Below, in pieces: positions 1-64,000 of a stretch of 64,000 nt of DNA; positions within the stretch are counted from its first letter, which is position 1, and each line of letters opens with the position of its first letter. Origin of the DNA: Polyangiales bacterium (lineage in GTDB: Bacteria; Myxococcota_A; Polyangia; Polyangiales; Polyangiaceae); assembly GCA_038231275.1 (NCBI GenBank), contig JBBRLQ010000017.1:131530-195529 (forward strand), given 5' to 3'. Below the pieces are notes generated by a model that saw only the letters and a program-made list of their open reading frames with translations, made no database searches and had not been told where the DNA came from. Both the position numbers and the translations under genes were made by a program.

Positions 1-256
1 GAGCCAGCGCCGCTCCCGGTTGGAGCACGCCCATGAGCCCGCGCGGGAGATCCCACGCGTCGGTCGCCGCCGGGACGACGACGAACCGATCCTCGGCCAC
101 GCCTGCGAGACGCGCGGCCGCCCGGATCGCGCCGAGATCGCCGACGAAGAGCGCGCGCGCCGAGCGTGGAGACAAGTCGGACGCCGCCGCGACCGAGACC
201 TCGGGCCCGACGCCGCACGGGCAGCCGATCGATATGGCGAGGCGCGCGGGCTTCAT
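1..256 (-). CDS. pdxA: 4-hydroxythreonine-4-phosphate dehydrogenase PdxA, N-terminal part (runs off window edge)
   Basis: Not in the ORF track. Manual translation from ATG at 256 (ATGA overlap with the upstream regulator stop) gives MKPARLAISIGCPCGVGPEVSVAAA..., matching the PdxA N-terminal motif (IAITxGDPAGIGPEV). Confidence 0.7.
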   Translation of the reverse strand, partial: MKPARLAISIGCPCGVGPEVSVAAASDLSPRSARALFVGDLGAIRAAARLAGVAEDRFVVVPAATDAWDLPRGLMGVLQPGAALA

Positions 257-1047
257 CGCGCGCGCGCGCGGCGCGGAGACTCGGCGTCGCTCACGCCGAC
301 CTTCACCACCGGCGCGAGCTCGTCCTCGTCTACGCCGCTGCCCGCCGTATCGCTCGGCGTCCGAAGTTTGTAACCGGCGCCGCGCATCGTCTCGAGCGGG
401 AGCGCCTCGCCGAGCTTGGCGCGCAGGCGCCGCACGTGGATGTCGACGGTGCGCGCGCCGCCGTCGTACGCCATTCCCCACACGCGCGAGAGGAGCGCGT
501 CGCGGCTGAAGACGCGCCCACGATTGCTCGCCAGGAACGCGAGCAGCGCGAACTCCTTGGCGGTGAGCGACACCCGTCGTCCGTCGACGGTGACCTCGTG
601 CGCCGCGCGATCGATCACGAGCCCGCCCATCTTGAGGCGCTCGTCCGTCGCGAACTCACTCCGCTTCCATTCGAGCGCGCGGATGCGCGCGTAGAGCTCC
701 GCCGGCACGTACGGCGGGACGATGAAATCGTCGAAGCCGCTCGAAGGCTCGACGCGCGCCACCTGACGCTCGGGCACCGAGAGGATCGAAGGCACGGTCT
801 CCAGGCTCGCCTCCCGCCGCAGCGCACGCAGCGCGGCGATCGCGAGATCGGGACGATCGCCGCCCTCGATGACGATGGCGCGCGCGCGATCCTCGCCAAG
901 CGAAATCACGCCGGAGACGTCGTCCCACAGGTCCACCGTGCGAACGCGCGCGCCGAGCTGACGGAGCACCGCGGCCGCCCCTTCGTCGCTGTCGAGGAGC
1001 GCGCCGTGCCCGACGACCAGCACGAACGGCGATTGTGAGCCGGACAT
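253..1047 (-). CDS. OmpR/PhoB-family winged-helix transcriptional regulator with atypical receiver domain
   Basis: C-terminal LTAKEFALLAFL...RVFSRDALLSRVWG...RTVDIHVRRLRAKL...ETMRGAGY. Start ATG 1047 (MSGSQSPF) with AGGAG RBS upstream. Confidence 0.9.
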   Translation of the reverse strand: MSGSQSPFVLVVGHGALLDSDEGAAAVLRQLGARVRTVDLWDDVSGVISLGEDRARAIVIEGGDRPDLAIAALRALRREASLETVPSILSVPERQVARVEPSSGFDDFIVPPYVPAELYARIRALEWKRSEFATDERLKMGGLVIDRAAHEVTVDGRRVSLTAKEFALLAFLASNRGRVFSRDALLSRVWGMAYDGGARTVDIHVRRLRAKLGEALPLETMRGAGYKLRTPSDTAGSGVDEDELAPVVKVGVSDAESPRRARAR

Positions 1048-1295
1048 CGAACTCCTGATAGCGGGTGTCGGGCCACGGGGCAATGCGCCCGAATGCGACG
1101 GGACGACCCGGCGCAAACGCCTCGTCAAACGAACGCCATTTCGAGCAGTTACAGCCCGTGGTGCGACGCGCGCGACGCGGCCCGACTCGAGCGTGCGCGT
1201 CGGTTTCCTTGGCACGAACGCGGACGTCTGCGGACGTCGGCCCGAGTTTTCCTTCCTCGGCACGGCTCGTGTACGCTCCATCACGGTAGAACTTC

Positions 1296-2942
1296 ATGGC
1301 GACCTGCCCCGTTTGCCGAAAGCGCTATCCCGATGACGTCACGACGTGCGCGGAGGACGGCGAGCACTTGCTCCCGAACGAAGCGTTCACGGGGGTGGAC
1401 GTGGATCTGTCCGCGGGGCACGTGGTCGGCGAGTACCGCATCGAGGGAAAGCTCGGCGAGGGTGGGTTCGGCGTCGTCTACCGCGCGGTGCACCCGCTCA
1501 TCGGCAAGGCGGCGGCGGTCAAGGTCCTGAACCGCCAGTATTCGGCGAACCCACAGATGGTCTCGCGCTTCATCTCCGAGGCGCGGGCGGTGAACCAGAT
1601 CCGGCACCGCAACATCATCGACATCTTCGCGTTCGGCTCGCTCGAGGACGGGCGACAGTACTTCATCATGGAGCTGCTCGAGGGCCTCCCGCTCGATGGC
1701 CACCTCGCCAAGAGGGGGCGCCTCAGCGTCGAGGAGGCGGTCGCGATCCTTCGCCCCGTGGCGCGCGCGCTCGACGCCGCGCACGCGTCGGGCATCGCGC
1801 ACCGCGATCTCAAGCCCGAGAACATTTTCCTCAGCTTCGACGACGAGGGCGCGCCGTACCCGAAGCTCCTCGACTTCGGCATCGCCAAGCTCCTCGCGCC
1901 CGACGCCACCGCCGGCGGACAGAGCAAGACGCGCACCGGAACGCCGATGGGGACGCCGTATTACATGTCCCCCGAGCAGTGCCGCGGGAAGAACGTCGAT
2001 CAGCGCACCGACGTCTACTCGTTCGGCATCATGCTCCACCAGGTCCTCGCCGGGAAGCTGCCGTTCGAAGGCGAGGACATCATGGATCTGCTCATCAAGC
2101 AGAGCACCGCGCCCGCGCCGCCGCTGTCGACCGTGGCGACCGATCTGCCGCCGTCGCTCGACGCGCCGATCCTCGCGATGCTCGAGAAAGATCCGGCGAA
2201 GAGGCCGGCGTCGGTGGGCGGCGCGATGGAGAGCTTCATCACTGCGGCGCGTGAGTCGGGGTTCGGGGTCGCCGGAGCCGCCGGCGGCAGCGTCCTGCGC
2301 GGCCCCGGGCAGAGCGGGCCGACGCCGAACCTGCCGATCCAGTCGCGACCGCATATGACGCCCGCCGAGATGGCGGTCGCGCACGCGTCGACGATGGTGA
2401 AGGCGCCGCACCTGCAGACGTTCCAGGGCGCGGGCATGGACGTCGCCGCCGCGCCGAAGAAGCGGACCGCGATCTACGTCCTCGCGCCCGTCATGCTCCT
2501 CGTCGGGCTCGGCGTCGGCCTGTTCGTCCTCAAGCAAGCGAAGCCCTCGAAGGTCGCCGGGAAGGACCCCGTGCCGGTGACGAGCATCGCACCGTCCGCC
2601 AGCGTGAGCGCGACGCAGGCCGCGATCTCGGCGACGGTGAGCGCGCCGAAGCCGCCCGAGGACGTCCTCGTGACCGTGAAAGCGGTCCCCGAGCACGCGA
2701 CGATCTACCTCGGCGACGAGCGCATCGGCGTCGCGCCCGGTCCGGTCAAGATCCGCCGCGGAACCGACAAGGTGAAGCTGACGCTGAAGGCGGATGGGTA
2801 CACGCCGTACGACGTCGAGCTCGAGCCGACGGAGAACACCGTCGTGAACGCGAAGCTCGCGAAGGTGTTCGGCGGCCCCAAAAAGCCGGTGAATCCGCAA
2901 GGCGGAACCTCGGGCGAGCTCGAGGATCCGTTCAAGAAGTGA
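1296..2942 (+). CDS. Ser/Thr protein kinase (Hanks type) with TM helix and C-terminal PEGA domain
   Basis: GEGGFGVVY, AVKVL, HRDLKPEN, DFGIAK, GTPYYMSPE motifs; TM segment; PEGA-like C-terminus; N-terminal CxxC..CxxDG zinc ribbon. Confidence 0.95.
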   Translation: MATCPVCRKRYPDDVTTCAEDGEHLLPNEAFTGVDVDLSAGHVVGEYRIEGKLGEGGFGVVYRAVHPLIGKAAAVKVLNRQYSANPQMVSRFISEARAVNQIRHRNIIDIFAFGSLEDGRQYFIMELLEGLPLDGHLAKRGRLSVEEAVAILRPVARALDAAHASGIAHRDLKPENIFLSFDDEGAPYPKLLDFGIAKLLAPDATAGGQSKTRTGTPMGTPYYMSPEQCRGKNVDQRTDVYSFGIMLHQVLAGKLPFEGEDIMDLLIKQSTAPAPPLSTVATDLPPSLDAPILAMLEKDPAKRPASVGGAMESFITAARESGFGVAGAAGGSVLRGPGQSGPTPNLPIQSRPHMTPAEMAVAHASTMVKAPHLQTFQGAGMDVAAAPKKRTAIYVLAPVMLLVGLGVGLFVLKQAKPSKVAGKDPVPVTSIAPSASVSATQAAISATVSAPKPPEDVLVTVKAVPEHATIYLGDERIGVAPGPVKIRRGTDKVKLTLKADGYTPYDVELEPTENTVVNAKLAKVFGGPKKPVNPQGGTSGELEDPFKK

Positions 2943-5596
2943 GCTCTCTCCCAAAGGTGGCCATGCGAACGAAGCTCGGGTCGTGGATGGGCGTGGGCAT
3001 TCTCGTCGCCGCGTGCACGAGCTTGCCCGACGTCCCGCGGAACACGTGTGGCAACCACGTGCTCGAGACCGGCGAGGACTGCGACACGAACGTCGTCGGC
3101 ACAGACAAGACGGTCTGCCGCGCGGCCGGCGTCGGCGCGTGCCGATTCGACTGCACGCAAGGGACCGATGGGACGCGCCCGCCGTGCCCGACGGGATGGT
3201 CGTGCGGCAACGACGGCATTTGCCGCGCTGCGAAGGGCGAGTTCTCGTCGCTCGCCAATCAAATTCCGAGCGACGCTGTGCAGGTCGGGCTCGCGGACTA
3301 CGACGGCGACGGCCTCCAGGACGTGCGCGAGGTCTCGAAATCCGACGTCCGCATTCGCTACGGCGATCCGGCGGGGAACCTCGGGCAGACCTTCCTCATC
3401 TCGGCGCCGCGCTCGCACCCGGCGGCGGGCGTCCTCACGACCGATCCGCTCCTCGATCTCGCGTTCGAGTCGAGCACCGGCGCGATCGCGGTGTGGCGCG
3501 GCTCGTCGGATCGCACGATGTCGCCGACGACGTACCCCTCGATCCCCATCCCGACGACGCAGCCGGTCTCCTTCGTGGCCGCCGAGGTGCTCCGCAAGCG
3601 CGCCGGGATCGAGATCGTCACGCTCATCCCCGATCAAAAAGGAATCGCGGCCCTCGGGGTGCGCGGCGGCGACGAGTTGGACAGCACCATCATCACGCCG
3701 CTGTTCGTTCTCGCGAAGGGCGCGTCCGATCTCGCCATCCCGATGCGGTCCGCGCAGCTCGACGAGGATCCGGTGGCCTCGCCCTGTGACGAGATCTTGA
3801 TTGCCTTCAAGGCGTCCAACGAGATCGGCGTCTTCCCGCCGTGCCGCGGAGACAACCCGAACACCGTGCTCGGCACGCAGAAGACGCTCCCTTCGGTGAT
3901 CCTCCCTCCGGGGCGCACGGTCGCCGACGTCCTCATCAACGATCTCGACCGCGACGGGCACCTCGACCTCATGATCGTCGCCGACGAGAACGGGATCTTC
4001 TTCGCGCTGGGCCGCGGCGACGGCACCTTCGATGTCCCTATCGAGGCGCTCACCCTCGAGGCGGCGAGCCTCGTGCCGATCGACGTCGGCTTCCTGACCG
4101 CGGACGACGTCCTCGATATCGTCACGCCCGGCGGCATCTACCTCTTCACCCCGCCGCCCGGTCGCCCGCCGAAGGACGCAGGTGACAGCGGCGGTGGCGG
4201 TGGTGACGCGGGGAACGACGCGACGTTCGTGCCCACCACCATCGGCGTGAACTGGTCGGAAGCGCGCGTCGTGGACCTGAACGGCGACGGTCGTCCTGAC
4301 GTCGTCGCCGCGTCGCCGCACCGCCTCGACGTGCTCATCAACGCGGGCAATCGCCTGTTCGACCAGCACACCTACCGCATCGAAGGAACGCCCAGTCTCC
4401 TCTCGTTCGGCGACTTCGACGGCGATCTCGTGGTCGATTTGGCTTTTCGTGAGCGGTTCGACGACAAGAGCGCCGATTCGCTCACCGTCGCCTTCGGCGG
4501 CGCGAACGGCGTGCCCAACGAGCCGGTGAGCCAGGGCCGGATCGGGACCGTGAACGTCATCTCAACGGGAGCGCTCAGCGCGGATCTTGCCACGGTCGCC
4601 GCCGACGGCCTCACCGACATCGGCGCGCTCGCGACGACCTTGGACGGCAAGATCCAGTTCGTGTCCATTCTGAACGGCTCCACCGATCGACTCCTGCAAT
4701 CGCCGTTCGTGCTGACGCGGCTCAAGGGGGGCAATGGCAAGCAGATCCTCGCCTCGTCCGCGCACAGCTTCGCCGTCGGCCAGCTCACGTCGGACACGCA
4801 CCCCGATCTGGCGGTCGTCGGCGTCGAGCCGGAGATCAACGGCAGCTTCGACGTGCACACGTGGCTCGTGCCGGTGACCGGCGACGCGCAGATCGATCTG
4901 GCGACGGTCAACGCCGGTCCGGTCGTCGACACGTACACGCTCGACACCGGCTCGCGGGCACAGACGCGCGGGCTCTCGTGGATCGATCCGCACGTCGAGT
5001 CGCTCGCCGTGGAGCTCGACGCCAAGACGAGCGGCGGAACCGACGAGGTCCTCGTCCTGGCCCAACCCGTCGCCGAGAGCCACGACTCCGGCGCCCTCTT
5101 CGTCTTCAAGGCCTCGTCCGGCGCGTTCGCGGCCGCGTCGCGCGTGCCGGTGGGGCTCGACGCACCCGGCGGTACGGCGTGGAGCTTGAAAAAATCGGAC
5201 CTCGATGCCGACGGCGCCGTCGACGTGCTCATGACGTTCCACGACGCGAGCGGAATGCACGGCCAGGTCTTCTTCAACCTGCGGAGCGGTGGGCTCGATC
5301 CGGCGCCGGTGCGCGTGGAGGCCCCCGCCGGCACGCAGCTCCTCGCGTGGGCGGCGCTCAACGCGGACGCCGATCCCCGTCGCGAGATCGCCATGCTCAC
5401 CGACAAGGGCGTCTTCCTCGCGAAGCTCGACGCGGGCGCCCGCACTTTCACCGTCTCCACCAAGCCGCTCTCCGGCGTCGCGCCGACCGGCAACGTGATC
5501 GCGTGCGGCGACATCGACGGCGACGGCATCGACGACATGGCGATCGCCGGCGCGGGCGTGCTCCAGGTCTTCCGCGGACTCCCGGTGCTCCAATGA
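2939..5596 (+). CDS. FG-GAP/VCBS repeat lipoprotein
   Basis: Lipobox LVAAC, CGNHVLETGEDCD Cys motif, multiple DxDGDGxxD repeats (DYDGDGLQD, DLDRDGHLD, DLNGDGRPD, DFDGDLVVD, DIDGDGIDD); GTGA overlap with kinase. Confidence 0.85.
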   Translation: MSSLPKVAMRTKLGSWMGVGILVAACTSLPDVPRNTCGNHVLETGEDCDTNVVGTDKTVCRAAGVGACRFDCTQGTDGTRPPCPTGWSCGNDGICRAAKGEFSSLANQIPSDAVQVGLADYDGDGLQDVREVSKSDVRIRYGDPAGNLGQTFLISAPRSHPAAGVLTTDPLLDLAFESSTGAIAVWRGSSDRTMSPTTYPSIPIPTTQPVSFVAAEVLRKRAGIEIVTLIPDQKGIAALGVRGGDELDSTIITPLFVLAKGASDLAIPMRSAQLDEDPVASPCDEILIAFKASNEIGVFPPCRGDNPNTVLGTQKTLPSVILPPGRTVADVLINDLDRDGHLDLMIVADENGIFFALGRGDGTFDVPIEALTLEAASLVPIDVGFLTADDVLDIVTPGGIYLFTPPPGRPPKDAGDSGGGGGDAGNDATFVPTTIGVNWSEARVVDLNGDGRPDVVAASPHRLDVLINAGNRLFDQHTYRIEGTPSLLSFGDFDGDLVVDLAFRERFDDKSADSLTVAFGGANGVPNEPVSQGRIGTVNVISTGALSADLATVAADGLTDIGALATTLDGKIQFVSILNGSTDRLLQSPFVLTRLKGGNGKQILASSAHSFAVGQLTSDTHPDLAVVGVEPEINGSFDVHTWLVPVTGDAQIDLATVNAGPVVDTYTLDTGSRAQTRGLSWIDPHVESLAVELDAKTSGGTDEVLVLAQPVAESHDSGALFVFKASSGAFAAASRVPVGLDAPGGTAWSLKKSDLDADGAVDVLMTFHDASGMHGQVFFNLRSGGLDPAPVRVEAPAGTQLLAWAALNADADPRREIAMLTDKGVFLAKLDAGARTFTVSTKPLSGVAPTGNVIACGDIDGDGIDDMAIAGAGVLQVFRGLPVLQ

Positions 5597-6870
5597 ACCA
5601 TCGTCGATTTCCAGGTCGCTCGCTCGTCGGCGTCGTCGGTCTCGCCATCCTCGTTTCGTCCGTCTTGGCGTCGGCGCCTGCCCACGCGCAGTCGCCCGCG
5701 CGGCTCGATCAAGCGAGGATGCTCTTCAGCGCCGGCGCGAAGGCGTACGAGACCGGCCAGTTCAACGCCGCGATCCAGGCCTTCGAGGACGCGAACAAGA
5801 TCGTCCCCAAGCCGCAGATCGTCTTTTCGATCGCGCAGGCGCACCGTCGCCAGTACTACCTCGCGAAGGAGCCCGAGCACCTGCGCGAGGCGATCCGGCG
5901 CTACCGCGAGTACGTGGACTCGGTGAAGGAGGGCGGGCGCGTGTCCGACGCCGCGCAGGCGCTCGCCGAGCTCGAGCCCATCGCCGCGCGGACCGCCATC
6001 GATCCGAGCGCACCGTCGCGGCCTGCCCCGAAAGATCCGGCGCGCGTGATGGTGATGACGCAGGTCGAGGGCGCGCGCGTCGCGATCGACGGCGCCGCGG
6101 CCAAGGCGGGCCTCGCGGTCGAGCTGAAGCCCGGCAAGCACCACATCTCCACCACCGCCGACGGCTATTTTCCCGACGAACGTGACGTGCAGGCGGTCGA
6201 CAACGCGCTCGTCCCCGTCGACGTGTCGCTGCGTGAAAGGCCGGCGCGGCTCATCGTCGGCGCGCTCGCCGGCGCGCAAGTCTCGCTCGACGGACGCCCG
6301 GCGGGGACCACACCGCTGACGTCGCCGATCGAGGTCCCCCCGGGGACGCACCTGGTGACGGTCACGCGCAACGGCCACGTCGGGTACTCGCAGGAGCTCG
6401 AGCTGGCGCGCGATCAGAGAAAGCAGCTCGCGGTCGAGTTGCCGGATACGACGCAGCGCACCGTCTCCTACGCGCTCATGCTCGGCGGCGGCGCGGCCAT
6501 CGTCGCGGGCGGCGTCTTTACGGGCGCTGCCCTCGTCAACCAGTCGAACGCGCAGAAAATCTTGGACCGCAAGGACACGGGCACGATCCCGCCAAACGAG
6601 GTCGACGCGTACGACTCGTCACGCGGACGACGCGACGACTGGACCAAGGCCGCGATCGCCTCGTTCGCCGTCGGCGGCGCGGTCGCACTGACAGGCGCCG
6701 TGCTCTACCTCTTCGATCCGCCCATCCTCACGATGCCGCCGCCGCGCTTCGAGGACCGCACGAAGAAGCCCGACACCAAGCCCGCCCCGGGGCGTGAGCC
6801 GATGGAGATGTCCTTCACGCCGCTGATCGGCCCAGGCCTCGGCGGCGCCGGCGTGAGCGGCCGCTTCTGA
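5593..6870 (+). CDS. TPR + PEGA domain exported protein
   Basis: ATGA overlap at 5593; signal peptide ending AHA; TPR-like helices (ARMLFSAGAKAYETGQFNAAIQAFEDA); two PEGA repeats; two C-terminal hydrophobic helices. Confidence 0.85.
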   Translation: MNHRRFPGRSLVGVVGLAILVSSVLASAPAHAQSPARLDQARMLFSAGAKAYETGQFNAAIQAFEDANKIVPKPQIVFSIAQAHRRQYYLAKEPEHLREAIRRYREYVDSVKEGGRVSDAAQALAELEPIAARTAIDPSAPSRPAPKDPARVMVMTQVEGARVAIDGAAAKAGLAVELKPGKHHISTTADGYFPDERDVQAVDNALVPVDVSLRERPARLIVGALAGAQVSLDGRPAGTTPLTSPIEVPPGTHLVTVTRNGHVGYSQELELARDQRKQLAVELPDTTQRTVSYALMLGGGAAIVAGGVFTGAALVNQSNAQKILDRKDTGTIPPNEVDAYDSSRGRRDDWTKAAIASFAVGGAVALTGAVLYLFDPPILTMPPPRFEDRTKKPDTKPAPGREPMEMSFTPLIGPGLGGAGVSGRF

Positions 6871-6910
6871 GGATCACTCGAGCGCGGCAGCCTCTCCGGC
6901 GATGCGCGGA

Positions 6911-8359
<1,449 letters not shown>

Positions 8360-8708
8360 GTCCGTGGCTGGAGAACGTAGGCGCCTTTGTCCGGCGCGTC
8401 GACCGCCGAAACGTGCCGGCACGCACGCCCACATCACCCGACGCTGGATTCCCACGGCAGCGGAACCGTGCGCTGAGGACGGCCAACCGATCGTCGGTGC
8501 GAGCGCCCGGTAAGTATGCAAGCCGGCAGAAACAGCGCTATTATTTGTGGCGAGAGACAAACCCTTCGTGCGTCCTCACAGCCTCTTTTGGAGCGCCTCC
8601 TTCTATCGTCCGAACGCCTCGCGTTCGCGGATTGCGCATGCGCGACCCGTGCATGGACCTTTCTTCGCGTGAGTCAGCCCGATCACCCGTTCCCTGGAGC
8701 CCCTCTCC

Positions 8709-11624
8709 GTGGCGATTGACCGCGAAAAGGTGCTCGACGCCGCCCAGAAGTTCGTCGAGAAAAAGAAGTACGACAAGGCGGTTCTCGAGCTCCGAAAGAT
8801 CATCCAGGCCGATCCGAACGACGCTCGGACGCGCCTGAAGATCGGCGACCTCGAGTCGAAGCAGGAGAGGTACGCCGACGCGGTGGCGACCTATGAAGAG
8901 GTCGGCAAGCAGTACGCGTCCCAAGGCTTCGCCCTCAAGGCGATCGCGGTCTACAAACAGATCCGCGAGATCATCGCCAAGCACGTCCCGCAGCTCGAGT
9001 CGCAGTACGCGCACATCACGCCGAAGCTCGCGGAGCTGTACCAGCAGCTGGGCCTCACGAGCGACGCGCTCGCCGCGCTGGACGAGGTCGCGACGCGCCT
9101 GCAGCGCCAGCAGCGCGACGGCGAGGCGATCGAGGTCTTCAAGAAGATCGTCGAGCTCGATCCGACCAATCCCCTGCCCCACCTTCGCCTGGCCGAGGCG
9201 CTCTCGCGCATCCAGAACGTCGACGCGGCCGTGGCCGAGTTCGCGACCGCCGCGTCGCAGCTCCTGAAGCTCGGCCGCCGCGACGACGCGCTGAAGGTCT
9301 TGGAGCGGCTGCTCCATCACAAGGCCGATCTCTCGCAGGCGCGCATCGCCGCCGAGCTGTACCTCTCGCGCGGCCAGCAGGCCGACGGCATGCAGGCACT
9401 CGCGAAGCTCCAGCTCTGCTTCCAGGCCAACCCTCGCGACCTCGACACGCTGTCCCTCCTCGCCCGCGCGTTCAACGTGATCGGGCAAGCGGCGAAGGCG
9501 ATCGAAGTGCAAAAGGAGATGTGCCGGATCGCGCGCGACAACGGCAAGACCGACGTGCTCGTGCCGCTGCTCCAGCAGTTGATGCGCCTCGTCCCGAGCG
9601 ACGACGGCGTCCGCAAGATGGCGCAGGCCGCGGGGCTCTTGGGCGACGCGCCGGGACCGTCGGCGCCGCCGCCGCCGCAGAACCTCGCGCCGCAGTACGG
9701 CGCGCCGCCGATGCACGCGCCGTTGCCGTCGTACGCGCGCGGCACGCCGCACATGCCGCCGATGATGCAGTCGCAGGCGCCGATGCCGCCGCCGATGGTC
9801 CAGCACCAGCAGTACCAACCGCCGCCGGCGCGCGGCGAGGAGACGTCGTACGAGGCGGTCGACGCGAACGATCTGATCCACGAAGGCAGCGGGATCGATC
9901 ACGACGCGCAGCAATACCTCGAGAGCATTCCGCCGGAAGCGGTGGCGCGCGGCGGATCGCAGTCGCAGGCGTACCGCAATCAGTTCGCGTCGGAGGCGCA
10001 GCTCGAGGTCGTGGAGCAGGAGGCGCCGCAGATCGCGCCGGACATGAGCGAGCAGCTCGCGCAGGTCCTCGCCGACGCCGGCTCGTTCCGCCGCGTGCGC
10101 CTGTACGCCAAGGCGATCGCCACGCTCCGTCAGGGGCTCGAGCTCGAGCCGCGCTCGCTCGATGTGCGCGAGGCGCTGCGCGACGTGTACCTCGAGTCCG
10201 GTCGCGCGCAGGAGGCCGTCGCCGAAATGCTGGCGATGGCGTCGCTGTTCATCGACGCGCTCGACGGCGAAGGCGCCGCGCGGATGCTCCAGGACGTCCT
10301 CACCGTCGAGCCCGGCAACCGGCGCGCCGTCGAGATGCTCCGCGAGCTCGGCTACGAGTACGTCGACGAGAACGGCGAGCCCGCGGGCGGCGCCGGGGCC
10401 GGCGGCGAGTACGAGGCGGACACTGGCCAGGAGGCGCAGCGCTACTCGAACACGCCCGGCGGAGCGGCCGGCGCGACGACCGAGGCGCCGTTGCCGTCGT
10501 ACGACCTCGAGGAGATGGGGCCGGACGACGTCTCCAACGAGTACAGCGATCCGCGCGTCATCATGTCGCCGCAGATGCAGGCGGCCCGCGCGCGCGGCGC
10601 GAGCGACGACTTCCCGCAAGACCCGGCCGCCGACGACGCCGAGCCGCTCCCCTCCTTCCCGCTCGATGCGCCCGAGGCCGACGTCTCGGAGCCCTTCGAT
10701 CTCGTCCAGCCGCCGGACACCGCGGGCCAGACCGAGACGGGAGGCCAAGCGTACGCCCCGACCACCGATGAGGTGCAGCGCTACGAAGAAGAGCCTGCAC
10801 CCAAGACCGTCGGCGGCGGCGCCGCGGAGCTCGAAGAGGCGCTCGAGGAGGCGGACTTCTTCGCGTCGCGCGGCCTCTACGAAGACGCGCGCAACACCAT
10901 CAGCGATCAGCTCCAGCTCCACCCCAACAACCGCCTCCTCAAAGAGAAGCTCGCCGAGCTCGATCAGCAAGAGCAGAGCGCGAAGCGTGGGAGCGGCACC
11001 CGGGAGCGACCGCACGACGAGGACGTCAAGACCGGCATCGATCGCAGCTTCGACATCGCCGCCTCGCTCGACGCCGTCGAGGACTCGCAGGTCCCCGCCT
11101 TCGAGCAGGCCAACAAGCAGATCGACGTCGAGGAGGTCTTTGCGAAATTCAAGGAGGGCGTCGCCAAGCAGATCAGCCTGGACGACGGGCAGTCGCACTA
11201 CGATCTCGGCGTCGCGTACAAGGAGATGGGCCTCACTGAAGACGCCATCCGCGAGTTCGAGACCGCGGCGCGCGACCCGAAGCGCGAGTGCGTCTGCCGC
11301 TCGATGATCGGCATGATCCAGATGGAGCGCGGCAACGTGAACGAGGCGATCGACGCGTTCATGCGCGGCCTCCACTCGCACGTGAAGAGCGCGGAGCAGG
11401 AGACGGTCCTCTCCTTCGAGATCGGCGTCGCGTACGAGCAGAAAAAAATGCACCGCGAGGCGCTCAGCTACTTCCAGAAGGTGATGCGCCGCGAGCCCAA
11501 CTACCGCGACGTGCAGGAGCGCGTGCGGCGTCTCTCGAGCGCGTCCAAGGGGCCGCCGCGGCAGGCCGCGGTGGGCGACGACGAGTTCGATCGCGCCTTC
11601 GACGATATGATCGAGAAGTCGTGA
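8709..11624 (+). CDS. Large tetratricopeptide-repeat protein (SgmX-like myxobacterial motility TPR scaffold)
   Basis: N-terminal TPR array (KKKYDKAV, GFALKAIAVYKQI, LAELYQQLGL), Pro/acidic linker, C-terminal TPR block with SHYDLGVAYKEMGL. Resemblance to SgmX is from memory. Confidence 0.8.
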   Translation: MAIDREKVLDAAQKFVEKKKYDKAVLELRKIIQADPNDARTRLKIGDLESKQERYADAVATYEEVGKQYASQGFALKAIAVYKQIREIIAKHVPQLESQYAHITPKLAELYQQLGLTSDALAALDEVATRLQRQQRDGEAIEVFKKIVELDPTNPLPHLRLAEALSRIQNVDAAVAEFATAASQLLKLGRRDDALKVLERLLHHKADLSQARIAAELYLSRGQQADGMQALAKLQLCFQANPRDLDTLSLLARAFNVIGQAAKAIEVQKEMCRIARDNGKTDVLVPLLQQLMRLVPSDDGVRKMAQAAGLLGDAPGPSAPPPPQNLAPQYGAPPMHAPLPSYARGTPHMPPMMQSQAPMPPPMVQHQQYQPPPARGEETSYEAVDANDLIHEGSGIDHDAQQYLESIPPEAVARGGSQSQAYRNQFASEAQLEVVEQEAPQIAPDMSEQLAQVLADAGSFRRVRLYAKAIATLRQGLELEPRSLDVREALRDVYLESGRAQEAVAEMLAMASLFIDALDGEGAARMLQDVLTVEPGNRRAVEMLRELGYEYVDENGEPAGGAGAGGEYEADTGQEAQRYSNTPGGAAGATTEAPLPSYDLEEMGPDDVSNEYSDPRVIMSPQMQAARARGASDDFPQDPAADDAEPLPSFPLDAPEADVSEPFDLVQPPDTAGQTETGGQAYAPTTDEVQRYEEEPAPKTVGGGAAELEEALEEADFFASRGLYEDARNTISDQLQLHPNNRLLKEKLAELDQQEQSAKRGSGTRERPHDEDVKTGIDRSFDIAASLDAVEDSQVPAFEQANKQIDVEEVFAKFKEGVAKQISLDDGQSHYDLGVAYKEMGLTEDAIREFETAARDPKRECVCRSMIGMIQMERGNVNEAIDAFMRGLHSHVKSAEQETVLSFEIGVAYEQKKMHREALSYFQKVMRREPNYRDVQERVRRLSSASKGPPRQAAVGDDEFDRAFDDMIEKS

Positions 11625-13225
11625 GCCGCGCCTCCGCTCCCGACGTGGCGAGCGGGCCGCGCGTCGCCGCGGTCCTCGTCGTGGCAGGGGCCCTCTTCGC
11701 CGCTCCCGCCGCGCACGCCGCCCAGATCACCTTCGGCCCCGGCGACTCGTACGACAAGCTCGAGGCCGCCAAGGCGGGGGACGAGGTCATCGTCGCTCCG
11801 GGGAAATACACGTTCCGCGTGCACTTGATCCAGCTCGGCACCGCGCAGAAGCCCATCGTCATCCGCGCCGCCGATCCCAACAACAGGCCGGTGTGGGATC
11901 TGTCGGCCACGCTCGTCGAGAACGCGCCGGGCAGCTCCACCGACGGCGACCGCGGGCGCGCGTGCTGGCAGGTCGACGGCGGCACCGGCTACATCATCTC
12001 CGGCATCGAGATCACCGGCTGCCACGACGTCGACAAGAACTCCGCGGCGCTCCGCTACTACAACGCGTCCGACGTGACGCTCCGCGACGTCTACTTCCAC
12101 GGGAACGACAACGGCCTCACCGGCGGCACGCAGGACAGCTCCGCGGTCGTCGAGTGGAGCGAGATCTCGAGCAACGGCGACACCACGGCGACCTCGCCGA
12201 CGCACAACCTGTACATCTACGGAGGCCTCTTCGTCCTCCGCTACTCGTACATCCACGACAGCTTGCACGCGGAGAACTTCCACGTCCGCGCGCGCGAGTC
12301 GCTCATCGAAGCGAACTGGTTCGCGCGCGCGAAGAACTACGAAGGCGATCTCATGACGAGCAACGACGCCGCAGCCGCCAACGCCGGTTTTTTGCAGTCG
12401 ATGATCGTCCGCGGCAACGTCTTCGTGCAGGCCGCGCAGCCCGACAACACCGGCCAGATCCTCGCCGTCTTCAACGACACGAAGACCGCCGGGACCGCGT
12501 TCGAGATCCGGATGATCGGCAACACGTTCGTCGGCGCCGGGAAGAACAGCGCGGTTTTGCACCTTTCCGACGCCGACAAGACGCCGATGCAGGCCGAGGT
12601 CTCGAACAACATCGTCTTCGGTACGAACCGTGCGTCGCTGGTGGACGACGCGAGCGGCATCGTCGTCGGCGCGAGCAACTGGATGGCCACGGGGGGCGAC
12701 CCAGGCCCACTCGTCGACACGGTTTTCGGTGCGGCGCCGGGGTTCAAGAACCCTGCGATGAAGGACTACACGCTCCTCCCGACCAGCGACGCGATCGGCA
12801 AGGCGAGCGGCATTCCCAAGCTGCCGCCCGCGACCGAGTACTACAAGGACGAGGTCCTCGCCCGGCGCTACCGCCTGCGCGCGTCGACGAGGGACATCGG
12901 CGCGTTCGAGAGCACGACCACCGATCCCTCGTACGGCCCCTACGATCCGCCGCCCCCCGTCGACGCGGGCGCCCCCCCGCCGCTCACCGACAGCGGCGTC
13001 CCCATCCCGAACCCCGGCGGGAGCAGTGGCGGCGTGAAGGACGGCGGCGCGATCGGAGACGACGCCGGCAACGGCGCGGCGCCCGGCGGACCCAGCTCTG
13101 GCTGCGGCTGCGCCGTCGGACAAAACGGAAGGAGCGCCGGGCCCGGATTCATGGCGACGACGCTGCTCCTCCTCGTTTACTTCAGCCGCGATCGAGCGCG
13201 GCGACGAGGAGCGGGGCGACGCTGA
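11621..13225 (+). CDS. Secreted right-handed parallel beta-helix protein with MYXO-CTERM sorting signal
   Basis: GTGA overlap at 11621; signal peptide AAHA; beta-helix repeats (GNDNGL, HNLYIYG, RGNVF, GNTF, SNNIV), DIGAFE; C-terminal SSGCGCAVG...hydrophobic...RRR. Confidence 0.8.
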   Translation: MSRASAPDVASGPRVAAVLVVAGALFAAPAAHAAQITFGPGDSYDKLEAAKAGDEVIVAPGKYTFRVHLIQLGTAQKPIVIRAADPNNRPVWDLSATLVENAPGSSTDGDRGRACWQVDGGTGYIISGIEITGCHDVDKNSAALRYYNASDVTLRDVYFHGNDNGLTGGTQDSSAVVEWSEISSNGDTTATSPTHNLYIYGGLFVLRYSYIHDSLHAENFHVRARESLIEANWFARAKNYEGDLMTSNDAAAANAGFLQSMIVRGNVFVQAAQPDNTGQILAVFNDTKTAGTAFEIRMIGNTFVGAGKNSAVLHLSDADKTPMQAEVSNNIVFGTNRASLVDDASGIVVGASNWMATGGDPGPLVDTVFGAAPGFKNPAMKDYTLLPTSDAIGKASGIPKLPPATEYYKDEVLARRYRLRASTRDIGAFESTTTDPSYGPYDPPPPVDAGAPPPLTDSGVPIPNPGGSSGGVKDGGAIGDDAGNGAAPGGPSSGCGCAVGQNGRSAGPGFMATTLLLLVYFSRDRARRRGAGRR

Positions 13226-14102
13226 TCACGTTCGCGGCGCCGACCTTTTGGCTCCCGGGGTGCGAGTCCGTGCCGAGCACCGTCGCGATCGCGCCGCTCG
13301 TCAGGATGGAGTCGAGCGACGCGCCCGGCAGGACAAGATGGCTGGCGACGGCGTGCACGCGCGACGCGCCGGCGTCCATGTACGCGCGCGCGGCCTGCAC
13401 GAGCGACGAGCCGGTGCGGATCATGTCGTCGTAGATCATGACCTCTTTGCCGCGCACGTCCGCGTTGACGCCGGTGACCGAGAGCGCGCCGCTCTGGGAA
13501 TCGCGCTTCTTGTAGACGAACGCCGGCTCGACGCCGAGATCGCGCGCGAGGCTCTGCACCCACTTCGCGCGTCCGGCATCGGTCGCGCCGAGGACGTAGG
13601 AACTACCGGCCATGGACTTCTTGACGGCCTCGGTGACGACCGGCGCGCCGTACAGGTGGCGCGTCGTCACGGCGTCGCCGAAGTAGAACTCGATGCCGTC
13701 GGTGTGAAGATCGAAGAGGAACACGCGTGTGCCCCCTTCGCAGCCGGGGATCGCGGAGATGAGACGCGCGCGGCTCTTCGCGGTCACGACCTCGCCGATT
13801 CGAACGGCGCGCTCCATCGTCGCGTAGCCGAAGTACGGCATCACGATCGAGAGGGAGCGCGCGCCAGCGTGGGCCACGGCGCAGGCGAGATCGTAGAGCT
13901 CGAGCCAATCGAGATCGGTGGGCGTGCCGCCGAGGAGGACGACGTCGCGCGCCCACGGGCTCTCGAGGAGGCGCAGGTAGCGCTCGCCATCGGGGAACGT
14001 CTTGCGCTCGATGCCGCCCTCGTCGAACGCGCCGGCCGTGAGGAACGACGGCGCGAGGTAGGCGTAGGAGCTGATGGCGAAGAGGAGCTTCTTGGTCGTC
14101 AT
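13182..14102 (-). CDS. prs: Ribose-phosphate pyrophosphokinase
   Basis: FPDGE, MPYFGYA, DLHT, YDDMIRTGSS (PRPP-binding), GTDSH; ATGA overlap with lpxA stop. Confidence 0.9.
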   Translation of the reverse strand: MTTKKLLFAISSYAYLAPSFLTAGAFDEGGIERKTFPDGERYLRLLESPWARDVVLLGGTPTDLDWLELYDLACAVAHAGARSLSIVMPYFGYATMERAVRIGEVVTAKSRARLISAIPGCEGGTRVFLFDLHTDGIEFYFGDAVTTRHLYGAPVVTEAVKKSMAGSSYVLGATDAGRAKWVQSLARDLGVEPAFVYKKRDSQSGALSVTGVNADVRGKEVMIYDDMIRTGSSLVQAARAYMDAGASRVHAVASHLVLPGASLDSILTSGAIATVLGTDSHPGSQKVGAANVISVAPLLVAALDRG

Positions 14103-14851
14103 CGGGAGGCGGTGAGCGCCTCCTTCAGCGCGCGGACGAAGGGATCGGTCGCGTCCAGGTCGGCGAGGGCGTCGGCGCGCGCGCGTTTGCCCGAAAAAAT
14201 GGCGCGAAACGCGCACTCTAGGGCCGTGATCGACTCCTCGGGCACGCCGCGCCTGCGGAGGCCCACCTTGTTGAGGGCGCGGACGCGGGCGCGATCGCCT
14301 TGCACGATCACGAACGGAGGGACGTTCGCTTCGCACATCGCGCCGGCAGCGACGAACGCGCTCTCGCCCACTTCGACGAACTGCGCGACGCCCGCGAGGC
14401 CGCCGAAGGTGGCGTGATCGCGCACGACGGCGTGGCCTGCGAGCTGCACGGCGTTCGCGAGCGTCACGTTATCGCCGACCCTCACATCGTGCGCGACGTG
14501 CGATCCGGCCATCAGAAGGTTGAAGGAGCCCACGCGCGTTCCTTCGCTCTTCGAGCTCTTGTGGATGGTGACGTGCTCGCGGATCTCGTTCTCGTCGCCG
14601 ATCGAGAGGTGCGAAGTGGTGGGGCTTTCGCCGCGCCGCTTGTGCTGCGCCTCGGTACCCAGCACCGCGAACGGGTAGACGACGTTGCCACGCCCGATCA
14701 CCGTGGGACCGTGCACGACGACGTGCGACAGGAGGCGCGTTCCTTCGCCGATCACGACGCGCGCGCCGACGACCGCGTACGGGCCGATCTCGACGCCCCC
14801 GGCGAGCTCCGCCTCGGGATGCACGATCGCGGTCGGGTGTATCTTGGGCAC
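14099..14851 (-). CDS. lpxA: Acyl-ACP--UDP-N-acetylglucosamine O-acyltransferase LpxA
   Basis: IHPTAIVHPEA, IGPYAVVG, IREHVTIH, HVAHD, LAGH, LNKVGLRRRG; GTG start 14851. Confidence 0.95.
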   Translation of the reverse strand: MPKIHPTAIVHPEAELAGGVEIGPYAVVGARVVIGEGTRLLSHVVVHGPTVIGRGNVVYPFAVLGTEAQHKRRGESPTTSHLSIGDENEIREHVTIHKSSKSEGTRVGSFNLLMAGSHVAHDVRVGDNVTLANAVQLAGHAVVRDHATFGGLAGVAQFVEVGESAFVAAGAMCEANVPPFVIVQGDRARVRALNKVGLRRRGVPEESITALECAFRAIFSGKRARADALADLDATDPFVRALKEALTASR

Positions 14852-14853
14852 GC

Positions 14854-15306
14854 TCAGTCCTTCCGATCGACGACGCTCGCGAGGAGCTCGCCCTGCGCGC
14901 ATAGAGTGCCCTCGACGGACGCCTCGCCGCGGAGCTTCCACACGTTGGTGCGGTGGTGGATCACCGTCACCTCGAGATCGAGCCGATCGCCGGGCGTGAC
15001 GGGCCTCCGGAACTTCGCCTTGTCGATGCCGAGGAAGTACATGAGCGAGCTCTGCGCGTCGAAGGGCTCGCTCGCGTACGCGAGGAGGCCGCCGATCTGC
15101 GCGAGCGCCTCGAGGATGAGGACGCCCGGCATGATGGGGCGGCCCGGGTAGTGCCCGAGGAACCACGGCTCGTTCATGCTCACGCACTTGTGCCCGCGGA
15201 TGCGCTCGTGCGCGACGACATCGGTCACGCGATCGACGAGCACGAATGGCCAGCGGTGCGGCAGGATCGCGAGGATGCGGTCGATCTCGATCGTCGTCTT
15301 CGTCAT
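14854..15306 (-). CDS. fabZ: 3-hydroxyacyl-ACP dehydratase FabZ
   Basis: LPHRWPFVLVD, NEPWFLGHYPGRPIMPGVLILEALAQ, FRRPVTPGD. Confidence 0.97.
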   Translation of the reverse strand: MTKTTIEIDRILAILPHRWPFVLVDRVTDVVAHERIRGHKCVSMNEPWFLGHYPGRPIMPGVLILEALAQIGGLLAYASEPFDAQSSLMYFLGIDKAKFRRPVTPGDRLDLEVTVIHHRTNVWKLRGEASVEGTLCAQGELLASVVDRKD

Positions 15307-16196
15307 GGTGCGAGCGGGTCCTTGCCGAGGCTCTTCTGGCCCCTGTACAGGCGCGCGAGCGCGCGGAGCCAGCGGGCGCGAGGGACTGCCGGGTATCCTG
15401 CCACGACCGCCCCCGCCGGTACATCGCCGATGACCCCGCTCTTGCCGGCGAGGCGCGCGCCGTCGCCGATCGTGACGTGATCGGCGACGCCGACCTGCCC
15501 GCCGACGAGGACGCCCTTTCCGAGCGTGACCGATCCGGCGAACCCGGACTGCGCGGCGATGATGCAGCCCTCGCCGACGTCGCAGTTGTGGGCGACGTGG
15601 ACCTGCGCGTCGAGCTTCGCGGCGCGGCGGATGCGCGTGGGGCCGAGCGTTCCGGCGTCGACGGTGCAGAGCGCGCCGATCACGACGTCGTCGTCGACGA
15701 TCACGCCTCCCTTTTGCGGCATCGCGCGGACCTCGCCGCCGGGTCCGGTGGCCCAGCCGAATCCGGGTCGACCGACGACCGAGTTGTGGCCGACCTTCAC
15801 GCGCTTGCCGAGCACGACGCCGGGCGCGAGGACCACGTTCTCGCCGAGCTCGCACCCCTCGCCGACGATCGCTGGCTCAGCCGCGGCGGCGCACAGATCC
15901 AGCAGACCGGCGAGCGCCCACGTGGCGTGAGGGTGTACCCATGCGGCGACACCCCGGACGCGCGCGTCATGGGCGAGGCCCGCGTCGACGAGCACACACG
16001 CGCCGCGGGCGTGGGCTTCCTCCGCGGCGCGGACGTATTTCGAGGCGAGCAGCGGGGCGAGATCGCCCGCAACGGCCTCGCGGATCGGGGCGAGCCGTCC
16101 AATCGTCGCGCGGCCGGCGTCGCCCAGCGCGAGCTCGCCCCCGAACCTGGAGACGAGCTCCGCGAGCGCTTCCGGCCGCGCGAGCGCGACGCTCAC
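15303..16196 (-). CDS. lpxD: UDP-3-O-(3-hydroxyacyl)glucosamine N-acyltransferase LpxD (short form)
   Basis: GRPGFGW, PQKGGVIVDDDVVIGA, KLDAQVHVAHNC, IAAQSGFAGS, GGQVGVADH, GYPA; position between skp and fabZ. Confidence 0.9.
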   Translation of the reverse strand: MSVALARPEALAELVSRFGGELALGDAGRATIGRLAPIREAVAGDLAPLLASKYVRAAEEAHARGACVLVDAGLAHDARVRGVAAWVHPHATWALAGLLDLCAAAAEPAIVGEGCELGENVVLAPGVVLGKRVKVGHNSVVGRPGFGWATGPGGEVRAMPQKGGVIVDDDVVIGALCTVDAGTLGPTRIRRAAKLDAQVHVAHNCDVGEGCIIAAQSGFAGSVTLGKGVLVGGQVGVADHVTIGDGARLAGKSGVIGDVPAGAVVAGYPAVPRARWLRALARLYRGQKSLGKDPLAP

Positions 16197-16762
16197 TTCT
16201 TGGGAGCCGCAGGGACCGGCGGGGTCGGACCAGGCGCCGGCGCCGCGCCGCCGTTCACCATCTGGATGCAGCGATCGGTGAGATCGAGATCCGTGCGCAC
16301 GAACGCGACGGTGGCCTTGTCGAGCACGACGTCGAAGCCCTCGGTCGAAGCGAGGCGCTTCACGATCCCCATCACCTTCTCGAAGATGGGATCGGTCATC
16401 TCCTTTTGCTTCTTCTCGAGCTCCTTATTGTACTCAAGGAAGACCTGCTGAAGCTCGACCATCTGCTTCTGCCACTCGTCGATCCGCTTCTGCAGCGCCT
16501 CTTTGCTCATGACCTTCGACTGCTTGTCGATGTCCTCGCGCTGCTTCTGCATGTCGTTCTGCTTCTTGTTGAGCTCCTGCTGACGTGAGTCGAAGAGCTT
16601 CTTCAAGTTGGCCTGGGCGCGGAGGCCGTCCTCGGTCTGCATGACCGCGCGCTGCACGTCCACGACGGCGATTTTCTGCTCGGCGGCGCGCGCGGTCGGC
16701 CCGATCAAGAGGAGGGCGAGCGCGACGAGGGGCGCGAGGGCGAGGCGAAGCGGATGGTTCAT
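16193..16762 (-). CDS. skp: OmpH/Skp periplasmic chaperone
   Basis: Signal peptide, KIAVVDVQRAV, coiled-coil middle, GFDVVLD...DLT; upstream of lpxD. Confidence 0.9.
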   Translation of the reverse strand: MNHPLRLALAPLVALALLLIGPTARAAEQKIAVVDVQRAVMQTEDGLRAQANLKKLFDSRQQELNKKQNDMQKQREDIDKQSKVMSKEALQKRIDEWQKQMVELQQVFLEYNKELEKKQKEMTDPIFEKVMGIVKRLASTEGFDVVLDKATVAFVRTDLDLTDRCIQMVNGGAAPAPGPTPPVPAAPKK

Positions 16763-17014
16763 GGGGAGGGAGGTAGCCAAACCGGTGCCAAGGGTCAAAT
16801 GGCAAGGAACGTTGGGGGCTCGGGGCACCGGACGCCGGGTAAACGCCGGTTTACACCCCACCCGGCAATGGAGTCGCACGGTGAGGCACCCGACGCCCCA
16901 CTCGAGGCACGGGTCGGAACGCGAAAACGCCATCTGCCGCCGATTTCTTCGAAGCACACAATCCGTTGGCGAGATGGCACGCGACGTGGATACTTCCCCA
17001 AGCGGAGGCTACGG

Positions 17015-18157
17015 ATGCCCAGCGTATGGAGCCGATTTTCGTCTGTCGTCGGGGCCCTTGCCGCGGTGGGTGCCATCGTGTGGAGCGGGTGCGGCACCGG
17101 GGACGATCGCTACTATTGCGACAACTCCGGCTGCTACAGCTGTGACGCCTACGGGTGTCGCAACGTACCGCCTCCCGGCGTGACCCCGTGCACGGGGACG
17201 TCCAGCTGCAGCTCGGGTCAGGTCTGCACCGACCAAGGCTGCACGCAGACGTGCGGGTCGACCAGCGATTGCCCGCAAGGCACCGTCTGTACGTCGAACC
17301 TGTGCACCGCGCCTGGCGGAGTGCCGCCGACGCCGAAAGAGTGCACGACCGCCGCCGAGTGCAAGGCCGGCGAGCAGTGCGTATCGAACAAGTGCGTGCC
17401 CGGCGTCGTGAACGCCGACGGCGGCACCGACGCGACCCCGCCGCCCGACGCGGGCCCGCAGTGCACAAAGGGCGGTGACTGCGCGACCGGCCAGGCGTGC
17501 GTCGGCGGCAAATGCCAGACGTGCGGCGGCGCGGCCGGTCCGTGCGCGTGCACGAAGACGACGGACTGCACGGGCAACGACGTCTGCATCGGCGGCGTTT
17601 GCACCGCACCCGCCAACGGCTGCAAGTTCGACAGCGACTGCGGCGATCCGAACAAGGTGTGCGTGGACGGCAAGTGCGAGAACACCTGCACCACGGCCGA
17701 CGGTGGCGTCTCGACCTGCCCGACCGGCTTCACATGCGTGAAGGGCGGCTGCGAGCCGAACCCGACGGGCTCGACTTGCTCCACCAACAACGACTGCAAG
17801 GCGCCGACTCCGTTCTGCGTGGGCGGCCAGTGCGAGGCCGGCTGCACCAACGACCAGCAGTGCGGCCCCGGCAACTACTGCAACAACGGCGCGTGCGCCC
17901 CCGACACGCGCCCGACCGCGAACTGCACCGGCGACCTGCAATGCAACAGCGACGCGGGCGGCCCCGCCGAAAAATGCGTCAGCGGCATCTGCAAGTTCCC
18001 GTGCTCGACCGACGCCCAGTGCGCCACGATTGACGTGCGCATCAAGTACTGCGCGCCGGACAAGGTGTGCCGCTCCTACTCCGAGGCGCACCCGCAGTGC
18101 ACGTCGAAGTCGGATTGCGCGCCGACGCAGGACTGCATCTCGAACGTCTGCAAGTAA
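17015..18157 (+). CDS. Cysteine-rich repeat lipoprotein
   Basis: GGAGG RBS, lipobox WSGC, about 12 repeats of C-x2-x2-DC-x2-G-x2-C-x2-G-x-C. Confidence 0.8.
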   Translation: MPSVWSRFSSVVGALAAVGAIVWSGCGTGDDRYYCDNSGCYSCDAYGCRNVPPPGVTPCTGTSSCSSGQVCTDQGCTQTCGSTSDCPQGTVCTSNLCTAPGGVPPTPKECTTAAECKAGEQCVSNKCVPGVVNADGGTDATPPPDAGPQCTKGGDCATGQACVGGKCQTCGGAAGPCACTKTTDCTGNDVCIGGVCTAPANGCKFDSDCGDPNKVCVDGKCENTCTTADGGVSTCPTGFTCVKGGCEPNPTGSTCSTNNDCKAPTPFCVGGQCEAGCTNDQQCGPGNYCNNGACAPDTRPTANCTGDLQCNSDAGGPAEKCVSGICKFPCSTDAQCATIDVRIKYCAPDKVCRSYSEAHPQCTSKSDCAPTQDCISNVCK

Positions 18158-18290
18158 CAGGGCCGCGAGTTCGCGAGCAGGCCGCTGCCTGCGCGATGTC
18201 ACTCGGCGCGCCGCATGTGCCGAAAGTCACGATCCCGAGCCATGACCTCCGGGATTGGCGGCGCGCGCGGCGAGAGAGCACCCTACCGCC

Positions 18291-19178
18291 ATGATCGACC
18301 CCCGCGGCTTCGTCCTCCCGACCATTTCCCTCGCGTTCGTCGCCGTGCTGAGCGCGTGCCCTTCGTCGGCGACCCCGTCGGCGACAAGCCCGACCGGAGC
18401 CTCACCGGCGTCACCGATCGCGTCCCAAGCCCCCGAGCCCTCGCCTGCCCTTCGCGCGGCGGTCGCCGGTGCCGCCCGAACCGACCGCGAGCGCGCGCGC
18501 GACGTGTACCGTCACCCGGCCGAGACCCTGGCGTTCTTCGGCCTGCGCGGCGATCTCACGGTCGTCGAGCTCTGGCCGGGCGGCGGCTATTACACGACGA
18601 TCCTCGCCCCCGTCCTCGCCGAGCAAGGCCACCTCACGATCACCCACTTCGATCCGAAGGGCGACCCGAAATCCGAGGACACCGAGGAGGCTCAAGCCAT
18701 CCTGGGGCGCCTCGCAAAGAGCCCCGCCGTCTTCGGCAAGGTCACCCCAAAGGAGCTGAAGCGCCCCGAGCTCTCGCTCGGCCCCGACGGGAGCGCCGAT
18801 CTCGTGCTGACGTTTCGCAACGTCCACAACTGGATCGACGACGGCACCGCCGATCAGGTCTTCGCGGCCACCGCGCGCGTCCTGAAGAAGGGCGGTGTCC
18901 TCGGCGTCGAGGAGCACCGCGGCAAGCCGGGGATGACGACCGCGCAGATCAAGGACAGCGGCTACGTCCCCGAGACCGTCGTAGTCGCGCTCGCCGAGAA
19001 GGCCGGCCTCCGCCTCGCCGCCCGCTCGGAGATCAACGCGAACCCCAAGGACACGACGATTCACCCCAAAGGCGTGTGGGCGCTGCCGCCGGTGCTCGCC
19101 AACAAGGACGTCGATCGCGACGCCTACATCACCGTCGGCGAGAGCGACCGCATGACGCTCCGGTTCGAAAAGCCCTGA
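18291..19178 (+). CDS. Class I SAM-dependent methyltransferase-like exported protein
   Basis: RDVYRHPAETLAFFGL, VVELWPGGGYYT, DLVLTFRNVHNW, LKKGGVLGVEEHR, NPKD, GESDRMTLRF; lipobox LSAC. Confidence 0.85.
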   Translation: MIDPRGFVLPTISLAFVAVLSACPSSATPSATSPTGASPASPIASQAPEPSPALRAAVAGAARTDRERARDVYRHPAETLAFFGLRGDLTVVELWPGGGYYTTILAPVLAEQGHLTITHFDPKGDPKSEDTEEAQAILGRLAKSPAVFGKVTPKELKRPELSLGPDGSADLVLTFRNVHNWIDDGTADQVFAATARVLKKGGVLGVEEHRGKPGMTTAQIKDSGYVPETVVVALAEKAGLRLAARSEINANPKDTTIHPKGVWALPPVLANKDVDRDAYITVGESDRMTLRFEKP

Positions 19179-19190
19179 CGCGGGCGCGAA

Positions 19191-20177
19191 TCACTTGATG
19201 ACGGTGAAGGCGCGCCCTTCGCTCTTCGAGCCGCCGAAGCTGCCGACGCCGTAGTAGTAGACGCCGGTCGTCGACGTGAGGGGCGCGATGTCCTTCGCCG
19301 TGATCTTCATGAAGCCGCCGATGTTGCGGGTCATGCTCGCGTCGTTGCCGCTGTAGCTCGACGTGATCGAGAAGGTGACGGAGTTCGCGTCGCTCGGCGG
19401 ATCGCCCGTGACGAGGATTGTGTGCGGGCCCTCGCAGAAGGTCTGGTGCGTCGTCCAATCGAGCTCGAAGGAGCCGCCGTTCCGAAGATCCGCGACGGCG
19501 CAGACCGGGCTCGTCGTGTCGATGTCGCAACCGCCGGTGTGGACCGCGGCGACGATCGGCGTGGTCGGGCAGGTTCCGCCGCTCGGGGTCGTGGTGCCGC
19601 CGGTCGCCGCCTTCGTGTACCCGATGGTGAGCGTGTACGGAGCGGCGAGATCCTTCGAGAAGAGCGCGACCACCATCTTCCCGCTCGCCGACGCGATCTT
19701 CACGGCCGCGGGCTTGGTCGTCGCGCCGTCGGCGCCGAGCTGCTTGTAGCTGCCGTCGTACACCGCGAGATCGACGTCCGCGCCCGAGGTCCAGTCCACG
19801 TGCACGTCGAGCGCGCCGGCGTCCGTCGCGTCGAACGTGAAGAGGTCCCAGTCGCCGGTGTACTTCGTCCCGTCGCTTCCGCCGCTCGCCAGCTCTCCCT
19901 TGATCACGATCGTCTCGCTTGCCGCGAGCTTGCCGAGATCCTGCGCGTGCGCGGCGTCGGGGCCGTCGTTTGGCTCGACCTCCGCGACGTTCACGGTGGA
20001 CGCGTCGACGCTACCGCTGGTGCCACTGCTACCACTGCTGCCGCCGCTCGAGCCCGTTCCGGAGGAGCCGCTCGACGTGCCCGCCGAGGTGGGGGCGGCG
20101 CTGCACCCGACCGCCGCGAGGGCGAGGGCGAGCATCGTGACCGGCATCGTCCGTGACAGGCGCTTCAGGGTCGGCAT
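19191..20177 (-). CDS. Hypothetical lipoprotein with PPC-like (EVEPND) domain
   Basis: Lipobox AVGC, Ser/Gly linker, EVEPND...DWDLF...DVDLAVYD, Cys-containing C-terminal domain; GC3-rich codon usage. Confidence 0.7.
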   Translation of the reverse strand: MPTLKRLSRTMPVTMLALALAAVGCSAAPTSAGTSSGSSGTGSSGGSSGSSGTSGSVDASTVNVAEVEPNDGPDAAHAQDLGKLAASETIVIKGELASGGSDGTKYTGDWDLFTFDATDAGALDVHVDWTSGADVDLAVYDGSYKQLGADGATTKPAAVKIASASGKMVVALFSKDLAAPYTLTIGYTKAATGGTTTPSGGTCPTTPIVAAVHTGGCDIDTTSPVCAVADLRNGGSFELDWTTHQTFCEGPHTILVTGDPPSDANSVTFSITSSYSGNDASMTRNIGGFMKITAKDIAPLTSTTGVYYYGVGSFGGSKSEGRAFTVIK

Positions 20178-20278
20178 CGTCGTCTCTCCGTTCAGGTTCG
20201 GGTCGGGGTCGAGTCGCTTCGTTCGTCTCGTTCGACGTTCAAGATGCGGCGCCGGTGCCCTCTTCGCTCCTGAAGCGA

Positions 20279-20296
20279 TCTGAAACTTCTTTCAGA
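20279..20296. promoter_or_regulatory. Palindromic putative operator TCTGAAA-N4-TTTCAGA
   Basis: Perfect 7-bp inverted repeat about 100 bp upstream of the 19191-20177 gene. Confidence 0.4.
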
Positions 20297-20365
20297 GCTT
20301 GTTTGGCGCGCGTCACCGGGCCGTGCGGGAACGTGTGCAAGTGACGGTCGCCCGCGGCGAATGCG

Positions 20366-21454
20366 TCAGTCCATCCCCGGCTCGAAGCGCGACGGCGGCG
20401 CGTCGCACTCTTCGTCCGGGGACTCGACCTGCACAGTGACGTACTCGACGCCGAACGACGACCGCACCTTGTCGGAGATGCGACGCGCGATCGTCGGATC
20501 GGGCGTGGCGCGCACGTGGACGGTGATCGCGTCATGACCGGCCCCGAGCGTCCACACGTGGAGATCGTGGACCTCGAGGACGCCTGGAAACGCGCTCACC
20601 ACCGTGCGCACCGCGCCGACGGGGAGGTGCGGCGGCGCCGCCTCGAGCAGCACGAGCGTCGCATCGCGCACGAGACGCAGCGCCCCGAAGACCAAGATCG
20701 CCGCGACGAAGAAGCTCGCAATCGGATCGACGCTCGGCGGTCCACCGGCCTTGATGACGATCGCCGCCACGATGGCCGCGAGCGACCCGAGGGTATCCCC
20801 GAGGAGGTGCAGCCACGCGCCGCGCAGGTTCATGGCGTGGCCGTGGCCGTGTCCGCCGTGCGCGTGCGCGTGCGCGTGCCCGGCGGCGCCGCTGTGATCG
20901 TGAATCGCTCCGTGAATCAGCCATGCCGAAACGCCGTTGACCGCCAGCGCAGCAAGGGCGACGTAGAGCATGATCCCGGCGTCCGGCGTCTCGTTGCCGG
21001 CGCGCAGTCCGGCGATCCCCTCGCGGATGATCCCCACCGTCGCCGCCATCACGAGCCCCGCATTGAACAGCGCCGCCACCGGCTCCGCGCGCCGCAACCC
21101 GAACGTGAACCGCGCCGTCGGCCGCCGCACCGCCAGTCGCATCGCGATGAGGCTCATCCCGAGCGCGAACACGTCCATCAAGAGGTGCAGCGCGTCGACC
21201 TTGAGCACCTCGCTCTTCGCCGCGATGGCCCCTGCGAGCTCGGCAACGAAGAAGATCGCGATGGTGATGAGGACGATGAAGAGGCGCTTGGCCTGCTTTG
21301 CCTCGCCCGCCGTGAATTTCCCGCTCGGCTTCGATGCCGGTGCGTGGTCGTCGAGATCGGCGGGCGGGTGGCCGTGCGCGTGCTCGTGGTCCGCGTGATC
21401 GTGATGCGCGTGATGCGCGGGGTCGTCGTCCGCGTGATCGTGATCGTGTGCCAC
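20366..21454 (-). CDS. Cation diffusion facilitator (CzcD/ZitB-type Zn/Co/Cd efflux) with His-rich N-terminus
   Basis: DALHLLMD, FTFGLRRAE, NLRGAWLHLLGDTLGS, DPIAS, HDLHVWTL, TVQVE; GTG start 21454 with GAGG RBS. Confidence 0.92.
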   Translation of the reverse strand: MAHDHDHADDDPAHHAHHDHADHEHAHGHPPADLDDHAPASKPSGKFTAGEAKQAKRLFIVLITIAIFFVAELAGAIAAKSEVLKVDALHLLMDVFALGMSLIAMRLAVRRPTARFTFGLRRAEPVAALFNAGLVMAATVGIIREGIAGLRAGNETPDAGIMLYVALAALAVNGVSAWLIHGAIHDHSGAAGHAHAHAHGGHGHGHAMNLRGAWLHLLGDTLGSLAAIVAAIVIKAGGPPSVDPIASFFVAAILVFGALRLVRDATLVLLEAAPPHLPVGAVRTVVSAFPGVLEVHDLHVWTLGAGHDAITVHVRATPDPTIARRISDKVRSSFGVEYVTVQVESPDEECDAPPSRFEPGMD

Positions 21455-21462
21455 CGGCGACC

Positions 21463-22854
21463 TCAGATGAGCACGTAGTCTTCGGCGACCGCGGTGGTCG
21501 TCGTCGCGAAGACCGTGCTGGTCTCTTCGTCGCGCTCGATCGCCAGGAGATAGAGGCCGGTGAGCATCGCCGGATATTGCCCGATGAGGTCGATGAAGTC
21601 GGCGCGGGGCAGGAACAGGGTCACCGTCGGGTGCACCGCAAGGACGTCCATGTTCGCCTTGCGTCGCAGGATGACGCCGACCTCGCCGACCACGTCGCCT
21701 ACTCCGAGCGTCGCGATCACGAACGGCTCGCCCGACTCGTGGCCAACGACCGCGACCTCGCCCGACGCGATGAGGTGCATCCCGTCGGCGTCGGTGCCCT
21801 CTTCGATCAGCTTCTCGCCCTTTTCGAAGATTCGCGTCTCGAAGCGCTCGACCAGCGCGGGCCGCGACGACGCATCGACCGCGAGGAGCACCGGCGAGGT
21901 GCGGACCAGGTTGGCGACCATGCGGCGTCGGCAGTGCGCGGCCAGCTCGGCGCCGACCTCCGGGCGCTTCTCGGCGACGGCCTCCAGCGCCTCGCGCCGC
22001 GCGACCAGCAGGATCGACGGTCGGTTGGCGACGACGTTGGCCGCGCGCGGCGCGCGAGAGAGGAGCGCCATCTCGCCGAAGAGCGCGCCGTTGGTGAGGC
22101 GCGCGAGCGTGATCGACACCTGCGGCGCGTCCCCGCCGTTGCCTTCTTTCGCCGAGCGCGGCGCCGACTCGCGTCGCACCTCGAGCTCCCCGCGCGCGAC
22201 GATGTACGCCTCGGCTCCTTCTTGGCCCTCTTCGATGACCGCCTTGCCGGCCGGCACGGTAATCATCTCGAACGTCGCGATGAGGGCGCGGAGACCCTCC
22301 TTCTCGAGCGAGCTGAAGAGCGGGAGCGGAGAAATCAGCGGCGGCTCGCTCTCCTCGAGCGTCTCGTACGTCTTGGACGCCTCGTGGACGATCGCGGTCC
22401 CCTTCGACAAGAGCGCGGGTCCGGTGAGGAAGGACGACAACGGGTGGAACTCCACGTCGTGCGGGAGCGGCGGAGGCGGCGGCGCGGCGGTGTCGGTCAG
22501 GCGCGGCGAGCCGAGGCAGAACGCGGCGGCGATGTCGTCGAAGTACTCGTCGGTCGCAACGCCGAGCGCCCGCAGATCCGCGACGGCCGCGACCGCGAGC
22601 GGGAGGTTCCCCGCGTCGATCGCGCGCTTGACGCCGAGCTTCAGCCCCTCGGTCGCCGCCTCGCTGCGCCCCATGTCCGCGAGGAGACGGCACGTGAGGA
22701 TGAGCGCGCTCGGCACCGACGCGTCTTGCTGCACCACCGCGGCGCTCCAACGCAAGGCAGCCTCGCGCTCGCCCGCCAGCATCAACGCGAGCGCGCGATC
22801 GAGGGGCGAGTCGGTGACATGGCTACCGGGCAGAGCCGGCGGGGCCGTACGCAT
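21463..22854 (-). CDS. Tandem cyclic-nucleotide-binding domain protein
   Basis: Two cNMP domains: VIEEGQEG..AYIVARGELEV..FGEMALLSRAPRAANV and LIEEGTDADGMHLIASGEV..VGEVGVILRRKANMDV. Confidence 0.88.
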   Translation of the reverse strand: MRTAPPALPGSHVTDSPLDRALALMLAGEREAALRWSAAVVQQDASVPSALILTCRLLADMGRSEAATEGLKLGVKRAIDAGNLPLAVAAVADLRALGVATDEYFDDIAAAFCLGSPRLTDTAAPPPPPLPHDVEFHPLSSFLTGPALLSKGTAIVHEASKTYETLEESEPPLISPLPLFSSLEKEGLRALIATFEMITVPAGKAVIEEGQEGAEAYIVARGELEVRRESAPRSAKEGNGGDAPQVSITLARLTNGALFGEMALLSRAPRAANVVANRPSILLVARREALEAVAEKRPEVGAELAAHCRRRMVANLVRTSPVLLAVDASSRPALVERFETRIFEKGEKLIEEGTDADGMHLIASGEVAVVGHESGEPFVIATLGVGDVVGEVGVILRRKANMDVLAVHPTVTLFLPRADFIDLIGQYPAMLTGLYLLAIERDEETSTVFATTTTAVAEDYVLI

Positions 22855-23048
22855 CGGATGTTTCGAGCGTATACCAATGTCGGGTGCTCGGCGCTTGGAA
22901 CGTGTAGGGCGGTCGTCGCCGTTCGGCGGCCGACGGATCGCGCGGCTCCGGCCATTGGACGGAGAAGAGGGGATTTCGGCCCCGCGCCGGCCCGTCCGGT
23001 GTGTGCTACTCCAAACGGGTCGGCTCGCTCACCACGCAGAGGTCCTCG

Positions 23049-24980
23049 ATGCGCGTCACTCCTTTCTCCTCCTTCTCTCTTCTGCTTGCTCTGACCCTGC
23101 CCGCGAGCGCGCTCTACGCGTGCGGGAGCACTTCGTCGAACGGCGGCACGCCGGGAGGCGGCGACGACGCGGGGGACGAGGGCGCGATCTTCCAGGACGG
23201 CGGCACCTTCGGCGACGCGCCCGGCCAGGACGCGTTCGCGCAGGGCACGTTCAACGCGCCCGATTGTCCGGGCTGCACCTTCCCGCCCGATCCGGCGCCG
23301 GCGTGCGATCCCGCGACTCCCGCGATCACGCTCGTCTACCCGACCGATGGCGTCCTCGTGCCGCCGAACATGAACACCATCTCGGTGCAGTGGACGCCGT
23401 TCGGCGCGCCGTTCACCGAGTTCGAGGTCGACTTCGCGAACGGCAACACCGACATGCGCGTCATCACCAAGTGCGCGACGCAGACGGTCGACACCGCCCA
23501 GCCCCCAGTCCCGTCGGGCGGCTGCGATCTCGAGCTCGATCCGAAGATGTGGGCGTTCGTGGCCACCGCGAACCGCGGCGGCGATCCGGTCACCGTCACC
23601 GTGCGCGGCACCACCGACGGCAAGTGCGCGAACAAGTCGACGACGTCGATCAAGATGTCGTTCGCCAACGAGGACGTGCTCGGCGGAATCTACTACTGGA
23701 AGTCCACGGTCAGCGCCGCCGGCGTCGGCGGGCAGATCTGGGTGAAGAGCTTCGGCGACGCGGTGCCCGAGGCGCTCGTCACCACCAACTCGGCGACGTG
23801 CAACGGCTGCCACGCGCTCTCGCGCGACGGCGTGCGCATGACGATCTACTCCGACGACGACGACTCGGACGACGAGTACGGCGACGTCCGCGGCACGCTC
23901 ATCGACATGACGAAGACGCCGAAGGTCACGATAGGCGGCGCGTTCGGCGCAGGCTTCAGCACGTTCTCGCCCGACCACTCGAACTTCCTGTCGTCGAACG
24001 GCAACGGCAACGGCACCACCAACCTGCTGAACCTGCAGAACGGCCTCACCGGCGGCGCGGCGACGCCGATCACGGTGGGCGCGGCCGGCGAGCGGCCGAC
24101 GATGCCGGACTGGTCGCCCGACGGGAAGACGGTCGTGTACGTGAAGCCTACGCTGGTCGGGCAGTGGAACGGCACGAGCCGCAAGGACGACGACCACGTC
24201 TTCGGCGGGAGCCTCTTCACGCTTCCGTACAACGGCGGCGGCGCGTTCGGAACGGAGACCGCGCTCCTGCCGTCGGCCGGCGAGAACAACTACTACCCGA
24301 GCTATTCGCCGGACGGGCAGTTCATCATGTTCAACCGCGCGCCGCACGACACCACCGTCGCGACGATCGACGGCTGCGTCGGGACGGTGCCGCAGCGCTC
24401 GTGCCCGAACGACAGCTTCTCGAACCCCGCCGCGCGCGTCATGCTCCTCTCGACGGCGGCCGGCTCCGCGCCGGTGGATTTGCAGGCGGCCAATGGTTCT
24501 CCTGCCGCGTCACCCAAGCCGCTCTCCAACTCGTGGCCGCGCTGGTCGCCGTTCGTGCAGACGTACAAGGGTCAGCGCCTCCTCTGGATCACGTTCTCCT
24601 CGACGCGCGACTACGGGCTCCTCGTGCGTAACCACAAGACGGGCATGTACCAGTGCTACCCGTCCGACAGCTTCGAGGATCCGGGCTCGTCGCACGGCCA
24701 GAAGTTCCAGCCGACGTGCCAGCAGCCGCAGCTCTGGATGGCGGCGGTGAACCTCGATCCGAAGGCGACCGATCCGTCGCACACCGCGTTCTGGCTGCCG
24801 TTCCAGGACATCAAGACGCACAACCACACTCCGCAGTGGACGCAGACGATCGCGGACAAGCCGCCCGCGGACGGCGGGGCCTGCATCACGAGCGGCGGCG
24901 ACTGCCGCGCGAACCCCGGCGGCTGCTGCTCGGGCTTCTCGTGCGGCGCCGACGGGACCTGCAGCCCGATCATCCGCTGA
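23049..24980 (+). CDS. TolB-like (PD40 repeat) beta-propeller lipoprotein
   Basis: Lipobox LYAC, LVYP-xDG, CNGCH, PDWSPDG, YPSYSPDG, WPRWSP, FSSTRDYG, AFWLPFQ. Confidence 0.82.
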   Translation: MRVTPFSSFSLLLALTLPASALYACGSTSSNGGTPGGGDDAGDEGAIFQDGGTFGDAPGQDAFAQGTFNAPDCPGCTFPPDPAPACDPATPAITLVYPTDGVLVPPNMNTISVQWTPFGAPFTEFEVDFANGNTDMRVITKCATQTVDTAQPPVPSGGCDLELDPKMWAFVATANRGGDPVTVTVRGTTDGKCANKSTTSIKMSFANEDVLGGIYYWKSTVSAAGVGGQIWVKSFGDAVPEALVTTNSATCNGCHALSRDGVRMTIYSDDDDSDDEYGDVRGTLIDMTKTPKVTIGGAFGAGFSTFSPDHSNFLSSNGNGNGTTNLLNLQNGLTGGAATPITVGAAGERPTMPDWSPDGKTVVYVKPTLVGQWNGTSRKDDDHVFGGSLFTLPYNGGGAFGTETALLPSAGENNYYPSYSPDGQFIMFNRAPHDTTVATIDGCVGTVPQRSCPNDSFSNPAARVMLLSTAAGSAPVDLQAANGSPAASPKPLSNSWPRWSPFVQTYKGQRLLWITFSSTRDYGLLVRNHKTGMYQCYPSDSFEDPGSSHGQKFQPTCQQPQLWMAAVNLDPKATDPSHTAFWLPFQDIKTHNHTPQWTQTIADKPPADGGACITSGGDCRANPGGCCSGFSCGADGTCSPIIR

Positions 24981-24982
24981 TC

Positions 24983-25004
24983 GATCCGCGGACGAACGCG
25001 GATC
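24983..25004. terminator. Stem-loop between convergent genes (possible bidirectional terminator)
   Basis: GATCCGCG-N6-CGCGGATC; no U-tract. Confidence 0.35.
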
Positions 25005-26058
25005 AGCCGTCGTCGTCGTCGACGCGGCGGCCGGTACGCTCCATGTACGCCGTCATCGCGTTCGCGGTGGCGGCGACGAGCGGCACGACCTTGGGGTAGT
25101 CCATGCGCGTGGGGCCGATGACGCCGAGCGTGCCCGCGGCGCGGCCGTGATCGGTGACGACGGCGCCGATGATCGAGATTTGACCGCCGCCGAGCTCGCC
25201 GGCCTCGCGTCCGACGACGACGGTGGCGCCGTTGGCCGCGAGCGTCGCCTCGAGGAGAAGCACCAGGCGCTCCTGCGCGTCGAGCGCGGAGACCACCTTC
25301 TTCATGTCGTCGGCGTCGGCGAAGTCCGGCTGATCGAGGAGGAGCGCGCGCCCCTCGATGACCAGATCCTGCCCGGCATCCAAGGACTCGGCGACGACCT
25401 GGCCGCCGAGCTCGAACGCGCGACGCCGGACCACATCGTGCTGCACGCGCTCGTCGGCGAGGCGGCGCGCGAACAGGTCACGGAGCTCGCCGAGGTTGCG
25501 CCCGTCGACGACGTCGTCGAGCACGCTGTGGATGCGAATGAGCTCGTCCTCGGTGACGCTCGCCTTGAGGAAGCGGTTCTGCACGGCGCCGTTCGACATG
25601 ACGAGGACCGCGAGCAGCTCGCCCGGCACCGTACGGATGAAGCGGACGTGCTTCAAGGTGAGCGTCTCGGCGCGCGGCGCGACGACGAGCGCGGCGGTGC
25701 CGGTCAGATCGCTGAGCAGGCGCCCCGCTTCGCGCAGGACGTTCTGGCCGGGGTGCATCTCTTCGAACCGCGCGCGGATGCGGGCCTGATCTTGCGGCTG
25801 GAGCGCCTGCACCTCCATCATCGCGTCGATGAAGAGGCGGAACGCGCGATCGGTCGGCACGCGGCCGGCGCTGGTGTGCGGCTGCCGCAGGTACCCGAGC
25901 TCTTCGAGATCGGCGAGCACGTTGCGAATGCTGGCCGGCGACAGATCGATGCCGACCTTCTTCGACAAGGTGCGCGACCCCACCGGCTCGCCCGTCGCGA
26001 CGAACTCGGTGACGGCGGCGTAGAGGATCTGCCGGGCGCGTGAGCTCAGCTCCGCCAT
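25003..26058 (-). CDS. hrcA: Heat-inducible transcriptional repressor HrcA
   Basis: LSSRARQIL..EPVGSRTL..SPASIRNVLADLEELGYLRQPHTSAGRVPTD, GVIGPTRMDY. Confidence 0.97.
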   Translation of the reverse strand: MAELSSRARQILYAAVTEFVATGEPVGSRTLSKKVGIDLSPASIRNVLADLEELGYLRQPHTSAGRVPTDRAFRLFIDAMMEVQALQPQDQARIRARFEEMHPGQNVLREAGRLLSDLTGTAALVVAPRAETLTLKHVRFIRTVPGELLAVLVMSNGAVQNRFLKASVTEDELIRIHSVLDDVVDGRNLGELRDLFARRLADERVQHDVVRRRAFELGGQVVAESLDAGQDLVIEGRALLLDQPDFADADDMKKVVSALDAQERLVLLLEATLAANGATVVVGREAGELGGGQISIIGAVVTDHGRAAGTLGVIGPTRMDYPKVVPLVAATANAMTAYMERTGRRVDDDDG

Positions 26059-26179
26059 GAGCTTCATTTTAGTCCGTCCACGCCATTCCGGAAAGCCGTC
26101 ACACCTTTGACCACATGCTCGACCACGTGCTCGGCGCCGCAGATTGGCCCGCTCCGGCCTGGCGCGCTACGGTCGGCCC

Positions 26180-26947
26180 ATGCGGCGTCGCTGCACCTTC
26201 GCCTCGATCGTCTCCGCGCTGGCGGCGATGACCTCGTTGGCGTCGCTAGGGTGCGCGCACGAAGATCGCCGGCAACCGAACGTGTCGTTCGCGTTCTCGG
26301 GGCCGGTCTTCGAGAAAGAGGATCCGACGCAGACGCCTGCGTACCGGTACGCGAGCCTCGGCCGGGAGGCGTGCGAGGCCGAGCTCGGCGCGCGGGCGAT
26401 TCCCTTCATGCGCGTCGATGGCGCGCGCGCGGTGCTGGCCCCGGTGCGGCTGACCGGTCCGATCCGCGGCATCGCGATCCATTCGGTCTTGCCGGCGAAG
26501 CAGCGCGCGACCTCACCGCTCGAGATCCTCGACTGCCGCCTGGTGCTCGCCCTCGACGACTTCGCGCAGCTCCTCGTGCGCTACGACGTGGTCGAGGTCG
26601 TCCACATGTCCGTCTACCGCCCGCCGCGCAAGACGTGGCCAGAGGGTCGCATCGGCACCCGCCACGACGGCGCGCTCGCCATCGACATCGGTAAGTTCAT
26701 CCGCAAGGACGGCACGGCGCTCGACGTCGAGAAGGACTTCCACGGCCGCATCGGCACCAGGACCTGCGGCCCCAACACCGGACCGTCACCGGTCACGCCC
26801 GAAGCGACGGCGCTGCGAAGCATGATCTGCGACGCGGCCGATCAGAAGCTCTTCAACGTGGAGCTCACGCCCGACTACAACTGGCAGCACCGCAATCACT
26901 TCCACCTCGAAGTCACCGCCAACGTGAAGTGGTTCCTGGTGCACTGA
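26180..26947 (+). CDS. Extensin-like (peptidase M15-related) family lipoprotein
   Basis: Lipobox SLGC; RHDGALAIDI, LTPDYNWQHRNHFH motifs typical of the extensin-like C-terminal domain. Confidence 0.8.
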   Translation: MRRRCTFASIVSALAAMTSLASLGCAHEDRRQPNVSFAFSGPVFEKEDPTQTPAYRYASLGREACEAELGARAIPFMRVDGARAVLAPVRLTGPIRGIAIHSVLPAKQRATSPLEILDCRLVLALDDFAQLLVRYDVVEVVHMSVYRPPRKTWPEGRIGTRHDGALAIDIGKFIRKDGTALDVEKDFHGRIGTRTCGPNTGPSPVTPEATALRSMICDAADQKLFNVELTPDYNWQHRNHFHLEVTANVKWFLVH

Positions 26948-26982
26948 AGTGGAGCGAAGCGCAGCGGAGCGAAACGCTCCTG
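26947..26982 (+). repeat. REP-like intergenic element, copy 1
   Basis: AAGTGGAGCGAAGCGCAGCGGAGCGAAACGCTCCTG; similar to the reverse complement of 41567-41606; contains a GGAGCG-AAA-CGCTCC hairpin. Confidence 0.6.
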
Positions 26983-27007
26983 CCTTGAGTCGCTGCGCGC
27001 CTCCGAG

Positions 27008-27250
27008 CTAGCCCCACGTGCGCGCGCGGTGCCAGGCTTCGTAGGTGACGCCGCGCGGGGCCGTCTCGGTGATGACGCGGCACGGATCACGCTCGGGCTC
27101 TTCGAGGAGGGCGAAGTCGAGGTCGAGATCCGACGACTGCTGCGCGCGCGTGATCTCGAACGGGTCGATGAGCGTGCCTTGGCGCGGACGGTAGGCGGGC
27201 GCCTCGGCGGGCTGACCCCAGCGGTCGAAATGGTCGGTCAGGGTTTGCAT
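27008..27250 (-). CDS. Small hypothetical protein (80 aa)
   Basis: High GC3 codons; directly preceded by a sigma54-type promoter. Confidence 0.65.
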   Translation of the reverse strand: MQTLTDHFDRWGQPAEAPAYRPRQGTLIDPFEITRAQQSSDLDLDFALLEEPERDPCRVITETAPRGVTYEAWHRARTWG

Positions 27251-27262
27251 GGTTCGTTACTA

Positions 27263-27278
27263 AGCAATGCCTGCGCCA
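27263..27278 (-). promoter_or_regulatory. Sigma54 (-24/-12) promoter
   Basis: Minus strand TGGCGC-AGGCA-TTGCT, matching TGGCAC-N5-TTGCW with GG-N10-GC spacing. Confidence 0.7.
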
Positions 27279-27385
27279 CCGCGAAGAGGCCGAAAAGGGG
27301 CGCGGTGCGCGGTCGGCGCGAGACGATCGGCCGTCTTTTGCCGGCCCGAAGCGGCGAGGTATGGCCCTGGTTCACCGGCGACTCA

Positions 27386-27421
27386 GGCGCCTCCACTTGT
27401 CGGGTGGCGCCTCCACTTGTC
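27386..27421. repeat. 16-bp direct repeat, 20-bp period (candidate enhancer-binding-protein site)
   Basis: GGCGCCTCCACTTGTC at 27386-27401 and 27406-27421. Confidence 0.75.
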
Positions 27422-27625
27422 AGGGCCTCCTCTTGATAGGGCTTTTACTTGGGCGGCGTTCGTCGGGGCGCAGTAGTCGCATCGCGCGGAGCCGGCGCGC
27501 ACAGAACGCCGTTCTGCATCGTCGACGCACAGCCGGGTCTGACCCGCGTAACCGGCCTATCCGACGGCACGATCGCGCCTGGTCGGATCCTGCGCGCGTT
27601 GCGCAAGCCGTTGGCCGCGGCTCGC

Positions 27626-28372
27626 TCATTGGCATTCGAGTGCGCACTTTTGGAAACCGCACGCGTACACGTTGTTCTCGGCTTGGGTCGGCGGCTTGCT
27701 CAGGCAGTCGTTGGCGCACCCGAATCCGCCGCCGGCCGCCCGACAGCCGTTGAAGCATGCAAACGACGTCATGCACGCCCCTTCGAGGAGGCATACGCCC
27801 TGTTCTTGGCAACAGCCCGCAGCGATGCACGCGCCGCAGTCGCCCGCCGCTGGCGGACAGGCGAAGGGTCCTCCGCAAACGAACGCGCTGCATCGACCGG
27901 TGCAGCATTCAGAAGGAGACGAGCACGACGTGCGGTCCGCTTTGCATGAAGATCGCGTACCGCCGCAGGTGCCACCGGCGCACGCGAGCCCGCTGCAGCA
28001 GTCGGCCGTCTCTCGGCACGTCGCGCCGGGAGGTGCGCACTCCGGAACCTTGGGCGGGTGGCCGCACGACCCGTTCCAACAGGAGAGTGCGCCACAGCAT
28101 GTCGACGCCCAGGTGCACGAAAAGCCAAACTCGAGGCAGGCCGGCTCAGCGATTTCGCACTTGCCCGCCTCGCACCCGCCACTGCAACAGTCGAGCGCGT
28201 CCGTGCAGCGGAGGCCGCTCCGGATGCAGGTCGGCGCGGTGGACCCCCCTCCGTCGACATCGCCGGGCGCAGACGCCAGGTCGTCGTCGAGGCTCGAGCG
28301 GCCACAGCCGCAGACCAGACAGACCAGGCAGGCCCATCGGCACGCCCAGGTGCCAACGAGCCGAAGCGCCAT
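27626..28372 (-). CDS. Cysteine-rich lipoprotein (CC-motif repeats)
   Basis: RBS GGGAGAG, lipobox VCGC, repeats C-x6-C-x5-CC-x3/4-C-x4-C. Confidence 0.7.
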   Translation of the reverse strand: MALRLVGTWACRWACLVCLVCGCGRSSLDDDLASAPGDVDGGGSTAPTCIRSGLRCTDALDCCSGGCEAGKCEIAEPACLEFGFSCTWASTCCGALSCWNGSCGHPPKVPECAPPGATCRETADCCSGLACAGGTCGGTRSSCKADRTSCSSPSECCTGRCSAFVCGGPFACPPAAGDCGACIAAGCCQEQGVCLLEGACMTSFACFNGCRAAGGGFGCANDCLSKPPTQAENNVYACGFQKCALECQ

Positions 28373-28494
28373 CTCTCCCGTCTCTGATCTCGTCACCACA
28401 CGCCGCGAATGGCCGGCGTCGCGTGACTCTTGTAAAGAATCGCTGCCGTGGCGCCTCTTGGCTGGGACGGGCCGGACTGCTATTCTAACTAGGG

Positions 28495-28740
28495 TTGGAA
28501 TCCGACGAAAAGGCTGCCAGAGAAGAGCGGGCCGCGCGACGGCGCGCGACGTGGACCGGCGGTGTCGCGCGCTCGTTCGCCGAGCTCGAGGCGCTCGACC
28601 GCGACGCGTGGCGGGCGACGACCGGCGCCGACCGCGTGCGGATCATCTGGCCCCTCACTTGGGAAGCAATGGTGCTCGCTGGATACGATGGACCTCCACC
28701 CCGACTTCAGAGATCTGCTGGCGGAGTTCGTCGGCGCTGA
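28495..28740 (+). CDS. Small hypothetical protein, partner of downstream nucleotidyltransferase
   Basis: 81-aa ORF overlapping the NTase start; DRDAW..T..DR..IIW.L, PRLQRS pattern. Confidence 0.55.
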   Translation: MESDEKAAREERAARRRATWTGGVARSFAELEALDRDAWRATTGADRVRIIWPLTWEAMVLAGYDGPPPRLQRSAGGVRRR

Positions 28741-29152
28741 CGTTCGCTTCGTGGTGCTCGGCGGGTACGCCGTCGGTCACCATGCCAAGCCACGCGCGAC
28801 GAAAGATCTCGACCTCCTGCTGTCGCGCGAGGGCGACAACCTCCAGCGTGCAGCAACGGCTCTCGCGCGCTTCGGCGCATCGGGCTCCGTCGTCGCCGAC
28901 GTACGTTCGCTCGGGTCGGACGAGATCGTCTACATGGGCGTGCCCCCTGTTCACGTCGACATGATGGCGCGCGCAGACGGCATCGACACCGAGGAGGTGA
29001 TCGTGCGCGCAGTCAGGGTCGACGTCGGCGGGCTACTGATCCCGTTCATTTCGCTGGAGGACCTCATCGCCAACAAGCGCGCTGCGGGCCGGCCGCAGGA
29101 CCTGGCTGACGTCGCGTCGCTCGAGAGCCTCGCTGCGCGCGGCGAGGGGTAA
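28688..29152 (+). CDS. Nucleotidyltransferase-fold protein (DUF6036-like)
   Basis: DFRDLL..F..ADVRFVVLGGYAVGHHAKPRATKDLDL, DLIANKRAAGRPQDLADV. Confidence 0.8.
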   Translation: MDLHPDFRDLLAEFVGADVRFVVLGGYAVGHHAKPRATKDLDLLLSREGDNLQRAATALARFGASGSVVADVRSLGSDEIVYMGVPPVHVDMMARADGIDTEEVIVRAVRVDVGGLLIPFISLEDLIANKRAAGRPQDLADVASLESLAARGEG

Positions 29153-29161
29153 AAAGACCGA

Positions 29162-29195
29162 CCGCGTGGGATTCGTCGTCCTCCACACCACGCGG
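29162..29195. terminator. Inverted repeat between convergent genes
   Basis: CCGCGTGG (29162-29169) / CCACGCGG (29188-29195). Confidence 0.3.
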
Positions 29196-29196
29196 C

Positions 29197-30132
29197 CTAT
29201 TTCGGCGGCGTCGTCGGGGCGCAGGTCGAGACGCCGGCGCCGACGATTTCGAACTGCACCGTGGTGAGCTTGGTGGTGGAGCCATCGGACGGGCGGTAGC
29301 GGAAGACGTCGGTGCTCGAGCCGGGGCCCACGAACAAGAAGAAGTCGCCGCCCCAGAAGGCGAAGGCGAAGTTGGAGCTGCCGGGGGCATAGTTGATCGC
29401 GGACTGCGGGGCCTGGCTCATGACCTGCGCGGTGCTCTTGCCGACCTCGGCGACCACGTAGGGTGAGCCCTCGAACGCGGCGAAGAGGCGCGCGTCGCCG
29501 GTGCCTGTCATCTCTGCGCGCGCTTGGACCTTGTCGTACGTGCCCACGGTGTGGAGCGTCAGCGTCTTCACGTCGAGCTGCGCGAGCGTCGCGCCCTGCG
29601 CGCTCGAGAGGAAGAGCGTCTCGTCGCTCGAGCCCGGCGCGTTGGAGGAGAACCCCATCCCGAAGTTGGTGCTGAACCCTTGCTGGTTCGGCTTGAACGC
29701 GGTCGGCGTGCACGTGGCGGTGCGCGTGTCGACGCGGACGATCTCGCCGCCTTGCATGTGGACCCACGCGATCGCCTGACGATCGACGGCCATCGAGTAC
29801 ACGGTACCGGAGCACGTGATCGGGCCGACCGTCGTGAACGCGACCTTGGGAGGATCGAAGCGCCGGAGGCCGCCGTTCACGTCGATGACCCACACGAACT
29901 GCGTCTCGATCGGGCACGACGCGCCGCCGCCGCCGTCGCCGGTGCCCACGCCGACGAGGCCGGACGAGCCGCTGCTCCCGCCGCTGCTCCCGCCGCTACT
30001 TCCGCCCGGCGTTCCGCCGCCGTCCTCCGACTCGGCGAAGCCGGTGGGGTGAGTCGTGGAGGGGCCACACGCGCAGGCCACGACGGGCGCGGCGAGCAGG
30101 AGACCGAGCGAGGCCAACGCGCGGTACGTCAT
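29197..30132 (-). CDS. Myxobacterial beta-propeller-like lipoprotein
   Basis: Lipobox ACAC, G/S linker, RFDPP, SMAVDRQ, AEMTGTGDARLFAAF, FAFAFWGGDF, IVGAGVSTCAP. Confidence 0.75.
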   Translation of the reverse strand: MTYRALASLGLLLAAPVVACACGPSTTHPTGFAESEDGGGTPGGSSGGSSGGSSGSSGLVGVGTGDGGGGASCPIETQFVWVIDVNGGLRRFDPPKVAFTTVGPITCSGTVYSMAVDRQAIAWVHMQGGEIVRVDTRTATCTPTAFKPNQQGFSTNFGMGFSSNAPGSSDETLFLSSAQGATLAQLDVKTLTLHTVGTYDKVQARAEMTGTGDARLFAAFEGSPYVVAEVGKSTAQVMSQAPQSAINYAPGSSNFAFAFWGGDFFLFVGPGSSTDVFRYRPSDGSTTKLTTVQFEIVGAGVSTCAPTTPPK

Positions 30133-30206
30133 GAGCCAACAATACGCCCGATTCGGCGACGATCGAGGGTGCATCGAGCGTGGAGCTGAGCTATCCGCAC
30201 ACCCCG

Positions 30207-31661
30207 ATGACCGTAGAGGCCACCCCGGACGCCGTTGCCGACGCCGGCCCGGCCAGCTCGCGCGAGCTCTTCGGCCACCCGGTCGGGCTCTACGTCCTCT
30301 TCTTCACGGAGATGTGGGAGCGCTTTTGCTACTACGGCATGCGCGCGCTCCTGGCGCTGTACGTCGCGCACCACCTGTCGCATGCGGACATCGCGCCGCA
30401 GGTGGCAGGGCTCGCGGCGGTGCGCGGCGGGATTGAGTCGGTCTTCGGCAAGCTCGACGACGAGCAGTTCGCCGACCAAATCTACGGCCTCTACACCGCG
30501 TTCACGTACCTGACGCCGCTCTTCGGCGGCATCTTGGCCGATCGCCTCATCGGGCAGCGGAAGAGCGTGGTGATCGGCGGCGTCATCATGGCGATCGGCG
30601 AGTTCATGATGATGAAAGAGTCGCTCTTCTTCCCCGCCATGCTCACGCTGGTCATCGGCAACGGCTTCTTCAAGTCGAACATCTCGACGCAAGTGGGCGG
30701 CCTCTACAAGAAGGGGGACGAGCGCCGCGACCGCGCGTTCAACATCTTCTACGTCGGCATCAACCTGGGCGCGTGGCTGTCGCCGTTCATCTGCGGGACG
30801 CTCGGGCAGAGCAAAGGGAGCGACGGGGTCGAGCACTGGGGCTGGGGCTTCGGCGCGGCCGGCGTGGGGATGATCGTTGGACTCTGCATCTATCTGTGGG
30901 GGCAGCGCTTCCTCGCGCCCGACCAGATCATGAAGAAGAAGGCGGCGGCCCAGACCGCGAGCACGCCGCCGAAGAAGCCGCTCACCAAGGGCGAGTGGGC
31001 GCGCGTGATCGCGCTCATCGTCCTCTGCGCGCTCAACATCTCGTTCTGGGGGGTGTACGAGCAGCAGGGCAACTCGCTCCAGTTCTGGGCCGACGGCAAG
31101 GCGGATCTCCACATCTTGCGGTGGCTCGGCAGCGAGTGGGAGATGCCGTCGACGTGGTTCCAGTCGGTGAACCCGATGTTCATCTTCACGCTCACCGCGA
31201 TCATCAACCCGTTCTGGGCGTACCTCGCGAGGAAGGGGAAGGATCCCTCGAGCGTCGCGAAGATGGCGATCGGCTGCTTTTTGCTGGGGATCTCGTTCCT
31301 CGTGATGATCGGCGGCGGGCGCGTCGTCGACGGCGGGCACAAGGCGAGCTTCGGGTGGCTCGTCGGCTGCACGTTCTTGCTGACGCTCGGCGAGCTGTAC
31401 CTTTCGCCGGTGGGGCTCTCGCTCGTGACGAAGATTTCGCCACCGAAGATCGTGTCGATGATGATGGGGATGTGGTTCCTCTCGAGCTTCTTCGGCAACT
31501 ACGCGTCGGGGTACCTGGCGACGTTCGCGAACCGAATGTCGAACAGCTCCTTCTTCCTCCTGCTCGCGGTCATCTCGCTGGTCACCGGCGTGCTGATGAT
31601 CCTCCTCTACCGGCCGCTGCGCCGCGCGATAGGGGACGAGAACGAAGCGGCGACGGTCTGA
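30207..31661 (+). CDS. POT-family proton-dependent oligopeptide transporter (MFS)
   Basis: GHPVGLYVLFFTEMWERFCYYGMRALL (ExxERFxYY), GNGFFKSNIS, FYVGINLGA, FQSVNP, GELYLSPVGLS. Confidence 0.95.
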   Translation: MTVEATPDAVADAGPASSRELFGHPVGLYVLFFTEMWERFCYYGMRALLALYVAHHLSHADIAPQVAGLAAVRGGIESVFGKLDDEQFADQIYGLYTAFTYLTPLFGGILADRLIGQRKSVVIGGVIMAIGEFMMMKESLFFPAMLTLVIGNGFFKSNISTQVGGLYKKGDERRDRAFNIFYVGINLGAWLSPFICGTLGQSKGSDGVEHWGWGFGAAGVGMIVGLCIYLWGQRFLAPDQIMKKKAAAQTASTPPKKPLTKGEWARVIALIVLCALNISFWGVYEQQGNSLQFWADGKADLHILRWLGSEWEMPSTWFQSVNPMFIFTLTAIINPFWAYLARKGKDPSSVAKMAIGCFLLGISFLVMIGGGRVVDGGHKASFGWLVGCTFLLTLGELYLSPVGLSLVTKISPPKIVSMMMGMWFLSSFFGNYASGYLATFANRMSNSSFFLLLAVISLVTGVLMILLYRPLRRAIGDENEAATV

Positions 31662-31673
31662 GGAACGAACCCC

Positions 31674-32612
31674 GTGGACGCGCTCGCTCTCATGTACGAC
31701 GCACCGGCGACGGTCGGATGCCCTAGCGAGTTGGAGTTCCGTGCCCAGGTCGCCGCACGCGCGGGGACGACCGGGCGCGCCGATCAGACCTTCCGGGTGA
31801 AGATCACGAGCGGCGATGCATTCGAAGGGCGTCTCACCATCGTAGATCGCGGGGAAACTGCAATGCGTCTCCTCAGCGCCGCAACCTGCGCCGAGCTGGG
31901 GCAAGCGTTAGCGCTCGCGCTCGCGACGGCGCTCGAGTCCGACGAGCCGACACCCGAACGTTCACAGGCGCCCTCCGACCCTCCTCCAAATCCCGCAACT
32001 CTCGCCGTCGCCCCCCCCGCATCGGCTTCCGCACCCTCGCGCGTTCCCGTTCCCGTTCCCCTTCCGGGAGCGGGCACGACAGACGCCCTCCCACGGGCAC
32101 ACACGCCTCGACGCGCGGCCGCCGGACTCGCTGGCGGACCTGCAAGCGGACTCGGCCCGCTCCTCGCGCCGGAGCTCGCAGTCTTCGCGGAGCTCGCATG
32201 GGGCGTTCGCACGGCGCGCCTGAACATCGCGACCTCACTTGGTGGTTCGATCCCCGCGGGCGATGCGCACGGCCTGCTCCGTCGCGCGGCTCTGCGGGTC
32301 GACGGCTGCCCGCTCGCGTGGGACCTCGGGGTCATCACCCCGTCCCTCTGCGCGGTTGTCGAAGGAGGCCTCCTTGTGGCGAGCGGCAGGGGCGGGGCGA
32401 GCCCGGAGTCGACGGTGCGTCCTTGGGCGGCTGCGGGTGTCCTCGCGCGCGCGCGCCTCGACGTCTCGGACCGATTTTTTTTCGAGATTGAGACGCGCGC
32501 GGCTTTTCCATTCTGGCGCGATCAGTTCTTTTTCCGCCCAAGTACGGACATTTACACTGTGCCAGTCGCCACATTCGCTACCGAGCTTGGGACCGGCGTG
32601 CGGTTTTGGTGA
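31674..32612 (+). CDS. Hypothetical ECF-associated protein with C-terminal beta-barrel-like region (possibly 5'-truncated)
   Basis: GCPS..FRAQVAAR, CAELGQALAL, Pro linker, amphipathic beta strands, C-terminal aromatic (GVRFW); no signal peptide. Confidence 0.6.
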   Translation: MDALALMYDAPATVGCPSELEFRAQVAARAGTTGRADQTFRVKITSGDAFEGRLTIVDRGETAMRLLSAATCAELGQALALALATALESDEPTPERSQAPSDPPPNPATLAVAPPASASAPSRVPVPVPLPGAGTTDALPRAHTPRRAAAGLAGGPASGLGPLLAPELAVFAELAWGVRTARLNIATSLGGSIPAGDAHGLLRRAALRVDGCPLAWDLGVITPSLCAVVEGGLLVASGRGGASPESTVRPWAAAGVLARARLDVSDRFFFEIETRAAFPFWRDQFFFRPSTDIYTVPVATFATELGTGVRFW

Positions 32613-32618
32613 TGAAAC

Positions 32619-33257
32619 GTGCAATCCGCGGTCATACCTAGCGCCCCTATGATCGGTCAGGCCTCTGCCCGCATTCCCGCCTGTCCGGCGAGTGGCGTCC
32701 TCGCCGAGACGGGGGCGCGTGCGAAGGAGGAGGCGACGCGGCTCGAGGGCATCGTACGTGGGCATTACGCGTTCTTGTGGCGCTCGCTTCGTCGTCTCGG
32801 CGTGGCCGAGCGTGAGGTGGACGACGCGCTCCAGCGGGTCCTCGCCGTCCTCGCGCGCCGATTGGGTGAGATCGCGCCGGGTGCCGAGCGCAGTTTCCTC
32901 TTTCAAACCGCTCTGCGCGTCGCGGCGGAGATGCGCCGCGCAAACGCGCGCGGACGGCTTTCGTTCGACGAGGCCGCCGTCGACCGTGCGCGCGACGGCG
33001 CCCCTCTTCCTGACGAGGTTTTGGAGCGTCGTGAAGCGCGCGCGATCCTCGATGAGGTCCTGGACGCGCTCCCCCTCGACGTCCGCGCGGTCTTCGTTCT
33101 CTTCGAGCTCGAGCAGCTCACGACACCGGCGATCGCCGAGCTTCTCGCGATCCCTCCGGGCACCGTGAGCTCGCGGCTCCGGCGCGGCCGCGAGGAGTTC
33201 CAGACCCTCGCAAAACGACTCCGAGCCCAACGGGTGTTCGCGGGAGGTGCCACGTGA
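32619..33257 (+). CDS. ECF-family RNA polymerase sigma factor
   Basis: Region 2 (HYAFLWRSLRRLGV..VDDALQRV..SFLFQTA) and region 4 (LDALP..RAVFVLFELE..IAELL.IPPGTVSSRLRRGR). Confidence 0.93.
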   Translation: MQSAVIPSAPMIGQASARIPACPASGVLAETGARAKEEATRLEGIVRGHYAFLWRSLRRLGVAEREVDDALQRVLAVLARRLGEIAPGAERSFLFQTALRVAAEMRRANARGRLSFDEAAVDRARDGAPLPDEVLERREARAILDEVLDALPLDVRAVFVLFELEQLTTPAIAELLAIPPGTVSSRLRRGREEFQTLAKRLRAQRVFAGGAT

Positions 33258-34090
33258 GCGATCCGAAGCGACTCCTCGATGCCGACGTCTCGACGTTCGA
33301 ACGCTCCTTGCTCGCCTCGGGCGCAGGGGACCTCGCCCCGAAAGGCGGCGAAGACCGTGCCCTCGCGGCGCTCGGAATCGCGGGAGCCACCGCCGGAGTG
33401 ATCGCGGCCAGCGCAGCGGCCAAAGCCAGCGCGAGCGCGACGCCCGTAAGCGCCGCGGCGACGAAGATCGCTACGGCGGTACTCATCAAGTGGGCGAGCC
33501 TCGGCCTCATCGCGACCGCGGCCACGGCCGGCACGATCGTCTTCGTTGCGACCCCGGCGCAGCCTCCAGCGCAAATCGAGGCGCAATTCCCGATGCCGCC
33601 TCCCAGGCTCCAAGCGGCGCCAAGACCGAATGCGAAGCCCATCGGAACACCAATTCCAGAGCCGACGCCTGCGACGACGCCGACTCCGATCGCGACGCCG
33701 ACGCCGACGCCGACTCCGACTCCGATCGCGACTCCGACTCCGATCGCGACTCCGATCGCGACGCCGACTCCGACTCCGATCGCGACGCCGACTCCAACCC
33801 CGATCGTTGCGGCGGCGCCTCTGTATCCCGAGCTCACGGCGCTCGACCGCGCTCGCGACGCGCTTCGTGCGAGGGATGCCGCGGGGGCAATGCGTGCGCT
33901 GGAGGAGTATGACGCCCGCTTCCCGCGGGGTTCGCTCCGCGAAGAAGCAGATGTCGCGTGGATTCAAGCGCTCCTCGACCACGGAGACGTCGCCGCGGCA
34001 GAGGCTCGTGCGCGGGCCTTCCTCGCGGGGCGGCCGCAGAGCGCCTACACAAAACGTGTGCGGCAGCTCCTCGCGAAGACGAATCGGTGA
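33254..34090 (+). CDS. Putative anti-sigma factor (TM helix, Pro-Thr linker, C-terminal TPR)
   Basis: GTGA overlap with ECF; MSDPKRLL start; Ala-rich region, TM, (PT) repeat, ELTALDRARDAL..YDARFPRGSL.EEA..AFL...PQS. Confidence 0.8.
   Translation: MSDPKRLLDADVSTFERSLLASGAGDLAPKGGEDRALAALGIAGATAGVIAASAAAKASASATPVSAAATKIATAVLIKWASLGLIATAATAGTIVFVATPAQPPAQIEAQFPMPPPRLQAAPRPNAKPIGTPIPEPTPATTPTPIATPTPTPTPTPIATPTPIATPIATPTPTPIATPTPTPIVAAAPLYPELTALDRARDALRARDAAGAMRALEEYDARFPRGSLREEADVAWIQALLDHGDVAAAEARARAFLAGRPQSAYTKRVRQLLAKTNR
33662..33805 (+). repeat. Coding hexamer microsatellite (CCGACK)n encoding PTPTPIAT linker
   Basis: Tandem ccgacg/ccgact/ccgatc/gcgacg units. Confidence 0.85.
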
Positions 34091-34133
34091 TGAGGAGTCG
34101 CCCCTCCCGGCCATCCCCCCGCGGAGGAGACGA

Positions 34134-36053
34134 ATGTTGAAACCCACTACCCTTGCGCTGACGGTCGCCCTCGGAACGGCAATCGCCGCGACGGCGTGCG
34201 GCGGTCACGTGGCCCTCGGCGGGGCGGATGATGCCGGCGGAACCGGAAGCAATGGCGGAGACGCGGGCGCAGCCGGAACGACCGGCAACGGCCTGCCGAG
34301 CGCCAACGGCGGAACGATCGTCCCCGTAGACAACGCGCCGACGGGAACGCTCACCCAAGCGAGCAAGGTCGATCTGCTCCTCGTCATCGACAACTCCGCG
34401 TCGATGGGCGACAAGCAAGCCCTCCTCCGCAAAGCCGTTCCCGATCTGGTGACGCGACTCGTCGCCCCGAGCTGCGTGGACGCGAACGGCACCACGGTGG
34501 GAACGTCCGTAAACGGCACCTGCGCGCAAGGCAAGCTCGAGTTCGCGCCCGTTCGCGACATGCACGTCGGCGTCATCACGACCTCACTCGGCGGTCGCGG
34601 CGGCGACGTTTGCGACGGCACCGATCCCGTGGGCCAAGGCGCGAGGCGCTACGACAACGATCAGGCTCACCTTGTGATGAGAGACATCCCCCTCGCTTCC
34701 CGCTACCCCTCCGGCTTTCTCGTTTACGGAGACTTCGGCACCAAGGATCCCGCGCAACTTCGTGGCGACCTGCAGAACCTCATCGCCGGCGTGGGCGAGT
34801 ACGGCTGCGGTATCGAAGCGCAGCTGGAGAGCTGGTACCGGTTCCTCGTTCAGCCCGATCCCTACGCCAGCATCGTCGCCGATCCCGCGGACGGCCGCAG
34901 GAGGGCCCTCGCCGGGATTGATACGAGGCTACTTCAGCAGCGCCACGACTTCTTGCGTCCCGATTCGCTCGTCGCCATCGTCCTTTTGACGGACGAGGAC
35001 GATTCGGCGGAGGATCCGATGAGTGTCGGCGGACAGGGATGGGCGTACAGCATGAAGCGCTTTCCGGGTTCCGTCGGCGGCGGGGCGGCGCGTGGCACGT
35101 CGACCTGCGCAAGCAAGCCGACGGACAACGCTTGCACGTCGTGCGCCTTTCCAGGTGTTGGTTCGGACCCGTCGTGCCAACTCCCAGGGGACACGGACAC
35201 CGCGAGCGGGCAACCGCAGCTTGGTTACTACAAGGCGGCGGAAGACACGCTGAACACGCGCTACGTGCGAATGAAGAATCGCTACGGCGTTGATCCGCAG
35301 TTTCCGTTGTCCCGATACTTCCTTGGCCTCTCTTCGGCGAAGGTCCCCACTCGCGATACGGAGCATGGCGTTTCGCCCATCAACAACGCACCCGGGTACG
35401 TGGGCACGCCGGTCTGTACCAATCCTCTCTTCGCCGCGAGGTTGCCGACCGGCGCCGTGGGCGAGGACCTCTGCAACCTTCCTCCCGGGCCGCGCGCGGC
35501 GAACATGATCGTCTTTGCGACGATAACCGGCGTCCCCTCTCAGCTGCTCAATGGGGCGCTCGAGACGACCGCGTGGACGCGCATCGTGGGCGCCGATCCC
35601 CTCGCGTACGACTACTCCGGCGTCGATGTGCACATGATCCCATCGCAGACGCCGCGCGCCGGGCTGCCGGCCCCGGATGTGAGCGACACGGCCGATCCGA
35701 TGAGCGGCCGCGAATGGGACACCGGCGGCAGCGATTTGCAGTACGCGTGCACGTTCAAGCTGGCCGACCCCAAGGACTGCAAGGACCCTACATTCGCGGG
35801 CGCCTGTGATTGCACATCGGGCACCCCTCCCCTTCCGCCGCTCTGCGACGCTGCGGTTCGAACGACCCAGATCCGAGGCAAAGCGTACCCCGGGGTTCGC
35901 CAGCTCCAGCTCGCTCGCATGCTCGGCCCGCGCGCCGTGGCCGCGTCGATTTGCCCGCAGGACGTGCCGGAGGCCGACCCGCAGTACGGCTTTCGCCCTG
36001 CCCTCGAGAGTCTCGGCAACCGGATGGCGCGCTCGCTCGTCCCGCAGCAGTAA
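34134..36053 (+). CDS. vWA-like (MIDAS) domain lipoprotein
   Basis: GGAGGAG RBS, lipobox ATAC, KVDLLLVIDNSASM (DxSxS), GCGIEAQLE, FLRPDS..LLTDEDD. Confidence 0.8.
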   Translation: MLKPTTLALTVALGTAIAATACGGHVALGGADDAGGTGSNGGDAGAAGTTGNGLPSANGGTIVPVDNAPTGTLTQASKVDLLLVIDNSASMGDKQALLRKAVPDLVTRLVAPSCVDANGTTVGTSVNGTCAQGKLEFAPVRDMHVGVITTSLGGRGGDVCDGTDPVGQGARRYDNDQAHLVMRDIPLASRYPSGFLVYGDFGTKDPAQLRGDLQNLIAGVGEYGCGIEAQLESWYRFLVQPDPYASIVADPADGRRRALAGIDTRLLQQRHDFLRPDSLVAIVLLTDEDDSAEDPMSVGGQGWAYSMKRFPGSVGGGAARGTSTCASKPTDNACTSCAFPGVGSDPSCQLPGDTDTASGQPQLGYYKAAEDTLNTRYVRMKNRYGVDPQFPLSRYFLGLSSAKVPTRDTEHGVSPINNAPGYVGTPVCTNPLFAARLPTGAVGEDLCNLPPGPRAANMIVFATITGVPSQLLNGALETTAWTRIVGADPLAYDYSGVDVHMIPSQTPRAGLPAPDVSDTADPMSGREWDTGGSDLQYACTFKLADPKDCKDPTFAGACDCTSGTPPLPPLCDAAVRTTQIRGKAYPGVRQLQLARMLGPRAVAASICPQDVPEADPQYGFRPALESLGNRMARSLVPQQ

Positions 36054-36140
36054 GCCACGGGTCGAGGTCACCCAGAGCATATCCCGGCAGGCGCCAGCTC
36101 GAGACAGGCGGCGACGTCCAGTCGCAGCGAACGATCCTCT

Positions 36141-36164
36141 CGCAGCTGGAAACGCAGCTGAAAA
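36141..36164 (+). promoter_or_regulatory. 12-bp tandem repeat, candidate upstream activator site
   Basis: CGCAGCTGGAAA CGCAGCTGAAAA, about 135-160 bp upstream of the sigma54 -24 box. Confidence 0.5.
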
Positions 36165-36298
36165 TAGCCGCGCGCGAGCGAAGAGCGATCCATCAGCGCG
36201 AATATCCCACACGACCCAAATCGGGACCCGTGGCGGAATGTTCGACCGACCTCGTCGCACATCGAAAAACTTTTCCGTCGCCGCGCGCTTTTCGCCGG

Positions 36299-36314
36299 TG
36301 GCACATCGGCTGCA
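36299..36314 (+). promoter_or_regulatory. Sigma54 (-24/-12) promoter of RiPP operon
   Basis: TGGCAC-ATCGG-CTGCA, GG-N10-GC spacing, 51 bp before the precursor ATG. Confidence 0.65.
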
Positions 36315-36365
36315 ATTCGATCTGCTCGAACGGCGCGCGGCGCGCCTCACCACGAGGAGCAGATC

Positions 36366-36719
36366 ATGAACGACGGAAACAAGAAGGCGACGCTGAAAGA
36401 GCTCACGCCCATCGATCCGGATTTTCTCACGGTCGTCGTCGGAGGCTGCGCGAGCTCGATGAAGGTCATCGGGGTCTCGGACGACGGCGGAGGCGCGCAA
36501 GCCGACGGCGGCGGAGGTGACGGCGGCAGCGGTGACGGTGGCGGAGCCGGCGACGGTGGCGGAGGAGCAGGAGACGGCGGCGGCGGCGGCGACGGCGGCG
36601 GCGGCGACGGCGGCGGCGGCGGCGGCGACGGCGGCGACGGGGGCGGCGGCGGAGGGGATGGCGGCGGAGGGGACGGCGGCGGCGGCGACGGCGGCGGCGG
36701 CGGCGGCGGAGGGGCCTGA
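36366..36719 (+). CDS. Putative RiPP precursor peptide (double-Gly leader, Asp/Gly-repeat core)
   Basis: GAGGAG RBS; leader MNDGNKKATLKELTPIDPDFLTVVVGG; core CASSMKVIGVSD followed by 13 DGG units; first gene before RRE and rSAM genes. Confidence 0.85.
   Translation: MNDGNKKATLKELTPIDPDFLTVVVGGCASSMKVIGVSDDGGGAQADGGGGDGGSGDGGGAGDGGGGAGDGGGGGDGGGGDGGGGGGDGGDGGGGGGDGGGGDGGGGDGGGGGGGGA
36480..36716 (+). repeat. (GAC-GGC-GGC...) low-complexity repeat encoding D-G(2-8) units
   Basis: Direct reading of sequence. Confidence 0.9.
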
Positions 36720-36729
36720 TTCCCGCGCG

Positions 36730-36772
36730 GACGGACGCCCTCGCGCACGACCACGCGCGAGGGCGATCCGTC
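36730..36772 (+). terminator. Strong stem-loop between precursor and maturase genes (mRNA stabiliser/attenuator)
   Basis: GACGGACGCCCTCGCGC-loop8-GCGCGAGGGCGATCCGTC: 17-bp stem with 1-nt bulge; no U-tract. Confidence 0.65.
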
Positions 36773-36810
36773 GGAGACCAGATCGCCTCGCGACCACCAG
36801 GAGACCCACC

Positions 36811-37083
36811 ATGAGCACGTCACGCGTTCCCGTCCTCGCCAAGCACCTGCGCCTCCGCAAGCACGAGCCCGTCGCGTACAACGCGCGGCGCTCCGAGTTG
36901 CACAAGCTCAACGCGACCGCGTATGCGATCTTGGGTCTGGTCGATGGCGCGCGCACGGTCGAGCAGATCGCAGTCGCGTGCATGGACGGCGACGACGCGG
37001 CGGCCGTCGCGTTCGCGCCCAAGGTCGAGACGTTCCTCGAGCGGTGCAAGAGCCAAGACATGATCGCGTGGAGCGCGACGTGA
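36811..37083 (+). CDS. PqqD-family RiPP recognition element (stand-alone RRE)
   Basis: AGGAG RBS; 90 aa; HKLNATAYAILGLVDGARTVEQIA...VETFLERCKSQDMI matches the PqqD LNxTAxxIWxLxDGxRTVxxI pattern. Confidence 0.88.
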   Translation: MSTSRVPVLAKHLRLRKHEPVAYNARRSELHKLNATAYAILGLVDGARTVEQIAVACMDGDDAAAVAFAPKVETFLERCKSQDMIAWSAT

Positions 37084-37997
37084 CCGTCGCCGCGCCGTTC
37101 GCGGTCAGCTGGTATCTCACCAAGCGCTGCGATCTGTCGTGCCGCCACTGCTTCGTGCCGGTGGTGCGCCCCGACGACGCGCGCGGCGAGGTCGACACCG
37201 CCACGGCGAAGCGCTTCATCGCGTCGATCTGGAATTCGGACGTCTACATCCTCTCGTTCGCCGGCGGCGAGCCGATGCTCCGTCAGGATTTCTTCGAGCT
37301 CGCCCGCTTCGCGCGGGACCTCGGGCTCACGGTGCTCACGAGCACCAACGCGCAGCGCCTCGACGACGCCACGCTCGACCGCATCGTCGACGCCGGATTC
37401 CAGTCGCTCCAGGTGAGCCTCGACGGCCTCAGCGCGGCGCCCCACGAGGCGATCCGCGGCGCCGGCACGTTCGACGTCGCGCGCCGCGGGCTCGAGCTCA
37501 CGATGCGGCGGAGCGTGGGGGGGTTGAAGGTGGTCCTCGCCGTGGCGCTCCACCGGCGCATCCTGCCGGAGCTCGACGCGATCCTCGCGTTCGCGCGCGA
37601 AAGCGGCATTTTTTCGCTCAAGCTCCAGCCCGTCGCGCGGCCGTTCCGTTACGCCGACGGCACGCCTGGGCACATCTCGGAAGACGAAGCGGCGCGCGCG
37701 ATCGCCCACGCGAAGCGCGGCCTCGACGGCTCCCGCGTGCAGCTCGCCTACGCGAGCTGGGTCGACCTCTTCCTGCGCGGCGACGCCCGCCAGAGCTGCG
37801 CGCTCGGTCTCCGCACCGCCATCGTCGACGCCGAAGGGCGCGTCTCGACGTGCGACGAGATGCCCGGCACAGGCGACGCCATCGGCGGCTCTTTCTCTGA
37901 CGCGTGGGAGGCCGCCGTCCGCGAGGAGCGCGCCCGCCCGCGCTGCGGTTGCTACGCGTTTCGGGATCGCAAACGGCGTCTACTGGAGGTGGCGTGA
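37080..37997 (+). CDS. Radical SAM enzyme with truncated SPASM (Twitch-like) domain
   Basis: GTGA overlap; CDLSCRHC, FAGGEPML, STNA, VSLDG..HEAIRGAGTF; SC..GRVSTC..CGC at C-terminus. Confidence 0.92.
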   Translation: MTVAAPFAVSWYLTKRCDLSCRHCFVPVVRPDDARGEVDTATAKRFIASIWNSDVYILSFAGGEPMLRQDFFELARFARDLGLTVLTSTNAQRLDDATLDRIVDAGFQSLQVSLDGLSAAPHEAIRGAGTFDVARRGLELTMRRSVGGLKVVLAVALHRRILPELDAILAFARESGIFSLKLQPVARPFRYADGTPGHISEDEAARAIAHAKRGLDGSRVQLAYASWVDLFLRGDARQSCALGLRTAIVDAEGRVSTCDEMPGTGDAIGGSFSDAWEAAVREERARPRCGCYAFRDRKRRLLEVA

Positions 37998-39148
37998 TGC
38001 TCGACGTTCCCGCAACGATCAACTGGTACGTCACCAAGCGCTGCAACCTCGTCTGCACGCACTGCTACAACTACGAGGACGGCGAGGTCCCCCGCGCGAA
38101 GCAGGGAGAGCTCGATCGCGAAGAGGCGATGGCGCTCGGCGAGCGCTTGGTCGACGCCGGCGTCTTCATGATCAACCTGATCGGCGGCGAGCCGCTCACC
38201 GTGCCGTGGCTCGTCGACCTCGTGCGCGTCCTCGCGGACGGCGGAATTCGTGTATCGGTGGCGACGAACGGCACGCTGCTCGACGAGGTGCGCATCGCCG
38301 CGCTGCTGGAGGCCGGCGTCTCGCGCTTCCAGATCAGCCTCGACGGCGCGACGCCGGAGGTGCACGACGCCATCCGCGGCAAGGGCAACTTCGCGCGCGC
38401 GCTTCGCGGCCTGCGTCTCCTCCGCAAGGCCGGCCACGATCCTCAGGTCGCCTTCACCCTCATGAAGTCGAACCAGGGCGAGCTCGAGCCGCTCGTCGCG
38501 CTCCTCCGCCGTGAAGGCATCGGCCTCCTCAAGCTGAGCACCGTCATTCCGAGCGGACGCGCACAAGAGGATCTCGACGAGCTCCTGACCGGCGACGCGC
38601 TACGCGCCCGCATCAACTGGCTGCACCGCGTCGAGAAGGCCTCGCGCGGCGCGCTGCACGTCGACTACCCCTGCTTCGTCGGCCACATCGACGAGAAGAC
38701 CGCGAAGGACGCGTGGAAGCCCGCCGAGAAGGCGCACCACCTCTCGTGCGGGGCCGGCATGACCCGCGCGGTGATCTGGGAGGACGGCAGCGTGGGCGCG
38801 TGCGACTTCATGCGCGAGGATCACGTTGGCGATCTGCGGAAGGACGCGATCAAGGACATCTGGACGAGCGACACCGAGGAGTTCGCGCGATGGCGCCGAC
38901 TCGACAAGGTCGAGAACAAGTGCGGCTCGTGCGGGTACCAGGCCAAATGCGGCTTCGGCTGCCGCGCGAGCGCCTATTTCGGCGGCGGCGATTTCTACGG
39001 GTGGGACCCGATGTGCATCTCGACGCCGCCCCAAGGAGTCGAGCATCCGTGGGAACAGAGTCGGCCGCACGACGAGATCCGCGCGACGACGCCGCTCACC
39101 AAGCGTCGCCTCCCCGTCCTCTCGCCGCGCTCCGGAGCACCGGCGTGA
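37997..39148 (+). CDS. Radical SAM/SPASM domain peptide maturase (PqqE/MftC-like)
   Basis: TGATG overlap; CNLVCTHC, GGEP, ATNGTL, ISLDG..HDAIRGKGNF; SPASM: CGAG..GSVGAC, CGSC..KCGFGC..DPMC. Confidence 0.95.
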   Translation: MLDVPATINWYVTKRCNLVCTHCYNYEDGEVPRAKQGELDREEAMALGERLVDAGVFMINLIGGEPLTVPWLVDLVRVLADGGIRVSVATNGTLLDEVRIAALLEAGVSRFQISLDGATPEVHDAIRGKGNFARALRGLRLLRKAGHDPQVAFTLMKSNQGELEPLVALLRREGIGLLKLSTVIPSGRAQEDLDELLTGDALRARINWLHRVEKASRGALHVDYPCFVGHIDEKTAKDAWKPAEKAHHLSCGAGMTRAVIWEDGSVGACDFMREDHVGDLRKDAIKDIWTSDTEEFARWRRLDKVENKCGSCGYQAKCGFGCRASAYFGGGDFYGWDPMCISTPPQGVEHPWEQSRPHDEIRATTPLTKRRLPVLSPRSGAPA

Positions 39149-40212
39149 TCGAGGACGCGTCCCTCCCCGCGTGCTCGGCGGCCGACGTCGCCGGCGATCT
39201 CGCGCGCCTCTTCGCCGACGCGCGGGCCGTCGCGGAGTCGCTCGCCGGAGGCCTCGTATGGGTGGCCGGGACGCGCGACAAGATCCGCCTCGCGTACGAC
39301 GCGTACTACGTCGCGTGCGCGGCAGAAGCGTTGCGGGAGCGGCACGCGCGCCTCGCGTGGTGGTCGACCGAGACTCCGGCCCGCGCGCCGAGCGTCACGG
39401 CGCCCGACGTCCGGCTCGACGGTCTCCGCGACTCGCTCGAGGCGCAGCTCGCGAGGACGTCGTTCGTGGCGGATGGCGACACGACCCTCGCGCTGGAGCA
39501 TGCGCTCGCGCTCGTCCGCCGAGCGTCCGGCATCGGCGCTATCGCTCCGTCCATGCCTTCGTTCGCGGGCCGACCCGCGCGGGCGCCGGGGCTCCGCGAA
39601 GGAAAGCCCGCGACGCGCACCACCGTCGACCTCCTCCACACGATCGTCTTCCAGGTCGAGATCGCGGCCGTCGAGGTGTGCAGCCGCATCTGGGTGGAGC
39701 ACCCCGAGGCCCCCTGGGCGCTGCACCTCGACATGGCCCGTCAGGTCTTCGACGAGGCGCGGCACGCCGAGATGCTCCTCGCCCGCCTCGAGCAGCTCGG
39801 CGGACGCGAAGGGCAAGGCCCGATCGACTACAAGGTGTGGGACACGTTCCAAGCGGTGCGCGGGTTGCCGGCGCGCCTGCTCGTACAGCACCGCATCGGC
39901 GAAGGGCGCGGCCTCGACGCGTGCGAGCAGCTTCGAAAGAGCAGCGAGGCGAGCGGCGACGTCGCGACCGCGCGCGTCTTCGAGTTCATCATGGCCGACG
40001 AGGTCCATCACGTACGCGCGGGCCACGACTGGCTGCGCGCGCTGGGGCAAGGCGATCCGGGTCGCCTCGGCGAGCTCGAGGCGGAGACGTTCGAGCGCCT
40101 CATGGATCGCGGCATTTTCGTGCCGGATCCGAAGCCCGAGCAGGTCAATGTCCGCGCGCGCCTGGCCGCCGGCTTCACGCGCGCCGACGTCGCGGAGCTG
40201 GTCGCGCCGTGA
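39145..40212 (+). CDS. Ferritin-like diiron protein (DUF455-like)
   Basis: GTGA overlap; LH..FQVEIAAVE, DMARQVFDEARH, EGRGLDA, IMADEVHHV: two ExxH pairs plus a C-terminal R..AGF motif. Confidence 0.82.
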   Translation: MIEDASLPACSAADVAGDLARLFADARAVAESLAGGLVWVAGTRDKIRLAYDAYYVACAAEALRERHARLAWWSTETPARAPSVTAPDVRLDGLRDSLEAQLARTSFVADGDTTLALEHALALVRRASGIGAIAPSMPSFAGRPARAPGLREGKPATRTTVDLLHTIVFQVEIAAVEVCSRIWVEHPEAPWALHLDMARQVFDEARHAEMLLARLEQLGGREGQGPIDYKVWDTFQAVRGLPARLLVQHRIGEGRGLDACEQLRKSSEASGDVATARVFEFIMADEVHHVRAGHDWLRALGQGDPGRLGELEAETFERLMDRGIFVPDPKPEQVNVRARLAAGFTRADVAELVAP

Positions 40213-41558
40213 ACCTCGACGTACCGAACGGACAGACCGCCGCCGCGTCGACGCGCAGCAAATCGCTGCTCGCGCTCCACGAGGAGACGAAGCTCGGGCC
40301 CGACGAGGGCGCCGCGGTGAGCCGCGAGCGGTTCCACGCGAAGGTGTCGTCCCCCACCGCGGGGCGCGTCGGCGTCGGGAACCTCAACGAGGCCGCGAGC
40401 GCGGCGTTCGCCCTCGACGTGCTCGGCCTCGCGCTCGGCGTCTCGGGTCGCGTCCCCTACCCCGTCAGATGCAACGCCTCGAGCGGCAACCTGCACACGG
40501 TCGAGGCGCGCGTCGCGTTCGCGCACGAAGGCGGCGTCGCGATCGGTCACTACGATCCAACCTCGCACACCCTCGCGCTCCGTGGCGCCGCCCGCTGCGA
40601 TGCACCCGTCTCCGCGCTCCGCGTCGCGCTCAGCCTCGTGCTGGAGAGGCAGAGCGCGAAGTACGGCGCGCGCGGCTACCGCTACGGCCTCCTCGATCTT
40701 GGTCACGCGCTCGGTGCGCACGTGCTGGCCGCCCACGCGCGCGGCGCGCACGTCGCCCTCGAAGACTGGAGCGAGGAGGCGACCGGGCGCGCGTTCGGCG
40801 TGAGCCCGTTCGCCTCCGCACCCGAGCGTACCGGGCTCGTCCTTCGCGTCGCGCGCGGGCCGCTCGCCGACGCGCCTCGCCCCCGCTGCGCCGCCACCGA
40901 CTCGCCCTCCGCCGTCGGCCGTGATGCCCGCATGCACGCCTGGCACGATCGCACCTCATCCGGCCACTCGCGGCTCCGCGAGGCCTTCGGCGCCGGCTGG
41001 CTCCCCGCCGCCGACTGGCGCGACGTCGGACCGACGCTCATCCGTCAACGGCGGAGCGCGCGCGCCTTCACGCCGGCGGTCCTGGCGCGAGGCGAGCTCG
41101 ACGCGATCCTCCGCCCACTCGCCCGCGCGCTCGGACGCGAAGGCGCCGACGTCGCGATGCGAGCGGCCGTCGCGGCGCACGACGTACACGGTGTGGCGCC
41201 AGGATTCTACGCGCTCGCCCCCGACGGCAGCCTGAGCGCGCTCCACGTCGGCGACGTTCGCGACGACACGTGTTTCATGCACGCATGCCAGCAAATGGCC
41301 GGAGACGCCGCGTTCGTCGTCATGCTCGGCGCGCCGCTGGCCGAGCTCGTGGCGTTGCGCGGCGGACGCGCGTACCGCGACGCGCACGTGGTCGCCGGCG
41401 CGATCGGCCAGCTCCTCTGCGTCACCGCCGAGTCCGCCGCCCTGCGCGGCAACCCGATGGGGGCCTTCTTCGACGATGAGCTCGCGCCGCTCTTCCCCGC
41501 GGGCCACGCGCCGCTCCACACGCTGGCGTTCGGCGTCCCTCGTCCACGCACTGCGTGA
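40209..41558 (+). CDS. SagB/ThcOx-family FMN dehydrogenase (tandem nitroreductase domains)
   Basis: GTGA overlap; RCNASSGNLHTVE, KYGARGYRYGLLDLGHA, RQRRSARAF, AYR..H..AGAIGQ, GAFFDDE. Confidence 0.85.
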   Translation: MNLDVPNGQTAAASTRSKSLLALHEETKLGPDEGAAVSRERFHAKVSSPTAGRVGVGNLNEAASAAFALDVLGLALGVSGRVPYPVRCNASSGNLHTVEARVAFAHEGGVAIGHYDPTSHTLALRGAARCDAPVSALRVALSLVLERQSAKYGARGYRYGLLDLGHALGAHVLAAHARGAHVALEDWSEEATGRAFGVSPFASAPERTGLVLRVARGPLADAPRPRCAATDSPSAVGRDARMHAWHDRTSSGHSRLREAFGAGWLPAADWRDVGPTLIRQRRSARAFTPAVLARGELDAILRPLARALGREGADVAMRAAVAAHDVHGVAPGFYALAPDGSLSALHVGDVRDDTCFMHACQQMAGDAAFVVMLGAPLAELVALRGGRAYRDAHVVAGAIGQLLCVTAESAALRGNPMGAFFDDELAPLFPAGHAPLHTLAFGVPRPRTA

Positions 41559-41566
41559 CTTTTGGT

Positions 41567-41606
41567 CAGGAGCGTTCGCTGCGCTGCGCTGCGCTGCGCT
41601 CCGCTT
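41567..41606 (-). repeat. REP-like intergenic element, copy 2, with (GCGCT)n pentamer array
   Basis: Minus strand AAGCGGAGCGCAGCGCAGCGCAGCGCAGCGAACGCTCCTG. Confidence 0.6.
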
Positions 41607-42516
41607 ACCGCAGCCGGGCGAGGGTCTTCGCGAAATCCTGCGGCGGCTCCACGCTCCACTGCACCGCGACCTCCGTCGCCGGGTGCACGAAGCCGAGCTC
41701 GCGCGCGTGCAGCATGAGGCGCGGCGCCGGGATCGGATCGCCGCCCAAACCGCGTACGTAGACCCGCTCGCCCACGATGGGGTGCCCAGCCTCCGAGAGG
41801 TGGACCCTGATTTGGTGCGTCCGCCCCGTCTCGAGCCTGCACGCGATGAGGGTCGCCCCCTGGAGCTTCTCGATGACCTCGACGTGCGTGATCGCGAGCT
41901 GCCCCTCGTCGTCGCGCGGCCGCGAGCCGCGGAGACCGTCGCCGCGGTTGGCGACGATGTGCGACCGGAACGTCCGCGCCTTCACGTCGCCGTGCGCGAG
42001 CGCGAAATAGCGACGATGCACCGTGTGCTCGCGAAACTGCGTCGCGAGGATCTTCTTCGCGAGCCACGTGCGCGTGAAGACGACGAGCCCGCTCGTCTCC
42101 TTGTCGATGCGGTGAACGACGCCGAGCGTCGGACGGTCGTTTCGGTCCCCCCTCTTGTCCATGCGCGACAGCGCCGCGCGGACGCGCTCGTCGAGGGTCC
42201 CGGTCTCCGACTCGTCGTACGGCACCGTGCTGATGCCGCTCGGCTTGTTGACGATCACGACGTGCGCGTCGACGAAGACGATCGCCCCCGCGGGCAAATC
42301 GGTCGCCGGACGCGGCTTCGGCGCGGTCATCGTCATCACGACCTTGGAGTCGCGCGGCACCTTCCTGCGCGGGTCGGTCCACGTCTCGCCGTCGACGGTG
42401 ATCTTGCCGCGCTCGATCCAGCGGCGCGCCTCTCCCCAGCTGACGGCGTAGAGCGCACGCACGACGGCGTCGATAGGCTCTTGCGCGAGCTTCGGTGGAA
42501 TGATTTTCTCGGTCAC
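41605..42516 (-). CDS. RluA/RluD-family pseudouridine synthase with S4 domain
   Basis: S4-like N-terminus, VNKPSG, HRIDKETSG, LETGRTHQIRVHL, LMLHA; GTG start 42516. Confidence 0.92.
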   Translation of the reverse strand: MTEKIIPPKLAQEPIDAVVRALYAVSWGEARRWIERGKITVDGETWTDPRRKVPRDSKVVMTMTAPKPRPATDLPAGAIVFVDAHVVIVNKPSGISTVPYDESETGTLDERVRAALSRMDKRGDRNDRPTLGVVHRIDKETSGLVVFTRTWLAKKILATQFREHTVHRRYFALAHGDVKARTFRSHIVANRGDGLRGSRPRDDEGQLAITHVEVIEKLQGATLIACRLETGRTHQIRVHLSEAGHPIVGERVYVRGLGGDPIPAPRLMLHARELGFVHPATEVAVQWSVEPPQDFAKTLARLR

Positions 42517-42526
42517 GTCCCGTCCT

Positions 42527-42563
42527 CTATAGCAAGCGTCGCGCAACGTGACGCTTGCTATAG
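42527..42563. promoter_or_regulatory. Perfect 14-bp inverted repeat with 9-nt spacer in divergent promoter region
   Basis: CTATAGCAAGCGTC-GCGCAACGT-GACGCTTGCTATAG. Confidence 0.7.
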
Positions 42564-42759
42564 CCGTCAGGTGGGTCGCGCCAGTCGTTTGCCCGCAACG
42601 GTCAAACGACTTCTGCTTATGTCGCGCACCCGGCCGGGATCCGGCGGCTTTTCGGTGGGCGTGAACCTGTGCTTGACTTCGGGGTCCCAAACTCCGCACA
42701 ATCGTCGAGAAATTCGGGACTTGCCGCATATTTTCCAAGTCTCCTAGAGGAGCCTCATC

Positions 42760-43626
42760 GTGGCCAAGACTCTGCTCGCAGTCGATGACAGCGTGACGAT
42801 GCGCAAGGTGCTCGAGATCACCTTCAGCGGGGAGGACTTCCACGTCGTCACCGCCGACGGGCACAAAGACGCGCTCTCCAAGCTCGGTGAAGATCCGCTG
42901 GTTTGCGTGATCGACACCGTGCTCGGCGGGGAGGACGGCTACGCCCTCGCGAAGGAAGTTCGAAAGCGCAGCCCGAACTCGACCATCCTGATGATGGCGA
43001 GCCGTCACAACGCGTATGACGCCGAGAAGGGCAAGGCCTCCGGCGCAGACGACTTCATGGACAAGCCGTTCGACACGCAGCAGATGATCGACAAGGTCCG
43101 CAAGGCGTCCGTCGCGCGTGACGGGGGAGTCTCGGTCTCCGCCGCCCCGGCCGCCAAGCCCGCCGCGGGCAAGGGCGCGGTCCCGCCGATCGAGCAGCGC
43201 AGCACGCAGCCGTCGCTCGGTGGCGCCGCCGCCGGAACGCGCCAGCGCGCAGCGACGTTGATGTTCGGGCACGAGCCGACGACGGGGGACCTCAAGGTCG
43301 TCGACAATCCGCCCCCTTCCAAGAGCGAGCCCGTCAAGGCCGAACCCATGAGGCGCCCTACCCCGATGCCCGTCTCGAACGTCCCCCCCGCGACCGTCGC
43401 CGCGACCCCCGCTGCATTGCACCCCAACGCGGGAGGTGCTGCCGGCGCGGCGGTCAACGGCGCCCTCGCCAGCAAGCTCGAAGGCCTCGGCCTCACGCAG
43501 CAGCAAGCCGACGCCGTCCTCGCGCTCTCGCGTGAGGTCATCGAGCGCGTCGTGTGGGAGGTCGTCCCGATCGTCGCCGAGGCGCTGGTCAAAGAAGAGA
43601 TCGCGCGCCTCACCAAAGAGGCCTGA
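42760..43626 (+). CDS. romR: Polarity response regulator RomR
   Basis: Receiver (LLAVDDSVTMRKV), Pro/Ala linker, C-terminal LSREVIERVVWEVVP.VAE.LVKEEI; located upstream of valS as in other myxobacteria. Confidence 0.82.
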   Translation: MAKTLLAVDDSVTMRKVLEITFSGEDFHVVTADGHKDALSKLGEDPLVCVIDTVLGGEDGYALAKEVRKRSPNSTILMMASRHNAYDAEKGKASGADDFMDKPFDTQQMIDKVRKASVARDGGVSVSAAPAAKPAAGKGAVPPIEQRSTQPSLGGAAAGTRQRAATLMFGHEPTTGDLKVVDNPPPSKSEPVKAEPMRRPTPMPVSNVPPATVAATPAALHPNAGGAAGAAVNGALASKLEGLGLTQQQADAVLALSREVIERVVWEVVPIVAEALVKEEIARLTKEA

Positions 43627-43696
43627 TCGCTGACGTAGGCGACGACCGGACGCAGAACCGGCTTGCGGCGACCTATTTGCACGTCCCGGCGGCGTG

Positions 43697-43732
43697 CCTT
43701 ACACTCTGTAAGGAATTTACAGTGAGGTAAGG
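43697..43732 (+). promoter_or_regulatory. Tandem palindromic operator of vapBC
   Basis: CCTTACA-CTC-TGTAAGG followed by TTTACA-GTGAG-GTAAGG immediately before the antitoxin ATG. Confidence 0.7.
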
Positions 43733-43735
43733 CGA

Positions 43736-43975
43736 ATGGCAGCCGCGACGATCACGAGCAAGGGGCAGCTCACCGTACCGCGGGAAATCCGGGCCGCGCT
43801 CGGCGTTGGCCCGGGCGATCGCCTCGCTTTCCGGATCCACGAGGACGGGAGCGTCACCGTCGAGCCCGAGACGGTCGACCTGCGGACCCTCCGCGGATCG
43901 ATTCGGCCGAAGGTCCGCGGTGTGACGATCGCGGCCATGAACGACGCGATTCGTCGCTCCGCCGCCGGTCGATGA
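43736..43975 (+). CDS. vapB: AbrB/MazE/SpoVT-family antitoxin
   Basis: ATITSKGQLTVPREIRAALGVGPGDRLAF. Confidence 0.92.
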   Translation: MAAATITSKGQLTVPREIRAALGVGPGDRLAFRIHEDGSVTVEPETVDLRTLRGSIRPKVRGVTIAAMNDAIRRSAAGR

Positions 43976-44367
43976 TCGCTCTCGATACGAACGTCCTGGT
44001 CCGGTTCATCGTCGATGACGACAAGCACCAGGCGGCCCGAGCTCTCAAGCTGATCGAGCGGGCGATGGAGAGCCAAGAAGCCCTGTTCGTTTCGGACATC
44101 GTCTTGTGCGAGTTCGTATGGGTGCTCTCGGCCAGCTACCGGGTCGCTCGCGCCGAGATCGCGGCGACGTTGGGACGCTTGGTTCAGTCGAGGCAGCTCT
44201 CGTTCACCGACGGTGAGCGCGTGCGCCGGGCCACGGACGCCTTCGCGAAGGGCCGCGGCGACTTCGCGGACTACTTGATTCGTGAGCACGCACGCGACGC
44301 GGGCTGTACCGCCGTCGCGACCTTCGACCGCGCGCTGCTCAAGGACACGCTATTCGTCGCGCCGTGA
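43972..44367 (+). CDS. vapC: PIN-domain toxin VapC
   Basis: ALDTNVLVR, VLCEFVWVL, DFADYLI, TFDR; ATGA overlap. Confidence 0.93.
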   Translation: MIALDTNVLVRFIVDDDKHQAARALKLIERAMESQEALFVSDIVLCEFVWVLSASYRVARAEIAATLGRLVQSRQLSFTDGERVRRATDAFAKGRGDFADYLIREHARDAGCTAVATFDRALLKDTLFVAP

Positions 44368-44427
44368 TCCACATGTCTCACGGGGGCCCGGGCCCACTCT
44401 CGCCGCGCCTGTGGTAAATCCCGCTGC

Positions 44428-47253
44428 ATGAGCAGCGAGAGCGCCCCCGATCTTTCCAAGCCCTACGAGCCTCGCGAGGTCGAGGAGCGTTGGTACGCGT
44501 TCTGGGAGAAGCACGGCGTCTTCGAGGCCTCGGACGACGCGGCCGACGCACGGCCTGCGTACGTCATCCCGATGCCGCCGCCCAACGTCACGGGCTCGCT
44601 CCACATGGGGCACGCGCAGAGGTGCACGCTCGAGGACGCGCTCATCCGCTGGTACCGCATGCGCGGCTACAACGCGCTCTGGCAGCCCGGGATCGATCAC
44701 GCCGGCATCGCCACGCAGACCGTCGTCGAGCGCCAGCTCCAGCGCGAGGGCAAGACCCGCCACGACCTCGGCCGCGCCGAGTTCTTGAAGCGCGTGTGGC
44801 AGTGGAAGGCGGAGAGCGGCGGGCGCATCTCGGTGCAGCAGCGCGTGCTCGGCGCGTCGCCCGACTGGCGCCGCACCAAGTTCACGATGGACCCGGACAT
44901 GAGCCGCGCCGTCAAAGAGGCCTTCGTGCGCCTCTACGAGGACGGCAACATGTACCGCGCGACGCGCCTCATCAACTGGTGCCCGACCTGCCAGACCGCG
45001 CTGTCCGATCTCGAGGTCGAGAGCGAAGAGGGTGCGAACGGCGAGCTCTTCGAGTTTGCGTACAAGGTCGACGGCGAAGACGGCGAAATCGTCGTGGCGA
45101 CGACGCGCCCGGAGACGATGCTCGGCGACACCGCGGTCGCCGTCCACCCCGACGATCCGCGCTACACGTCGCTCCATGGCAAATTCCTGATCCATCCGTT
45201 CATGGATCGAAAGGTGCCGATCGTCACCGACGCGATACTCGTCGACATGAAGTTCGGCACCGGCGCCGTGAAGGTGACGCCGGCGCACGACTTCAACGAT
45301 TTTGCGACGGGCAAGCGGCACAAGCTCCAGGAGATCAACATCTTCAACCTGGACGGCACGCTCAACGACGAGGGGGGTCCGTTCAAGGGGCTCGATCGCA
45401 AGCGCGCGCGCACGGCGGTGAAGAAGGCGCTCGACGAGAAGGGCCTCGCGCGCGGAACTAAGCCGCACCAGCTCACGCTCCCCCGCTGCCAACGCTCGGG
45501 CGACGTCGTCGAGCCGATGATCTCGACGCAGTGGTTCTGCAAGATGCAGGGCATGGCCGAAGCCGCCATCAAGGCCGTGAAGGACGGACGGACGCAAATC
45601 ATCCCCGAAGAGTGGGTGAAGACGTACGACCACTTCCTCGGCGAAATCCAGGATTGGTGCGTGTCCCGTCAGCTGTGGTGGGGTCACCAAATCCCGGCGT
45701 GGCACGGCCCCAACGGCGAGATCAAGGTCGCGCGCGAGCGTCCGCCCGAGTGCACCGAAGAGGCCGGCTGGACCCAAGATCCCGACGTGCTCGACACATG
45801 GTTCTCGAGCGCCCTTTGGCCGTTCGCGACGCTCGGCTGGCCGGACAAGACCCCGGCCCTCGCGAAGTTCTATCCGACGAACCCCAAGCAGCTCTCGGAT
45901 CTGGAGACGGGCTACGACATCCTCTTCTTCTGGGTCGCCCGCATGATGATGTTCGGCCTCTACTTCATGAAGGAGGTCCCCTTCCGCCGCGTGCTCCTGT
46001 CCGGCCTCATCGTCGACGAGACCGGCGACAAGATGAGTAAGGTGAAGGGCAACGTGATCGATCCGCTCGATCTCATCCACGGCGCCGAGTTCACCGAGAT
46101 CGTGAAAAAGACGCTCCCCGGCGCGCCCGAGGCCGAGGCGATGACGAAGTTCAAGAAGGCGTACCCGTCGGCCGCGGCGATGGGCGGGAGCTTCCCGGCG
46201 TTCGGCGCCGACGCGCTCCGCTTCACGCTCGCGACGTTCCCGCCGTCGAACAAGCGCATCGCCCTCGCCCCGAAGCGCCTCGAAGGCTACCGCCACTTCG
46301 TCAACAAGATCTGGAACGCGACGCGCTTCTCGCTCGATCAGGTGAAGCTCACGGCCTACGTCGAAAACCCGGCGCCGAAGTCGCTCTACGCGCGGTGGAT
46401 CCTCTCGCGCTTCTCGAACGCCGTGCGCATCGCCAACGGCGGGATCGAAGGCTTCCGGATCGACGAGGCCGCGAACGAGGCGTACCGCTTCTTCTGGAAC
46501 GATCTGTGCGACTGGTACCTCGAGCTCACGAAGACCGTGCTCGCCGAGGGCAGCCCGCTCGCGGGCCAGGCCGACGACGTGAGGGCCGCCCTCGCATATG
46601 TCCTCGAAGGTTCCTTGCGCCTGATGCACCCGATGATGCCGTACGTCACCGAGGAGCTGTGGCAGCGCGTGCCGAAGCCGGCTTCGCGCAAGGCGTCGAT
46701 CGCGTTCGGCCCCTACCCGAGCCTCGAGGTCGAAGGCAAAGGGGGCGATCCCGCCGCCGAAGCGTCGATGGAGATCGTGCAGAAGGCGATCAGTGCGGCG
46801 CGCACGATCCGAAGCGAGCACGAGATCTCGCCGGCGAAGTTCGCGCCGGTCGAGTTCCGAACCGACAGCGACGCGCTCGCGAAGTTGCTCGGGGAGGTCG
46901 CCTTCTCCGCGAAGACGCTGATGCGCACGACCGACTTGCCGACGATCGCGAAGGTCGGAGGGCCGCGTGCCGCCGGCACGGTGGTGAGCGTCGTGGCGAC
47001 CGACGCCGGGCCCATCGAGGTGCTCGTCGGCTTGAAGGGGCTCGTCGACAAGGCCACCGAGCTCGCGCGGATCGAGCGTGAGGTGAAGCGCATCGACAAG
47101 GACATCCAGGCGACCGAGAAAAAGCTGTCGAGCAAGGCGTTCGTCGAGAAGGCCCCCAAGGAGGTGGTCGACGAAGCGAACGCGCACTTGTCGCAGCTGA
47201 AGGCGGCGCGCGCGCGCCTCGAGGAGTCGCGGACGCTGGCGGACGAGCTGTGA
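44428..47253 (+). CDS. valS: Valine--tRNA ligase
   Basis: PPPNVTGSLHMGH (HIGH), DWCVSRQLWWGH, DVLDTWFSS, KMSK, C-terminal coiled coil FVEKAPKEVV. Confidence 0.98.
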   Translation: MSSESAPDLSKPYEPREVEERWYAFWEKHGVFEASDDAADARPAYVIPMPPPNVTGSLHMGHAQRCTLEDALIRWYRMRGYNALWQPGIDHAGIATQTVVERQLQREGKTRHDLGRAEFLKRVWQWKAESGGRISVQQRVLGASPDWRRTKFTMDPDMSRAVKEAFVRLYEDGNMYRATRLINWCPTCQTALSDLEVESEEGANGELFEFAYKVDGEDGEIVVATTRPETMLGDTAVAVHPDDPRYTSLHGKFLIHPFMDRKVPIVTDAILVDMKFGTGAVKVTPAHDFNDFATGKRHKLQEINIFNLDGTLNDEGGPFKGLDRKRARTAVKKALDEKGLARGTKPHQLTLPRCQRSGDVVEPMISTQWFCKMQGMAEAAIKAVKDGRTQIIPEEWVKTYDHFLGEIQDWCVSRQLWWGHQIPAWHGPNGEIKVARERPPECTEEAGWTQDPDVLDTWFSSALWPFATLGWPDKTPALAKFYPTNPKQLSDLETGYDILFFWVARMMMFGLYFMKEVPFRRVLLSGLIVDETGDKMSKVKGNVIDPLDLIHGAEFTEIVKKTLPGAPEAEAMTKFKKAYPSAAAMGGSFPAFGADALRFTLATFPPSNKRIALAPKRLEGYRHFVNKIWNATRFSLDQVKLTAYVENPAPKSLYARWILSRFSNAVRIANGGIEGFRIDEAANEAYRFFWNDLCDWYLELTKTVLAEGSPLAGQADDVRAALAYVLEGSLRLMHPMMPYVTEELWQRVPKPASRKASIAFGPYPSLEVEGKGGDPAAEASMEIVQKAISAARTIRSEHEISPAKFAPVEFRTDSDALAKLLGEVAFSAKTLMRTTDLPTIAKVGGPRAAGTVVSVVATDAGPIEVLVGLKGLVDKATELARIEREVKRIDKDIQATEKKLSSKAFVEKAPKEVVDEANAHLSQLKAARARLEESRTLADEL

Positions 47254-48125
47254 GCGACTTCACGGTCGAGACGCGCGGGGGCCTCGAAAGCCTGGTCCTC
47301 CGCCACGCCGCGGGGAACGGCGAGCTCGTCCTCGCGCCTTCGCGCGGTGGAATGGCGACCCGCCTCACGCTGTCGGGCACCCCCGTCTTCTATTTGGACG
47401 AAGCGACGCTGCTCGACACCACGAAGAACGTGCGCGGCGGCAACCCGGTGCTGTTCCCTTCGCCGGGCAAGCTCACGGGCGATGCGTACGCGCGCGACGG
47501 CGTCAGGGGATCCCTCAAGCAGCACGGCTTCGCGCGCAACCTTCCGTGGGACGTCGCGCGTACCGGCACGAACGGCGGCGCCTCGGCGACCCTGCGCCTG
47601 ACCTCGACCGCGTCGACGCGCGCCGAATATCCCTGGGATTTTGTTGCAGAGTACACATACACACTGACGCGCGATCTCCTGCGGATCGACCAGCACATCG
47701 AGAGCGCTGCGAGCAACGCGACGCCTATGCCCTTCGGCGCGGGGTTTCATCCGTACTTCCTCGTCAAGCAGGCCCACAAGGCCGCCGCGCGCATCGGGAC
47801 GAACGCGATGCGCGCCTTCGACAATGTGACCAAGAAGGACGTCCCGCTGACGAGCATCGACCTCACGTCGAAGGAAATCGACCTCCATCTCCACGATCAC
47901 GGCGCGGTCCCGTGCTCGCTCTCGCTCCCCGGCGGGGAGATCGTCGTGCGCGGCTCGGCGGAGCTCTCGCATTGGGTGATCTGGACGCTCGAGGGGAAAG
48001 ACTTCGTGTGCGTCGAGCCGTGGACCTGCCCGGGCAACGCGCTCAACACCGGCGAGCGACTCATCGTCCTCCGGCCGGGAGAGCGCCGCGAGATCTGGGT
48101 CGAGATCGCGCGTTCGCCGGTCTGA
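47250..48125 (+). CDS. Aldose 1-epimerase / galactose mutarotase-like protein
   Basis: RGGNPVLFP, QHGFAR, GFHPYF, FVCVEPW..NAL. Confidence 0.9.
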   Translation: MSDFTVETRGGLESLVLRHAAGNGELVLAPSRGGMATRLTLSGTPVFYLDEATLLDTTKNVRGGNPVLFPSPGKLTGDAYARDGVRGSLKQHGFARNLPWDVARTGTNGGASATLRLTSTASTRAEYPWDFVAEYTYTLTRDLLRIDQHIESAASNATPMPFGAGFHPYFLVKQAHKAAARIGTNAMRAFDNVTKKDVPLTSIDLTSKEIDLHLHDHGAVPCSLSLPGGEIVVRGSAELSHWVIWTLEGKDFVCVEPWTCPGNALNTGERLIVLRPGERREIWVEIARSPV

Positions 48126-48189
48126 CCGCATGCATGGCGGCTACGCGCCGCCTCACGCCGAGTTCGCGGAAAGCTGGACGCCGTCGAGA

Positions 48190-48212
48190 CGTGTGATCGA
48201 TCCGATCTCACG
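48190..48212. promoter_or_regulatory. Imperfect inverted repeat, candidate enhancer site
   Basis: CGTGTGATCG-ATC-CGATCTCACG (1 mismatch) about 100 bp upstream of a sigma54 box. Confidence 0.45.
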
Positions 48213-48310
48213 CGGCGCACCGCGATCGTGCGCGATGCGCCGCGATGGATCGTCGACTCCCCGAACGTGAAAACGTCCTGATTCCCCGAGCGTTCTGCGA
48301 CGTGGGTGTG

Positions 48311-48326
48311 TGGCGCACACCTTGCT
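48311..48326 (+). promoter_or_regulatory. Sigma54 (-24/-12) promoter
   Basis: TGGCGC-ACACC-TTGCT, GG-N10-GC spacing. Confidence 0.7.
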
Positions 48327-48416
48327 GATGGCGCCGTTGCTCGCATCCGTCGGCGCGCCTCACGAAGCGCGAAGGTGCGTGCCCTTTATTCAATTCGATT
48401 TCAGAAAGGTCACTTC

Positions 48417-49460
48417 ATGAAGCTCTCTCTCTTGGTCCGCGGTCTATCGGTCTCCGCGCTCGCCCTCGCCGTCGCGTGCTCGAGCGGATCGCACGACGCC
48501 ACGGCGCCGGCGGATCCCAGCGTCGACCAAACCGCGCCGCAGGCCGACGGGCCCCTTCCTCCAGAGGCTGCGTACGACAACACGCCGAGCACCGACGTCG
48601 ATCGGACCATCCAGATCAGCGCAGCCGAGCTCGCGCTCTCGCCCGATCTCGTGCGCGCTCCGCACGGCGGCATCCATCCGAGTTGCCTCCATGAGCTCGG
48701 CGACGGCGACGTCGTCGACACGGACGGCTCGATCAAATCCGCCGACGGCCACGTGCAGACGTTCGCGCCATGCGCATTCCCCGTGCACAAGGTCCACGCG
48801 GACGCCCCCGTCGCGCCCGAGAACGGCGTTCAGCCGCCCACCGACAACGGCTGGACCGAGGACGCCAACTGGACCTCGCCGGTCCCCGTGCAGCGCTTCT
48901 CGGCGCAGTTCCACGTGCCGGCCGCGCCGAGCGTCTACACCAATCAGCTCATCTACATGTTCCCGGCGATCGAGGACGTCGCGGGCACGAGCATCGTGCA
49001 GCCCGTGCTCCAGTATGGAAACAACGGCGCGTGGGGCGGCAACTACTGGACGATCGCCAGCTGGCTCGGCGGCGGCCAGTGGGGCGGCCACTATTACTAC
49101 AGCGCGGCGCGACGCGTGACGACCGGCGAGGTCATCAGCGGCGCGATGTACGACACGCGGCAGTGCCACCCGGCGGGCTGCCAGTGGGCGGTGTCGATGC
49201 ACAACTCGAAGAACACGGCGAACCTCACCGTCTACGCGATCGCGGGCATCTCGTGGCGCTGGGTCTTCGGCGGCGCGATCGAGGTCTACGGGATCAACTC
49301 GTGCCGTAAGTACCCGGCGACGTACGACAACTTCTTCAGCTTCGCGATCACCGACTACGCCGGCCATCGGCACACGCCCACGTGGCGGCCGAGCATCAAC
49401 GTTCACACGTGCGGCGAACGCATCACGTCGAACTCGAGCATCGTGAACCTCTACTACTGA
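48417..49460 (+). CDS. Exported lipoprotein, possible glutamic-peptidase-like (G1/eqolisin-fold) protein
   Basis: Lipobox AVAC; propeptide-like HPSC..PC; mature region NGW, FHVPAAP, IVQPVLQYG, WTIASW, GAIEVY. Confidence 0.6.
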   Translation: MKLSLLVRGLSVSALALAVACSSGSHDATAPADPSVDQTAPQADGPLPPEAAYDNTPSTDVDRTIQISAAELALSPDLVRAPHGGIHPSCLHELGDGDVVDTDGSIKSADGHVQTFAPCAFPVHKVHADAPVAPENGVQPPTDNGWTEDANWTSPVPVQRFSAQFHVPAAPSVYTNQLIYMFPAIEDVAGTSIVQPVLQYGNNGAWGGNYWTIASWLGGGQWGGHYYYSAARRVTTGEVISGAMYDTRQCHPAGCQWAVSMHNSKNTANLTVYAIAGISWRWVFGGAIEVYGINSCRKYPATYDNFFSFAITDYAGHRHTPTWRPSINVHTCGERITSNSSIVNLYY

Positions 49461-49574
49461 GGCCGTCACCGAGCTCCGCGAGATTGCCCTTCCTTATTTA
49501 GCTGCTTCACGCAGGACAGAGGGACGAAGAAAGAGTGCGCACTCAAAGACCATCGCTGCCGGCGATGAGCTCGT

Positions 49575-50660
49575 TCAAGGAGGGCAGAACGTGCCGACGG
49601 GCTTCGTCGCGATCGTCACGTGGCTGACCGCCTGCGCGTGGCGCCCGCTCTTGTCGTCGACGGTCGCCGTGATGTCGAGCGGCTTGCCGAGAAAGAGCGG
49701 GTTGCCCGGCGGGCCGGGATCGAGCTGGAAACGAACGCCGACGAGCTGGCACTTTCCCGCGGCGGCCGGCGCGTACGGATACGCGAATCCGGTGAGCGGC
49801 ACGGTGCCGGTGCCGCTTGGCTGCGTCGCCGACAGGACGGTCTTGGTTCCGAACTGACCGACGTCCGCGACCTGCAGCGCCATCCATACGTGATGTCCGC
49901 CTTGAGGCCCGCACTCGGGCGTGAGCGTGTCGCCGTCGGCAAGGGGCGCGAACGCCGACTGGCCTTGCCCGATGACGAGCACGCTCGACGCGCCGCCCCC
50001 GCACGCGCTCGGTGGGTGCGTCGCCCAGTCTTGCGCGAAGTCGGGGAGATCGCCAAGCACCTCCGACGTGCACGCGCCGCCGATGCACGTGTCGCCAGGG
50101 TTCGTGCACGTCGGTCCGGCGGGAGGACCGCCGCCGCCGATGCCGAAGAGCGCGCAGCGCGTCTCGAGGAAGAGGTAGGCGAGGAGCGTCCGTCCCGCCA
50201 CGAAGTGCGTCGTGGCCGTTCGCCGAACGACGTCGGCGCCGCGCCCGCGCGCGATCACCTGGATCGTGACCGGTGCGTCGAGGTTGTTCTTCGGAGCGTC
50301 GAGCCGCACGGCGTGAGGGAAGAGCGCGCCGGCTTCGGCGTCGAGGTTGTCGTGCGCCGCGACGACGCCCGCGACCGTGACGATGACCTCCAACCCTTCG
50401 ACGACGTAGCCTTGCGACGCAAAATTCTCAGCGTCGATGCCGACCACCAACTGAGCCGCCTGCGGGCTGATCGGCGGCGGAGGCGGGGTAGGTGCGCCGT
50501 CCGGCGAGGACGAAGGAGTCCCCGAGCTCGAGGCCTCATGGCCGCCATCCGGTGAAGGAGAAGAGGAGGAGGACGAGATAGAAGAGGAGGACGAGCAGGC
50601 CGCGGCGAGGACCAACGCCAAGACGAAACCCGCCACCACCCCTGCCCGAGCGCGCGTCAT
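49575..50660 (-). CDS. Hypothetical lipoprotein
   Basis: Lipobox AAAC, poly-Ser linker, Cys motifs, ECGPQGGHHVW. Confidence 0.7.
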   Translation of the reverse strand: MTRARAGVVAGFVLALVLAAACSSSSSISSSSSSPSPDGGHEASSSGTPSSSPDGAPTPPPPPISPQAAQLVVGIDAENFASQGYVVEGLEVIVTVAGVVAAHDNLDAEAGALFPHAVRLDAPKNNLDAPVTIQVIARGRGADVVRRTATTHFVAGRTLLAYLFLETRCALFGIGGGGPPAGPTCTNPGDTCIGGACTSEVLGDLPDFAQDWATHPPSACGGGASSVLVIGQGQSAFAPLADGDTLTPECGPQGGHHVWMALQVADVGQFGTKTVLSATQPSGTGTVPLTGFAYPYAPAAAGKCQLVGVRFQLDPGPPGNPLFLGKPLDITATVDDKSGRHAQAVSHVTIATKPVGTFCPP

Positions 50661-50782
50661 GCGGCGAGGTAGCACGCGTCCGGTGGCCAGGCGAGGCATA
50701 TCCTACATTTGGTTACCTCCCGTTGACGCTGGTCCCCGGCCGCTAAAGTTGCTACGTCACGCAGTCGCGAGCCCTTAGACCT

Positions 50783-53700
50783 ATGACCGAGAGCAAGACG
50801 CAGGACGCCGACACGGAATCGCCGCCGAAGGAACGTCCCGCCACGACGAAGGAAAACGGCGCGACTCCCGTTGCGAACACGGCGCCGGAGTCGGCGTCGG
50901 GATCCGCGACGGAATCAGAGTCGGCGTCGGACTCGGAGTCGGCGTCGGACTCGGCGTCGGAGTCGGCGTCCGAGTCGGCATCGGAGTCGACGACGGAGGC
51001 CAAGGGACCGCCGTTGCTCGCGCGAGGGAATCCGCTTCGACGGATGCGCGGCGGGGTGACCGCGGCGGTAGGCGGCGTGGCGGCGTTCCTCTTGATGGCC
51101 CACAACGGGCAGCTTTCGTTCGGCGTGCCGCTCGGCCTCGTCTTCGTGCTCGTGGCGTCGTGGGGGATCATGGATCTCCTCGGCACGTTCGACGACGACG
51201 AGAAGGACGGGATGGTCCTCGCGAGCACGACGACGCTCACTGCGATCCAAGGGCCCGTCGCGTTCACGGTCCTCTCGTTCGGCGCGTTCGCCGGCTGCTT
51301 GTGGGGCGGGCAAGGCGGCGCCGGGCCGCAGATCATGTGGGGCGTCCTCGTCACGATGACGTTCCTCATGTTCGTGACGGGCCTCTTCCGCGTCGGCCAG
51401 GCGCTCGGCCCGTGGGCGAAAGACGAGCTCGGCCTCGATCGCCCCATCCTCAAGCGTCACGGCTTCTGGGTCGTCGCGGTCGGCGCGTTCCTCTACCTCC
51501 CGATGATGGGGAGCTACTCGCTCTGGGATCCGTGGGAGACGCACTACGGCGAGGTCGCGCGTGAGATCCTCGCGCGCGACGACTGGATTTCGCTCTGGTG
51601 GGCGCAGGATGGCTGGTTCTGGTCCAAGCCGATCTTGAATTTCTGGATGCAGGCGCTGTCGATGGCGTCGCTCGGCACGCACTACAAGAGCGACATGATG
51701 ATGACCGGGCTGCTCGGTCACACGGCGCACCCGGAGTGGGTCGTGCGCGCGCCCAACGTGCTGCTGACGATCCTCGCGATGTACGTCATGTACAAAGGCG
51801 TCGCGAAGGTGTTCGGGCGGCGCGCGGGGATGCTCGGCGCGTTCGTCCTCGCGACGACGCCGGACTGGTTCTTCCTCGCGCACCAGACGATGACCGACAT
51901 GCCGTTCGTCGCGGCGATGACGGCGGCGATGGGCCTCCTCATGCTCGGCCTCAACACCGACGAGGAGCAGCGCACGCGCCTCTACCAGCTCGACGTGGGC
52001 TCGCTGAAGCTCCGGCTGAACGGCTGGCATCTCGTCTTCGGCACCATCCTGGTCTGCGCGATCCCGCAGATCCTCTACCTCGCGTCGCGCAACCTCGAGC
52101 TCGTCATCCATGGCAATGGGCCGCACGGCTTCCGCGTGCACTACGACGAGTTCCGAAGCGGCTCGGCCGGCAACTGCGGCCTGCCCGGCAACGAGGCGTG
52201 CAACCTCTCGAACCCGGCGTCGATCCCCAAGGGCATCGTCCCCCACCCCACCGGCGTAGGCCCCAACGCGATGCGCCTCTTCGGTGCGTTCGAGCCGATC
52301 CTCCAGGCGATCGTGTGGTCGCTGGTGGCGGGCGGCCTCCTCTACATCAACTGGGGCGAGCGGCGGATTCGGCGCCTCTATTACATCGCGGCCTGGTTTT
52401 TCGCGGCGATCGCGACGATGGGAAAGGGGCCGGCGGGCTTCGGCATCCCCATCATCTGCGTGTTCGCATACCTCGCGACGAAGAAGCGCTGGAGCGAGCT
52501 GCTCAAGGTCGAGATGCTGAGCGGCCTGCTCGTCATCCTGTGCGTCGCGATCCCGTGGTGGGTCGCGATGTACGTGCGGCACGGTCCACCCTTCACCGAC
52601 CGCATCATCTTCCACGACATGTTCAACCGCGCGTTCAACCACGTTCACGACACGAACGAAGGGGACGACACGAGCTTCCGCTTCTATTTGTGGCAGCTCG
52701 GCTACGCGCTGTTCCCGTGGACCGGGCTCGCGCCGCTGGGGCTCGTGTGGTGGGCGCGCCGCGGCGACTCGGCGGATCACGGCCGGGGTGACGCCTCGGT
52801 CTTCCTCGCGATGTGGTTCGTCTTCGGCTTCGCGCTGTTCTCGTTCATGGGGACCAAATTCCACCACTACATCTTCCCGGCGGTCCCGCCGGCGGCGATG
52901 CTTGTGGGCGTCGTCCTCAGCGACATGATCGGCGATCGCAAGCTCACGCAGCCCGGGCGGCTCGCGGTGTACGTCGCGGGGCTCGTCGCCGGCGCGGCGC
53001 TCGCGGTGGCTGGCGTCACGCGGCTCATGCCTGGATCGTTCTTCGGCACCAAGGATGGCGCGCTCGCGCCTGCCAGCATGCCGATCGGCCTCGCGCTCCT
53101 CGCGACCGGCCTCGTCGGCGTGGTCTTCTGCATGCGCGCGCTGCGTGCGACCTCCGAGGAGCCCGCCGCAGCTACGACCTCGCCCGACGACGAGCGGCGA
53201 CGCATGCACGAGCGGCTGATGATCGGCGCTTCGACCGTGGCAGGCGCGTTCCTGCTCATCTTGGTCGTGCGCGATCTCGCGATCAAGCCCGAAGGCTCGG
53301 ATCAGCCCGGCGCGATCCGCCTGCTCCAGCTCTTCACGTACAACTACCGCCGCTCGTGGCCCGACTCCCTCGACTTCAGCGCCGCGCTCACCGGCTTCGG
53401 CGCGATCGCGATCCTCGCCCTCTTCGCCCTCGCGGTCGCCAAGATCCGGCACCACGCGGTCGCCGCCATGCTTGCGCTCGGCGCGGTGTGGGCGCTGTGG
53501 GGCGTCGACGTCTACATGATCAAGACGGCGCCGCACTGGGGCCAGCACGAGGTCATCGAGGCGTACTACGTCAACCGCCAGTCGAACGAGGAGCCGCTCG
53601 TCGCCTACCAGATGAACTGGAAGGGCGAGAACTTCTACACGTCGAACCGCATCCCGGCGTTCGTGTCGAGCGGAGCCAACTTCACGAATTGGATGAAGAC

Positions 53701-53851
53701 CCAGCGCGAGAAGGGGGTCAAGGTGATGTACTTCGTCACGGAGCACAGCCGCACCGGAGGGCTCCGCAGCGAGGTCGGCGCGAAGGCGTACCGCGAGGTC
53801 ACCGATCGCGCGCTCTGCAACAAATTCGTCCTGGTGCGAGCCGAGCTCTAG
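50783..53851 (+). CDS. ArnT/PMT-like (GT39/GT83) polytopic membrane glycosyltransferase
   Basis: LWDPWETHYGEVAREIL, FWSKPILNFW, WVVRAP, QTMTDMP, ATMGKGPAG, TKFHHYIFPAVPP; many TM helices. Confidence 0.85.
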   Translation: MTESKTQDADTESPPKERPATTKENGATPVANTAPESASGSATESESASDSESASDSASESASESASESTTEAKGPPLLARGNPLRRMRGGVTAAVGGVAAFLLMAHNGQLSFGVPLGLVFVLVASWGIMDLLGTFDDDEKDGMVLASTTTLTAIQGPVAFTVLSFGAFAGCLWGGQGGAGPQIMWGVLVTMTFLMFVTGLFRVGQALGPWAKDELGLDRPILKRHGFWVVAVGAFLYLPMMGSYSLWDPWETHYGEVAREILARDDWISLWWAQDGWFWSKPILNFWMQALSMASLGTHYKSDMMMTGLLGHTAHPEWVVRAPNVLLTILAMYVMYKGVAKVFGRRAGMLGAFVLATTPDWFFLAHQTMTDMPFVAAMTAAMGLLMLGLNTDEEQRTRLYQLDVGSLKLRLNGWHLVFGTILVCAIPQILYLASRNLELVIHGNGPHGFRVHYDEFRSGSAGNCGLPGNEACNLSNPASIPKGIVPHPTGVGPNAMRLFGAFEPILQAIVWSLVAGGLLYINWGERRIRRLYYIAAWFFAAIATMGKGPAGFGIPIICVFAYLATKKRWSELLKVEMLSGLLVILCVAIPWWVAMYVRHGPPFTDRIIFHDMFNRAFNHVHDTNEGDDTSFRFYLWQLGYALFPWTGLAPLGLVWWARRGDSADHGRGDASVFLAMWFVFGFALFSFMGTKFHHYIFPAVPPAAMLVGVVLSDMIGDRKLTQPGRLAVYVAGLVAGAALAVAGVTRLMPGSFFGTKDGALAPASMPIGLALLATGLVGVVFCMRALRATSEEPAAATTSPDDERRRMHERLMIGASTVAGAFLLILVVRDLAIKPEGSDQPGAIRLLQLFTYNYRRSWPDSLDFSAALTGFGAIAILALFALAVAKIRHHAVAAMLALGAVWALWGVDVYMIKTAPHWGQHEVIEAYYVNRQSNEEPLVAYQMNWKGENFYTSNRIPAFVSSGANFTNWMKTQREKGVKVMYFVTEHSRTGGLRSEVGAKAYREVTDRALCNKFVLVRAEL
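50888..50990 (+). repeat. Coding hexamer repeat encoding ESASDS-type linker
   Basis: gagtcggcgtcg/gactcg units. Confidence 0.8.
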
Positions 53852-53853
53852 CC

Positions 53854-54471
53854 GTGCGTTCGCTCCTGCCGCTTTTGCTCTGCGCCTTCGCGATGGGCTG
53901 CGAGGCCGCTCCGGCGGAGTCGCCCGACGAGGTGGTCGCGCGTGAGAACGCCAGAGTCTCGGCGGCGAAGCGACGCGCGGAGTCGCAGGATCGTCAGGAG
54001 CGCGTCGACGCGGCGAAGAAGAAGCAGGCGGAGGCGGAGGCGCGCGCGGCGGCCGAGCAGGCCGACGCGCAGAAGAAGACCGACGCGATGCGACGCAAGG
54101 ACGCCGAGAAGGAAGCGGCGTGCGGCACCGATCGCGTCGAGCGGCGTAGGCACGCGCAAGACGCCGTCGATCGCGCCGCGAAGGACAAGGCACGCGCCGC
54201 AGAGCTCGAGGCGTACGTCGCGCGCAGCTGCAAGCGGAAGGACGTGCCGGACTTCAAGGCCGAGCAGTACGTCGACGACAAGGGCTTCGTGCAGACGCGC
54301 CAGATCCTGACCGGCCGCCACGAAGAAATCGCGTGCCCGCCCGACGCTCCCCCCGAGCTCCAGCCGGGCGGCAGCGGATTCCCGTCGGGCGTCGTGGCGA
54401 TCCAAGCGTCGGCCGACGAGCGCGCGAAGAACGAGCGCTGCCAGGACGTTCAAGATCTCCTGAAGAAGTAG
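53854..54471 (+). CDS. Hypothetical coiled-coil lipoprotein
   Basis: GTG start 53854, lipobox AMGC, K/A/E-rich helix. Confidence 0.65.
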   Translation: MRSLLPLLLCAFAMGCEAAPAESPDEVVARENARVSAAKRRAESQDRQERVDAAKKKQAEAEARAAAEQADAQKKTDAMRRKDAEKEAACGTDRVERRRHAQDAVDRAAKDKARAAELEAYVARSCKRKDVPDFKAEQYVDDKGFVQTRQILTGRHEEIACPPDAPPELQPGGSGFPSGVVAIQASADERAKNERCQDVQDLLKK

Positions 54472-54590
54472 CCAGCTACCCTGAGGAGATGCGCCGTGCG
54501 CTCGTCCTCGGCGGTTCGCTCTACGTCGCGATTGGCTCGACATTGTACGCATTTACGCCATGACCCCTGGCGCGACGCAGTGCGTCGCCC

Positions 54591-54610
54591 TATGCTGAAT
54601 GAGCATTCAG
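54591..54610 (+). promoter_or_regulatory. -10 box overlapping palindromic (TetR-type) operator
   Basis: TATGCT at 54591-54596 overlapping CTGAATG-AG-CATTCAG (54595-54610). Confidence 0.55.
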
Positions 54611-54666
54611 TCGGCGTCGAGGGCAGGCAATTGAGGCCGGACCTGGTAGGCGCCAAGGAGGCCCGC

Positions 54667-56541
54667 TTGTCCACGTCCAGCTCCAAGCCCATCCCCGCGA
54701 TCAACCGCTACAAGGCCGACCTCCGCGAGCTCTTCTTCCTCGCGTTCGAGCAGTTCGGCCTCACCGACATCCTCGGCAAGGCTCCGTTCGACGCGTGGGG
54801 CGAGGAGGAAGTTCGCCAGTCGGTCACCGAGTGCTACCGCTGGGTTCGCGAGGTCTCGGGCCCGCTCAACGCCATCGGCGATCACGAAGGGTGTCGCATC
54901 GAGGGCGGCGCCGTCCTCACGCCGACCGGCTTCAAGGACGCGTGGAAGAAGCTGTACGAGGCGGGGTGGAAATCGATCGGCGTCAGCCCCGAGTTCGGCG
55001 GCGCCGGCGCGCCCAAGGTCGTCGTCCTCTACATCGAGGAGCTCCTCTGCGGTGCGAACACGGCCTTCACGATGTACTCGGGCCTGACGTACGGCGCCTC
55101 CGAGGTCATCGAGTCGTTCGGAACGCACGAGCAGCAGCAGCTCTTCTGCGCGCGCATGTTCGGCGGAAAGTGGGGCGGAACGATGTGCCTCACCGAGCCG
55201 CAGGCCGGCAGCGACGTCGGCTCTTCGCGCACCACCGCGACGAAGAACGCCGACGGCACGTACTCGATCCGCGGGACCAAGATCTTCATCTCCGCGGGCG
55301 ATCATGATCTCGCAGAGAACGTCGTGCACCTCGTCCTCGCGCGCGTCGAAGGCGCGCCGGCGGGCACCAAGGGGCTCACGCTCTTCATCGTCCCCAAGAT
55401 CCGCACGAACGCCGACGGCACCCTCGCCGGCTCGAACGACGTCACCGTGGGCGCGATCGAGCACAAGATGGGCATCAACGGCTCCGCCACGTGCGTGCTC
55501 AACTTCGGCGAGAACGGCAAATGCGTCGGCGTGCCGGTCGGCGGCGACGCGAAGCTGAACCAGGGCATGAGCCAGATGTTCAAGATGATGAACGGCGCGC
55601 GCATCGCCGTCGGCATGCAGGGCTACTCCGTCGCGTCGAGCGCGTACCTGAACGCGCTCGACTACGCGCGCGAGCGCAAGCAAGGCGCCTCCATCACGCA
55701 CTGGAAGGACGCGACCGCCCCGCGCGTCCCGATCCTCGAGCACGCCGACGTGCGACGCATGCTCCTCGACATGAAGTCACGCGTCGAGGGCATCCGCGCG
55801 CTCGCGGTGAAGCTCGCCCGCCACCAGGACACCGTCGACGCGCTGACCAAGACCGGCGGCGACGACAAGGACATCGCCTACCACCAGGGTCAGGTCGATC
55901 TGCTCGTGCCGCTCGTGAAGGCGTACGGCTCCGATCAGGGCTTCCGCGTGTGCGAGACCGCGATCCAGACCTACGGTGGCGCCGGCTACACGCGCGACTA
56001 CCCCGTCGAGCAGTACTGCCGCGACGCCAAGATCTTCAGCATCTACGAAGGCACGAACCACATCCAGGCGATGGATCTGGTCGGCCGCAAGCTCGGACAG
56101 GCGGGCGGCGCGAACCTGCAGGCGTTCCTCGGCGACGTCGGCAAGTTCGTCGCGAAGAACGGCGAGCATCCTACGCTCGGCGCCGCCGTGAAGAGCCTCG
56201 GCGCGGCGGCGCAAGCGATCGGCAACGGTTCGATGAAGCTCCTCATGTGGTTCCAGTCGGGCAACCTCGCGCTCGTTCCGCTGTCGGCGAACCGCTTCCT
56301 CGAGATGATGGCGGAGCTCTCCGTCGCGTGGGTGCTGCTCGACGGCGCGGTCATCGCCGAGGCGAAGAAGAAGGGCCTCGCCGAGGGCAGCCCCGATCTG
56401 GCCTTTTACACGGGCAAAACCCACGCCGCGCTCTATTACGCGCGCAACGTGCTGCCCGGCGTCGAGCACAAGGCCAAGCTGATGGACGGCGAGGACAAGA
56501 CCCCGCTCGACATCCCCGACGCCGCGTTCGCGACCGTATAA
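54667..56541 (+). CDS. Acyl-CoA dehydrogenase (long FadE5-like form)
   Basis: AAGGAGG RBS before TTG; TMCLTEPQAGSDVG, GTKIFIS, EHKMGINGSAT, YARERKQG, GGAGY, IYEGTNHIQAMDL. Confidence 0.95.
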   Translation: MSTSSSKPIPAINRYKADLRELFFLAFEQFGLTDILGKAPFDAWGEEEVRQSVTECYRWVREVSGPLNAIGDHEGCRIEGGAVLTPTGFKDAWKKLYEAGWKSIGVSPEFGGAGAPKVVVLYIEELLCGANTAFTMYSGLTYGASEVIESFGTHEQQQLFCARMFGGKWGGTMCLTEPQAGSDVGSSRTTATKNADGTYSIRGTKIFISAGDHDLAENVVHLVLARVEGAPAGTKGLTLFIVPKIRTNADGTLAGSNDVTVGAIEHKMGINGSATCVLNFGENGKCVGVPVGGDAKLNQGMSQMFKMMNGARIAVGMQGYSVASSAYLNALDYARERKQGASITHWKDATAPRVPILEHADVRRMLLDMKSRVEGIRALAVKLARHQDTVDALTKTGGDDKDIAYHQGQVDLLVPLVKAYGSDQGFRVCETAIQTYGGAGYTRDYPVEQYCRDAKIFSIYEGTNHIQAMDLVGRKLGQAGGANLQAFLGDVGKFVAKNGEHPTLGAAVKSLGAAAQAIGNGSMKLLMWFQSGNLALVPLSANRFLEMMAELSVAWVLLDGAVIAEAKKKGLAEGSPDLAFYTGKTHAALYYARNVLPGVEHKAKLMDGEDKTPLDIPDAAFATV

Positions 56542-56550
56542 ACTACCGGG

Positions 56551-57435
56551 ATGCGTCGCGCACTCCTCGTGCCTTGGCTCGTCGTCGTGTGCTCCTGCAA
56601 GGGGCCGATGGCGAAGATCGAGGCGGTTCGCGACGCGCTCGTTTCCGGTGACGACGCAGCGCTGACGAGCGCGACGAACGGCGTGCCCGCGTGCAAGGAG
56701 CCAGCCCCCGGCGCGGAGCAAGCGTGCCTCGGAGCGATCGCGGCAGCGCTCGGCTCCAAGTCGGGATTCAACGGAACGTCACCAGACCAGGCGTCCGCGG
56801 CGGCCGTCGCCCTCGTCGTCGCCCGCGATCGGCACGGCGAGTGGGCGACGGCGGCCGACGTGTGGCTCTCCGCGATTCGAACCGGGAAGGGAGCGGGCAT
56901 CGACGCGCTCCGGGTCGCGGTGGCGCGGCAGATGGCGGCGAGCGCGCCCGACGTCGGCAAAGCGATCGACGACGACAAGGACACGCGGCCGCTCCTCAAG
57001 GCCGTCGCCGCCGCGATCCCCGGCGCGTGCACCACGTACGCGTCGCTGGGTGCCGGCGCGAACGAAGCGACGCTCTCTCTCGCGGCGATGCCCGATCACT
57101 CCGCGTGCGTGCAGAAGGACCTCGGCCGCAAAGACGGGCCCGGCGGCACCTACGGGCGCGGGCTCCTCCGTGCGGCGGAAGGCGCCGCGGCGATTTGGAA
57201 GGACATGGCGACCGCGCTTCGTGACGGGCTCGGGCTCACGGGCGGCGCTGCGCGGCCCGTCGTCGACACGAAGCTCGCGGCAATCGACGAGGCGACGCGA
57301 AAGCTCGCGCTGAAGAAGGTGCCGCGCGACGACGGCTGGATCAAAGAGATGACCGACTTACACGGCGACGCCGGCGTGCCGTTCGATGGCAAGCCGGCCG
57401 CGAAGGCCGACGCGGGGGCGACGCTTCGTCGTTGA
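56551..57435 (+). CDS. Hypothetical lipoprotein
   Basis: Lipobox VCSC; Ala-rich helical; GC3-rich codons. Confidence 0.7.
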   Translation: MRRALLVPWLVVVCSCKGPMAKIEAVRDALVSGDDAALTSATNGVPACKEPAPGAEQACLGAIAAALGSKSGFNGTSPDQASAAAVALVVARDRHGEWATAADVWLSAIRTGKGAGIDALRVAVARQMAASAPDVGKAIDDDKDTRPLLKAVAAAIPGACTTYASLGAGANEATLSLAAMPDHSACVQKDLGRKDGPGGTYGRGLLRAAEGAAAIWKDMATALRDGLGLTGGAARPVVDTKLAAIDEATRKLALKKVPRDDGWIKEMTDLHGDAGVPFDGKPAAKADAGATLRR

Positions 57436-57543
57436 CCGTCAAACGGTTGGCGCACGACGTCATCGCGACGACGCGGGACCCGAACAAACTGCCCGCATTT
57501 CCAGCTCGCGGCGTCGGCACGGGGCTTGATGAGGAGTCTTGCG

Positions 57544-58290
57544 ATGAGCAAGACAGAGTGGGACTACACCGACCTCGCCGCCGCCTACCTCAAGCGCCCG
57601 GACTACGCGGACTCCGCGATCGACGCCATGCTCGCGAAGGCGGGTGTCGGCGCCGGCGCGCGCGCGTGTGACGTCGGCGCAGGCGTCGCACACCTCACAC
57701 GAATGCTCGAGCACCGCGGGCTTCACGTCGTCGCCGTCGAGCCGAACGACGCCATGCGCGGCTTCGGCAAGACGCGCACGCGCGCCGCCGTGTGGTTCGA
57801 CGGGACGGGCGAGGCGACGGGCCAGCCCTCGTCGGCGTTCGATCTCGTGACCTTCGGGTCCTCCTTCAACGTCACCGATCGCCAGAAGGCGCTCGTCGAG
57901 ACCGCACGCATCGCCCGCTCGCGCGGCTGGTTCGCATGCATGTGGAACCACCGCGACCTCGAAGACCCGCTGCAGGCCGCCATCGAACGCACGATCTCGG
58001 AGCGTGTCGACGGCTACGACTACGGGACGCGACGCGAGGACCAGACCACCGAGATCGACAGGAGCGGCCTCTTCGGGGAGGTCACCAAGATCGAAGGGAA
58101 GGTCGTCCACGCGCAGAGCAAGATGGAGTGCCTCGAGGCGTGGCGCTCGCACGCGACGCTCCAGCGCCAGGCCGGCAAGGCCTTTCCTGCGGTCGTCGAG
58201 GCGATCGCCACCGTGCTCGATCGCCACCCGTCGCCCACCGTCCTCATCCCGTACACGACGCGGATCTGGGTCGCCCAGCTGAAGGGATAA
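57544..58290 (+). CDS. Class I SAM methyltransferase, Cj1419-like (phosphoramidate O-methyltransferase candidate)
   Basis: WDYT, RPDY, DVGAG, VEPNDAMR, VTFGSSFNV, CMWNHRDLEDP, GTRREDQ, YTTRIW. As recalled, these motifs match C. jejuni Cj1419. Confidence 0.85.
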   Translation: MSKTEWDYTDLAAAYLKRPDYADSAIDAMLAKAGVGAGARACDVGAGVAHLTRMLEHRGLHVVAVEPNDAMRGFGKTRTRAAVWFDGTGEATGQPSSAFDLVTFGSSFNVTDRQKALVETARIARSRGWFACMWNHRDLEDPLQAAIERTISERVDGYDYGTRREDQTTEIDRSGLFGEVTKIEGKVVHAQSKMECLEAWRSHATLQRQAGKAFPAVVEAIATVLDRHPSPTVLIPYTTRIWVAQLKG

Positions 58291-58295
58291 GGTCG

Positions 58296-58835
58296 ATGCC
58301 CGGCGTCATCTGGATCACGGGACTCTCGGGCGCCGGCAAGACGACGCTCGCGCGGCGGGTCGTGGGCGCGCTTCGCCAGGACGCGGCGTTCGGCGAGCGT
58401 GCGATCGTTCACGTCGACGGCGACGAGATGCGCGCAGTGTTCGGCGACGATCTCGGGCACGGCCCCGCCGACCGCCGCGCCAACGCGTGGCGAATCGCGC
58501 GCACCTGCGAGCTCCTCGTACGCCAGCAGTGCTTCGTCGTCTGCTCGACGATGAGCATGTTCCAGGAGATCTATGCGCACAACCGCAGCCAGCTCTCGCC
58601 GTACATCGAGATCCTCCTCTCGGTGCCCATGGAGGTGCTCCGCGCGCGCGATTCGAAGGGCATTTACCGAGGTGGCGCGCGCAACGTGGGCGGCGTCGAT
58701 CTCGAGGTGACCTGGCCAAAGACGCCCGATCTCGTGCTCTCGAGCGAGGGCGACGGCGATCTGGCCCGCAATACAGAGCTCGTCGTTGCGCGCGCGCACG
58801 CGATGGTCGGCGACGCCGCGCGGAGGAGCGCGTGA
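58296..58835 (+). CDS. Adenylyl-sulfate kinase (CysC)-like protein; probable cytidine diphosphoramidate 3'-kinase (Cj1415-like)
   Basis: VIWITGLSGAGKTT, DGDEMR, STMSMF, RDSKGIY, NVGGVD; operon context. Confidence 0.85.
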   Translation: MPGVIWITGLSGAGKTTLARRVVGALRQDAAFGERAIVHVDGDEMRAVFGDDLGHGPADRRANAWRIARTCELLVRQQCFVVCSTMSMFQEIYAHNRSQLSPYIEILLSVPMEVLRARDSKGIYRGGARNVGGVDLEVTWPKTPDLVLSSEGDGDLARNTELVVARAHAMVGDAARRSA

Positions 58836-61201
58836 CGCTCGTCTTCGGGACCAAGGCCGAGACGCTTGCGCGCGTGGCGCCACGTGTCACGACCGCGGTC
58901 GTGCCTCCTCGGGTCGCCTTCACCGTCGCGCGATGGCGCGCGGAGCGGGAGCTGGTCCTCGCAGGGGCTGCGTGCCTCGGTAGGCGCGTCGTCGTTCGGA
59001 GCTCCGCGCGCGGCGAAGACGGCCCCCGCGCGTCGATGGCCGGTGCGTTTCTCTCGATCGCGGACGTCGACCCTGCCGACGCGCGCGCCCTCGCGTTCGC
59101 GATCGACCAGGTCGTCGCGTCGTACGCGAAGGGCAATGCCCGCGCGCCTGCCGCCGACGATCAGGTGCTCGTGCAGAAGCAGGTCGAGGACGTGGCGCTC
59201 GCCGGCGTCCTCTTCACCAGTGATCTGGACACGCTCGCGCCGTACTACGTCTTCTCGTACGACGAGTCGGGGAAGACCGACACCGTCACCGGGGGCCATG
59301 AGGGGCGCGTCGCGACCGTCGTACGCTTCAAGCGCGCGCCCACTCCGGTGCGCGACGCCCGCTTCGCGCCGGTCTTCGCCCTCGGCGCCGAGCTCGAAGC
59401 GCTCTTCGCGACGCCGCATCTCGACATCGAGCTCGCCATCGACGCCCGCGGCACGCTCCATCTCCTTCAGGTGCGGCGCCTTGCGAGCGGCAGCCACGTC
59501 CGGCCTCCGAGCGGGCCGGCCCTCGAAGAGCAGCTCGAGAAGGTCGCCAAGAAATGCGAGAAGCTCGCCCTCCCGCACCCCGATCTCGCGGGCGAGGGCA
59601 CGGCGTTCGGCGTAATGCCCGACTGGAACCCCGCCGAGATGATCGGCAAAAAGCCGCGCCGCCTCGCGTTGTCGCTCTACAAGGAGCTGATCACCGACTC
59701 GATCTGGGCCTACCAGCGCGACAACTACGGCTACCGCAACCTGCGCAGCTTCCCACTCCTCGTGTCGCTCATGGGGCACCCGTACGTCGACGTGCGCGTG
59801 AGCTTCAACTCGTTCGTCCCCAAAGATCTCGATCCGCGCATCGCCGACAAGCTCGTCAGCCACTACCTCGCCGAGCTCCGCCGAAGACCCGCCGACCACG
59901 ACAAGGTCGAGTTCAACGTGGTCTACACGTGCGCCTATCCCGGCCTCTCCGAGCGCATCCAGGAGCTCGCCGCCCACGGATTCCGGCCCGGCGAGATCGA
60001 TCGCATCAAGTTTGCGCTGCTCAAGCTCACCAACGGGATCCTCGATCCGGCGCGCGGCCTCTACGCGAAGGATCTCACGAAGGTCGACGAGCTCTCGGCC
60101 CGCCACGCGCGGACGATGTCGAGCGAGATGCCGATCCTCCACAAGATCTACTGGATCGTCGAGGACACCAAGCGCTACGGCACCCTCCCCTTCGCGGGCC
60201 TCGCGCGCGCGGGGTTCGTCGCGATGCAGATCTTGAAGGGCCTCGTCGCCCTCGGCATCTTCACGCCGGCGGATGAGGCCGTGTTCATGCAGTCGCTCGA
60301 GACCGTCTCGAGGCGCATGGCGGGTGACGTCGCGCGCCTCGCGACCGGCGAGGTCTCGCGGGAGGCGTTTCTTGCGGAGTACGGACATCTCCGCCCGGGG
60401 ACGTACGACATCCTCTCGAAGCGCTACGACGAGGACTGGGGCACCTACTTCGGACAAATTGCGTCGCAGGCGCACGCGCCGGAGTCTGCGCGGCCGTTCG
60501 TCCTTCGCCCCGAGCAACGCGACGCGCTCGCCGCAGTCCTGATCGAAGAGGGATTCGAGGTCGGGCCCGACGCGCTGCTCGCCTTCATGCGAGGCGCCAT
60601 CTGCGGCCGCGAGCACGGCAAATTCGTGTTCACCAAGAGCCTGAGCGACCTCCTCGTGCTCCTCGAGCAGCTGGGCGCGCGCTTCGGCGTCTCACGCGAC
60701 GATCTCTCGCACCTCGACATCGGCGCCGTCCTCGCGCTCTACGCGGAGCTCGGCGCGGAGGACGTCGACGCCGTGCTGGTCGCCGACATCGCGCGTGGAA
60801 AGCGCGCACACGCCGTGACGCGGGCGCTCCGACTCCCCCACCTGATCGCTCGCCCCGAGGACGTCTACGAGTTCACGCTTGGTGACGCCGAGCCGAGCTT
60901 CGTGACGCTCGGGCGCGTGCACGCCGAGACGCTCGCGGAGGCGGAGCTCGGGCACGTCGACCCGGCCGGCAAGGTCGTCTTCGTGCGGAGCGCCGATCCC
61001 GGCTACGACTGGCTCTTCGCGCGCAAGATCGCGGGGCTCGTCACCGAGCACGGCGGCGCCAACTCGCACATGGCGATCCGCGCCGCCGAGCTCGGCGTGC
61101 CCAGCGTGATCGGGTGCGGCGAGCAATTGTTCGACGGGCTGTCCCGCGCGAAGGTGATCGAGATCGACTGCGCGAACCGCGTGGTCAGAAAGGTGGCGTG
61201 A
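58832..61201 (+). CDS. PEP-utilizing/ATP-grasp enzyme; probable L-glutamine kinase (Cj1418-like)
   Basis: FGTKAETL, VRSSA.GED..SMAGAF, MPDWNPAEMIG, HDKVEF, GHLRPGTYDI, SADPGYDWLF, GGANSHMAIRAAELG (phospho-His). Confidence 0.9.
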   Translation: MTLVFGTKAETLARVAPRVTTAVVPPRVAFTVARWRAERELVLAGAACLGRRVVVRSSARGEDGPRASMAGAFLSIADVDPADARALAFAIDQVVASYAKGNARAPAADDQVLVQKQVEDVALAGVLFTSDLDTLAPYYVFSYDESGKTDTVTGGHEGRVATVVRFKRAPTPVRDARFAPVFALGAELEALFATPHLDIELAIDARGTLHLLQVRRLASGSHVRPPSGPALEEQLEKVAKKCEKLALPHPDLAGEGTAFGVMPDWNPAEMIGKKPRRLALSLYKELITDSIWAYQRDNYGYRNLRSFPLLVSLMGHPYVDVRVSFNSFVPKDLDPRIADKLVSHYLAELRRRPADHDKVEFNVVYTCAYPGLSERIQELAAHGFRPGEIDRIKFALLKLTNGILDPARGLYAKDLTKVDELSARHARTMSSEMPILHKIYWIVEDTKRYGTLPFAGLARAGFVAMQILKGLVALGIFTPADEAVFMQSLETVSRRMAGDVARLATGEVSREAFLAEYGHLRPGTYDILSKRYDEDWGTYFGQIASQAHAPESARPFVLRPEQRDALAAVLIEEGFEVGPDALLAFMRGAICGREHGKFVFTKSLSDLLVLLEQLGARFGVSRDDLSHLDIGAVLALYAELGAEDVDAVLVADIARGKRAHAVTRALRLPHLIARPEDVYEFTLGDAEPSFVTLGRVHAETLAEAELGHVDPAGKVVFVRSADPGYDWLFARKIAGLVTEHGGANSHMAIRAAELGVPSVIGCGEQLFDGLSRAKVIEIDCANRVVRKVA

Positions 61202-61202
61202 T

Positions 61203-61832
61203 GTGCGAACCGTTCTCGTGACGCAGCGGCTCGTCGAAGAGAGCGCGTACCCCGAGGTGCGTGAGGCGCTCGACGTGCGCTGGGGGCGATTCTTCGCGGA
61301 GCTCGGGCTCCTTCCGGTGCCGATGGCCTACGAGATCGCTCCCGATCACTACGCCTCACTGCAACCTGCGGCGGTCGTCTTGACCGGCGGCAACGACATC
61401 GTCGCGTGCTCCGACACGCCCACGTCGCGACGCCGTGACGCGTACGAGCGCCGCGTCCTCCACGCCGCCGGTGTTCACGATTGGGCTATTTTTGCCGTGT
61501 GCCGCGGCGCGCAGCTCCTCGCCGCCGAAGCGGGCGCGGCGCTGCGCGAGATCGCGGGCCACGTCGGCGCCGAGCACGCGCTCGAGGTCGTGCCTGGCGC
61601 GCCGTTCGCCCCCGAGCTCCAGAACGTGGGCCGTGTGAACTCGTTCCATCGCTGGGCCCCCGACGGCCCGCTTCTGCGCGGCTGGTCGGTCTGCGCGCGC
61701 GGTGACGACGGCGGTGTCGAGGCGATCGCGCACGCGTCGCTGCGCGCCCTCGGCGTGATGTGGCATCCCGAGCGGTACGAGACGCCGCGTCCCTGCGATC
61801 TCGCGCTCGTGCGCGCGGTGGTGGGCTCGTGA
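61203..61832 (+). CDS. Class I glutamine amidotransferase/peptidase C26; probable gamma-glutamyl-CDP-amidate hydrolase (Cj1417-like)
   Basis: VTQRL...YPEVREALDVRW, LTGGND, CRGAQ, VNSFH, MWHPER (Cys-His-Glu triad). Confidence 0.88.
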   Translation: MRTVLVTQRLVEESAYPEVREALDVRWGRFFAELGLLPVPMAYEIAPDHYASLQPAAVVLTGGNDIVACSDTPTSRRRDAYERRVLHAAGVHDWAIFAVCRGAQLLAAEAGAALREIAGHVGAEHALEVVPGAPFAPELQNVGRVNSFHRWAPDGPLLRGWSVCARGDDGGVEAIAHASLRALGVMWHPERYETPRPCDLALVRAVVGS

Positions 61833-62560
61833 GGGCCATCGTCCTCGCTGCCGGTCAGGGCGCACGCCTGCGGCCGCTCACCGACGATCGTCCCAAGTGC
61901 ATGGTCGCCTACAAGGGCATCACGCTCATCGACCGCATCCTCGCGAGCTTGCGGACGGCGGGCATCTCCGACATCGTCGTCGTGAAGGGCTACAAGGCCG
62001 ACTCGCTCCACCCGCCCGGCGCGCGGACCTTCGTGAACGAGAACTACGCCGCCGGCAACATGGTCGCGACCTTGTTCACCGTCGAAGACGAGATCGAGGG
62101 CGACGTCGTCATCACGTACTCCGACATCGCCTACGGCCCCAGCGTCGTGCGAAAGCTCGCGGAGTCCGACGCCGACATCTCGATCGTCATCGACCTCGCC
62201 TGGCGCGAGCTCTGGCAGAAGCGTATGAGCGATCCCCTCGCCGACGCCGAGACGCTCAAGCTAGACGGGCGCGGCCGTGTCCGCGAGCTCGGAAAGAAGC
62301 CGTGGTCGTACGCCGACATCGAGGGGCAGTACATCGGCCTCATCAAGCTCACCGCCCGCGGCGCCGAGCGCTTGCGTGCACTCTACACGCGCCTTGATCG
62401 GACCGCGCTCTACGACGGGCAGCCGTTCGAGAAGATGTTCATGACGAGCCTCCTTCAGCGCGCCATCGACGCGGGCATCGAGGTTCGGGCGGTGCCGATC
62501 CGCGGCGGCTGGATCGAGATCGACGCGCCGAGCGACTTGGAGATCGACGTCGCCGTCTGA
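61829..62560 (+). CDS. Phosphocholine-cytidylyltransferase-family NTP transferase; probable CTP:phosphoglutamine cytidylyltransferase (Cj1416-like)
   Basis: LAAGQGARLRPLTDDRPKCMV, YSDI, DPLADAETLK, IEGQYIGL, MTSLLQ, WIEID. Confidence 0.9.
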   Translation: MRAIVLAAGQGARLRPLTDDRPKCMVAYKGITLIDRILASLRTAGISDIVVVKGYKADSLHPPGARTFVNENYAAGNMVATLFTVEDEIEGDVVITYSDIAYGPSVVRKLAESDADISIVIDLAWRELWQKRMSDPLADAETLKLDGRGRVRELGKKPWSYADIEGQYIGLIKLTARGAERLRALYTRLDRTALYDGQPFEKMFMTSLLQRAIDAGIEVRAVPIRGGWIEIDAPSDLEIDVAV

Positions 62561-63792
62561 GGTGCGGTGGCGTTCGGCGGAGGCTTCAGGCCCCCGCCGA
62601 GCGGGCGCGGCAGTGGCAGAAGCGCGCGGATCGCGCGAGGAAGCACCGCGCGGGCGAGGTGGCGATAGGTGTAGCCCCACCGCGTGAGCATGCCCCGGGC
62701 GGCCTCGATAGGCGCCTGGGCAAAGGCGCCGCGCTCGGCCTTCGTCGGCGCGTGCATGAGGAGCGGCGCGAGGAGCCGCGCGTGCCAGCGCGCGCGGTCG
62801 TAGCCATGGTCGCGGCGGAACGCGGCGAGCAGCCCCTCGAGCACGTAGCGATCGAAGGCGTCGAGCGCCTCGTCCGTCGTATCGGCGGCCTGCCGAGTGT
62901 GTGCGCTGCTGAAGCCGTTCTGCCGCTTCACCGCCATTTGATCGCCCCAGTACGCGAGGCCGCCCCACGTGCTCGCGAGGAGCCGCTCGTCCCACGCGAT
63001 CCCCAGCCACTGCGCGAGGCGCGTCATCGTCGCGCGCGGTGCGTCGTGGAGATCCTCGAGCCGCACCTCGTAGCGCCGCATCGCGCGTCGATCGAACAGC
63101 TCGCTCCACCCCGTGAGCTGGTGGCGGTAGAGCGCGTGGTAGCCGCCGGTCCGCGCCATCCTGGCGTAGGTCGCGCGATCGTCTTGCCCGAGAATGCCCG
63201 CGAGGTCGCGGTTCTTCCGGAGGTACGACGCGAGCGATCGGACGGGATCCCGCACCGTTCCGATCGCGACCATCTCTGGGAAATCTTCGAGCGCCGCACC
63301 GATACCGTCGTAGGCCTCGGGGGAGTGGAGGTGGTAGAGGAGGACCTTCTTCTTCGACACGTCCTCGCCGCGCGCCTCGGCGTACGCGAAGTGCGCGGCG
63401 AGGAAGAAGTCCCGCCGGCGGATGGCGCCAGGAGCGCGCGACGGCAACCGAGCAAGCAGCGCGTCCGTGAAGCGGTCGGCGTCGACGAACAGCGGCGTGT
63501 CCTTCGCCGGCCCCAGATCGGCGAGGCCCTCGAACCAGCGATCCGCGCGTCCGTCGAAGCACGACGGGTTCCAGGCGATGAACTTCGCGACCATCTCCTC
63601 GCGTGTGGCGGCGTTGGCGATGTCAGCCCATTGACGGTGGTGGAAGGAATTGACACGCGTCGCTGGGAACGTGAGCACCTCGGGGTGCCCATCGAAGAGG
63701 CTGTGCAGGAACACCGTGCCGCTTCTTCCCCAGAAAAACAGCGCGGCGACGCGAACGTCGGGGGCGGCGATGCGTGCGGCCTCGAATGGCAT
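62455..63792 (-). CDS. Sulfotransferase-family protein
   Basis: 5'-PSB loop GRSGTVFLHSLFDGHPEV, 3'-PB motif VRDPVRSLAS, VRLEDL..P..TM..LA.WLGI; overlaps the preceding gene convergently. Confidence 0.8.
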   Translation of the reverse strand: MPFEAARIAAPDVRVAALFFWGRSGTVFLHSLFDGHPEVLTFPATRVNSFHHRQWADIANAATREEMVAKFIAWNPSCFDGRADRWFEGLADLGPAKDTPLFVDADRFTDALLARLPSRAPGAIRRRDFFLAAHFAYAEARGEDVSKKKVLLYHLHSPEAYDGIGAALEDFPEMVAIGTVRDPVRSLASYLRKNRDLAGILGQDDRATYARMARTGGYHALYRHQLTGWSELFDRRAMRRYEVRLEDLHDAPRATMTRLAQWLGIAWDERLLASTWGGLAYWGDQMAVKRQNGFSSAHTRQAADTTDEALDAFDRYVLEGLLAAFRRDHGYDRARWHARLLAPLLMHAPTKAERGAFAQAPIEAARGMLTRWGYTYRHLARAVLPRAIRALLPLPRPLGGGLKPPPNATAPQTATSISKSLGASISIQPPRIGTARTSMPASMAR

Positions 63793-63853
63793 GTGCGGTG
63801 CTTATACACGCCGCATGCCGCGGGGCGCCGCACGTGGGGCGCGCGCGGATCAA

Positions 63854-63929
63854 TCCGATTTAGCTCAGTTGGTAGAGCAGGCGGCTGTTAACCGCCGGGT
63901 CGCTGGTTCGAGTCCAGCAGTCGGAGCCA
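63854..63929 (+). tRNA. tRNA-Asn (GTT)
   Basis: Acceptor TCCGATT/AGTCGGA, D-arm AGCTCAGTTGGTAGAGC, anticodon GTT at 63887-63889, TTCGA T-loop, encoded CCA; 76 nt. Confidence 0.97.
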
Positions 63930-64000
63930 CATCTGCAAATGCGCAGGCGCGCCTGACCCGTTGGTGAACTCACCGCGGGCAGTTTCCGCGAGAACGCGTC

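Follow-up and report, generated by a model that had tools for sequence, protein, structure and literature searches.

A sulfotransferase-fold protein encoded beside a phosphoramidate operon in a Polyangiales bacterium as a candidate phosphoramidate transferase

A gene for a sulfotransferase-fold protein, lying at the end of a phosphoramidate operon in a Polyangiales bacterium, probably encodes the enzyme that transfers phosphoramidate, or the corresponding methyl ester, from 3'-phospho-CDP-amidate onto an acceptor. The pairing of such a gene with a complete donor operon recurs in many bacterial groups, so the gene probably attaches the phosphoramidate group to a target. A first-pass annotation of the same DNA had proposed this role, which the comparisons reported here support; the function itself is one that we infer. 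The window, by which we mean the whole stretch of DNA analysed, comprises 64,000 nucleotides of contig JBBRLQ010000017.1 (assembly GCA_038231275.1), and the features under discussion are listed in Table 1.

Within the O-methyl phosphoramidate pathway it is the transfer step that has yet to be characterised. In Campylobacter jejuni the Cj1415-Cj1418 enzymes make CDP-phosphoramidate 3'-phosphate, described as 'the likely donor' (PMC11800397), and in 2025 the Raushel laboratory was still referring the enzymology of O-methyl phosphoramidate decoration to future work (PMC12409886). Reviews describe the phosphoramidate modification as Campylobacter-specific. Our literature search, whose reach stopped short of key Raushel-laboratory papers, found no paper linking sulfotransferases to the phosphoramidate pathway and none in which 'glutamine kinase' and 'sulfotransferase' occur together; in one of three papers with 'phosphoramidate', 'sulfotransferase' and 'Campylobacter', the second term appears only as a cysD annotation. 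A 445-aa protein of well-understood fold is a directly testable transferase candidate, and the same applies to its relatives beside glutamine-kinase operons.

Table 1. Features of the sulfotransferase-fold gene and the adjoining operon (positions within the window).
Feature	Position	Strand	Basis and remarks
SAM-dependent methyltransferase, Cj1419/Cj1420 position	57526..58290	+	Methyltransf_11
APS-kinase homologue, Cj1415 type (CDP-amidate 3'-kinase-like)	58299..58835	+	PF01583 88 bits; PRK05541
L-glutamine kinase, Cj1418-like	58826..61201	+	NF004508; start approximate, ORF open from 58487
Glutamine-amidotransferase-fold hydrolase, Cj1417-like	61203..61832	+	Peptidase_C26; NF045546
Nucleotidyltransferase, Cj1416 position (phosphoglutamine cytidylyltransferase-like)	61832..62560	+	PF12804, PF00483; alternative start 61760
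Sulfotransferase-fold gene, candidate phosphoramidate / methyl-phosphoramidate transferase	62455..63792	-	445 aa, ATG start
Non-conserved C-terminal tail (residues 406-445 and stop), carrying the 106-bp overlap	62455..62577	-	Alignment of 20 homologues; pLDDT
RDPVRSLAS codons (residues 181-189)	63226..63252	-	Sequence; R181, P183 and S189 invariant in alignment A1
GRSGT codons (residues 22-26)	63715..63729	-	Sequence; G22, R23 and G25 at least 90% conserved in alignment A1
tRNA-Asn (GTT)	63854..63929	+	ARAGORN; 62 bp past the start of the sulfotransferase-fold gene

The gene is confirmed as a real member of the Sulfotransfer_3 family. The family profile PF13469 matches residues 23-269 of the protein with 57.3 bits (cut-off 27; E 3.5e-15), and PF00685 scores 19.7 bits, below its cut-off of 22. 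The PAPS-binding motifs GRSGT and RDP..S, which had been read in the protein at first pass, are present and conserved in an alignment of 20 sequences at 30-83% identity (A1) and are therefore not due to chance. We take the GRSGT loop to be the counterpart of the loop that binds 5'-phosphosulfate in sulfotransferases, and RDPVRSLAS (Arg...Ser) presumably corresponds to their 3'-phosphate-binding motif. The predicted structure is a sulfotransferase fold (a model of medium confidence, pLDDT ~71), and its nearest structural neighbours include the CurM and olefin-synthase sulfotransferase domains (4gbm, 4gox) together with heparan sulfate 3-O- and N-sulfotransferases. No transmembrane segment was noted by eye in the 445 residues.

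The gene is arranged tail-to-tail with the + strand operon, and the convergent overlap of 106 bp given in the first-pass annotation is correct, since it follows from the end of the nucleotidyltransferase ORF at 62560. The last 40 residues of the protein lack conservation, and their codons run into the neighbouring gene, as might be expected of a decaying or unrelated gene that adjoins the operon without function and overlaps it through read-through of a dead ORF. Such an origin is barely credible, however, given that the core is conserved in 38 homologues at >=47% identity, that synteny is kept down to 46% identity, and that the third-codon-position GC content of 0.88 is typical of genes here (0.81-0.95 in the other kept ORFs of the window). 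Conservation ends at about residue 405 (nt 62578), immediately outside the convergent gene; beyond this point the tail varies in length and sequence across 20 homologues, with pLDDT below 50 for residues 407-445.

Judged by profile matches, the operon is a full Cj1415-Cj1418-type pathway with a methyltransferase, and its composition (glutamine kinase, APS-kinase homologue, hydrolase-like gene, NTP transferase and methyltransferase) is that described at first pass. The glutamine kinase is matched by NF004508 from ORF residue 114 with 911 bits (cut-off 501), the sole true match in the genome. The hydrolase scores 129 bits with NF045546 (gamma-glutamyl-CDP-amidate hydrolase), below the cut-off of 250. 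For the operon kinase, PRK05541 gives 133.8 bits (cut-off 127), compared with 267.9 for the Campylobacter operon kinase, whereas the canonical apsK model TIGR00455 gives 89 bits (cut-off 138.7). Relatives of the nucleotidyltransferase adjoin the glutamine kinase in most of 80 loci, as do relatives of the methyltransferase, Campylobacter included.

Genomic association with Cj1418-like genes had been set beforehand as a test of the proposed role, and it was found in 5 of 5 assessable close-subfamily loci and in 39 of 80 glutamine-kinase loci. Within the close subfamily (46-83% identity), the five are the loci with enough downstream DNA, and all keep the convergent arrangement; the operon is full in L001, L108, L109 and L113 and cut by the contig end in L110. 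Three further loci (L111, L112 and L114), where the contig ends at or within ~230 bp of the gene, were left out of this count. Among 16 genome loci anchored on relatives of the gene, the glutamine kinase lies within 10 kb in 7 and elsewhere in the genome in 3; it was not found in the other 6 genomes, whose completeness is not given.

Approached from the kinase, the association spans many phyla. Relatives of the glutamine kinase number at least 580 in species-representative genomes, and the phosphoramidate pathway extends far beyond Campylobacter. The 80 loci anchored on this kinase are the best 80 of these, a non-random set in which two duplicate earlier contigs; 18 of them contain a direct match to the family profile, and the 39 with a sulfotransferase-like gene were reached after profile iteration. 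Pfam Sulfotransfer_1 or _3 matches 26 of the 28 sulfotransferase-like neighbours tested at E <= 0.01, 24 clearly above cut-off, and in 35 of the 39 loci no more than 300 bp separates the sulfotransferase-like gene from a pathway gene. In 26 of the 80 loci there is neither a sulfotransferase-like nor a DUF2972 gene, so a sulfotransferase fold does not fill the transferase slot everywhere; in 15 of these 26 that were examined, sulfatase-family genes adjoin the operon in 5 and TagF-like genes in 3. An order-level sample of 201 genomes contains the glutamine kinase in two, and a sulfotransferase-family gene adjoins it in both. In the same sample a window-type gene (E <= 1e-10) was found in the window's own genome only (1 of 201), so that, apart from the two glutamine-kinase genomes, phylogenetic profiling among kin carries no information.

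Whole-genome searches, covering a 9.28 Mb assembly that is 94% complete, show that the window gene is the only match to PF13469 and the operon kinase the only match to PF01583. The first-pass annotation had noted that the operon is without an obvious transferase, and this holds across the genome, where DUF2972 (PF11186), NF058596 and TagF-like PF04464 have no match; as a positive control, the PF11186 search gave a match in all three Campylobacter/Helicobacter genomes tried. A separate Cj1421-like transferase, named at first pass as grounds for abandoning the proposal, was thus sought in this genome with PF11186 and NF058596, and none was found. The earlier remark that the window has no ATP sulfurylase can be extended likewise: PF01747 has no match genome-wide, and the sole CysD lies on another contig, C3.

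These gene inventories bear on whether the protein is instead a conventional PAPS-dependent sulfotransferase, decorating either the same molecule or a different one and adjoining the operon through clustering of decoration genes, which we regard as unlikely. It is a Sulfotransfer_3 member with PAPS-type motifs and fold intact, and six relatives at 25-31% identity (L008, L128, L129, L134, L135 and L146) adjoin canonical APS kinases that score above the TIGR00455 cut-off. Since the genome makes APS, as its CysD indicates, the operon kinase could in principle make PAPS too. However, no canonical APS kinase was found in the window genome or in a same-genus genome, although PF01583 does match in 35 of the 41 family genomes sampled, often at 180-245 bits. 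PAPS dependence would moreover leave the operon without any transferase, and the compact layouts of the glutamine-kinase loci speak against it.

The tree also favours phosphoramidate transfer over PAPS dependence. Among 73 relatives, the window gene falls in a clade of 27 rows (support 96), none of which is linked to a canonical APS kinase, and 7 of the 8 rows with that link lie in a separate 20-row clade. Context follows phylogeny: the glutamine-kinase label changes 13 times on the tree, against 23.7 times when the labels are shuffled, and none of 500 shuffles gave so low a number. The clade linked to canonical APS kinases has its PAPS-type motifs intact as well, and they are conserved there to the same degree. 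Just two columns, at window positions 36 and 269, differ consistently between glutamine-kinase-linked and canonical-APS-kinase-linked relatives. The residue following the loop Ser/Thr is hydrophobic in the 16 printed glutamine-kinase-linked rows that cover the loop, and Asp in 13 of 13 rows of the canonical-APS-kinase-linked clade. The differing columns and the post-loop Asp are suggestive and no proof of which base is bound.

By analogy with sulfuryl transfer, the window protein would be a soluble group transferase that takes as donor the product of the operon and not PAPS. This donor would be 3'-phospho-cytidine-5'-diphosphoramidate or, should methylation by the adjacent methyltransferase come first, its O-methyl form. 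The 5'-diphospho-amidate would sit in the GRSGT loop, the 3'-phosphate would be held by R181 and S189, and a conserved base, for which H154, H156 or E159 are candidates, would activate the acceptor hydroxyl. Transfer of the phosphoramidyl group would then free cytidine 3',5'-bisphosphate, in the way that PAPS yields PAP. The PAPS system (ATP sulfurylase, CysC, sulfotransferase) follows the same logic, in that an APS-kinase homologue makes a 3'-phosphorylated nucleotide anhydride and a P-loop-like transferase then releases a nucleoside 3',5'-bisphosphate. It differs in the group moved, which in the window pathway would be phosphoramidate with its P-N bond, in the base, here cytosine, and in the origin of the donor, here built from glutamine by a PEP-utilising-type kinase. 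Unlike the contexts of Sulfotransfer_3 PAPS enzymes (CurM, olefin-synthase and heparan sulfate types), that of the window would supply a cytidine phosphoramidate donor instead of PAPS, which suggests a sulfotransferase fold accepting a non-sulfate donor. Papers from the Raushel laboratory reportedly draw the PAPS analogy for the phosphoramidate donor.

The acceptor is likely a glycan, because of the analogy with Campylobacter and because in one relative (L034) a GT2 glycosyltransferase is fused to the sulfotransferase domain. Neither glycosyltransferase nor polysaccharide export genes were found near the gene in the window, L001, L108, L109 and L110; neighbours in the window and close relatives are an acyl-CoA dehydrogenase, a hypothetical protein, or a Rieske/metallo-beta-lactamase-fold protein. 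Carrier-protein-bound acyl chains are the substrates of the CurM and olefin-synthase sulfotransferase domains. Both this lack of polysaccharide genes and the presence of these domains among the structural neighbours would fit an enzyme that uses the operon nucleotide without being the final glycan decorator, and that modifies a small molecule, lipid or protein, or hydrolyses or recycles the donor. We hold this to be quite unlikely; it departs from transfer to a glycan in the acceptor only, and sugars are what both the GT2 fusion and the structural neighbours of heparan-sulfate type suggest.

Cj1421 and Cj1422, the O-methyl phosphoramidate transferases of C. jejuni, are encoded, like the window gene, beside Cj1415-Cj1418 homologues and a methyltransferase. 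They are larger (~600 aa, with an extra N-terminal region, against 445 aa), and the window gene is convergent to its operon, unlike theirs. A predicted transmembrane segment and phase variability have been reported for them (PMC5808241). Loss of the phosphoramidate modification on deletion is documented by genetic and NMR evidence that is reported for C. jejuni only (PMC11800397, PMC9561416). The first-pass annotation had set Cj1421/Cj1422 apart as a different kind of enzyme, a distinction that does not stand: one DUF2972-family member itself models as a sulfotransferase fold (medium confidence, pLDDT ~71), and it is therefore preferable to regard the window gene as a distant structural cousin in the same slot. 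The predicted shared fold offers a structural rationale for Cj1421/Cj1422.

In sequence the two groups are far apart. The window protein matches neither NF058596 nor PF11186 (NCBIfam at E <= 0.01; Pfam scan), models with which the control L059:6878-8281 scores 289.8 and 148.8 bits, respectively, and Pfam sulfotransferase models match 0 of 10 DUF2972 proteins at E <= 5. An hhalign comparison of A1 with a DUF2972 alignment (A3) gave a weak match (E 0.059, probability 0.93) over 35 columns centred on the RDP motif, which is invariant in A3 too, and in a small database an iterated profile picked up DUF2972 proteins with E-values of 6e-4 to 3e-5. Whether sulfotransferase-fold enzymes are general catalysts of biological phosphoramidate transfer, of Sulfotransfer_1/_3 type in many phyla and of divergent DUF2972 type in Campylobacter/Helicobacter, with at least one switch between sulfate and phosphoramidate donors, we consider evenly poised. 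If they are, hundreds of bacterial and some archaeal species would make a phosphoramidate modification. As a minor observation on the DNA itself, the contig and the window both end at position 64000.

Judging by sequence comparison and structure prediction, the sulfotransferase-fold gene at the end of the window (the window gene) probably encodes a sulfotransferase-superfamily member that works like Cj1421 and Cj1422, the known O-methyl phosphoramidate transferases of Campylobacter jejuni, and it lies outside their sequence family. The first-pass annotation's observation on this gene is confirmed. Its proposal that the encoded protein transfers phosphoramidate finds support in the genome comparisons and the predicted structures, and remains a biochemical prediction.

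The window closes a 195.5-kb contig, of which it is the final 64 kb, in a 9.28-Mb genome of 164 contigs that is estimated to be 94% complete. Its G+C content is about 69% along its whole length, and third-position G+C is 0.88 in the window gene and 0.81-0.95 in the other ORFs kept. The protein matches Pfam Sulfotransfer_3 with 57.3 bits (cut-off 27) and no NCBIfam model at E <= 0.01. Both motifs previously read as PAPS-binding are real: in an alignment of 20 homologues (30-83% identity), G22, R23 and G25 of GRSGT (residues 22-26) are conserved in at least 90%, and R181, P183 and S189 of RDPVRSLAS (residues 181-189) are invariant. The best solved structural neighbours of its AlphaFold2 model (pLDDT 71.7, pTM 0.75) are sulfotransferases. 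The convergent gene does overlap the window gene by the reported 106 bp (62455-62560). The overlap falls wholly inside a protein tail that is unconserved among homologues and has pLDDT below 50, and conservation stops near residue 405 (nt 62578), 18 bp outside the convergent gene; the overlap thus seems to follow incidentally from the position of the first stop codon rather than to serve a function. Just beyond the gene start, the contig ends, at 64000, 71 bp past a tRNA-Asn (63854-63929); in the same-genus genome (end of locus L017) the contig likewise stops 129 bp beyond the gene start, and a repeat or island border may lie beyond both ends.

Window gene and the five-gene plus-strand operon facing it
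Feature	Position	Strand	Details
Methyltransf_11 methyltransferase	57526-58290	+	Pfam
APS-kinase homologue	58299-58835	+	PRK05541 type
Glutamine kinase	about 58826-61201	+	NF004508, 911 bits (cut-off 501)
Amidotransferase-fold hydrolase	61203-61832	+	NF045546 gamma-glutamyl-CDP-amidate hydrolase, 129 bits, below cut-off (250)
Nucleotidyltransferase	61832-62560	+	family matches
Sulfotransferase-fold gene	62455-63792	-	445 residues, ATG start

By its model scores, the operon kinase is of the Cj1415 type and not of the CysC type: it exceeds the PRK05541 cut-off (133.8 bits vs 127) and falls under that of the canonical apsK model TIGR00455 (89 bits vs 138.7). PRK05541 is also passed by kinases from four further glutamine-kinase operons (137-196 bits), and the Campylobacter coli operon kinase scores 267.9. 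The window kinase might also phosphorylate APS.

The pairing of gene and operon recurs. A homologue search of a large protein collection found 41 relatives, 38 of them at >= 47% identity, and relatives of the window gene are labelled Polyangiaceae or Myxococcales. DNA of the close subfamily was obtained for eight loci (46-83% identity), one from the same genus (L001) and seven from metagenomes (L108-L114). The co-occurrence with Cj1418-like genes that the proposal called for is borne out, as the operon is convergent with the gene in all five assessable loci: complete and tail-to-tail in L001, L108, L109 and L113, and represented in L110 by the nucleotidyltransferase and hydrolase, after which the contig ends. 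L111, L112 and L114 stand outside this count, since their contigs run out at the gene or no more than about 230 bp from it. Among 16 loci of distant relatives (21-31% identity) from species-representative genomes, seven have a glutamine kinase within 10 kb, under the labels Myxococcales, Holophagales, Kordiimonadales, Minwuia, Pseudobdellovibrionaceae and Gammaproteobacteria. Three more have one elsewhere in the genome, and none was found in the remaining six genomes (0.8-4.6 Mb, completeness unstated).

The same association is seen from the kinase side. A one-genome-per-species collection holds at least 580 glutamine-kinase relatives, of which the best 80 loci, not a random sample, were analysed (L017 and L032 are second copies of the L001 and L014 contigs). 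The window-family profile matches a neighbour in 18 of these loci, and in 45 after iteration; six of the 45 are DUF2972 proteins, leaving 39 sulfotransferase-like neighbours. Since profile iteration can drift, 28 of these were checked against Pfam: 26 have a Sulfotransfer_1 and/or Sulfotransfer_3 match at E <= 0.01, of which 24 clearly exceed the curated cut-off, one equals it and one falls short, and two have no Pfam match. The sulfotransferase-like gene and a pathway gene are no more than 300 bp apart in 35/39 loci and no more than 1 kb apart in 37/39; random placement would scatter matches across the 10-kb flanks. DUF2972, the family of Cj1421 and Cj1422, occurs in 15 of the 80 loci: 14 are Campylobacter or Helicobacter-type records, and the fifteenth is a 9e-4 match to a gene scoring better as sulfotransferase-like. 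Neither type of gene is present in 26 loci. At order level, 2 of 201 sampled genomes carry a glutamine kinase; in the second, that of L022, the kinase ORF begins 11 bp past the end of a Sulfotransfer_3 gene from another subfamily.

Glutamine-kinase operons are widespread, with labels including Thermoplasmatales archaeon, Paceibacterota, Peregrinibacteria, Sericytochromatia, Planctomycetota, Bacteroidota, Clostridia and Spirochaetes; one review describes the kinase as C. jejuni-specific (PMC9561416), and another describes the modification as Campylobacter-only (PMC6429109). Two fusions adjoin such operons: one of 1169 aa has a tandem pair of sulfotransferase domains and TPR repeats (L018:14915-18421), and one of 1249 aa joins a GT2 glycosyltransferase to a sulfotransferase domain (L034:3557-7303). 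The latter is the sole hint at a sugar acceptor, and no polysaccharide genes were found among the neighbours of the window gene or its close relatives.

According to PMC11800397 and PMC9561416, deletion of Cj1421 or Cj1422 abolishes the modification in C. jejuni; PMC5808241 divides the two proteins into an N-terminal region that they have in common, a transmembrane segment and DUF2972 at the C terminus. A DUF2972 representative from a C. coli locus (L059:6878-8281) scores 148.8 bits against PF11186 and 289.8 bits, below the 600-bit cut-off, against NF058596 ('O-methyl phosphoramidate transferase'). Aligned with nine others, it shows an invariant G104 in an SHGxG loop and invariant R179-D180-P181-I182. 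Foldseek with its AlphaFold2 model (pLDDT 70.7, pTM 0.65) returns mostly sulfotransferases as best PDB rows, only at E 3.5e-3 and weaker. For the transferases proven by genetics, the prediction is thus the same fold and the same order of motifs as in the window protein; the sequence link to DUF2972 is weak, and the two are not detectably one sequence family. In a literature search short of four key papers, no statement of this shared fold was found.

The genome's own inventory bears on the usual sulfotransferase donor, PAPS. Genome-wide, the window gene is the one match to PF13469 (Sulfotransfer_3), the operon kinase the one match to PF01583 (APS kinase), and there is one true glutamine kinase. 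ATP sulfurylase, noted earlier as missing from the window, is without a PF01747 match even genome-wide; CysD has one match, on contig C3. Because CysD is present and the sole PF01583 match is the operon kinase, this 94%-complete genome can make APS and shows no dedicated PAPS route. PF01583 is matched in 35 of 41 genomes sampled from the same family, many matches reaching 180-245 bits in long open frames; in this genome and its same-genus relative the operon kinase alone matches, at roughly 91 bits. The separate Cj1421-like transferase that would have competed for the role was not found: DUF2972 (PF11186) and NF058596 have no match genome-wide (DUF2972 was detected in 3/3 Campylobacter/Helicobacter control genomes), nor has TagF-like PF04464. 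The genome, of which about 6% is possibly missing, offered no further candidate for the transfer.

Several distant relatives adjoin an APS-kinase gene without a glutamine kinase. The kinase is canonical (over the TIGR00455 cut-off) in L008, L128, L129, L134, L135 and L146, ambiguous in L139 and L003, and of PRK05541 type in L120, L124, L126, L127, L132, L136, L137 and L151; other operon pieces accompany it in L120, L126, L127 and L137 (the L120, L126 and L137 contigs span only 2-4 kb). A quick maximum-likelihood tree (LG+G4; branch support by SH-aLRT only) was built from 73 sulfotransferase domains. In it, the window gene falls in an 8-row clade (support 100; five glutamine-kinase-linked rows, one partial operon, two short contigs), nested in a 27-row clade (support 96) with no canonical-APS-kinase-linked row; a separate 20-row clade takes 7 of the 8 rows with that link. 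The glutamine-kinase label requires 13 changes on the tree vs a shuffled mean of 23.7 (0/500 shuffles as low). We claim no direction of change, given labels shared among kin, several long branches and an arbitrary root. Relatives in both kinase contexts retain the loop and the Arg...Ser motif. The residue after the loop Ser/Thr is Asp in 13/13 rows of the canonical-kinase-linked clade and hydrophobic in the 16 printed glutamine-kinase-linked rows covering the loop; at position 36, one group has mostly Pro and the other Asn. From the alignment, both are candidate specificity positions. Two distant relatives without a glutamine kinase (L008:11088-14725 and L009:5747-11200) have a pyruvate-kinase-barrel-only protein alongside, L008 adding a canonical APS kinase, an NTP transferase and a GT4 glycosyltransferase, and L009 a B12-radical-SAM enzyme and an ABC transporter.

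Around the window operon, a ~290-aa protein with a lipoprotein-like N-terminus and no Pfam family (56551-57435, +) is encoded between an acyl-CoA dehydrogenase gene and the operon; ORFs of 285-293 aa without Pfam families occupy the same place in L001:6577-7458 and L108:6715-7572, alike in size and position. A 1022-aa PMT_2-family membrane glycosyltransferase with an N-terminal Ser/Glu/Ala-rich repeat (50783-53851, +) is encoded 3.7 kb upstream of the operon. Farther away (36517-39148, +), a PqqD-like protein precedes a pair of radical-SAM proteins, of which one carries a SPASM domain, a layout typical of peptide-modification clusters.

Immediate neighbours were examined in 15 of the 26 kinase loci that have no sulfotransferase-like gene and no DUF2972 gene. 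Sulfatase-family (alkaline-phosphatase superfamily) genes of 560-620 aa flank the operon in five (L026, L036, L061, L081, L088) and TagF-like (glycerophosphotransferase) genes in three (L060, L081, L095); other folds may therefore perform the transfer in other lineages. Several of these operons have a Formyl_trans_N-like gene and no methyltransferase, and the sulfatase- or TagF-flanked operons may represent a different version of the pathway.
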